Of a DNA stretch of 41,252 nt, positions 1 to 41,252 are shown piece by piece. The position numbers and the translations under genes are program-made. Every line of letters begins with the position of its first letter. Within the stretch, counting starts at the first letter, position 1. The stretch is taken from sequence record SRR31156797_136. One strand, 5' to 3'. The notes below the pieces were generated by a model. It was not told the DNA's origin, ran no database searches, and was given only the letters and a program-made list of their open reading frames with translations.

Positions 1-48
1 CCAATTGCTTTTTAGTGCTAACCTAGTTTGTAGACTAGGAGGTAAGAC

Positions 49-1431
49 ATGGAAAGAAAAATAGCATGGACTAAATATAATGATGCAGAAAAAAAACAAG
101 TTTTTGACTTCAACGAAGACTACAAGAGCTTTCTTTCACAATGTAAAACAGAACGTGAATGCGCTGAATATGTAATAGATTTGGCAAAAAAAATGGGTTA
201 TGTGGAATTAGACAGTATTAAATCGCTAAAAGCTGGGGATAAAGTATATGCAGTAAACCAAAATCGCTTACTAATACTATTTCACATCGGCAGGGATGAT
301 TTAGCAAATGGTATGAATATAATAGGTGCACATACAGATTCACCTCGCCTTGACTTGAAGCAGAATCCACTTTATGAGGACGATGCATCAAATACAGCAC
401 TGCTAAAGACTCACTATTACGGCGGAATAAAGAAATATCAATGGGTAACCGTCCCTCTTTCACTGCATGGTGTAGTATACAAAACCGATGGTACTTGCGT
501 GAAAATCGCAATCGGCGACAATGAAAACGACCCGATATTCGGAGTGTCAGATTTGTTGATTCACTTAGCAAAGGACCAAATGCAGCTAAAACTAGCAGAG
601 GGCATAAAGGGCGAAGGATTAAATGTATTTATTGGTTCAATCCCTGTGGAGGACAAGGACGATAAGCAAAGTACAAAAAAGGCTATCCTCGACATATTAA
701 AAGAAAAATATAATATTGAAGAAGATGATTTCATATCTGCTGAAATAGAGGCAGTACCTGCTGGTCCTGCACGTGACTATGGACTTGACAGGAGTTTTGT
801 TGCAGGATATGGTCATGATGATAAAGTGTGTTCATACACTATGCTCAAAGCCATAATGGAGATGGATACACCGAATAGAACATGTGTATCAATATTTGCT
901 GACAAGGAGGAAATCGGAAGCTTCGGAGCTACCGGAATGTCATCAAGATTCTTTGAGAATGCATGTGCCAAAGTTCAGCGAGCAGTAGACGGCACTTATG
1001 ACAGCATTACACTGCGTGATGCACTGCAGAACTCTGCGATGTTATCTGCCGATGTCAGTGTTGGCTTCGACCCCAATTTCCCTGATGTTACAGAAAAATA
1101 CAACACTGCATATCTTGGTAAAGGTGTACTCTTTGAGAAATACAGCGGTGTCAGAGGTAAATACAATGCATCAGATGCTGATCCATTATTTATTGCAAAG
1201 CTACGAAAGCTATTAGATGAAAGTAATATCAGCTATCAAACCGCTGAACTGGGAAAGGTTGACCAAGGCGGCGGTGGAACAATAGCATTTATTCTAGCGG
1301 AATACGGTATGGATGTCATCGACTGCGGAGTTCCATTGCACAATATGCATTCACCTTTGGAACTAGTTTCAAAGGCAGATGTTTTTGAAATATATAAGTG
1401 CTATAAGGAGTTTTATAGCAAGTATAAGTAG
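49..1431 (+). CDS. apeA: M18 family aminopeptidase (ApeA-like)
   Basis: GAHTDSPRL, YYGGIKKYQW, GHDDKVC, DKEEIGS and NMHSP metal-binding motifs of peptidase M18; GGAGG RBS upstream. Confidence 0.9.
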   Translation: MERKIAWTKYNDAEKKQVFDFNEDYKSFLSQCKTERECAEYVIDLAKKMGYVELDSIKSLKAGDKVYAVNQNRLLILFHIGRDDLANGMNIIGAHTDSPRLDLKQNPLYEDDASNTALLKTHYYGGIKKYQWVTVPLSLHGVVYKTDGTCVKIAIGDNENDPIFGVSDLLIHLAKDQMQLKLAEGIKGEGLNVFIGSIPVEDKDDKQSTKKAILDILKEKYNIEEDDFISAEIEAVPAGPARDYGLDRSFVAGYGHDDKVCSYTMLKAIMEMDTPNRTCVSIFADKEEIGSFGATGMSSRFFENACAKVQRAVDGTYDSITLRDALQNSAMLSADVSVGFDPNFPDVTEKYNTAYLGKGVLFEKYSGVRGKYNASDADPLFIAKLRKLLDESNISYQTAELGKVDQGGGGTIAFILAEYGMDVIDCGVPLHNMHSPLELVSKADVFEIYKCYKEFYSKYK

Positions 1432-1453
1432 TATAATCTTAATATGAAAAAGC

Positions 1454-1498
1454 AAAGCACTTTCACCTTAATAGTTATAAGCGAAAGTGCTTTTTTTT
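1454..1498. terminator. Probable bidirectional intrinsic terminator
   Basis: AAAGCACTTTC...GAAAGTGCTTT stem with a T8 tail and an A-run on the other side, between convergent genes. Confidence 0.8.
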
Positions 1499-1547
1499 AC
1501 GTGTTATCTATTCAATATTGTAATATAGATTATTAAACAATTTAAGA

Positions 1548-2228
1548 TTAGCTGGCATTACCTCCATTGGTAAGATAATTCAGATAATTCCGAAGTCCGT
1601 CGTTCTTCCAGTTGGATTTATCGTTATCATTAACTTGTGTTATAAACTCTGTATCTCCAAACAATAATGTTATTGACTTCTCTTCACCTTCTTCGTTAAA
1701 GCTGATAACACCCTTAAAAGATTGATCTATATCCAAATTATTGCTAGTTCTACCATTATTAAAAAAGAGAACTATTTTATCCATTACTTCTCTATCTTCC
1801 TGAGTATAACTACATATCAAAGCTTCCTCTTCTGATATATCATATATTGAAATATCAGATATAGTATCAGATGAAAAGCTCACCATAGATCCTTCTTCTC
1901 CAGATACGCCAATGCGTACTATATATGATATAAACTCTATTATTTTTTGTTCTATATAACTGTCTATTTCTTTGTAAGACATTTGTCCATTGCTAAGATA
2001 CAGCTCATATACTTGGAAAACCTCATCACCTGCAACATCTTCCTCATTTACAGCGAAAATATAAAGATTATCACCGTACTGAATAAGTTTATACTTCCAA
2101 TTATCAGGACTTACTACTTTTGAGTAAATTTCTGTTTTTAAATCGTAGCATTCAATGAACTCTTTTGGATACTCTTCATCTTTTGCATATGAACGTGCAT
2201 ATAGTTCATCTGTGCCGTCTTTGTCCAT
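1548..2228 (-). CDS. Acidic hypothetical protein, probably an N-terminally truncated surface/secreted protein
   Basis: 226-aa ORF starting inside a D-M-D-K-D-G-T-D-E-L (FG-GAP/VCBS-like Ca-loop) motif; no RBS or signal peptide seen at the ATG. Confidence 0.5.
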   Translation of the reverse strand: MDKDGTDELYARSYAKDEEYPKEFIECYDLKTEIYSKVVSPDNWKYKLIQYGDNLYIFAVNEEDVAGDEVFQVYELYLSNGQMSYKEIDSYIEQKIIEFISYIVRIGVSGEEGSMVSFSSDTISDISIYDISEEEALICSYTQEDREVMDKIVLFFNNGRTSNNLDIDQSFKGVISFNEEGEEKSITLLFGDTEFITQVNDNDKSNWKNDGLRNYLNYLTNGGNAS

Positions 2229-2245
2229 ATCTGTTATATAAATTG

Positions 2246-2398
2246 TTAATAACAGGATTCTGGATATACAGATTTGACTTTGATAAATGCCTCTTTTGCA
2301 CCAATTCTAATTAAATCTTCTGAAGAAGTAATGCATGCGTCCTCTAGCCTCTGTGCCAGTATCTTTCCTATATTCTTCATGTCAATGAGTTGTACGAT
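2246..2398 (-). pseudogene. TfoX/Sxy C-terminal-domain family gene remnant
   Basis: After a GGAGG RBS the frame reads (ATC)VQLIDMKNIGKILAQRLEDACITSSEDLIRIGAKEAFIKVKSVYPESCY*, matching the TfoX_C pattern; ATC at the expected start and premature stop. Confidence 0.7.
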
Positions 2399-2487
2399 AG
2401 TGTGCTGCCTCCAATTTATTTAATTATATAGGATTTCAATAAAAAAGAAAACGCTGATTTTTTTCTACCAAAAAAACAAGTTAATAT

Positions 2488-2524
2488 AAAAAAACACCCA
2501 ATATCATACTCAATACTGGGTGTT
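2488..2524 (-). terminator. Intrinsic terminator after the DEAD-box helicase
   Basis: AACACCCA...TGGGTGTT stem followed by a T-run on the minus strand. Confidence 0.7.
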
Positions 2525-2528
2525 AATA

Positions 2529-4250
2529 TTAGTCTCTTCTTAGCTTTTGCTCTAAGATTTTTTTATTGTTTTTATGCTTTCCTTTAGCTTTATTGTTTCC
2601 TTTATTATTAGTCTTGCCTTTGTCCTTGCCTTTTGATTTGGTCTTTTCCTTTGCTTGTGCAACCTCAATATTTATCTTTCTATTGCCAATTGTAACCTTG
2701 TTGCTGTTAATGCCATCTAGTACTTGATCCTTGAATTGAGACTCAATCTCCACAAAGGAGAAATTCTCGTAAATATCAACCTTGCCAATACTTCTGCCGC
2801 TAATGCCTGTTTCACTAGCTATGCACCCTACAATATCTCTTGCTTGCGCCTTGTCCTTCCGGCCAACATTGATAAAGAATCGGGTCATGCCTCTCTCTCT
2901 AGCACCAGATGCTTTGGAATCATTAGACGGTATATTAAAATCAGTATTTATAACCTGAGTGCTCTCTATCTCAATGCGTATCATTGCAGCTGCTATTTTT
3001 CTCTCACTGTAGCCCATTGCAACCAAATCATCCAAGAGCTTAAAGTACTTTTCATCCGTTTTTTCCTTTACCTGCTCTACTAGCGTTACCTTGAACTCAT
3101 CATTTACTATTTTCTCAATATCGGCTTTTGACGGCAGACTTTTCTGTGGAATTTGATTCTTTATATATCTTTCAATTGTCTTAAGTCTCTTTTTATTAGC
3201 ACTGCCTGAAACAAATGTAATAGCCATACCGCTTCTACCTGCTCTGCCAGTTCTGCCTATTCTATGTACATAGTATTCATCATCCTGTGGTACATCGAAA
3301 TTGATTACCAGCTCAACATCATCTACGTCTATACCACGAGCCGCAACATCAGTTGCTACCAATATAGGCATAGCACCAGTACGGAAGCCATTCATCACTC
3401 TGCTTCTGGCATTCTGATTCAAGTCACCATGCAGTGCCATTGCAGGTACACGTATCTTTTGCAGGCTCTCAACCAATTCATCTACCTGCCTTTTTGTATT
3501 GCAGAATATCAATGTTAGCTTTGGCTGATGATACTTTATCAGTACATCTACAGCCATTATTTTATTTATCTTTTTAACAAATATATAATGCTGGTCAATA
3601 CTTGCAACCGTAAGATTATCATTAACAGCCTTTATCAATTTTGCATCTGACTGATAATTCTTTGTAATATGCATGATATCTCTGGACATAGTAGCTGAGA
3701 ATAGTACGGTACTGCTTGTTTCTGGTACATCTTCTAGGATAGTCTCAATATCTTCACGAAAGCCCATATTCAGCATTTCATCTGCCTCATCCAATACCAG
3801 CAGATTTAGTCCGTCCAGCTTCAATGTACCTCTGCGCATATGATCCATCAGCCTGCCAGGTGTACCAATAACAATCTGTGCCCCTTGTCTTAATTGCCTA
3901 AGCTGAGTATCCATAGATGCCCCGCCATATATCGGCACTACTTTTAAGCCTTTTTTATAGTTTGCAGCTTTGCTAATTTCTCCTGCTGCCTGCACCGCTA
4001 ATTCTCTTGTGGGACATAGTATTAATGCTTGTGTTTTTTTTATACTTGTATCACACATTTCTACAGCAGGCAGTCCAAATGCCATGGTCTTACCAGTGCC
4101 TGTTTTGGAATGACCAATTACATCTCTGCCTTCCAAAATATGCGGAATGCTTTCGTGTTGTATATGTGTCGGGCTCTCATAACCCATGTCTTTTACTGCG
4201 TTCAAAGACTCCTCGGATAATCCAAGGTTCTCGAATTTCAAATCTTTCAT
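2529..4250 (-). CDS. DEAD-box RNA helicase with DbpA-type RNA-binding domain and Lys-rich tail (CshA/DeaD-like)
   Basis: Q-motif, TGTGKT, PTRELA, DEAD, SAT, HRIGRTGRAG; C-terminal RFFINVGRKD...IGKVDIYENFSFVE. Confidence 0.95.
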   Translation of the reverse strand: MKDLKFENLGLSEESLNAVKDMGYESPTHIQHESIPHILEGRDVIGHSKTGTGKTMAFGLPAVEMCDTSIKKTQALILCPTRELAVQAAGEISKAANYKKGLKVVPIYGGASMDTQLRQLRQGAQIVIGTPGRLMDHMRRGTLKLDGLNLLVLDEADEMLNMGFREDIETILEDVPETSSTVLFSATMSRDIMHITKNYQSDAKLIKAVNDNLTVASIDQHYIFVKKINKIMAVDVLIKYHQPKLTLIFCNTKRQVDELVESLQKIRVPAMALHGDLNQNARSRVMNGFRTGAMPILVATDVAARGIDVDDVELVINFDVPQDDEYYVHRIGRTGRAGRSGMAITFVSGSANKKRLKTIERYIKNQIPQKSLPSKADIEKIVNDEFKVTLVEQVKEKTDEKYFKLLDDLVAMGYSERKIAAAMIRIEIESTQVINTDFNIPSNDSKASGARERGMTRFFINVGRKDKAQARDIVGCIASETGISGRSIGKVDIYENFSFVEIESQFKDQVLDGINSNKVTIGNRKINIEVAQAKEKTKSKGKDKGKTNNKGNNKAKGKHKNNKKILEQKLRRD

Positions 4251-4596
4251 TTTCTTTTCCTCAATTTATACTATTAATTTCTCCATTTACAGTATTAATA
4301 GTATACAAATATTTTCCTTTAGAAAAATCAAATTCATTGTTTACTACACGTATTTTCATCTATAATATTAAGAGGTTAAAATAATAGGACAATTTATCAT
4401 TACCAATTTTATATCTACATAAATGTTTTAACGCCACTTTTGCATTCACCGCCATTATGTGATACAAAAGCCTATACATTAATATGGAACTAATCGACCC
4501 ATTGTACTATACTTTTATAAATAATGATAGCTCTATTTTGCAAGTCAAACAAGTCAAGTAATTATCTATAGTCAAATTGAATTATATTAATAATAT

Positions 4597-4641
4597 AAAA
4601 AGCGCACTAAACTATGCAAATATTGCATTAATAGTGCACTT
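4597..4641 (-). terminator. Probable terminator after rsfS
   Basis: Imperfect hairpin AAGCGCACTA..ATGCAAATATTGCAT..TAGTGCACTT with an A-run on the plus strand. Confidence 0.5.
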
Positions 4642-4668
4642 AAATTAACAAAATAGGCAAATTAAATA

Positions 4669-5007
4669 CTAATTATACCTTTGGGCATTGTTTTCATCCA
4701 TCCACAGACGTTCAATATTGTAGAATTCCCTGTCATCACGATGGAAGATATGAACCATTACCCCATCCACATCGAGGATAATCCATCTCGCAGCGTTATA
4801 CCCTTCACTAGCTGCAATTTCCAAGTCATTCTCTTCGCACGTTTCAACCACATGGTCAAAAAGTGCCTTTGTCTGAGTGACTGAGTTACCGCTGGCAATG
4901 ATAAAAGCATCGGCAATAGTAGTCATGTCATGAATGTCTATAGACATGATATCCTGAGCCTTTTTCTCTGCCAAAGCATCAACAATTACTTTAATATTAT
5001 TTTCCAA
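4669..5007 (-). CDS. rsfS: Ribosome silencing factor RsfS
   Basis: KKAQDI, IADAFIIASG, WIILD..VMVHIF..REFYNIERLW; follows nadD-yqeK. Confidence 0.93.
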   Translation of the reverse strand: MENNIKVIVDALAEKKAQDIMSIDIHDMTTIADAFIIASGNSVTQTKALFDHVVETCEENDLEIAASEGYNAARWIILDVDGVMVHIFHRDDREFYNIERLWMDENNAQRYN

Positions 5008-5031
5008 GTAGCGTAAGCTCCTGTTTAAATT

Positions 5032-5619
5032 TTATGAATTTATTTTATCATATTTGTTCAATTTAATCAACATATAATTGTATGCGTTTACACTATCTGT
5101 ATGAAGCAGAATACCTCTTTCTACCACATATTGTATAGTTCTATTCAATGTCAACAGATATGCTTCATCTAAATTCTTGTATGCTATCTGCCTTATTTCC
5201 TCTACACCATCGTAATCTCTGCCCTCTTCAACAATATCTGCTACAAAGATTATTTTGTCCAGCAGAGTCATTTCAATACGTGGAATTGTGTGATATTGGA
5301 TAGCATCTAGTATTCTTTTTTCTGTTATCCCAAATGTATTCTCTGCAATGTATGCACCTGCTATACCATGCAGCAGCTGAGGTTGGTTCAGAAGCACTTC
5401 ATCTATTTCATAGCCATAATTTTTAGCATACTCAATAAGTTTCTCATCAGACAAATACTTGCCGCAGTCATGCAGCAGTGCCGCCAGCTCTGCATCATTT
5501 TCATTTTCACCGTACAATTTCGCTAATTCTACAGCTGCAATGGCAACACCATGTGTATGCTTTACTCTCTTTGGTTTTAAATTCTCATTGAGATATTTCT
5601 CTATTTTTTTGTATTTCAT
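5032..5619 (-). CDS. yqeK: HD-domain Ap4A hydrolase YqeK
   Basis: RVKHT..V, ALLHDCGK, LLHG, IQYHT, IFVADIVE; adjacent to nadD. Confidence 0.9.
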   Translation of the reverse strand: MKYKKIEKYLNENLKPKRVKHTHGVAIAAVELAKLYGENENDAELAALLHDCGKYLSDEKLIEYAKNYGYEIDEVLLNQPQLLHGIAGAYIAENTFGITEKRILDAIQYHTIPRIEMTLLDKIIFVADIVEEGRDYDGVEEIRQIAYKNLDEAYLLTLNRTIQYVVERGILLHTDSVNAYNYMLIKLNKYDKINS

Positions 5620-6245
5620 TTTTTATACAGCCCCTTATTAATTATATATCTGTGTACATCACTATCGATATATTTATTATCTGCTGTTTTCCCATCTCTT
5701 ATCTTTGTAGATGATATATGAAATTTCTCACAGTCAATATAATGGATTTCTGCTCCAAATCTGCTATGCAGATAATCTATTTTTTCCTCACACTGCTCCT
5801 TGGAATAATCGCCTCTGGGAATCACAATAAATTCTGCAAGATGAAAAAATATATCAGGCCGCTTCCAATTATCCAAATGCATCAGGCTGTCAGCACCTAT
5901 TATAAAGAAAAGTGTGGAGCTTTGATGCATCATATCCTTTATTCTATGCAATGATTGATATGTATAAGTAGTATAATCATTCTTCGCTTCAGAGTCATCA
6001 ATAAAATACCTTTTATCATCATCCGCTGCAAATTCCAGCATATTCAGTCTATCCTTTACTGATACATCATAATCCAGCTCTTTGTGGGCGGGTATAGCAC
6101 AAAGTAAAAACACTACCCTATCCAAATCCATATATTCAGCTGCATTCTCTGCCATATGCATATGTCCCATATGAATTGGATTGAATGTACCGCCTAAGAT
6201 GCCTATTCTTTTATTTTTTCCCTTGTATACCTTTTTATATCCCAT
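5616..6245 (-). CDS. nadD: Nicotinate-nucleotide adenylyltransferase
   Basis: GILGGTFNPIHMGH, FIIGADSL..LDNW, ISSTKIR. Confidence 0.95.
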   Translation of the reverse strand: MGYKKVYKGKNKRIGILGGTFNPIHMGHMHMAENAAEYMDLDRVVFLLCAIPAHKELDYDVSVKDRLNMLEFAADDDKRYFIDDSEAKNDYTTYTYQSLHRIKDMMHQSSTLFFIIGADSLMHLDNWKRPDIFFHLAEFIVIPRGDYSKEQCEEKIDYLHSRFGAEIHYIDCEKFHISSTKIRDGKTADNKYIDSDVHRYIINKGLYKK

Positions 6246-6351
6246 CAAAGTCTGCCTTTCTATACTCCATTTTATGCCTTAAAAAAAATATTTAATAAAA
6301 CGTATATATATGTTAATCCCGTGCATACTATTAACGAAAGGAAATGATTAT

Positions 6352-7239
6352 ATGTCAAATGAATTCGCAGAAAACTATACCAGACAAACTATGGACAAGC
6401 CTGTAAAAACACTGTCCTTTGCTCGTGTCACTGATTTCATTATAATAGTTACAATAGTATCAATAGCCGCATTTATATGGGGATATAAACGCTCTGCAAA
6501 TCTAATTTTTTCCATCGTTGTCGGAATGTTGTTTTTGCTGTTTTCGTCAATTTTTATGTACTCCATTAACATTAAACTAGTACATAAGAAACAGAAAAAA
6601 ATTAATCTTCTGGCAAATAAGCTATACCTTCAGACTCAGATAATAAACGGTACAAATATCCAGTTTGCAAATCTCTTGATAGATGTACTGGACAAGCAGG
6701 GTTTCTATTATATGCCTGAAACCGGCTCTGGATACAGATTGTCAAAGGACAAGCAGTTCTATCTGCTGTACCCTCTAAGGCGACACAGCAACTACAACGT
6801 TACCGGTCAGGACATTCTCTTTGTGTGCGATATAGCAAGACGAAAAAGGTTTAAGCGAGTAATTATCGCAACCTCTGCAAAGATTGACCCAATGGCAATA
6901 GAATTTGCTCAGGTTGTAGAAAACATAGAAGTGCTTCTGCTGGACATGGACAATATCGTCAGTCTTTTCCAGGAAACCTACGAACCAGTACCGGATAAAG
7001 AACTGGAAAAGTACAAACAAAACGCTACAATTATTATCAATCAGACCGCCAAAAAGCGTCGTTCGCTAGTTAAGATGTTCCCAGCAATCCGATATCTGCT
7101 CTGCGGAATAATGCTGTTTATCGCTGCTAGCTATATGCCGTTTAATACATTTTATATTATTGCTGGTGGTATCTGTATGGTAATCTTCGTTCTTATAATA
7201 CTTTTTCCGAGCCTAAAGCGAGATGTGCAAAAATCTTAA
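6352..7239 (+). CDS. Membrane protein with a central degenerate Mrr-like restriction-endonuclease fold
   Basis: Two N-terminal and two C-terminal hydrophobic helices; middle VTGQDI...KRVIIATSAKIDPMAIEFAQ..IEVLLLD resembles Mrr_cat; GAAAGG RBS favours ATG at 6352. Confidence 0.55.
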   Translation: MSNEFAENYTRQTMDKPVKTLSFARVTDFIIIVTIVSIAAFIWGYKRSANLIFSIVVGMLFLLFSSIFMYSINIKLVHKKQKKINLLANKLYLQTQIINGTNIQFANLLIDVLDKQGFYYMPETGSGYRLSKDKQFYLLYPLRRHSNYNVTGQDILFVCDIARRKRFKRVIIATSAKIDPMAIEFAQVVENIEVLLLDMDNIVSLFQETYEPVPDKELEKYKQNATIIINQTAKKRRSLVKMFPAIRYLLCGIMLFIAASYMPFNTFYIIAGGICMVIFVLIILFPSLKRDVQKS

Positions 7240-7252
7240 GAATTACATTATC

Positions 7253-7546
7253 CTAGATTTCTATTTGCTTATTCTCCTTTGACTCTTTATATATAACAAA
7301 CTTTTTGCCTATTACCTGTACGGGATAGGCATTAGTTTTCTTACATAATTGGTGGCATATATCTCTTGCTGACAAATCTGAGTTCTGCTGTATTTTGCCT
7401 TTTACTAGTTCTCTTGCCTCCAGCTCTATCTCCACCTGTTTAGTTATACTATCAGTAAATCCGCCTTTACCAATAAATATCGTCGGCTCCAGGGAATTAG
7501 CCATTTTCCTTAGCTTTGCCCTTTGTTTGCTGGTAATTTCTTTCAT
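7253..7546 (-). CDS. yhbY: CRM-domain ribosome assembly RNA-binding protein YhbY
   Basis: ITSKQRAKLRKMANSLEP..IGKGG, ELVK, VQVIGKKFVIYK. Confidence 0.93.
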   Translation of the reverse strand: MKEITSKQRAKLRKMANSLEPTIFIGKGGFTDSITKQVEIELEARELVKGKIQQNSDLSARDICHQLCKKTNAYPVQVIGKKFVIYKESKENKQIEI

Positions 7547-7563
7547 ATATTCCCCTTTAGATG

Positions 7564-8823
7564 TTATTCTGTAAAGTCAAATTCTGTGTCATTAATGTTT
7601 ATAGTATCGCCGTCTTTTGCACCCAATTCACGTAGCTTATCTATGATACCATACTGAACAAGCATCCTCTGGAAGTGAGCCATCGAATCTCTGTCATATA
7701 GATTAACAGAATCAATCAGTCTGTCTGCCAGACCTCCCTCTACATAGTATACATTGCCATCTACAAAGATATCTATATCTTCCTCAATCCTCTGGTCAAG
7801 CATAGTATTTTCATTATCTGCAAAGTCATCAGTTACTGGTATAGTCTCCAGCATATCAGCAATCTTTCGCAAAAGATCTATAACTCCGTCCTTTGTAGCA
7901 GCAGATATTGGTACTATATCGAGTCCATCCAGCTGTTCCTCCAATAGCTCAATGCCAGCCTCTGCATCTGGCAAATCGCACTTATTTGCAGCAACTATCT
8001 CTGGTCTGTTGGCTAATTCCAATGAATAGGACAATAGTTCTTCACGGATTTTTGTATAATCCTCTACAGGATCTCTTCCCTCTATACCTGATGCGTCAAG
8101 CACATGAACCAGTAATCTGGTACGCTCAACATGGCGTAGAAAGTCGTGTCCCAACCCTGCACCAGTGTGAGCATTCTCTATAAGCCCTGGAATATCAGCC
8201 ACAACAAATGATCTGCCGTCAATACTTGCAACACCAAGGTTCGGGCTTAGTGTAGTAAAGTGATAGTTTGCAATCTTTGGTCTTGCACTTGTTATAACTG
8301 ACAGCAAAGTTGACTTGCCTACATTTGGGAAACCAATCAGACCTACATCAGCTATCATCTTCAGCTCCAAAGTCACTGTGTGTGGCTTGGTCTTTCTGCC
8401 TGGTTGAGAGAAATTCGGTGTCTGACGTGTGGGAGTTGCAAATCTTGCATTTCCTCGTCCGCCGCCACCTCCCCGCAGAACTTTTACACTAGTATTTTCA
8501 CCCGATAAATCAGCAACTATTCTGCCGTCCTCATCCTTTATTATCGTGCCTTTTGGTACATTTATAATTAAATCATCGCCTTTTGCACCTGTACGATTGT
8601 TACCTTCGCCTTTAGCACCATCGCATGCGTGGAATTTCCTTTGAAACTTAAAATCAAGCAAAGTGCGCATACGAGCATCAACAGCGAATATTACACTGCC
8701 GCCATTACCGCCGTCACCACCGTCAGGACCACCTCTGGGGATATACTTTTCCCTATGAAAATTGACAACACCATCGCCGCCGTCGCCTGATTTTATTATT
8801 ATTTTCGCTATATCAACAAACAT
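7564..8823 (-). CDS. obgE: GTPase ObgE/CgtA
   Basis: Gly-rich Obg fold, GFPNVGKST, YHFTT, DIPG, NKCD, ISA; C-terminal OCT domain. Confidence 0.97.
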   Translation of the reverse strand: MFVDIAKIIIKSGDGGDGVVNFHREKYIPRGGPDGGDGGNGGSVIFAVDARMRTLLDFKFQRKFHACDGAKGEGNNRTGAKGDDLIINVPKGTIIKDEDGRIVADLSGENTSVKVLRGGGGGRGNARFATPTRQTPNFSQPGRKTKPHTVTLELKMIADVGLIGFPNVGKSTLLSVITSARPKIANYHFTTLSPNLGVASIDGRSFVVADIPGLIENAHTGAGLGHDFLRHVERTRLLVHVLDASGIEGRDPVEDYTKIREELLSYSLELANRPEIVAANKCDLPDAEAGIELLEEQLDGLDIVPISAATKDGVIDLLRKIADMLETIPVTDDFADNENTMLDQRIEEDIDIFVDGNVYYVEGGLADRLIDSVNLYDRDSMAHFQRMLVQYGIIDKLRELGAKDGDTININDTEFDFTE

Positions 8824-8826
8824 CTA

Positions 8827-10206
8827 TTATCCTTTATTAAGCATATAATCTGCCATGTTCTCTGCTGCTCTTTTCCCAGCACCCATAGCCTTTATTACTG
8901 TTGCTGCTCCTGTTGCCGCATCACCGCCTGCATAGACACCCTCAATGCTGGTAGCTTGAGTATCATCATCAACTTTTATTATGCCCCTCCAGCCGGTTTC
9001 AAGTTCACTTGTTGTACTGGCAATAAGTGGATTAGGTGATGTTCCGATAGCCATTATTACAGCATCTGTTTCAATCACATATTCACTGCCTTCAATTGGA
9101 ATCGGTCTGGCTCTTCCACTGTCATCCTTTTCACCTAATTCCATTCTGATGCATTCAATGCCAGTAACCCAGCCATTTTCACCTAGAATTTTTATAGGAT
9201 TAGTCAAACCAACTACTTTGACGCCTTCCTCTATTGCATGATGGATTTCTTCATTTCTTGCCGGCATTTCCTCCATTGTCCGTCTGTACACCAAGCTTAC
9301 CTCACTACCCATACGAAGGATGCTTCTGGCTGCATCCATTGCAACATTACCGCCGCCGATTACAACAGCTTTATTAAACCTCTTAATAGGAGTTTGACTG
9401 TCATGCTTATAAGCCTTCATCAAATTGATTCTGGTTAAGTATTCATTTGCTGAATAAACACCATTTAATGATTCGCCTTCTATATTCATAAACCTTGGCA
9501 ATCCTGCACCACTGCCGATAAATATTGACTTGAAGCCTTCTTCAAACATATCATCAATAGTTGTTGTTCTGCCTACCAAAGTGTTGGTGACAAATCCAAC
9601 TCCCATATCTTCCAGAGACTGTATCTCTTTTTCTACTATTTTCTTTGGCAGTCTGAATTCCGGAATTCCATATACCAGTACACCACCAGACTCATGGAAT
9701 GCCTCAAAGACTGTAACTTCGAAGCCTCTCTTAGCCAAATCACCTGCGCAGGTTAATCCTGCTGGACCCCCGCCTACAACTGCGGCTTTAATACCGTTTG
9801 ACTCAGGTTTTGTAATCTGAACGCTTTCATCATACATATACTCATCAGCTGCAAATCTTTCCAGTCTGCCAATTGCAATAGGTTCAGATTTAATGCCAAG
9901 AACGCATACCTTTTCGCATTGTTCCTCCTGCGGACATACACGTCCGCATACTGCTGGCAAAGCATTTGTTTCCTTAATAGTTTTGTATGCAGCTTTAATA
10001 TCTCCATCTGCAATCTGAGAAATAAACTTCGGTATGTCAATATTTACAGGACAGCCTTCTACGCATCTTGGCTTTTTGCACTTAATGCACCTTGCTGCTT
10101 CTTTTTGTGCCATTTCATATGTGTACCCTAGGGCTACTTCTTCAAAGTTATTAGCTCTTTTTTTCGCATCCTGCTCCGGCATTCTTACTCTGATTTTTTC
10201 AGTCAT
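8827..10206 (-). CDS. nfnB: Electron-bifurcating transhydrogenase large subunit NfnB (GltD-like)
   Basis: CIKC..PRCVEGCP, CGRVCPQEEQC, GGGPAG, GGGNVAMD; overlaps the NfnA-like gene. Confidence 0.85.
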   Translation of the reverse strand: MTEKIRVRMPEQDAKKRANNFEEVALGYTYEMAQKEAARCIKCKKPRCVEGCPVNIDIPKFISQIADGDIKAAYKTIKETNALPAVCGRVCPQEEQCEKVCVLGIKSEPIAIGRLERFAADEYMYDESVQITKPESNGIKAAVVGGGPAGLTCAGDLAKRGFEVTVFEAFHESGGVLVYGIPEFRLPKKIVEKEIQSLEDMGVGFVTNTLVGRTTTIDDMFEEGFKSIFIGSGAGLPRFMNIEGESLNGVYSANEYLTRINLMKAYKHDSQTPIKRFNKAVVIGGGNVAMDAARSILRMGSEVSLVYRRTMEEMPARNEEIHHAIEEGVKVVGLTNPIKILGENGWVTGIECIRMELGEKDDSGRARPIPIEGSEYVIETDAVIMAIGTSPNPLIASTTSELETGWRGIIKVDDDTQATSIEGVYAGGDAATGAATVIKAMGAGKRAAENMADYMLNKG

Positions 10207-11029
10207 GATAGATACCTCCGCATCTTCTCTCCATGTCAGCTTCTTCCTCTACATATGTACCCTGTCTTGCCATGATTTCATCAAAGTTGACCAGATGTCC
10301 GTCAAAGTCAGGACCGTCAACACACGCATACTTTACTTCATCGCCGACTGTTACCCTGCAGCAGCCACACATTCCAGTACCATCCACCATTAGTGGATTC
10401 AGGCTGACTGTAGTCTTTATACCATATTCTGCTGTCAGCTTGCAGACAAATTTCATCATAATCATAGGCCCAATTGCTATCACGTGGTCATAGCCGCCTT
10501 TATCCAATAGCTCCCTTAACTTATCGGTAACGAAGCCCTTTTGCCCATATGAACCATCATCTGTTGTGAAATGCAGATCATGAGTATACTGATTAATCTC
10601 CTCTTCCAGAATGATATGTTCTTTGCTTCTTGCACCAACGATAGCTTCCACATACTTACCGTTTTGATACAATGCCTTAACAGATGGAAAAACAACAGCT
10701 GTTCCTACTCCACCGCCTATACAGATAACTCTTTCCATATCCTCCAGTTCGCTAGGTCTGCCTAATGGACCTAAGTAGTCAGCTAGTGCATCTCCTACCT
10801 CCATTTTTGCCAAAAGAGACGTACTGTAGCCAACTTCCTGAAATATTATATCAGTTGAGCCCTTTTCCAAGTTTCTATCTACAATTGTCAGAGGTACTCT
10901 TTCGCCATCCTTATTAACCCTTAGGATAATGAACTGACCTGCTTTTGCCTTCTTTGCAATTCTTGGAGAAAATATCTCCATCCTAAAAGTATTAGGTGTG
11001 ATCTTTTGTTTGCTTAGTATTTCATACAT
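10199..11029 (-). CDS. nfnA: Transhydrogenase small subunit NfnA (PyrK-like FAD/[2Fe-2S])
   Basis: GERVPLT, GGGVG, MVDGTGMCGCCRV...CVDGPDF (Asp-ligated 2Fe-2S motif). Confidence 0.85.
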   Translation of the reverse strand: MYEILSKQKITPNTFRMEIFSPRIAKKAKAGQFIILRVNKDGERVPLTIVDRNLEKGSTDIIFQEVGYSTSLLAKMEVGDALADYLGPLGRPSELEDMERVICIGGGVGTAVVFPSVKALYQNGKYVEAIVGARSKEHIILEEEINQYTHDLHFTTDDGSYGQKGFVTDKLRELLDKGGYDHVIAIGPMIMMKFVCKLTAEYGIKTTVSLNPLMVDGTGMCGCCRVTVGDEVKYACVDGPDFDGHLVNFDEIMARQGTYVEEEADMERRCGGIYHD

Positions 11030-11079
11030 TTTACTTCCCTCTCTTTTATTACATTAATAATTTGAAACTATGTAAAAAA

Positions 11080-11712
11080 TCAACCAGCACTAGCTTCGTT
11101 ATAATAGCGACACAAAGTGCTTAATTGACAGGTATCACATTTTGGTTTTCTGGCATTACAAATTCTTCTGCCCAAGAATATCAGCTGATGATGGCTCATG
11201 ACCCATCTATCCTTTGGAATTAATTTCATCAGCTGTTGACCTGTTTTTTCTGGTGTATTCGCATCAGCCAATCCTAATCTATTGCTGACTCTAAACACGT
11301 GAGTATCCACCGCAAGAGCAGGTACATGAAATGCATTAGATAATACTACGCTTGCTGTTTTCAATCCTACTCCCGGCAGCTTCATAAGCTCTTCCTTATT
11401 ATCAGGAACGACGGAGTTATATTCTTCTATCAATTGTCTTGATGTATTTATAATTGACTTTGCCTTGGTATGATACATACCGCAGGATCTAATCATATCT
11501 TCCAGTTCTTCATATGTAAGTGCTGCAAAATCCTTTGGAGTATTGTATTCCTCGAATAGCTCTTCTGTAATTATATTTACCCGGACATCTGTGCATTGAG
11601 CAGACATAATCGTAGCAATAAGCAGTTCAAAGGGCGTAGTGTAGTTAAGTTCGCACTGTGCATCCGGATACATGCTGTCTAGTATATCTATTATCTCGAG
11701 TTTATTGTCCAA
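11080..11712 (-). CDS. nth: Endonuclease III
   Basis: LPGVGLKTA HhH, AVDTHVFRV, C-x6-C-x2-C-x5-C 4Fe-4S; TTG start after GGAG. Confidence 0.95.
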   Translation of the reverse strand: MDNKLEIIDILDSMYPDAQCELNYTTPFELLIATIMSAQCTDVRVNIITEELFEEYNTPKDFAALTYEELEDMIRSCGMYHTKAKSIINTSRQLIEEYNSVVPDNKEELMKLPGVGLKTASVVLSNAFHVPALAVDTHVFRVSNRLGLADANTPEKTGQQLMKLIPKDRWVMSHHQLIFLGRRICNARKPKCDTCQLSTLCRYYNEASAG

Positions 11713-11813
11713 AAATACACTCCTAATTTTTCTGTTATTATATAATAAATCTATAGCAATAGCAATTTAAAAACTACCGATAAGATAAGGCATATTACAA
11801 TAACCTTCAAAAA

Positions 11814-11842
11814 TTGTCAATAATCAATTTGTATGATATATT
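11814..11842 (+). promoter_or_regulatory. Sigma-A promoter for the priA operon; a divergent TTGACA for nth overlaps its -35
   Basis: TTGTCA-N17-TATATT with extended TG; the minus strand reads TTGACA-N17-TAATAT. Confidence 0.6.
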
Positions 11843-11869
11843 ATCTATGCCCTAAAAGGAGAGATATTG

Positions 11870-14104
11870 ATGAGAATTGCACAGGTTATAGTAGACGTAG
11901 CTCACTCCAATGTAGACAGAGTTTACGACTACATAATTGATGAAAATAATGCATCTGCAGGACTTGGATATTTGGTTCAGGTTCCCTTTGGGCACACAAA
12001 AACAAATGGCTTCATAGTAAATATTACCGATTCCTCAGACTATCCCTCTGATAAACTAAAGAGCATCATTCGCCCTATAAAAAGCTATCCAATACTTACC
12101 AAAACTCAGATTGAGCTGGCACATTGGATGAAACGTCAGTACTCATGCCTCTTGGTTCATTCGCTTAGAGTTATGATACCAGCTAAGCTTAGGGGAGACA
12201 AAATATCAGAAAAGCATGTAAAATATGCAAGACTAAATATACCAGAAGATTCAATTGACTCTGTTATTAGCAATCTAAAAAGAGGTAAAAAACAAATAGC
12301 AATAATTGAGTATCTCCACGAGAAGAATCAGCCTGTCTTATTGTCTGCAATAAACAACGATCTTGGGCAGTCCGCCTCCAGCATCAAATCACTTGCAGAA
12401 AAGAATATAATAATTATTGAGGATAAAAGAGAATACAGAACACCAGCTGAATCAAAACATTACAAAAAAGATAAATTAATAGTTTTAAACAAAGCTCAGC
12501 AATTTGCTGTAGATGAAATACTAAATCCTCAATCGCCAAATAATAAGTATCTTCTGCATGGGGTAACAGGCAGCGGCAAGACTGAAGTATATATGAATAT
12601 TTCTGCTAAGATGCTTGAGCAGGGAAAAAGTGTAATAATCCTTGTTCCGGAAATTTCACTGACACCACAAATGGTAGCACTGTTTCAGGCAAGATTTGAT
12701 AATAACGCTGCCGTGCTTCATTCCAAATTATCAGCTGGTGAGAAATTTGACGAATGGCAGAGGATTGCAAATGGCGAAGCCAAAATCATAATCGGAGCAA
12801 GAAGTGCAATATTTGCCCCTGTTTCAAATCTTGGTCTTATAGTAATTGATGAAGAACACGAGACCTCATACAAATCTGAAACACAGCCAAGGTATGATGC
12901 GGTAGAAGTAGCAGAGCATCTATGCGGTATGTCAAAGAGCATTCTAGTACTAGGAAGCGCAACACCTACAGTCTCCAGATATTATATGTGCAGAAAAGGT
13001 CATTATGAACTGCTGGAGCTGCCAGAGAGGGTGGCAAATGCTGTAATGCCTGATACTCATATAGTAGATATGCGAGAAGAATTCAAATCAGGTAATAAAT
13101 CTATTATCAGCCGCAAACTGCAAAGGTTATTGGAAGAAACACTATCAAGAGGCGAAAAAGCGATATTGTTCCTAAACCGTCGAGGCTATAATACCCATGT
13201 AGCCTGCCGTGACTGCGGATATGTAGTCAAATGTGAAAAGTGCGACATTGCAATGACATACCATATAGTAAACAAGAGCCTTAGATGTCACTACTGCGGT
13301 GATTCCCATGAACCGCCTGCTATCTGCCCTGAATGCGGCAGCAAATACATCAAATATTTCGGCGGCGGTACACAAAAGCTTCAGGACGAAATATCTACAA
13401 TGTTTGAAGGTGCGAAAGTACTTCGCATGGATGCAGATACTACAACAAAGAAAAATTCTCACTATGAAATTCTTCATGAATTTTCATTGGAAGACTCGCA
13501 GATACTAATAGGTACTCAGATGATTACAAAGGGTCTGGATTTCCATGATGTTACTTTGGTAGGTGTAATTGCCGCAGATACATCACTATATGCCGATGAT
13601 TACAGAGCAACAGAGAGAACTTTTCAGCTAATCGCACAGGTTGCTGGCAGAGCAGGCAGAGGTGATCTAAGAGGAAATGTAGTGATTCAGACATATGCAC
13701 CAGAGAATTTTGCTGTTGTACATGCCTCTAATCACGACTATCATAGCTTCTACGATGAAGAAATCAATTTGAGACAGATTGCTCTTTATCCTCCCTTTGC
13801 ATATATGAGCCGCTGGGTATTTTCCAGTGAAGATAATAAGGCAGCAGAATATGAAGCTAATAAAGCATATGATGAAATTATTACTGAAATAACAAATGCA
13901 GGTTTAAATGAGGCTGTGCTCTATCTATATGTCTCAAAGGCAAAAATACATAAGCTAAAAGGGCGTTATAGATATCAATTACTGATAAAATACATGCCAA
14001 GTGAAATGGGTTTTGCTGCTCTTGATTTATTTTGCAAACTAAAGAATACATCTGTTGACCTTTCATATATGACACTAGAAATTGACCCATTAAATATGAT
14101 ATAA
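11870..14104 (+). CDS. priA: Primosomal protein N'
   Basis: LLHGVTGSGKTEVY, DEEH, GSATP, two CxxC pairs, QVAGRAGR. Confidence 0.97.
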   Translation: MRIAQVIVDVAHSNVDRVYDYIIDENNASAGLGYLVQVPFGHTKTNGFIVNITDSSDYPSDKLKSIIRPIKSYPILTKTQIELAHWMKRQYSCLLVHSLRVMIPAKLRGDKISEKHVKYARLNIPEDSIDSVISNLKRGKKQIAIIEYLHEKNQPVLLSAINNDLGQSASSIKSLAEKNIIIIEDKREYRTPAESKHYKKDKLIVLNKAQQFAVDEILNPQSPNNKYLLHGVTGSGKTEVYMNISAKMLEQGKSVIILVPEISLTPQMVALFQARFDNNAAVLHSKLSAGEKFDEWQRIANGEAKIIIGARSAIFAPVSNLGLIVIDEEHETSYKSETQPRYDAVEVAEHLCGMSKSILVLGSATPTVSRYYMCRKGHYELLELPERVANAVMPDTHIVDMREEFKSGNKSIISRKLQRLLEETLSRGEKAILFLNRRGYNTHVACRDCGYVVKCEKCDIAMTYHIVNKSLRCHYCGDSHEPPAICPECGSKYIKYFGGGTQKLQDEISTMFEGAKVLRMDADTTTKKNSHYEILHEFSLEDSQILIGTQMITKGLDFHDVTLVGVIAADTSLYADDYRATERTFQLIAQVAGRAGRGDLRGNVVIQTYAPENFAVVHASNHDYHSFYDEEINLRQIALYPPFAYMSRWVFSSEDNKAAEYEANKAYDEIITEITNAGLNEAVLYLYVSKAKIHKLKGRYRYQLLIKYMPSEMGFAALDLFCKLKNTSVDLSYMTLEIDPLNMI

Positions 14105-14132
14105 TGAAATTTAGCGGAGGAAAAGACACACT

Positions 14133-14597
14133 ATGGCATTAAGGACAATACTGACTTATGAGTCACCAACATTAAGAAAAATATCCAGAGAACAAATAAA
14201 CTTTGACGACAGACTACATACATTGCTTGATGATATGGCAGAGACCATGATTGCCGCAAACGGTGCAGGTCTTGCTGCGCCACAGGTAGGGATTCTGCGT
14301 CGAGTAGTGATAATAGACATTGGAGAGGGTCTGATAGAACTTGTTAACCCTGTTATACTCGAAACCGAGGGTGAGCAAGAGGTAGAGGAAGGATGCTTAA
14401 GTGTACCAAATAAATGGGGCAAAACTATACGCCCTGCCAAAGTAAAAGCACAGTACTATGACCGTTATGGAAATAAACATGAAATTGAAGGTGAAGGCAT
14501 GCTGGCTCTTGCTTTAGTTCATGAAACTGACCACCTTGACGGCAAGCTATACATCGATATTATAATCGGTGAATTATGGGAGAATGAAAACGAATGA
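14133..14597 (+). CDS. def: Peptide deformylase
   Basis: GAGLAAPQVG, EGCLS, HETDH. Confidence 0.97.
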   Translation: MALRTILTYESPTLRKISREQINFDDRLHTLLDDMAETMIAANGAGLAAPQVGILRRVVIIDIGEGLIELVNPVILETEGEQEVEEGCLSVPNKWGKTIRPAKVKAQYYDRYGNKHEIEGEGMLALALVHETDHLDGKLYIDIIIGELWENENE

Positions 14598-15520
14598 GAT
14601 TAGTTTTTCTAGGAACTCCTGATTTTGCAGTTCCCTGTATTAAGGCACTTATACAAAGTCATCATGAATTATTAGCTGTTGTAACCCAGCCAGATAAGCC
14701 TAGGGGAAGAAAAGGCACGCCTACGCCATGCCCTGCAAAGCAGTTTGCAATGGATAATGGTTTACAAGTATACTCATTTGACCGAATCAGAAATAAAGAA
14801 AATATAGAAATACTAAAAGAACTAAATCCTGATGTATTTGTAACTGCTGCATATGGACAGATATTGTCCCAAGCTGTACTTGATGTTCCTAAGAAAGGCA
14901 CTATTAATGTTCACGGTTCTTTGCTGCCAAAATATCGAGGTGCTGCTCCAATTCAAATGGCAATTATTAATGGTGAAAAGAAAACAGGTATTACTACCAT
15001 GCTGACAGAACGTGGCGTTGACTGCGGTGATATTCTCCTGCAGGAAGAAATCCCAATAGATGAATATATAACAGCAGGTGAATTGTTCGACCAATTGTCT
15101 GAGCTTGGTGCAAAGGTATTAATTAAAACACTTAAAAAAATAGAAAACAATGAAATAACGCCAATACCTCAGAACCATGATGAAGCAACTCACTTCCCAA
15201 TGTTTAAAAAAGAAGACGGCAGAATTGACTGGACAAAAAAAGCTCAAGAAGTTCATAATCTGGTTCGTGGGGTTAATCCATGGCCCAGCGCATTTACATC
15301 ATATAATGATACCACTATTAAAATACACAAAACACTAGTGCTTGATAAATCAGCAGATAAAGAATCCGGTACAATATTGAACAACAAAGACTATCTGGAT
15401 ATTGCATGCAGTGACAAAGTACTTCGTGTGCTCGAGATGCAGATACCCGGCAAAAAGAGAATGGAATCTCAGCTGGTCTTAAGAGGATTTAGGATGGAAA
15501 TAGGAGAAAAATTAGTTTAG
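14594..15520 (+). CDS. fmt: Methionyl-tRNA formyltransferase
   Basis: FLGTPDFA, VTQPDKP, NVHGSLLPKYRGAAPIQ. Confidence 0.97.
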   Translation: MRLVFLGTPDFAVPCIKALIQSHHELLAVVTQPDKPRGRKGTPTPCPAKQFAMDNGLQVYSFDRIRNKENIEILKELNPDVFVTAAYGQILSQAVLDVPKKGTINVHGSLLPKYRGAAPIQMAIINGEKKTGITTMLTERGVDCGDILLQEEIPIDEYITAGELFDQLSELGAKVLIKTLKKIENNEITPIPQNHDEATHFPMFKKEDGRIDWTKKAQEVHNLVRGVNPWPSAFTSYNDTTIKIHKTLVLDKSADKESGTILNNKDYLDIACSDKVLRVLEMQIPGKKRMESQLVLRGFRMEIGEKLV

Positions 15521-16843
15521 ATGATAGATAAATCAAGAAAATCTGCCCTTACTGCAATAAATGAAATCATCAAAACAGATGCGTACTCTAATCTTGTTTT
15601 AAAATCAGCATTATATAACCTTAGTCCCCAAGATAAGCGATTTGCAACTCGTCTGGTTTATGGCACATTGGAGAGGCTTATTACCATCGACTGGATAATA
15701 GACAATTATGTTAATAAAAGAACCGCACTAACTCTGAAAAACATACTTCGTATGGGAACATACCAGATATACTACATGGATTCTGTACCTGACAGAGCTT
15801 CCTGTGCAACCAGCGTGGAACTGGCTAAATCTATAGGTAAATCCGGCGCTTCCGGATTCATCAATGGAGTCCTGAGGAATGTCTCACGCAATAAAGACAA
15901 ACTAAAATTTCCTGATATAAATAATAACAGATTGCTCCACTACTCAATAAAGTATTCTTTCCCTAAATGGCTTGTAAAGATGTGGATAGATGAATTAGGT
16001 GAAGATAAAGCAATCCAATTACTATCACATGAGGAAAAAAACGATATAGTGATTCGCCCCAATGCTTTAAAAGGTTTTACACTGGAAAAATTAATAGACG
16101 AACTAAATAATCGAAATATAGAATACAAAAACGGATACATAGTAAAGGACGCTCTTAGAATTGCTGCATCTTTTGAAGATATCGAAAAGGGACTTTTTGA
16201 CGATGGTAATATAGCTATTCAGGATGAAGGCTCTATGCAAATAGCTCAGACAGTCATTGATACGAATCCATCCCAAGTATTAGATGCCTGTGCAGCTCCA
16301 GGAGGCAAGACAGCTGCAATAAAGAACTATGACAAAAAGCAAGACATCACCTGCTATGCATTGGAATTGCACAAGCACAGAGTAGAATTGATGGAAAAGG
16401 AATTTGCACGTCTTGGTGTAGATGCCAAATGCTATCGTCACGATTCAGCAAAAGAAGTCTTTATGCCAAAAGTTGACTGCGTTCTAGTAGATGCTCCCTG
16501 CTCCGGACTGGGAACAATATTTAAACAGTCAGATATTAGAATCAAAAAAACCTATGAGGATATTCAATCACTCAGTAAACTACAATATGAAATACTTCTT
16601 AACTGCTCTAAGTCAGTAAAAGACGGCGGATACTTAATCTACTCAACATGTACAATATCTCAAAAAGAGAACAAAGATGTTGTAGCAAAATTCTTGGCAG
16701 AGAATCCGCAGTTTATAATTGAGAAACCATCATATGAAAACAAAAAGATAAATGATACATTTGATGAATATGGTGTACAGCTACTACCATCGGTCCACAG
16801 CACAGCAGGATTTTACATAGCCAAACTAAAACTTATACAATAA
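15521..16843 (+). CDS. rsmB: 16S rRNA m5C967 methyltransferase
   Basis: NusB-like N-terminus, LDACAAPGGKT, DAPCSG, YSTCT. Confidence 0.93.
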   Translation: MIDKSRKSALTAINEIIKTDAYSNLVLKSALYNLSPQDKRFATRLVYGTLERLITIDWIIDNYVNKRTALTLKNILRMGTYQIYYMDSVPDRASCATSVELAKSIGKSGASGFINGVLRNVSRNKDKLKFPDINNNRLLHYSIKYSFPKWLVKMWIDELGEDKAIQLLSHEEKNDIVIRPNALKGFTLEKLIDELNNRNIEYKNGYIVKDALRIAASFEDIEKGLFDDGNIAIQDEGSMQIAQTVIDTNPSQVLDACAAPGGKTAAIKNYDKKQDITCYALELHKHRVELMEKEFARLGVDAKCYRHDSAKEVFMPKVDCVLVDAPCSGLGTIFKQSDIRIKKTYEDIQSLSKLQYEILLNCSKSVKDGGYLIYSTCTISQKENKDVVAKFLAENPQFIIEKPSYENKKINDTFDEYGVQLLPSVHSTAGFYIAKLKLIQ

Positions 16844-16857
16844 AGAAAGAGTAAATA

Positions 16858-17892
16858 ATGAAAAAAAGTATGCTTGATATGAGCATTGAAGAGATAACAA
16901 AAATAGCCGCAGAATACAATATGCCCAAATTCCGAGGAAAGCAAATAAATTCATGGCTGCAAAAGGGAGCTTCCTTTGAGGAAATGAACAATCTTCCAAA
17001 AGATTTTAGGAAACAGCTTGCGGAAGATTTCGTTACTGGTCACGCTAATATACATGAAAAGCTGGTCTCGAAAATTGACGGTACTATTAAATATCTATTT
17101 GAGCTCCATGACGGCGTTCTGGTAGAGGGTGTAGTAATGAAATATGATTACGGTAATACCCTTTGCATGTCGACACAGGCTGGCTGCTTAATGGGCTGTA
17201 TATTCTGTTCATCAGGATTAGATGGCAAAACCCGTGATTTGACAGATGGAGATATGCTTGCTCAGGTAATAGCTGCAATAAAGGATATTGGCGGCGAGCG
17301 TCCCATAAATAATATCGTATTAATGGGAAGCGGCGAACCATTTGATAATTATGATAATACTATTAAATTCCTTAAGCGTGTTCACGATAAAGACCATCTT
17401 AATATTGGATACAGAAGTATTTCGTTGTCTACTTGTGGTTTAGTGCATCAAATAAGGTCTTTCTGCGAAGAAAATATCCCTATTACAATGTGTATTTCTC
17501 TCCATGCTGGAAATGATGAAACCAGAAAGAAAATAATGCCCATTGCAAATAGTTATAGTATCAGCGATACTCTGTCTGCTGCAAAAAAATACTTTGATAC
17601 TACAGGAAGACGTATTATAATAGAATATACACTCATTAGAGGAATCAATGATGATGAAAAGAATGCACGTGATTTAGCTAGAGCGTTAAAGAATCTTACA
17701 TGCAATGTAAATATTATCAGACTCAATGCAGGTGCTGGGGATTTAATCCCTAGTTCAAAAGATGCAACAAGAAAATTTATGGGGATTTTGAAGGAAAACA
17801 AAGTAAGTACAACACTAAGGCGAAGTCTTGGCTCAGATATATTCGGTGCATGCGGACAGTTGCGCCACAAAGTTATAAATAAAAACATCTAG
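16858..17892 (+). CDS. rlmN: Radical-SAM 23S rRNA A2503 methyltransferase
   Basis: STQAGCLMGCIFC, MGSGEP, ACGQL. Confidence 0.93.
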   Translation: MKKSMLDMSIEEITKIAAEYNMPKFRGKQINSWLQKGASFEEMNNLPKDFRKQLAEDFVTGHANIHEKLVSKIDGTIKYLFELHDGVLVEGVVMKYDYGNTLCMSTQAGCLMGCIFCSSGLDGKTRDLTDGDMLAQVIAAIKDIGGERPINNIVLMGSGEPFDNYDNTIKFLKRVHDKDHLNIGYRSISLSTCGLVHQIRSFCEENIPITMCISLHAGNDETRKKIMPIANSYSISDTLSAAKKYFDTTGRRIIIEYTLIRGINDDEKNARDLARALKNLTCNVNIIRLNAGAGDLIPSSKDATRKFMGILKENKVSTTLRRSLGSDIFGACGQLRHKVINKNI

Positions 17893-17906
17893 AAAGGCAT
17901 ATGTGA

Positions 17907-18659
17907 ATGAAGGAAAGATACAACATAGATATTGTGGGTGTAACTGATACTGGACTTGTAAGAAGCAATAATCAGGACTTTTTTTACACTGCTAAAGATG
18001 AAGACAAATTAATGCTGGCAATCGTTGCTGATGGTATGGGCGGATACAGAGGAGGCGACATTGCAAGTAAGCTCTGCACAGAAACCATAGTCCAATATAT
18101 TAACTCAAAATATAATATAAATACTGATATTGACAAACTGCTCCTAGAGAGTGTAAATGTAGCAAATAATGCAGTATACGAGTATTCTCAACAAAACGAA
18201 TATCTCAAAGGCATGGGTACGACTATAGTAGCGGCTGCATTTGAGAGTGATATAGTGCATATACTAAATATTGGAGACTCCAGAGCATATTTGATTAAGT
18301 CAGATTATAGTGTTGATCAGATAACAGACGACCACACCCTTGTCAATGAATACTATAAATCAGGTAAAATCACTCTGGAACAAATGAAAAAGCATCTATA
18401 CCGTCATGTAATAACCCGAGCTGTTGGTACAGAGCTTTTTGTTAAGCCTGATTTATACAAACTAAAACTAAAAACCAACGAATGTCTTCTATTGTGCTCT
18501 GATGGTATGTACGAATATATAGACGAAAAAACTATAGGCAGCACTCTTAAATCCCATAATGATACATTAGAAGCGATTAATAAGCTGATATCTATTGCAA
18601 AATCATCAGGCGGCGAAGACAATATTACCATAGTAATAGCATCAAATAAGAAGGCGTAG
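17907..18659 (+). CDS. stp: PP2C Ser/Thr phosphatase (Stp1/PrpC)
   Basis: RSNNQD, VADGMGG, GDSRAY, CSDG, GGEDNIT. Confidence 0.93.
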   Translation: MKERYNIDIVGVTDTGLVRSNNQDFFYTAKDEDKLMLAIVADGMGGYRGGDIASKLCTETIVQYINSKYNINTDIDKLLLESVNVANNAVYEYSQQNEYLKGMGTTIVAAAFESDIVHILNIGDSRAYLIKSDYSVDQITDDHTLVNEYYKSGKITLEQMKKHLYRHVITRAVGTELFVKPDLYKLKLKTNECLLLCSDGMYEYIDEKTIGSTLKSHNDTLEAINKLISIAKSSGGEDNITIVIASNKKA

Positions 18660-18662
18660 GAA

Positions 18663-20633
18663 ATGATAAATACAATTATAAACAACAAATATATCGTTAA
18701 CAGCCTTATTGGTAAGGGTGGAATGGCTCAAGTTTACAAAGCTACCAGAATCGAAACCAGAGAAGTTGTTGCTATCAAAATGCTCAGGGAGGAATTCCTA
18801 GGCAACAAAGATTTTGTAAAGATGTTTAATAAGGAAGCCTTGATTTCTCAACAAATTATCCATAGAAATGTTGTTAATACTCTTGATGTAGGCTCATACA
18901 ATGATTGTCCGTATATAGTTATGGAATATGTTGAGGGGCAGACATTAAAAGAGTATATTAAGAAGAAAATAGTCCTCACCGAACAAGAAACTCTGGAAAT
19001 TGCAGTGCAAGTATGTGATGCACTAATATATGCCCATGAAAAAGGTCTTGTACACAGAGATATAAAGCCTCAGAATATTCTGCTGGGCAAAGATAATACT
19101 GCAAAAATAGGTGATTTTGGTATCGCCAAGGTTGCAAAAAGTTCAACTATTACTATGAGCAGCTCATCAGTAGTTGGTTCAGTTCACTATATGTCACCTG
19201 AACAGGCAATGGGACAGCATGTAGGAAACACTGCTGATATATATTCATTGGGAATATCCATGTTCGAGATGCTGACTGGTTCTGTGCCTTTTAAGGGTGA
19301 ATCCCCCGTAGCAATCGCTCTTCGCCACGTTAATGAAGGAATAATTGCGCCAAAAGGCATCAATACCAGCATTTCTGATTCTGTAAATAAAATAATATTG
19401 AAAGCAACAAATAAATCACAGGAATATAGATACTCTTCTGCCAAGGCTATGAGAGACGATATTATAAAAGCCTTTGATGACAAAACAGGTGATTATATAG
19501 TTAATACCATTGATATGGATGCTACTCGTCAACATTCCGTTATTACAAAGGACATGCTTAGCAAGAAATACCAAAGTACTGCACATATAAACGACTCAAA
19601 CACTAATACTACTGGTACCAGCCCTGAAACAAATGCATATGAAGAATCACAGGAAAGAAAAAAACGACATGTGCTTCGTTATCTTTTTGCTTCAATTGTA
19701 TCAATTTTTGTGCTGATAGCTATATTTATGATTGTCCAATATAACAATCCAATTGCTGAGCCCGAAGCAACAGAACAGATGGTTCTGATTCCAAATGTTG
19801 TGGGACAATCGCAGGATGAAGCAGTCAGGCTGTTAAAAGTCCTGGGAATACAATATGATATTGAATATGAAACAGATGAAGATAGTGCCACTGATATTGT
19901 ATTGGCACAGTCACCAATGCCAAATCTCCATGTAGATAGTTCAATAAAAGTTATACTCACTGTAAGCAAAGGACCAGATCTTTACGATGTACCTGATGTT
20001 ACAAATATGTACTTCACTGAAGCCATTGAATCAATCATAGATGCTGGCTTTACAGTAGGTGATATTTCACAGGAAGTTTCTGAGGATGTGGAGAATTATG
20101 TAGTTCGACAATTGCCAAAATCCGATGCTCAGGTAAAATTAGGAGAAGAAATAGATATATGGCTTTCCATTAAAAGCGATACCGGAAATATAATGCCGAA
20201 TGTAATAGGTCAATCCTATCAGAATGCTATCTACCTGCTAAGCTCATTGGAATCTTATGCAGATAATCTTGTAACCGAGTTTGTATTAAGTGGATATGAC
20301 AAGGGTATAGTGGTAAATCAAGAGCCTATAATGGATACTACATTATCACCAGAACAGACTATTACTCTTTATATCAGTAATGGTGAAGGGGAGAAATTCG
20401 TACTTGATAAACAAGTGCTTGTATCACTGCACAAGGAGGAAAATCATCTGGTAATAGTTTATGATGATGACGATGTATCCAGTCAGATTGTATACGACCA
20501 GATTCTTACTAAAGGTGACCATGAAATACAGCTGAACTTAACATCCAATACTCCAGGTGAAAAGAACCTGACCATATACTGCGACGGTGAAGAAATTGGC
20601 AGAGACAGAGTTGTTTTCGAGGTGAGCGAGTGA
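18663..20633 (+). CDS. pknB: PASTA-domain Ser/Thr kinase (PknB/PrkC)
   Basis: GKGGMA, HRDIKPQN, DFG, SPEQ, one TM helix, three PASTA-like repeats. Confidence 0.93.
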   Translation: MINTIINNKYIVNSLIGKGGMAQVYKATRIETREVVAIKMLREEFLGNKDFVKMFNKEALISQQIIHRNVVNTLDVGSYNDCPYIVMEYVEGQTLKEYIKKKIVLTEQETLEIAVQVCDALIYAHEKGLVHRDIKPQNILLGKDNTAKIGDFGIAKVAKSSTITMSSSSVVGSVHYMSPEQAMGQHVGNTADIYSLGISMFEMLTGSVPFKGESPVAIALRHVNEGIIAPKGINTSISDSVNKIILKATNKSQEYRYSSAKAMRDDIIKAFDDKTGDYIVNTIDMDATRQHSVITKDMLSKKYQSTAHINDSNTNTTGTSPETNAYEESQERKKRHVLRYLFASIVSIFVLIAIFMIVQYNNPIAEPEATEQMVLIPNVVGQSQDEAVRLLKVLGIQYDIEYETDEDSATDIVLAQSPMPNLHVDSSIKVILTVSKGPDLYDVPDVTNMYFTEAIESIIDAGFTVGDISQEVSEDVENYVVRQLPKSDAQVKLGEEIDIWLSIKSDTGNIMPNVIGQSYQNAIYLLSSLESYADNLVTEFVLSGYDKGIVVNQEPIMDTTLSPEQTITLYISNGEGEKFVLDKQVLVSLHKEENHLVIVYDDDDVSSQIVYDQILTKGDHEIQLNLTSNTPGEKNLTIYCDGEEIGRDRVVFEVSE

Positions 20634-21514
20634 GTAAAGCTTTGAAAGGAAGAATTATTCAGGGAATCGGAGGATATTACACCGTTGTAAAGGATGAATG
20701 CAAATATATATGCAGAGCAAGAGGTAATTTCCGTGCAAAAAAAATGACACCAATGGTAGGAGATTTTGTTGAATTTCTTCCTCCAAATAATGAAAGTGAA
20801 GGCTACATTACAAATATAGTTGATAGAAGAAATCACCTGAAGCGACCCTTAGTCGCAAATATTGATATGCTGGTAATAGTACTCGCTGCAGCGTATCCCA
20901 ATCCGGATTTTTACGTAGTAGATACTCTGCTCATTAATGCTACAAAATTAGGAATCGATGTATGCCTAATAGTAAATAAAAGAGATTTAGACATAAAATA
21001 TGCCCAAGAGATTTTAGACATGTATACATACATTGATGACAAATTTATAATCAGCACTCTGGATGATTCGGACTTTACACCTATAGCAAACCTGCTAAAA
21101 GGCCTGACTTTTTGCCTAGCGGGGCAATCCGGCGTTGGCAAATCATCAATTCTCAATAAACTCTTACCAGATGCAAACCTGAAAGTCGGTGACATCAGCA
21201 GGAAAAATAAACGAGGCAGGCACACCACTAGACAGGCAAATCTTATTCCGTATTATGGCGGTTATGCCGTTGACTCACCAGGATTTTCCATGCTGGAGCT
21301 AGACCTGATGGATCCGAATCAAATCAGTAATTACTATCCTGATTTTGTTCAAGTAGAGCACAACTGTAAATTCTCTGCATGTGCTCATAACACAGACAAA
21401 AACTGCGGCGTGTATGATGCGGTACAGGATGGAAAAATAGATAAATCACGGTATAACAGATACTTAAGAATATATAATGAAATGAAGCAAAGGTGGAAAA
21501 GAAGATATGATTAA
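20630..21514 (+). CDS. rsgA: Ribosome small-subunit-dependent GTPase A
   Basis: NKRD, GQSGVGKSS, GRHTT, DSPG, C-x4-C-x-H-x5-C zinc site. Confidence 0.95.
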   Translation: MSKALKGRIIQGIGGYYTVVKDECKYICRARGNFRAKKMTPMVGDFVEFLPPNNESEGYITNIVDRRNHLKRPLVANIDMLVIVLAAAYPNPDFYVVDTLLINATKLGIDVCLIVNKRDLDIKYAQEILDMYTYIDDKFIISTLDDSDFTPIANLLKGLTFCLAGQSGVGKSSILNKLLPDANLKVGDISRKNKRGRHTTRQANLIPYYGGYAVDSPGFSMLELDLMDPNQISNYYPDFVQVEHNCKFSACAHNTDKNCGVYDAVQDGKIDKSRYNRYLRIYNEMKQRWKRRYD

Positions 21515-22160
21515 GATTGCCCCTTCAATACTATCCTCGAATTTTACTACACTAGGTGAAACAATAAAACACCTAGAGCATTCTGGTGCCGATATGATTC
21601 ACATTGATGTTATGGATGGTTCTTTTGTTAATCAGATAACATTTGGTCATAAAATGGTAAAGGATATCAGAAGTATAACCAATCTGCCGCTTGATGTTCA
21701 CCTGATGATTGTCAATCCAGAAAAACATATTGACAGCTTTGCAGATGCTGGTGCTGATATTATCACAGTTCATCAGGAAAGTGCAGAGAATCTGACTGAA
21801 ATAATAAAATATATTAAGTCTACAGAAACAAAAGCAAGTGTATCAATAAAGCCAGATACACCTGTAGATACAATATTTGATGTGCTGCCACTCCTAGATA
21901 TGGTACTAATTATGACCGTCGTCCCAGGTCTTGGGGGACAAGCACTTATTGAGTCTACTTTGGATAAGGTAAATGCTCTGTACAAAATGAAAGAAACCAA
22001 TTCAATGTATACATATGACATTCAGGTTGACGGCGGCATTAATCCTATAACTGCTGGCAAAGCAATTTTTGCTGGTGCTAACATTCTGGTTGCCGGCTCT
22101 GCTATTACCAAAACTAAAGATTACAAAACAAACATAGATGCTCTAAGGGGAAATTCTTGA
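21507..22160 (+). CDS. rpe: Ribulose-phosphate 3-epimerase
   Basis: IAPSILS, HIDVMDG, DVHLM, VDGG. Confidence 0.95.
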   Translation: MIKIAPSILSSNFTTLGETIKHLEHSGADMIHIDVMDGSFVNQITFGHKMVKDIRSITNLPLDVHLMIVNPEKHIDSFADAGADIITVHQESAENLTEIIKYIKSTETKASVSIKPDTPVDTIFDVLPLLDMVLIMTVVPGLGGQALIESTLDKVNALYKMKETNSMYTYDIQVDGGINPITAGKAIFAGANILVAGSAITKTKDYKTNIDALRGNS

Positions 22161-22795
22161 ATACTTTAATAATTCTAAATGGTAAAAAACCATCTGCTAA
22201 ACTACTAAACTGTACTGCAAAAAATAAAGATTTGATAATATGTGCTGACGGCGGAGCAAAATGGGTAGATAGAAGCAATATCCACGTAGATGTTATTATC
22301 GGCGATTTTGACTCAGTTGATAAAAGTATAATAGACAAGTATAAAGAAACTGATGTTAAAATAATAACTGCCCCTGTCAAAAAAGATGAAACTGATGGCG
22401 TTCTGGCAGTTGATTATGCAATCAATAGCGGCAGTACCAATATTGAAATCTTAGGCTCAAACGGCGGAAGGCTGGATCATCAGCTAGGCAACATAATGCT
22501 GCTAAAGCGTATATTGGATGCTGGTTGCACTGGCAAGCTGGTGTTCAAAAACGGTTATGCAATAATGAGCGGCAAGCCTATAAAGCTTAGTACAATATCT
22601 GGCAGTACAATATCTGTTATCCCTTTCTGTGGTGATGTAAAAATTGAGCATTCATCTGGATTCAAGTACCCAATTACCCTCGATACAAAGTTTACTTATA
22701 ACTACCCTATAGGTATCAGCAATGTTGCTGCAACGGATACTATAGAACTAAAAATAATATCTGGTTACGTTGTAATTTTTATTTACGATTGTTGA
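22157..22795 (+). CDS. thiN: Thiamine diphosphokinase
   Basis: ICADGGA, GDFDS, KDETD, GGRLDH, GISN. Confidence 0.93.
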   Translation: MNTLIILNGKKPSAKLLNCTAKNKDLIICADGGAKWVDRSNIHVDVIIGDFDSVDKSIIDKYKETDVKIITAPVKKDETDGVLAVDYAINSGSTNIEILGSNGGRLDHQLGNIMLLKRILDAGCTGKLVFKNGYAIMSGKPIKLSTISGSTISVIPFCGDVKIEHSSGFKYPITLDTKFTYNYPIGISNVAATDTIELKIISGYVVIFIYDC

Positions 22796-22885
22796 AGGCA
22801 CTATTTCCAACATTTTAGCGAGATTTTAGATACAAGCGAAGATAACTTATTTACAGCTCGAAGGCTATTGAGCAAGGTCCTAGTG

Positions 22886-23544
22886 CTAACAATTTTTAAT
22901 AAATTCTACTACTTCTTCTATTAAGTCTGCTGCTCTATCGCAGTTTGCCGTATTATCAATAAATGCATGATTAGTATTTTCATACAATATGAATTTAACC
23001 TTGTTACCAGCTTAATCAAATGCTTTTGCATAAGCAAGGGAGCATTCATTTAATCCATCCAGCACACCTACTGCAATAAGGTATTCTGCAGATTACTAAA
23101 GTCTTTGCATAGCATTGGCGATACATATTGATTTGTATAATCCTTTTTGTCTTTTATATACATTTCTAGTATAGCTTCCACAAAAGCATCTCTTTCCCTG
23201 ATGTTCCGTTTGGGTTAATATTAAATAAGATTACAGGATATATTAGAATTCTCTTATTTGTTTTTACGTCTTTTTGCTCTCTTGCCATTATGGATATTAC
23301 AGCTGCTAAGTTGCCTCCGGCAATGTCTCCTATAACTATAATTTTATCCGTTTCAATGCTTAGCTCTTTAGCATATGCATCTCCCCCAAACTACAGCTTT
23401 ATATGAATCTTCCAGTCCTTCTGGAAATTCAGCCTCCGGTGCCAGATGATAGTCCACAGATATCACAACGCAGTCTGCCTTGTCAGCAACCCTATCGATT
23501 ATAGCTCCAGTAAGCATATTATCTCTAAATATATCTTCTCTCAT
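22886..23544 (-). pseudogene. HSL-family alpha/beta hydrolase (esterase/lipase) pseudogene
   Basis: Fragments across shifting frames: VVISVDYHLAPEAEFPEGLED, IIVIGDIAGGNLAA (GDSAGG Ser lost), YVSPML..FSNL, YENTNHAF; internal stop and several frameshifts. Confidence 0.85.
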
Positions 23545-23832
23545 CTATTCGATATTTAATTATTTTTAATGAGGATAGAACTTTTAACATTTCTATAATG
23601 AAAAAACATTACAATCAGACTTACCAAAGAGACACAGTCATTTTTAATATGTATTAAAAATTGAAGAGTAATACACTAGCACATTAAAAGTCTTTTCAGG
23701 ATATACACAAGTGTGACGTAACAGCAAAATCATATCTAAATATTTTTGAACATTTATGAGAAGTTGTAATTAATGATGTGAAACCATGTATAGTGTATAG
23801 AATCTTTCGCTATTATTGCAACACTAACTCTT

Positions 23833-23861
23833 TTGACTCTTAGTAGAAATAGTTATATATT
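23833..23861 (+). promoter_or_regulatory. Sigma-A promoter of the PTS regulator/operon, flanked by two TATAGTGTATAG direct repeats
   Basis: TTGACT-N17-TATATT; identical 12-mers at 23789-23800 and 23874-23885. Confidence 0.6.
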
Positions 23862-23907
23862 CATTTTAGCGTATATAGTGTATAGTATTCATGGGAGGTA
23901 AATCACC

Positions 23908-26520
23908 ATGAAGACAAACAAAGAACACATTTATGATTTTATTAGACTTCATACTGATGTTGATTCATCTGGTATCACTACACAAACACTTGCTGAAGCA
24001 CTGCACTTGCATAGATCCAATGTGAGCAGTATTTTGAATGATTTAGTTCGTGAGGGCAAAATAGAAAAATCTGCTGGAAGACCAGTGCGTTATAAATTTC
24101 TATATGAAAGAAATGCAGCAATACAAGATTGTTTTACAAATATGATTGGATCAGATGGTAGTCTGCAGCATGCAATCAAGCTGGCAAAGGCTGCTATTGT
24201 ATATCCCGAACATAGCCTAAGCATATTGCTTGTAGGAGAATCAGGGGTTGGCAAGAGCTTTATGGCTATGCTGATACATCGTTACGCAATTGAATCTGGC
24301 GTGTTTGAAAAAAATGCGCCATATGTGACACTGGATTGCAGTGAATATCAGGATAATGAAGCAGGACTGATATCTTTATTATTGGATATCAATCCTGATA
24401 ACGTGTTTAACGCTTCCAAAAGCGGAGTTTTATATATAGACAATGTACATCTGCTGTCTATATCAGCTCGCAGCAGAATTATGCAGTTGACTGAAAACGC
24501 TGAATTCGAGTCAGAACAGCATGAAAAAGCTCCTTTATTAATAGTCAGCTGTGACAGGAGCAATAAATCAGTATATGAAAGTTTTGAAAAAAAGATACCA
24601 ATTGTAATACAGCTTCCTTCACTTGCAGAGAGATCAATACAGGAAAGACTGGCATTAATACAAGCTTTCTTTACATTGGAAGCTGCTCGCGCTAAACGAA
24701 CATTGGTTATCAATGCAGAACTGCTGAGATGTCTTTTACTGTATCATTGCACAGATTACAATATTTTGCAGCTGAAAATTGATATCAAGCGTGGCTGTGC
24801 ATCAGCTTATATGAGGGAGCACATGAATAGCAGCAGTCAGTTACACTTGTACATGAGTGACTTTGAGCCGTATGTTCGCAAAGGGTTTCTGCATTACTGG
24901 GAAAGCAGGGAGGAAATCGAAGAACTAATTTCTGATGACTACGATTATGAATTTTCTGAATCCACAATGGTAATGAGCGAAATTGACTACGAGAAACTAA
25001 AGCTTAGTAATTTATACGATGAAATAGATCGACGTTCTAACGAATTGTCAGCACGAGGCATGACCGAACAAGAAGTTAATTCGCTGCTTTGCATTAAATT
25101 TGAAGCTAATGCCTGTAAGTATTGGAACACTATCGCAAAGCGAGTAATAAATAAGGAACAGCTTTTAAAGCTTGTTGATGAGCAAATTATAAAGCTGGTA
25201 GAAGATTTTCTATCATATGCTTCAGTCAAGACTGAAACGACATTTCCACCTTCAGTGTTTTATGGGCTGTGCTTACATATATCAGAGATTACAAAAGGCA
25301 AAGTATCTCAGCAGGTGCTGGATAATAGTCAGATAGCGGAAATAGTAGAGCGACACAGAAGCGAATACATACTTGCTCTAGAGCTGTCTGGGAGAATAGA
25401 AGAGCAGTATAACATAAGTCTTCCTGTAGATGAGAGTGCATTAATTGCAATGATACTCTGTACAAGAAACGAACCAAAAACTAGAACGAATAAGCCAGTG
25501 ATTCTATTTGCGCTACACGGTGCAGGTGTAGCTTCCTCGCTGGTGTCAAGCATTAATAGTGTTGCAGGAAACAACAATGTATATGCATTTGATATTTCAT
25601 ACACACTGGAAAGTTCAGAAACTTATACTGAACTTAGAAAATATATTGAACGTATTGATCAGGGCGGAGGAATTATTGTGTTCTATGACATAGAATTTCT
25701 TCGGCAGATTCTTGACACTATTGAATTAGAAACTGGAGCTGCAATTCGAGCGGTTGCGTTTCCTATTACACTGTTAGGAATTGAATGGTCACGTCGGGCT
25801 ATACTTTCACCAAACGTTGATGAATTATCTTCGACGGTAATGCAGAATTTGGGAATGCTGCGTAAGCATCTTCCTCAAGTCATTATTACACTGTGCACAA
25901 CTGGTATTGGGTGTGCAGAAGAATTAAAAAGCTATATTGAACAACATGGTGATATTGGTAATAAAAAGGTTATTGCTTTGCAAATGGCAGATAGAGACAG
26001 GCTGAAGGCAGATATTACTGCACTTCAAAAGAAAATGACTCCATATTGTATTGTTGGTACACAAAATCCAAATTTATATGGTATACCTTTTATTCCTATA
26101 AGCGATGTACTTGGATGCGATACTAAGCTGCTGCCGGAGGTGCTACGATTTAAAAACAGAGAGAAGCGGCGTATTAATACAAAACAGGTGTTTGAGTATT
26201 TAGACGAACAGCTTGAACACACAGATACAAAGAAGCTGCGAAGAATGCTGCCGCCGATTATTGAACAGTTTAATATAAGTATCCGACCTATGTCGCTTGA
26301 TACAGAGATTGGACTGCATATGCACATTGCTTGTGCAATAGAGCGACTTTGTTCTGGAGCGGCTACTCCACGAAACCTGCATTGTGATGATATTATTTCA
26401 AAGTATAAGATAGAGTATACAGAGCTGCGCAGTGCTTTAAAGCCATTGGAAAAAGCTTTTAAAATAATTTTTCCTGATGATGAGTTGGCAAATATATTAA
26501 TGATTTTATATAAATTATAG
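23908..26520 (+). CDS. LevR/CelR-type PRD-containing transcriptional regulator with degenerate AAA+ domain
   Basis: N-terminal HTH, Walker A GESGVGKS, PRD1 (LCLHI), EIIA-Man-like (ALHG), EIIB-like (LCTTGIG), PRD2 (LHMHIAC); no GAFTGA. Confidence 0.85.
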   Translation: MKTNKEHIYDFIRLHTDVDSSGITTQTLAEALHLHRSNVSSILNDLVREGKIEKSAGRPVRYKFLYERNAAIQDCFTNMIGSDGSLQHAIKLAKAAIVYPEHSLSILLVGESGVGKSFMAMLIHRYAIESGVFEKNAPYVTLDCSEYQDNEAGLISLLLDINPDNVFNASKSGVLYIDNVHLLSISARSRIMQLTENAEFESEQHEKAPLLIVSCDRSNKSVYESFEKKIPIVIQLPSLAERSIQERLALIQAFFTLEAARAKRTLVINAELLRCLLLYHCTDYNILQLKIDIKRGCASAYMREHMNSSSQLHLYMSDFEPYVRKGFLHYWESREEIEELISDDYDYEFSESTMVMSEIDYEKLKLSNLYDEIDRRSNELSARGMTEQEVNSLLCIKFEANACKYWNTIAKRVINKEQLLKLVDEQIIKLVEDFLSYASVKTETTFPPSVFYGLCLHISEITKGKVSQQVLDNSQIAEIVERHRSEYILALELSGRIEEQYNISLPVDESALIAMILCTRNEPKTRTNKPVILFALHGAGVASSLVSSINSVAGNNNVYAFDISYTLESSETYTELRKYIERIDQGGGIIVFYDIEFLRQILDTIELETGAAIRAVAFPITLLGIEWSRRAILSPNVDELSSTVMQNLGMLRKHLPQVIITLCTTGIGCAEELKSYIEQHGDIGNKKVIALQMADRDRLKADITALQKKMTPYCIVGTQNPNLYGIPFIPISDVLGCDTKLLPEVLRFKNREKRRINTKQVFEYLDEQLEHTDTKKLRRMLPPIIEQFNISIRPMSLDTEIGLHMHIACAIERLCSGAATPRNLHCDDIISKYKIEYTELRSALKPLEKAFKIIFPDDELANILMILYKL

Positions 26521-26536
26521 ATGGAAGGTGGAATAT

Positions 26537-26860
26537 ATGGCATTAAATGAAATTTTAGAAGATATAGCAATGAGGATTATTTCGAACAGCGGAGCAGCAC
26601 GCGGAGCTGCATTTGAAGCACTTAGTAAAGTGAAATCAGGAGAATTCGACGAAGCAGAGAAATTGCTAAAGAGTGCTGATGAACATGCACATATGGCGCA
26701 TAAAGCACACACAGAACTTCTTACGTTATATTCAAAAGGAGAAGTTGAAGGCAGTGATATTCTGCTGGCACATGCGCAGGATCATATGATGTGTGCGATG
26801 TTGGCACAAGAAATGATTGTGGAAATTATTGAACTTCGTAAAATACAGACAAACCAATAA
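26537..26860 (+). CDS. PTS lactose/cellobiose family IIA
   Basis: IISNSGAAR, AHKAHT, LLAHAQDH. Confidence 0.92.
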   Translation: MALNEILEDIAMRIISNSGAARGAAFEALSKVKSGEFDEAEKLLKSADEHAHMAHKAHTELLTLYSKGEVEGSDILLAHAQDHMMCAMLAQEMIVEIIELRKIQTNQ

Positions 26861-27020
26861 TAAAAAACGAAAAAATAGTTGTACGACGAAAAGAGACACT
26901 GTTTTATCGCTTTTAGGAATGATAAACAATCTGTAATGCGACAACATCAATTATATTATTTAAGGTATGGGTTAGCCTTTCAATATAATCCGAATTACGA
27001 CGTTAGGAGGAGTAAAATCT

Positions 27021-27314
27021 ATGAAAATACTTTTGGTATGTGCAGGTGGCATGTCAACCAGTATCTTAATGAAAAAGCTTAAAAAGTATGCAGACGAACA
27101 AGATATTGAGCTTGAGATACTCGCACGCGGTGTAGGGGATTATGATGATGTATATGAAAATTACGATATTATCCTGCTTGGACCGCAGATATCTTATCAA
27201 AAATCCAATATTGAAACGGATACTAAGAAACTGGTTGAAGTAATAGCACCCTATGATTATGCAATCGGAAATGCAGAAAACATTTTCAAGCAGATTGCAA
27301 AAAAATTATCATAA
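27021..27314 (+). CDS. PTS lactose/cellobiose family IIB
   Basis: ILLVCAGGMSTS, LLGPQ. Confidence 0.92.
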   Translation: MKILLVCAGGMSTSILMKKLKKYADEQDIELEILARGVGDYDDVYENYDIILLGPQISYQKSNIETDTKKLVEVIAPYDYAIGNAENIFKQIAKKLS

Positions 27315-27343
27315 ATAACAATTAAAGAAGTGAGGAAATTTTT

Positions 27344-28675
27344 ATGGAAGCAAATCAAAGTAAAACAAACAAGTTCTTCGAAAGTAAATTTATGAAAAGT
27401 CTTGAGCGTTTTGGGCAGAAACTTGCCGCAAACAAGGGTTTTTCATCTATTAGCAAATCCATGATGGCGACGCTGGCACTGATTCTTGTTGGTGCAGTAT
27501 TTCAAATTGTAGCAACAATACCTACACTTTTCGGATGGTTTACAACATCTGACCAAATATACAATATATTATATACTCCATATAATTTAACAATGGGTAT
27601 GATTAGTGTATACTTAGTATTTATGATTGCGTATAACTATTCAAAAGCACTGGGATTGAGACCGATGCAGAATGGTATTGTTGCACTGGTATGCTTTTTT
27701 GCAGTGTGTGCACCTGTACAGACAGTAACTCTTGCAGATGGCAGTACAACAATGTCTGTACTTGATTTCTCTTATCTTGGTTCACAGGGTATGTTTGTAG
27801 CAATCCTTATTGCAATCCTATCTGTAAAGCTTACAAAATTCTGCTTGAAGCACAATATTACAATCAAGCTGCCAGATGTTGTACCTTCATTTTTGGCAGA
27901 CGCATTTTCTGCAATGCTGCCACTGCTTTTCAACTTAATTATCTGGTATGGCATAGGTACTGCTCTTTCATTGGCAACAGGCGGAGTAATGACACTGCCA
28001 CTGCTAATTAACTACATTCTTTCTATTCCAATTAACGCACTAAACAGCGTACCAGGCATGCTGGTAGTCACATTAATTGTCTGTTTGCTTTGGTCATTTG
28101 GTATACACGGAACAATGGTTGCTTTTATTGCATTAATGGCAATACTCATGCAGTCTGTAACAGCAAACGCTGAATTAGTTGCAGCAGGAAAGGAACCAGT
28201 ATTTTATCCGGTTTTACTCATATATGCTTTAATGACTGCAGGTGGTACAGGCAATACCTTAGGATTGGTACTACATGGCTTAAAATGTAAATCACAACAG
28301 CTCCGTTCAATCAGTAAGATGTCAGTTGTTCCAGGTTTATTTGGTATTAATGAGCCAATTACATTCGGCTTCCCTGTAATGTATAACCCAGTTATGGTAA
28401 TTCCATTTATACTGACACCAATGATTACAGTGGCTATTGTCTGGATAGGTTATGCCATCGGCTTCTTCAAGCCAGCATATATTCTTCTGCTGACATTGAT
28501 GCCAATAGGTGTTGGTGAGTTTCTTACCTCTATGGCATGGCAAAATCTATTCATTCCGGTAGTTGGAATAATTGTCGGTCTATTGGTATATTATCCATTT
28601 ATTAAGGTATATGACAAGCAGTTATATTCAAATGAACAGGCTGTGGCTATGGAAGGCGAAAGTACAGAGAATTAA
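27344..28675 (+). CDS. PTS lactose/cellobiose family IIC permease
   Basis: Multi-TM; LWSFGIHG, GGTG.TL, FGINEP..FGFP. Confidence 0.92.
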   Translation: MEANQSKTNKFFESKFMKSLERFGQKLAANKGFSSISKSMMATLALILVGAVFQIVATIPTLFGWFTTSDQIYNILYTPYNLTMGMISVYLVFMIAYNYSKALGLRPMQNGIVALVCFFAVCAPVQTVTLADGSTTMSVLDFSYLGSQGMFVAILIAILSVKLTKFCLKHNITIKLPDVVPSFLADAFSAMLPLLFNLIIWYGIGTALSLATGGVMTLPLLINYILSIPINALNSVPGMLVVTLIVCLLWSFGIHGTMVAFIALMAILMQSVTANAELVAAGKEPVFYPVLLIYALMTAGGTGNTLGLVLHGLKCKSQQLRSISKMSVVPGLFGINEPITFGFPVMYNPVMVIPFILTPMITVAIVWIGYAIGFFKPAYILLLTLMPIGVGEFLTSMAWQNLFIPVVGIIVGLLVYYPFIKVYDKQLYSNEQAVAMEGESTEN

Positions 28676-28898
28676 ATATAAAGTGAAAGCGGCGATATTT
28701 TTTGATAGATATACAAGCTAATGTCATTACAGTAAAAATAATTGAACAGATAGAGAAATAAAGTATTGTGACTAAGAAAAGGTCAAGTAACTATGTTTGT
28801 ATTGATGATGTAAAATTAATTACTGCTATTGGTTCTGGATGTAGAATCCAGCATGACAAGCTTGTTCAACAAAAATTATTGCCGCTTATATAGATTGA

Positions 28899-30362
<1,464 letters not shown>

Positions 30363-30380
30363 AAGTGAGGTAATAAACAT

Positions 30381-31787
30381 ATGAGAGTTGCAAGTATAGG
30401 AGCAGGCAGTACTTACACACCCAACTTCGCAGAAGAAATGATAAAATTGTATGATCAAATCCCTGTAACAGAATGGGTGATGATGGATATTAATGCAGAT
30501 CGTGTGGAGTGTGTAGCAAAATTTACAGCAGATATGCTTGAAAAAGCAGGTATTGACTGTAAAATAACTGTTACTACAGATTTAAAAGAAGCTGTAACAG
30601 ACGCAGATTTTGTATTCTCCACTATTCGAGTTGGAGGAGCACAAGGACGATATTATGATGAAATTATACCGCCTAAATATGACCTTATAGGTCAGGAAAC
30701 ATCAGCACCAGGCGGACTTGCAATGGGACTTCGAAACATTCCGGAAATGGTTGAAATCGCAAATACGATTGTTAAATATGCCAAGCCTGAAGCTTGGTTT
30801 ATCAATCTGGCAAATCCCAGCGGAATGCTTACAGAAGCTGTTTGCAGAGAAACAGACTGTAAAATAGTTGGTCTTTGCAACTGGCCCACTATGCTGCACG
30901 AAGGTACTGCAAAGGCATATGGTGTAGACAGAAGCAAGGTGTTTTTGAAGCATTACGGAATAGATCATTTGGGCTGGTCTATACCATTTGTTGAGGGTAG
31001 AAATGTATCAGATACTGCATACGAAAAATTCAGCGAAGGTGTCCGGGCTCTAATGGGCGCAGATATTTCAAGTGCAGGTGTACCCAAGGATATTGTAGAT
31101 TTTACAGGTTATCCTCTTATGATTATGTATGATGATTTGTATTACAGAACAAAAGCACATCAGAGCAAAGACTCACAGATATTTATCGGAGCATACAGAG
31201 AATGGATAAAAGCAAAAAAAGACCTGTTCCCTAAAGATATTTATGAGAAAATGCAAAATGTAAAAAAACGTGCAGAAATGGTATTGATTATTGATGAACT
31301 CGCCATTGAAATGTATAGACAAATTAACTACGAAGGATATAATATAGTAATGGGAACACGAGGAGGTCATGGCTATGGATTAGCAGGGCTCAATGTAATG
31401 CGTGCAATACATGGCAACACAAGTGAAGTACAGATTGTGAATCATCCGAACTACGGAACATATCCGGAGCTTGAGTTTACCGATGTGGTACAGACGCCCT
31501 GTGTGCTGAACCGTTCAGGAGTATATCCTTTGGCTATGAACACTGGCACACCAGAGCATATGAAATCACTTGTACAAGCTGCAAAACATTATGAAAAACA
31601 AGCAGTACAGGCAGCTATGACCGGTGATTACCGTATGGCATTGGGGGCATTGATATCATGTCCGCTTACTAATAACTTTGAAAGCTCACGCAAGGCACTT
31701 GATGAGCTGATTGTTGCCCATAAGGAATATCTACCTAATTTCGCTCCGACAATTGCGAAACTGGAAAAAGGTGAAAGACCGTACTAA
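30381..31787 (+). CDS. GH4 NAD-dependent (6-phospho)-glycosidase
   Basis: IGAGSTYTP, IRVGG, GQET..PGG, NPSG, GLCN, GIDH. Confidence 0.88.
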   Translation: MRVASIGAGSTYTPNFAEEMIKLYDQIPVTEWVMMDINADRVECVAKFTADMLEKAGIDCKITVTTDLKEAVTDADFVFSTIRVGGAQGRYYDEIIPPKYDLIGQETSAPGGLAMGLRNIPEMVEIANTIVKYAKPEAWFINLANPSGMLTEAVCRETDCKIVGLCNWPTMLHEGTAKAYGVDRSKVFLKHYGIDHLGWSIPFVEGRNVSDTAYEKFSEGVRALMGADISSAGVPKDIVDFTGYPLMIMYDDLYYRTKAHQSKDSQIFIGAYREWIKAKKDLFPKDIYEKMQNVKKRAEMVLIIDELAIEMYRQINYEGYNIVMGTRGGHGYGLAGLNVMRAIHGNTSEVQIVNHPNYGTYPELEFTDVVQTPCVLNRSGVYPLAMNTGTPEHMKSLVQAAKHYEKQAVQAAMTGDYRMALGALISCPLTNNFESSRKALDELIVAHKEYLPNFAPTIAKLEKGERPY

Positions 31788-31825
31788 AGTATTAGTAAAA
31801 TGCAACAACTAAAGCGAGGGGACAC

Positions 31826-32098
31826 ATGATAACAAAACAAACAAAAGTAATTAATAAAACCGGACTACACGCACGACCTGCATCAAATTTTGTTATGAAA
31901 GCAAAAGAATTTGAATCTGATATTAAAGTAAAAAGCCTGGATGCCGATGACGAGGCTGTAAATGCTAAATCCATACTGCGTTTGCTCTCCAAAGGTATTA
32001 GCCAGGGAACAAATATAGAGATAATAGCAGATGGAGTAGATGAAAATGCTGCTGTGGATGCACTAGTTGCACTGGTTGAAAGTGGGTTTGGAGAATGA
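31826..32098 (+). CDS. ptsH: Phosphocarrier protein HPr
   Basis: GLHARPA (His15), NAKSIL (Ser46 equivalent). Confidence 0.93.
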   Translation: MITKQTKVINKTGLHARPASNFVMKAKEFESDIKVKSLDADDEAVNAKSILRLLSKGISQGTNIEIIADGVDENAAVDALVALVESGFGE

Positions 32099-32928
32099 AT
32101 AAAAACGGCGGATTTCGGCTGATTGCATGTGATTTGGATGGTACGTTGATTTCTCACAGTATGAATTTGCCGGAATCCGCCAAAAATGCACTTAATGCTG
32201 CGAAGAAAGCAGGGTGTATAGTTATAATAGCAACAGGTCGCTCACAATGTATGATTCCCAAAAGTATATTTAAACTACCGTCTGTAGATGCTGTCATCAG
32301 CAGTAATGGTGCACGGATAATTCAGAAAGATGGCAAATTAATGAGACTTCAGTCGTTTAATTACGAAAGTGCACTTTCTATTATTGACCAAATAGTAGAT
32401 GAAAATGGTGCATTGAATGTCTTTTTTGATGGAAAAGCACTCTTTGACAGGCATTTCATAAAGTCATCAAAATTTGGCAGAAATCTTTTGGCTATGCTGT
32501 TTCGATTAAGCCCATATGTACGCAGTTCTACGGCTATTCGCCGTTATATACAAAAAAATAACATTTGTATAGAAAAGATTGACTGCGTATTTGAAACAGA
32601 AGAGAAGGCTGCACGTATTTTGACAGAACTACAGCAAAATAATGGAATTACCCCTGTAACAACAATGGGCAAAGACGTAGAAATAACATCAGCCAATGTA
32701 AGTAAAGGCAATGCACTTTCGTATCTTTGTAAACACTACAATATACAAAAAGAGCATGTGTTGGTTTGCGGTAACAGTGGTAATGATATGTCTATGAGAC
32801 CATACGCACAATACTTTGCAGCACCAAAAGATTCATCAGCAGATATATTGGAAAAAGCGGATATAGTTTTGGATAGTGCAGAAAACGACGGCATTGCAAA
32901 ATGGCTATTAGAATTGTTTGGAGGCTAA
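32095..32928 (+). CDS. Cof-type HAD-IIB hydrolase (probable sugar-phosphate phosphatase)
   Basis: DLDGTL, ATGR, SSNGA, KGNAL, GNSGND. Confidence 0.88.
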   Translation: MNKNGGFRLIACDLDGTLISHSMNLPESAKNALNAAKKAGCIVIIATGRSQCMIPKSIFKLPSVDAVISSNGARIIQKDGKLMRLQSFNYESALSIIDQIVDENGALNVFFDGKALFDRHFIKSSKFGRNLLAMLFRLSPYVRSSTAIRRYIQKNNICIEKIDCVFETEEKAARILTELQQNNGITPVTTMGKDVEITSANVSKGNALSYLCKHYNIQKEHVLVCGNSGNDMSMRPYAQYFAAPKDSSADILEKADIVLDSAENDGIAKWLLELFGG

Positions 32929-32930
32929 TA

Positions 32931-34583
32931 ATGATTTTAAATGGTACTGCGGTTTCAAAGGGTGTGGCAGCAGCACCTGCATATGTATATATACCTAAAG
33001 ATTATACAGCAGTAAAAACATATATAAAAGATGAAGAAAAGGAAAAAGCTATAGCTGATATTAAGGATGCTATTGCTTGTGCTGATAAAGAACTGAAAAA
33101 ACTGATTAAATCCTTTTTGGAAGAAGAACAGGAAGAGGCAAAGATTTTTTCAGCTCATCTTGAAATACTGCATGACGAAGATTTGTATGAAACAATCTGC
33201 AGTAATATAAAGAAAAACAACATAGCTGCAGAATATGCGGTTTCTGCTGCGTGTGATGAATTTATTACATTGTTGTCTGCCGTTGACGATGAAAACATAG
33301 CAATGCGAACTGCAGATATTGCAGATGTACGCAGTAGAGTTATTCGCTGTCTGCGTGGTGAACAGGTACAGCAGCTAGGTAATCTCAAAGAAGATTGTAT
33401 TATAGTAGCAAAAGACCTTTTGCCTAGCGATACTGCATCAATGGATAGAACTCATATACTTGGTATTGTAACTGAATTAGGTGGAGTAACTTCCCATACT
33501 GCAATTCTGGCACGAAGCTACCAAATACCAGCTCTTGTTGGAGCTGATGGAGTGGAAGATGCAATCAAAACAGGGGATTTATTGCTAATTGATACACAGA
33601 ATAATACAGTTGCTATTAATCCAAGCAAAGCAGAAGTAGATGAAGGAATGAAAAAACGCACTGAATGGATGAATAAGTGCGCTGAAGAAAATACATATTT
33701 AAGAAATGAAGCACGCACAAAAGATGGAGAACGTATTCAGATTGGTTTAAATATTGGGTCAGATGATGAAGATATTCCTGAATATGTCGATTTTGTAGGC
33801 TTGCTGCGTACAGAATTCATATATATGAATAGTGATCATATACCAACGGAAGAAGAGCAATTCTCTGCTTATCGATGTATTATAGAAAAGGCTGAAGATA
33901 GAGTTGTAACACTACGAACACTGGATATCGGCGGAGATAAAAGCTTACCATATATGTCACTTCCGAAAGAAGAAAATCCATTTTTAGGCAAGCGAGCTTT
34001 GCGCTTGTGTTTTGAAAAGCCAGAACTTTTTAATACACAGCTGCGTGCTGCACTACGTGCTTCAGCATACGGTAAATTACAAATCATGTTTCCGATGGTC
34101 AGCAGTATAGATGACATCCAACAGGCAAAAGCTTGCGTTGAAAAAGCCAAAACTCAGCTTCGAGCAGAAGACATTGCATTTGATGAAAATATTCGCATTG
34201 GAATTATGATAGAGATACCATCTATTGCTATGATTGCAGATATTGCCGCACAGGAAGTGGACTTTGCCAGTATAGGTACAAATGATTTGTGCCAGTATTT
34301 CTGCGCTGTAGACAGGATGAATCCTGCGCTCGGCAAATATTATCAGCCGTATTCAACGTCATTTCTTCGTATGTTGTCACAAATTATTACTGCATTTAAT
34401 ACAGCTAAAAAAGAAATATCAATATGCGGAGAGATAGCAGGCGATCCAGATGCCTCTAAGTTGTTATTAGGGCTGGGATTGCGAAAATTCAGCATGAGCA
34501 GATCATCTGTGGCTTCGGTAAAAGCAGTGCTTTCCCAGTGCTCGATTTCAGATGCAAGCAAGGCTATAATTTCTGCACTATAA
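32931..34583 (+). CDS. ptsI: PTS enzyme I (phosphoenolpyruvate-protein phosphotransferase)
   Basis: GGVTSHTAILARS, GLLRTEF, RTLDIGGDK, EENPFLG, SIGTNDL, CGE; GGAGG RBS before ATG 32931. Confidence 0.95.
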   Translation: MILNGTAVSKGVAAAPAYVYIPKDYTAVKTYIKDEEKEKAIADIKDAIACADKELKKLIKSFLEEEQEEAKIFSAHLEILHDEDLYETICSNIKKNNIAAEYAVSAACDEFITLLSAVDDENIAMRTADIADVRSRVIRCLRGEQVQQLGNLKEDCIIVAKDLLPSDTASMDRTHILGIVTELGGVTSHTAILARSYQIPALVGADGVEDAIKTGDLLLIDTQNNTVAINPSKAEVDEGMKKRTEWMNKCAEENTYLRNEARTKDGERIQIGLNIGSDDEDIPEYVDFVGLLRTEFIYMNSDHIPTEEEQFSAYRCIIEKAEDRVVTLRTLDIGGDKSLPYMSLPKEENPFLGKRALRLCFEKPELFNTQLRAALRASAYGKLQIMFPMVSSIDDIQQAKACVEKAKTQLRAEDIAFDENIRIGIMIEIPSIAMIADIAAQEVDFASIGTNDLCQYFCAVDRMNPALGKYYQPYSTSFLRMLSQIITAFNTAKKEISICGEIAGDPDASKLLLGLGLRKFSMSRSSVASVKAVLSQCSISDASKAIISAL

Positions 34584-34831
34584 ACTGTACTGGACTCCCC
34601 CTCCCCCCAAAAAAGAAAGAAGACTTTATATAAAATTGAAAAATTGGTTCTTGTGCAAGTGTTTTAAAATATTTAAAAGAGACTATGGATGTAAGGAAAT
34701 AACACAAAACTAACAAAAATGATTATGTACTATGAGGAATACTATAAGGATGAATACATAAAACTAATATTCGTAGTTTATAATAAGCTTCTAATTTATA
34801 GCATAACATTATTGAATATATATGGGTTTAT

Positions 34832-34860
34832 TTGCTATTTTTGATTGCTTGTTCTATAAT
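34832..34860 (+). promoter_or_regulatory. Sigma-A promoter of the caspase-like gene
   Basis: TTGCTA-N17-TATAAT upstream of the ATG at 34906. Confidence 0.55.
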
Positions 34861-34905
34861 ATGTGGATACAATAAAATGACACTGTTAGGGGGTATTATA
34901 ATAGT

Positions 34906-35979
34906 ATGTCATTAATAAGGAAGATTAAGTGTTCTTTTACTTTTGCTCTAGTGTGTTTTGTATTTGTATCATTGCAAAACCCAATATATGCTGATACAAG
35001 CTCTAATCAAGAAATCGCAATACTATTTGGTATGGCTGATTACTATGACGATTCATACAATTTGAATGGACCAATAAATGATGTTATAGGTATAAACGGC
35101 ACATTACAGGATTTAGGTTTTCAAGTTTACTCATATATGAATTGCTCAGAAAGCCAACTATTAAGTTTAATAGACAGTACAGTTATCACATTGTCTTCAA
35201 GTGATACTCTTCTTTTCTATTATTCTGGTCATGCTGCTGATGGTGGCTACCTATTCTGTGCAGATGGTGGCTTTGTTTCAATTCAGGAGCTTGAATCCCG
35301 ATTATCAAATCATGCTGGCACAAAAGTTGTTTTGATTGATGCTTGTTTTTCCGGTGATTTTATTAGCAAAGATGTAGAATTAAGTCCTGAAAGCAGTAAC
35401 AATGTTAATATATCAAGTGAAGTAGAATTCAATGATTATGTTATTTCAGTATTCAGTGAAAGCGAGAGTACTGCAGGCAGAAGTATTGACCAAGCTGGTT
35501 ATAAAGTTTTAACAGCAAGTTCAGGTGAACAGGTATCTTATGAAAGACTCTTTTATAAAAGCAGTTCTACTTATGCTATGAATAACTATACTAATTACAT
35601 TTATTCAGATGCATTCTGGATAGGATGTTTTACAGAAGCTTTTCATGATGCATGCGGATTATATGAAACTACTCCTCTTTCATCTTTCTTGGCTGATACA
35701 AATAATAGTAATAGTTTAACTCTCAATGAGATGTATATATACACGCGTGACAAAGTAGCTAGTAACCAAGATGTTCAGGTTTACCCTAGCAATGATGACA
35801 CTGTTCTTGTTACAAGAAACAAACATGGTAACTTTATCGCAGACAATGTTATTGATATAGCAGATATTAATCAATTAGCATCTTACTATAATCAACAATC
35901 ATATGAATTTGATTTAAATGGTGATAATACTGTTAATTTGTATGACTTAGTTATTGTTGGGCAAAATTTTACAGACTAA
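34906..35979 (+). CDS. Secreted caspase-family (peptidase C14) protease with C-terminal dockerin-like domain
   Basis: Signal-peptide-like N-terminus, LNGPINDV, FYYSGH and IDACFSG His/Cys dyad, C-terminal DNVIDIAD...DLNGDNTVNLYDL duplicated Ca-loop. Confidence 0.8.
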   Translation: MSLIRKIKCSFTFALVCFVFVSLQNPIYADTSSNQEIAILFGMADYYDDSYNLNGPINDVIGINGTLQDLGFQVYSYMNCSESQLLSLIDSTVITLSSSDTLLFYYSGHAADGGYLFCADGGFVSIQELESRLSNHAGTKVVLIDACFSGDFISKDVELSPESSNNVNISSEVEFNDYVISVFSESESTAGRSIDQAGYKVLTASSGEQVSYERLFYKSSSTYAMNNYTNYIYSDAFWIGCFTEAFHDACGLYETTPLSSFLADTNNSNSLTLNEMYIYTRDKVASNQDVQVYPSNDDTVLVTRNKHGNFIADNVIDIADINQLASYYNQQSYEFDLNGDNTVNLYDLVIVGQNFTD

Positions 35980-36084
35980 TTTATCATAGTATTATCAACA
36001 ATAATCTTTTGATTTTATAAATTATAAATGAAATTACGTCAAACAGAGGAATATAAGTATTCCATTCAACGATAATGAAATAGG

Positions 36085-36186
36085 CTGGTCGTCAGTCGCT
36101 AGTTATAATATAAATAATGCTTAACGCGAGAACCTATATTTTCTAACTAGTGACTAATTACTCACCTATAGAGCCATAGAGCCTAT
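36085..36186 (-). repeat. RHS-core-inserted palindromic element, long copy (102 nt)
   Basis: ATAGGCTCTAT(GGCTCTAT)AGGTGAGTAA...TAGTCACTAGTTA-loop-TAACTAGCGACTGA-CGACCAG; ends similar to the three short copies. Confidence 0.7.
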
Positions 36187-36375
36187 ATTATAATATCCAG
36201 CATTCATATAGTGAAGACCTTTTCCGCTGTCCATATTTGCTCCAGTGAGCTTAACATCGTTTAGTATGGAGATTTCATTAGTAGTAGTCTCACAAAAATG
36301 CCGAATAATCATAATTTGATACATACTGTCCAGATGAGTCTAGTATTCTGGTTGTGCTGTTTCTGAAAACGTATA
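36187..36375 (-). pseudogene. RHS-repeat core fragment (copy A)
   Basis: About 180-bp paralogue of 37802-37985; reads TTRILDSSGQ...GANMDSGKGLHYMNAGYYN. Confidence 0.75.
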
Positions 36376-36493
36376 AAGAACAAATACTAATTAGATACAT
36401 ACAAAAGGCACAGAAAAGTGCCTTGTAGAGCTGGTTTTGTGCATTTTAGTTTAAACCGCATGTTAAACAAATAATAATCATACTAGTTGATAG

Positions 36494-36961
36494 CTACTTT
36501 TCGACAATTTTATATTCAAAAACATAATTTGATATTTTCCCGTATATAATTTTGCAATAATCGCCAATATTATATTTAAACTTATCTTCATCCTTTAATG
36601 TTAAATTGAATTCACTTTTATTTACATATATTTTAGTACCTAATATACTATTGCTCCCTTCAGTTTTAGTAATGACTCCCTCAAAATATAAATAATTGTC
36701 TGTATAAAAGTCATAGTTAACTTTTATAAATGGTGTAGCAACTTCTATTACAAAAACTAAAATGAAATACATAGCAAGAGCTATAAGAATAATCCCGTTC
36801 CTAATCTTCGTTTTATCTTTTTCCCAATTATTTTCAGTCTTTATATAACTCTTAATAAGACTCACGCTTTTTATCAATAGGTATATTAATAAAATAATGA
36901 ATGGTATAAAGATAAGTATATACTGATAAAAACTTTTTATAATCATTTCATACTGTTTCAT
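36494..36961 (-). CDS. Small membrane protein, candidate RHS immunity protein
   Basis: 155 aa from ATG 36961 (MKQYEM...), two TM helices; begins right after the stop of the upstream toxin-tip frame. Confidence 0.6.
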   Translation of the reverse strand: MKQYEMIIKSFYQYILIFIPFIILLIYLLIKSVSLIKSYIKTENNWEKDKTKIRNGIILIALAMYFILVFVIEVATPFIKVNYDFYTDNYLYFEGVITKTEGSNSILGTKIYVNKSEFNLTLKDEDKFKYNIGDYCKIIYGKISNYVFEYKIVEK

Positions 36962-37599
36962 TTTTAATCTTCTTTCTCTTTTAACAACCAGTAATAGTCC
37001 AAACCTGTATAAACACCAACAGCTGGTGTATATCCAATTACTTTTGCTGATGCACCACCTGGTCAAAAACAATAGTCGACCATTGTTCCTGCAGTACTCC
37101 CTCCATCAATAAACCATTTCATATAATCAATCTCATTTTTCACTCCCTCTCCCTCTCCTAAAGTCACTGATGGAGATATTGGTAGTGAAATACCTTTCAT
37201 CCACCCAATCCAGCATGAAGATAATTCGCATCAATCCTTTTTGAAACACTAATATATTTTGAACACCCTACTTTTGCATATAGGGAACCTGCTGGTGTTA
37301 CTATAGGTATTGTTCCGCATAAACTAGCATCAAAAACAAAATCATTATTAGCAATATCCTCCAATCTTTTCTCCTAAATAAACGTTACCATTACCTTCTG
37401 TATTTATATTTAGATTATCATATACTGATTCCTCATTGATAGCATTTGGTTCGATATTGTCAATAGTCTCAATCGCTATAGACTGAAATAATTGTATAAA
37501 AGCTTCTATTATCTCGGATATGCTAGGCACAACACTACCAACTATCTGCACATCAAAATCCACTCTCATATGCCCCGTAGGATCGATATAGTTAATGGA

Positions 37600-37620
37600 C
37601 TGGTCGTCTATGCAACCTAG
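37600..37620 (-). repeat. RHS-core-inserted element, internally deleted copy (21 nt)
   Basis: CTAGGTTGCATAGACGACCAG between the NN and (P>S)INYIDP codons. Confidence 0.75.
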
Positions 37621-37661
37621 ATTATTACCAGTGTATGTATACAGGTTCTGCGTCCTTTGGG

Positions 37662-37702
37662 CTGGTCGTTTGCTTCGCAAACTGCTCGCCTATGCAGCCT
37701 AA
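37662..37702 (-). repeat. RHS-core-inserted palindromic element (41 nt)
   Basis: TTAGGCTGCATAGGCGAGCA-GTTTGC-GAA-GCAAAC-GACCAG between the YE and P codons. Confidence 0.8.
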
Positions 37703-37756
37703 CTCATACGCGCTGCCCTTGTAGCTGTCCTGAGTAATAAACCTACCAGTATTGGG

Positions 37757-37801
37757 CTGATCCTAAATGTTTCACATTTACTGCTCACCTATGCAGCCAA
37801 T
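37757..37801 (-). repeat. RHS-core-inserted palindromic element (45 nt)
   Basis: ATTGGCTGCATAGGTGAGCAG-TAAATGT-GAA-ACATTTA-GGATCAG between the YYN and PNTGRF codons. Confidence 0.8.
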
Positions 37802-38115
37802 ATTATAATATCCAGCGTTCATATAGTAAAGACCTGTTCCGCTGTCTATATTTGCTCCTGTAAACTTAACATCGTATAGTATGGAGCTTTCATTAGTCTT
37901 TGTCTCTCCAAATGCTTCATAACTATAATTTGATACGTACTCTCCAGATGAATCTAGTATTCTAGTTGTACTGTTTCTGTAATCATAATCATACTATAAT
38001 AACTGCGAATTATGCGCATGATAAAAGGTGTATGAAATTACCCTGTAAAGCTTGTTTCAAGGGGGGGGGTAACAGAAATCATTTAAATGCCAGAGGTAAA
38101 ATGAAAAATCAATAA

Positions 38116-38421
38116 TTACTTCAGCAAAAAATAAGTAACTGTTGAAATAGCTATAAGAATAACATAATGATTCTTAGATTTTACTTTCGCTAAATCTACA
38201 CTCATACCATATATTGCAGCCATAAAATATATTATATTATACCCTGTTATCAATATCATCATAGAGGCAATTGATGGAATAATTCTACGTACATCTACAT
38301 TCAGGATGACATCTCTTAAAATATCTTCTAATCCAATAGCGGCTATCCCTGATACAACACCTTGGAATAGGATAAAAAGTATAACAATAATTAATTTACC
38401 TTTATTTTCTTTATTCTTCAT
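38116..38421 (-). CDS. Small hydrophobic protein, candidate orphan immunity protein
   Basis: 101 aa, about 3 TM segments, AGGAG RBS, within the RHS remnant array. Confidence 0.55.
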   Translation of the reverse strand: MKNKENKGKLIIVILFILFQGVVSGIAAIGLEDILRDVILNVDVRRIIPSIASMMILITGYNIIYFMAAIYGMSVDLAKVKSKNHYVILIAISTVTYFLLK

Positions 38422-38510
38422 CTAATCTCTCCTTACTTTTATGGATTTCTCCATTCACCATCCAAATTAGCTGGCATCTCCCATCAGCTTCTAATGCTTC
38501 ATCAATTGAA

Positions 38511-38630
38511 CTATATGCGCCATCTCTTATTTCTATTCATTTCTTCATATTTCTGAACAGTGGACATCTCTTCCTGGCATCCGGATAATACCATTGCAAT
38601 CGTTATAACTATTAAAACTATTTTCTTCAT
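38511..38630 (-). pseudogene. Truncated lipoprotein gene
   Basis: GAGG RBS, MKKIVLIVITIAMVLSGC lipobox, stop after 39 aa. Confidence 0.55.
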
Positions 38631-38833
38631 TTTTTACCTCCGATGATATTAATCTGTTTGTCGCTCTATATAAAAATATTTCTCTAATATCTTGGTAATG
38701 TTAATAATTGATAAGAATGATACACTTAACAGTACTTAAACCGTATTGGTACTTTTAAAACGCAAAGACTGAGATTGACGTTTTTTAATTTAAAAAGAGA
38801 ATTGATAATATAAAATTGTAAGTCATTTATAGT

Positions 38834-39439
38834 CTATGCCTTAATACTGTTTAGTATCATACTAACTGCCGCATCAAGCATTTCGTAGCTGTATCCCTGT
38901 TCTTCATTTAGATGTTCTCCACGAATTACGATTCTCTGGCTTAATGCCAAGAGCATATTTGATATTGTCCTGCTTACTAATTCACAGTCAATATCCTGCT
39001 TTATACTCATATCTTTATAGCCTTCATTTATATATTGTGCAATATAATTTGTATCTCTCTTAATATGCTTTACAAACTCATGGGCTTCATCTATATTTGG
39101 ATATTCACCGGAAAAGACATGGTCAAATTCGCCTAAAAACCGTACTATGCTCGTATTTTGTTTAATCGCTCTAATATATTTATTCAATGTACTGCATAGT
39201 TTTTCGTATCCAGTTTTGCCGTTAGCATTCTTCCCAACATCCATTATGGTAATAATAAAGTCGGTCCAAACGGCAAAACCCAAAGCTTCCTTACTAGTGT
39301 AATATCTGTATATTGTTCTTTTATCAATACCTACCCGAGAAGCAATATAACCAATATCAGTCCCGTGAAACCCCTTTTCAATAAAGGCTTCTCTGGCACT
39401 GTCTAATATCTTCTGATTGGTTTTTTCACGTTTTTTCAT
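38834..39439 (-). CDS. TetR/AcrR family regulator
   Basis: ILDSAREAFIEKGFHGT..IASRVGIDKRTIYRYYTSKEAL HTH. Confidence 0.92.
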   Translation of the reverse strand: MKKREKTNQKILDSAREAFIEKGFHGTDIGYIASRVGIDKRTIYRYYTSKEALGFAVWTDFIITIMDVGKNANGKTGYEKLCSTLNKYIRAIKQNTSIVRFLGEFDHVFSGEYPNIDEAHEFVKHIKRDTNYIAQYINEGYKDMSIKQDIDCELVSRTISNMLLALSQRIVIRGEHLNEEQGYSYEMLDAAVSMILNSIKA

Positions 39440-39615
39440 ATTTTACCTTAATAATGTTGCATTTATCACTAATAATAAATTATGTTATCCTTTTAAAAAT
39501 CTATTGTCAAGGCATAAAAGTGATATCTATTGATGATACACATAATAGTTTATGCTTTACTCATTACAAACAAGTTATTATTTCATAATTGTAATAATAT
39601 TCTGGTAAATTTCAA

Positions 39616-39644
39616 TTGACATTTACCCTTAGCTATGATATATT
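39616..39644 (+). promoter_or_regulatory. Sigma-A promoter of the infC operon
   Basis: TTGACA-N17-TATATT with extended TG. Confidence 0.75.
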
Positions 39645-39656
39645 ACAAAGGCTAAC

Positions 39657-39790
39657 AAAGTAGAAGATTATCCCTTCTCACCTGCAGGTGAAATATCCTC
39701 GCACGGTAATAGTATGTAAATTAATATTTTACTATATAATTTTGATACTATGCGGATAGGCTTTTACATTGAGCTTATTCGCTTTTATTA
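39657..39790 (+). ncRNA. Ribosomal protein L20 leader (autoregulatory RNA)
   Basis: AGAAG..CTTCTCACCTG motif and GCGGATAGGCT...AGCTTATTCGC-TTTT terminator-like hairpin upstream of infC-rpmI-rplT. Confidence 0.7.
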
Positions 39791-39827
39791 TATTGAGCGA
39801 AGAAATATTATTATGGAGGTGTTTCTT

Positions 39828-40346
39828 ATAAAAGGTGATATGTTTATCAACGATGGTATTCGTGCAAAAGAAGTAAGAGTAATATCAGACTCAAGTGAGC
39901 AACTAGGTGTAATGGAGTTAAAAGCTGCACAGGATATTGCAGATAATGCCGGATTAGATTTGGTATTGATTTCTCCAAATGCAAAACCACCAGTATGCAA
40001 AGTAATGAATTATGGTAAATATCGTTTCGAACAATCAAAACGTGAAAAAGAAGCAAAGAAAAAACAAACTGTAATTGACATTAAGGAAATTAGGTTGTCT
40101 CCTGCAATTGAGGAGCATGATATTATGGTAAGGGTCAAGAATGCCAGAAAATTCCTGAAACAAGGAAACAAAGTTAAGGTAAGCATTCGCTTTAAAGGTA
40201 GACAGATGGCTCATACCAAACTGGGCTTTGAGGTTATGAAAGACTTTGCAGAGAGACTAAAGGACGAATGCATTGTTGAAGTAAGACCAAAGCTTGATGG
40301 GCGTAACATGATGATGATGTTAAGCGTAGAAAAACAGAAGAAATAA
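39828..40346 (+). CDS. infC: Translation initiation factor IF-3 (probable ATA start)
   Basis: [50 protein letters not shown] 6 nt before an in-frame ATA. Confidence 0.95.
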
Positions 40347-40380
40347 TTTTTTAATTTTTATAACGAGAGGAGTGAACAAC

Positions 40381-40578
40381 ATGCCAAAAATCAAAACTAA
40401 AAAAGCTGCTGCTAAGCGTTTTAAAGTTACTGGTAAAGGTAAAGTTAAAAGAACCAGATCCGGTAAAAATCACAAACTAAACAATAAAAGCGGTAAAACT
40501 ATTCGTACTCTTAGAAAACAGGGTTACGTAGCAAAATCTGAGGAAAAAAACGTAAAGGAATTAATTCCTTACAAATAA
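40381..40578 (+). CDS. rpmI: 50S ribosomal protein L35
   Basis: [21 protein letters not shown]. Confidence 0.96.
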
Positions 40579-40622
40579 CCTAGGATGAAAATTTACCAGC
40601 TAACAGCAGAAAGGAATAAAAA

Positions 40623-41252
40623 ATGGCAAGAGTTACACGAGGAGTAACAGCTCATAAAAGAAAAAAGAAAGTACTAAAAATGGCCAAAGGTTACTATGGT
40701 GCAAAATCTAAGCAATTTAGAAGTGCTAACCAGCAAGTAATCAAATCAATGGCATATGCATATATTGGTCGCAAGCAGAAGAAACGTGACTACAGAAGAT
40801 TATGGATTGTAAGAATCAATGCTGCCGCAAGATTAAATGACATGACATATTCAACATTTATGAATGGTCTCAAAAAGGCAGGAATTGAAATCAACCGTAA
40901 AATGCTATCCGAACTAGCAATCAGTGATATGCCTGCATTCTCAAAATTAGTTGATGAGGCTAAAAATGCTTTAAAAAATCCTAAACCTAAAACTGAAGCA
41001 AAAGCTGTAAAGGCAGAAATTAAGGAATCAACTGCAAAAGCTAAAGCACCTGCTAAGAAAGCTACAGCTAAGAAAACTACTACTGCTAAAAAGACAACAG
41101 CCAAAGCTGCTGATACAGCAGAAAAGCCAGCTGCTAAGAAGACTACTGCTGCTGCAAAGAAAACTACTACAGCTAAGAAAGCCACTTCTACTGCTAAAGC
41201 AACAGCTGAAAAAGCTGCAGTTGCTGCCAAGTCTACCGCTAAGAAGACTACT
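40623..41252 (+). CDS. rplT: 50S ribosomal protein L20 with Lys/Ala/Thr-rich C-terminal extension (runs off the window)
   Basis: [50 protein letters not shown], then [11 protein letters not shown] repeats; no stop within the window. Confidence 0.95.

Follow-up and report, generated by a model that had tools for sequence, protein, structure and literature searches.

Small palindromic inserts that interrupt RHS-type DNA in a stretch of 41,252 nucleotides (sequence record SRR31156797_136; this whole stretch is called the window below) belong to a repeat, here named E, that is mobile DNA: sites that are otherwise identical can have it or lack it, it is arrayed and it inserts into itself. E is a dispersed repeat of about 37–45 nt with a patchy distribution across genomes, occurring in one Bacillota clade and in a few spirochaetes and numbering from one to hundreds of copies in a genome. 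This miniature element is not tied to RHS genes. On balance we lean towards the reading that the inserts are a very small, non-autonomous, REP-like mobile element that moves as single-stranded DNA, presumably with an HUH enzyme acting in trans.

As used here, E denotes GGYTGCATRGSCGAGCAG followed by a variable hairpin and then by CGACCAG. The copies in the window and their host modules are listed in Table 1. An initial annotation made from the letters of the sequence had described three related minus-strand inserts of 45, 41 and 21 nt within positions 37600–37801, and its coordinates and lengths were right.

Table 1. Copies of E in the window and the orphan RHS modules that hold them
Feature	Position	Strand	Length	Details
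E copy 1	37757..37801	minus	45 nt	Leader ATT at 37799–37801; core GG..CAG at 37757–37798
E copy 1, 3' flank	37754–37756	minus		CCC, canonical Pro codon; site N^P by intact homologues
E copy 2	37662..37702	minus	41 nt	Leader TTA; core at 37662–37699; CCC flank at 37659–37661; site E^P
E copy 3	37600..37620	minus	21 nt	Hairpin-less; leader CTA; site N^(P)
E copy 4	36085..36186	minus	about 102 nt	Same ends; RHS position as for copy 1, in the second orphan module
Orphan RHS module 1	37348..37985	minus		End of RHS core, interrupted three times, plus C-terminal tail; frame broken
Orphan RHS module 2	36187..36372	minus		Paralogous to module 1; ends at E copy 4

The 18-nt left arm, with up to three mismatches, occurred three times in the window against 0.03 occurrences expected, and none of 100 shuffled sequences reached three. 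A covariance model (R1) was built from scanned copies of E, with up to 150 candidates scored per genome; against it, copy 1 scored 48.8 bits (37755–37798), copy 2 scored 61.8 bits (37660–37699) and copy 4, which carries an 8-nt duplication in its 5' arm and a long inner hairpin, scored 16.3 bits (E 0.72). The fold z-score of copy 4 was −4.04, and the single-sequence folds of the three short copies were no better than those of shuffled sequences (z −0.9 to −1.6). Copy 3 is a deletion form in which two near-identical 7-mers, CGAGCAG and CGACCAG, have been joined, and a hairpin-less form of the same kind is present in another genome (G001, locus L074). Its internal dinucleotide is GA and its flank is the TC of the odd TCC codon, the pairing still being kept. 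Neither the arm scan nor R1 detected further copies in the 41-kb window, and none lies outside the RHS remnants, in agreement with the initial annotation.

The host of the three short inserts was identified from the unchanged stretch of 61 residues just upstream of copy 1 (37802–37984), which gave phmmer matches to RHS-type proteins. When this stretch was used as a query against 1.84 billion representative proteins, an exhaustive search returned 419 matches at E≤0.001, and a word-based protein search with the same stretch returned no match. The closest intact relatives among the matches listed read ..YYN-P-NTGRF.., ..AYE-PW-TQNLY.. and ..GNN-P-VNY.DPTGH, and the first site was occupied by Pro in 48 of the 69 proteins that carried the motif pattern (69 among the 150 listed of the 419 matches). 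The motifs of the intact relatives therefore place all three inserts immediately 5' of a canonical Pro codon, as had been proposed from the sequence. The remnant lacks its own start codon, stop codons lie within copy 1, a shift of frame comes after copy 2 and TCC stands at the third Pro codon, the last two features having been noted correctly at the outset; it is a decaying orphan module. The two modules aligned with 81 % mean column identity overall (alignment A3), visibly higher in the RHS part, and the RHS homology of module 2 ceases at the 3' end of copy 4. Because a GGTGAG variant is common to both, copies 1 and 4 most likely descend from a single insertion older than the duplication of the module. 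A run of about ten C residues (window positions 38059–38070, minus strand) was also observed just upstream of the first orphan RHS module, where slippage could vary its length.

Copies of E are about 36–46 nt long and have a covarying stem. Five parts can be distinguished: a leader of 2–3 nt, usually YTA or TTW; GGYTGCAT; a guide-like motif of 3–4 nt, (T)RGS; an imperfect palindrome, in which CGAGCAG and CGACCAG enclose a freely varying, perfect stem-loop; and 2–3 bases, CCY in most copies, that are complementary to the guide-like motif. What the copies have in common is GGCTGCATAGGCGAGCAG, then the freely differing stem-loop, then CGACCAG, usually with CC after it. Across 31 distinct copies, both partners change in six of the seven pairs of the inner stem, with a covariation of 0.434 compared with 0.132 for shuffled copies; none of 500 shuffles was as high, and values did not exceed 0.087 when the partners were slid. 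The initial annotation was thus borne out in its claim that the inner hairpin covaries. The pairing that it proposed between an outer GGCTG and CAGCC found no covariation support, since GGATG variants of E keep CAGCC. The pairing that does covary is that of RGG, just 5' of CGAGCAG, with the CCY after CAG. The dinucleotide at positions 10–11 (GG in CATAGGCGAG), which lies just 5' of CGAGCAG..CGACCAG, can pair with the two bases that directly follow CAG in 105 of the 110 distinct copies, and among the copies with a dinucleotide other than GG the flank is complementary in 14 of 15 (GC/GC, CC/GG, TG/CA and GA/TC). The third base follows as well, TAGG being accompanied by CCT in 41 copies and CCC in 30, and TGGG by CCC in nine and CCT in two.

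In many spirochaete copies the short flank is repeated on the left (CCTTW..CCTTW, GCTTA..GCTTA or GGTAA..GGTAA), and in a nested pair (L040) the TAGC of the inner copy is exactly complementary to the left flank, GCTA. Spirochaete sites carry a direct repeat of 3–5 nt (CCT..) on both sides, whereas none is present at the RHS sites or at the Bacillota sites of type A described below. Because of this flanking repeat, several registers are possible at spirochaete sites; the filled and empty pairs fit several registers, and the ends of E are fixed only to within ±3 nt. At the RHS sites the CC after E belongs to the target and a 3-nt leader (ATT, TTA or CTA) is brought by E; two of the three empty type-A sites point instead to the arrival of both TA and CC with the element.

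The distribution of the family was surveyed by an exact-pattern scan of one genome per prokaryote species, in which the two arms were separated by a gap of 5–35 nt. This yielded 46 loci, almost all of them non-RHS and almost all from Clostridia/Bacillota and spirochaete metagenome-assembled genomes, including multi-megabase contigs; two of the loci (L024 and L046) look like chance matches. With R1 at E≤0.01, at least 143 copies were counted in G001, 71 in G003, 31 in G005, 26 in G004 and five in G002, and one contig of G001 (298,591 bases) held 18. Two spirochaete genomes contained 58 and 24 copies (R1, E≤1e-4), and four other genomes contained 1, 2, 5 and 12 (R1). Among relatives of G001, E was present in 27 of 61, mostly the nearer ones; it was found in only two of 121 genomes drawn from across the phylum of G004.

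Most copies are intergenic, as exemplified by one contig on which eight of 14 matches lie fully outside crude ORFs that occupy 87 % of its length. The 128 ORFs examined within 2 kb of a copy are ordinary, unrelated genes. Orientation relative to genes is not constant, and both orientations occur: on one contig of G001, E is antisense to its co-oriented neighbours in seven of seven cases, and in the window it has the same orientation as the RHS remnant. The reverse complement of E is found directly upstream of ribosome-binding sites in spirochaetes, where, of about 24 independent sites, at least 12 were judged by reading to be directly upstream of a start codon on the opposite strand. Searches of a plasmid collection and a phage collection gave no match to E, and viral contigs gave a single match, on a contig equal in length to that of L007 and at the same position; on the L007 contig, which is also present in the viral collection, E abuts the ribosome-binding site of a recombinase gene. 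Rfam 15 gave nothing at E in the window (E≤10), in three loci (E≤0.01) or in 20 loci (gathering score). The core sequence of E was absent from the literature searched, and keyword searches for REP-like repeats in spirochaetes and Clostridia returned no description of it.

Evidence that E moves comes from comparison of sites. Filled and empty versions are known for three kinds of site, so that the empty alleles which the initial annotation had named as a check do exist. One kind of site is the 5' end of an IS91-like element, which consists of a tyrosine recombinase gene followed by a Y2 HUH transposase gene and occurs in the spirochaetes G067 and G068 and in genome G003. In one copy, CTCCTTTAG represents the empty 5' end; three other copies have 42–43 extra bases exactly at that place, corresponding to E plus a CCTTT repeat. 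Because an IS91-like copy without E exists, E is an insertion and not the end of the IS91-like element. A second kind of site is a REP-like hairpin, TAGGGACAGG-TCGCGA-CCTGTCCCTA, which is empty at two sites and filled at four, where 42 nt lie between TCGCGA and CCTG. The third kind is found in G001, in which E occupies the apex of larger palindromic repeats, and of one of these, the type-A palindrome, three empty copies are present. Differing hairpin variants of E were found at one kind of site, and one variant at differing kinds of site. Head-to-tail arrays of E with a period of 42–46 nt are frequent (L043, L065, L103, L108, L118 and L134), and copies also occur nested inside the hairpin of other copies (L040 and L043).

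Several observations concern the surroundings of E. The IS91-like element (L141:1-843, L138:3-1734 and L129:2-487) shows about 90 % protein identity between genomes and often lies at contig ends. The palindromic repeats of G001 with E at the apex are of four kinds, measure about 100–200 nt and include one kind that is sometimes without E (examples at L025:3700-3960, L076 on the minus strand, L060:17440-17700 and L074 on the minus strand). In the low-copy genome G002, a shared repeat that extends over about 180–330 nt surrounds four of the five copies of E (L004:982-1023, L011, L016 and L020), one of which aligned only in part; this repeat consists of various small hairpins in a row and contains no long ORF. 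The segment that holds E at L006:100-200, L034:180-290, L021 and L026 we take to be the 3' part of a 5S rRNA; here E is located at a helix tip just before the terminator, and the upstream part seems to be broken by other small palindromic inserts. Rfam identified no 5S gene at these loci (E≤0.01). In a comparison of two Oceanispirochaeta genomes (L009:2600-4600 and G066:C1:3285132-3286996), the segment on one side of E is inverted and the other genome is without E; as the region is rearranged, the pair was ruled out as an orthologous empty site.

The clustering of copies in RHS cores, from which the initial annotation had derived a family tied to such cores, is, among the loci examined, peculiar to the window. 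Among 144 pattern matches at all the loci examined, RHS motifs within 300 nt were found solely at the window's own, and a metagenome scan for junctions between an RHS motif and E gave one match, which was non-RHS. When the inserts are set aside, the core segment contains five CC dinucleotides, three of which are occupied by an insert, and the RHS region of the window is AT-rich (GC 0.32–0.34). The clustering is most simply explained by insertion into unconstrained DNA with rare CC targets, together with the duplication of one module, and no RHS-related function needs to be invoked. The RHS remnant of the window is then decaying DNA that has been colonized by a genome-wide repeat.

Three options had been offered at the outset for the nature of the inserts, and the first, a target-specific, non-autonomous mobile element possibly mobilized by a Y1 or RAYT enzyme, is the best supported. 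Insertion polymorphism, high copy number and the guide-like pairing with the flank favour it; against it, the enzyme was not found, and none of the 22 Y1_Tnp (PF01797) loci examined, of 32 listed, was flanked by E. At one of these loci a copy scoring 26 bits lies downstream, and at another a neighbouring ORF contains a match of 20 bits. A phyletic correlation between Y1 and E that appeared on ten genomes (six of six high-copy and none of four low-copy genomes) vanished on 61 relatives of G001, where Y1 (Pfam) was present in 21 of 27 E-positive compared with 25 of 34 E-negative genomes; PF01797 had no match in four genomes with 1–12 copies of E. Longer versions with the same ends enclosing a transposase, another check named in the initial annotation, were not encountered: no full-length IS with E-like ends was found at the 22 Y1 loci, and no half-sites by transposase genes in about 1 Mb of loci. 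No transposase recurred among the 128 neighbouring ORFs, and a test for strand bias by local GC skew was not significant (39 versus 31, p=0.40). Two further observations concern hairpins other than E. Canonical-looking REP hairpins with a 5' GTAG are present in G067/G068 (L113:1831-1860, L136:2739-2770 and L109:1479-1550), and in G003 similar GTCCC..GGGAC hairpins lie on both sides of a Y1 gene (L051).

A mechanism can be proposed in which E would move as single-stranded DNA through an HUH enzyme (Y1, IS200/IS605- or RAYT-like) supplied in trans, because E has, in miniature, the guide and imperfect-palindrome layout of IS200/IS605 ends. The internal RGS motif would select the cleavage or target site, CCY, by base pairing, and such targeting by an internal motif would explain why copies land next to CCY. 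In spirochaetes the targets would be the CCY in the antisense of the Shine–Dalgarno sequence (ctCCTTT) and the loops of other hairpins; in the window they would be the Pro codons of the AT-rich, decaying RHS remnant. Insertion of a copy behind its own 3' end would give arrays. Taken further, E may represent an undescribed class, an ultra-small, self-guided single-stranded DNA transposon in which one imperfect hairpin serves as both ends, a 3-nt guide sets the target (CCY, or RGG on the other strand), spread between Bacillota and spirochaetes is horizontal and the enzyme is not encoded alongside; this wider proposal is put forward tentatively, as possible rather than probable. If it is true, the preference for the antisense of ribosome-binding sites puts a hairpin directly upstream of many genes.

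Other explanations account for parts of these data. Were E a classical cut-and-paste MITE with GGCTG/CAGCC ends, mobilized by a DDE transposase and generating a target-site duplication of 3–5 bp, then the CCTTW direct repeats around most spirochaete copies, the inserted length of E plus one repeat and the inverted 5-bp ends of the commonest variant would all be expected. We nevertheless consider this unlikely, as the flanking repeat covaries with the internal motif of E, which a duplication made by a staggered cut would not do. In addition, the three RHS sites and the type-A sites show no duplication, the inverted ends are not maintained in the GGATG variants, which keep CAGCC, and the neighbouring 128 ORFs include no recurring transposase. 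Still less probable is that E is a site for serine or tyrosine recombinases, that is, an attachment or crossover site, which would include the shuffling of orphan RHS cassettes that was the second option of the initial annotation. The hints for such shuffling are circumstantial, namely that the RHS homology of module 2 stops exactly at E and that an inversion breakpoint lies beside E between two related spirochaete genomes, but any dispersed repeat can sit at rearrangement breakpoints and RHS association is absent elsewhere (one of 144 matches, and a junction match that was non-RHS). Large serine recombinase genes do adjoin E in three genomes (L076:3344-5604, L007:4920-6370 and L019:1853-4808), the one at L076 lying between two inverted copies. 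As a partner this enzyme was rejected, since the L076 recombinase has no close relative in the E-rich genomes G003 and G004 (E≤1e-20), and a recombination site would leave copy numbers of up to hundreds and the tandem and nested copies unexplained. A tyrosine recombinase encoded beside E in spirochaetes was likewise rejected as a partner when it proved to be the first gene of the IS91-like element.

A role as RNA, whether as a cis-regulatory structure, a small ribozyme or an intervening sequence that is removed or bypassed, would agree with the covarying hairpin and with the position of the reverse complement directly upstream of spirochaete ribosome-binding sites. It is very improbable, given that orientation to genes varies, that the neighbours are unrelated housekeeping genes, that sites are polymorphic for presence and the distribution is patchy, and that Rfam gave no match. 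For removal on expression, the third of the options offered initially, nothing spoke in favour, as copies lie in both orientations and mostly between genes, and the RHS frame that is broken up in the window lacks a start codon and contains stops and a frameshift. That the inserts are an assembly artefact is hardly credible. No RNA run was listed for this stretch, and the one DNA run found (window positions 37594–37747) gave no reported contig across the insert junctions and for that reason confirms neither the joins nor excision; but the same architecture recurs at 46 loci from many independent assemblies, some with multi-megabase contigs, and the depth pattern in the run is that of a high-copy repeat, with short E-matching contigs at a depth of 266–570 compared with 2–6 for the flanks. 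E-like repeats must therefore be very abundant in that sample.

E would rank among the smallest elements whose mobility is directly documented, by filled and empty sites, by nesting and by arrays. It would likewise furnish evidence from nature that a guide programmes the choice of target, since subfamilies that differ in their internal trinucleotide are found beside flanks that match; IS608 has reportedly been retargeted in the laboratory on the same guide principle. Annotation is affected too, as E interrupts genes, occupies ribosome-binding sites, breaks up assemblies and goes undetected by Rfam.

Among known small elements, the palindromic elements of Rickettsia, which are about 100–150 bp long and lie in frame inside functional protein-coding genes, are likewise palindromic and located within coding genes. 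In the window, in contrast, E lies in the broken remnant of a gene, where two of the three short inserts disrupt the frame or bring in stop codons. Integron attC sites were considered and rejected, as the ends of E lack the conserved R''/R' core sites that mark the two ends of a folded attC site, and no cassette array accompanies the copies adjacent to tyrosine recombinase genes. The small dispersed repeats (SDRs) of Nostoc-type cyanobacteria are said to have been described by Elhai et al. in 2008 as very small mobile repeats that insert at specific short sequences. E is like them in size and behaviour and differs in the phyla that it occupies and in sequence; SDRs are described, in the available part of the source, as not found outside Nostocaceae (PMC5861425).

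REPs (repetitive extragenic palindromes) measure 21–65 nt and are characterized, in the part of the source that was available, as species-specific in sequence (PMC6006769). At the foot of their hairpin they carry GT[AG]G, which, according to excerpts of two sources, is thought to select a nearby CT cleavage dinucleotide by pairing (PMC6006769; PMC8266576). E resembles REPs, whose Y1 enzymes are TnpA-REP/RAYT, in being small, high-copy and mostly intergenic and in having a hairpin that is preceded by a conserved short motif, although at the equivalent place E has AT[AG]G (CATAGG/CATGGG) and not GTAG. It differs in that its core (18+7 nt) is near-identical across Bacillota and spirochaetes, compared with the species specificity ascribed to REPs in that excerpt; in that its stem is free to vary and the flanks are fixed; and in its clean presence or absence at sites, its nesting and its head-to-tail arrays, with none of 22 Y1 loci flanked by it. 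As far as the same excerpts go, the ends of IS200/IS605 elements are read by Y1 HUH transposases through base pairing between the cleavage site and a guide that immediately precedes the foot of the hairpin on its 5' side (PMC6006769; PMC8266576). E similarly forms an imperfect palindrome with a guide 5' of the foot, its pairing with the flank being seen by covariation only, and is found next to a short specific sequence; its insertions into loops suggest a preference for hairpins or single strands. In E, by contrast, both ends appear to be provided by a single hairpin, the element measures about 40 nt in all and no parent IS was seen at the Y1 loci or in about 1 Mb of loci examined. By this comparison, the kinds of element that appear closest to E are REPs and miniature IS200/IS605 derivatives and, in size and behaviour, the SDRs of Nostoc.
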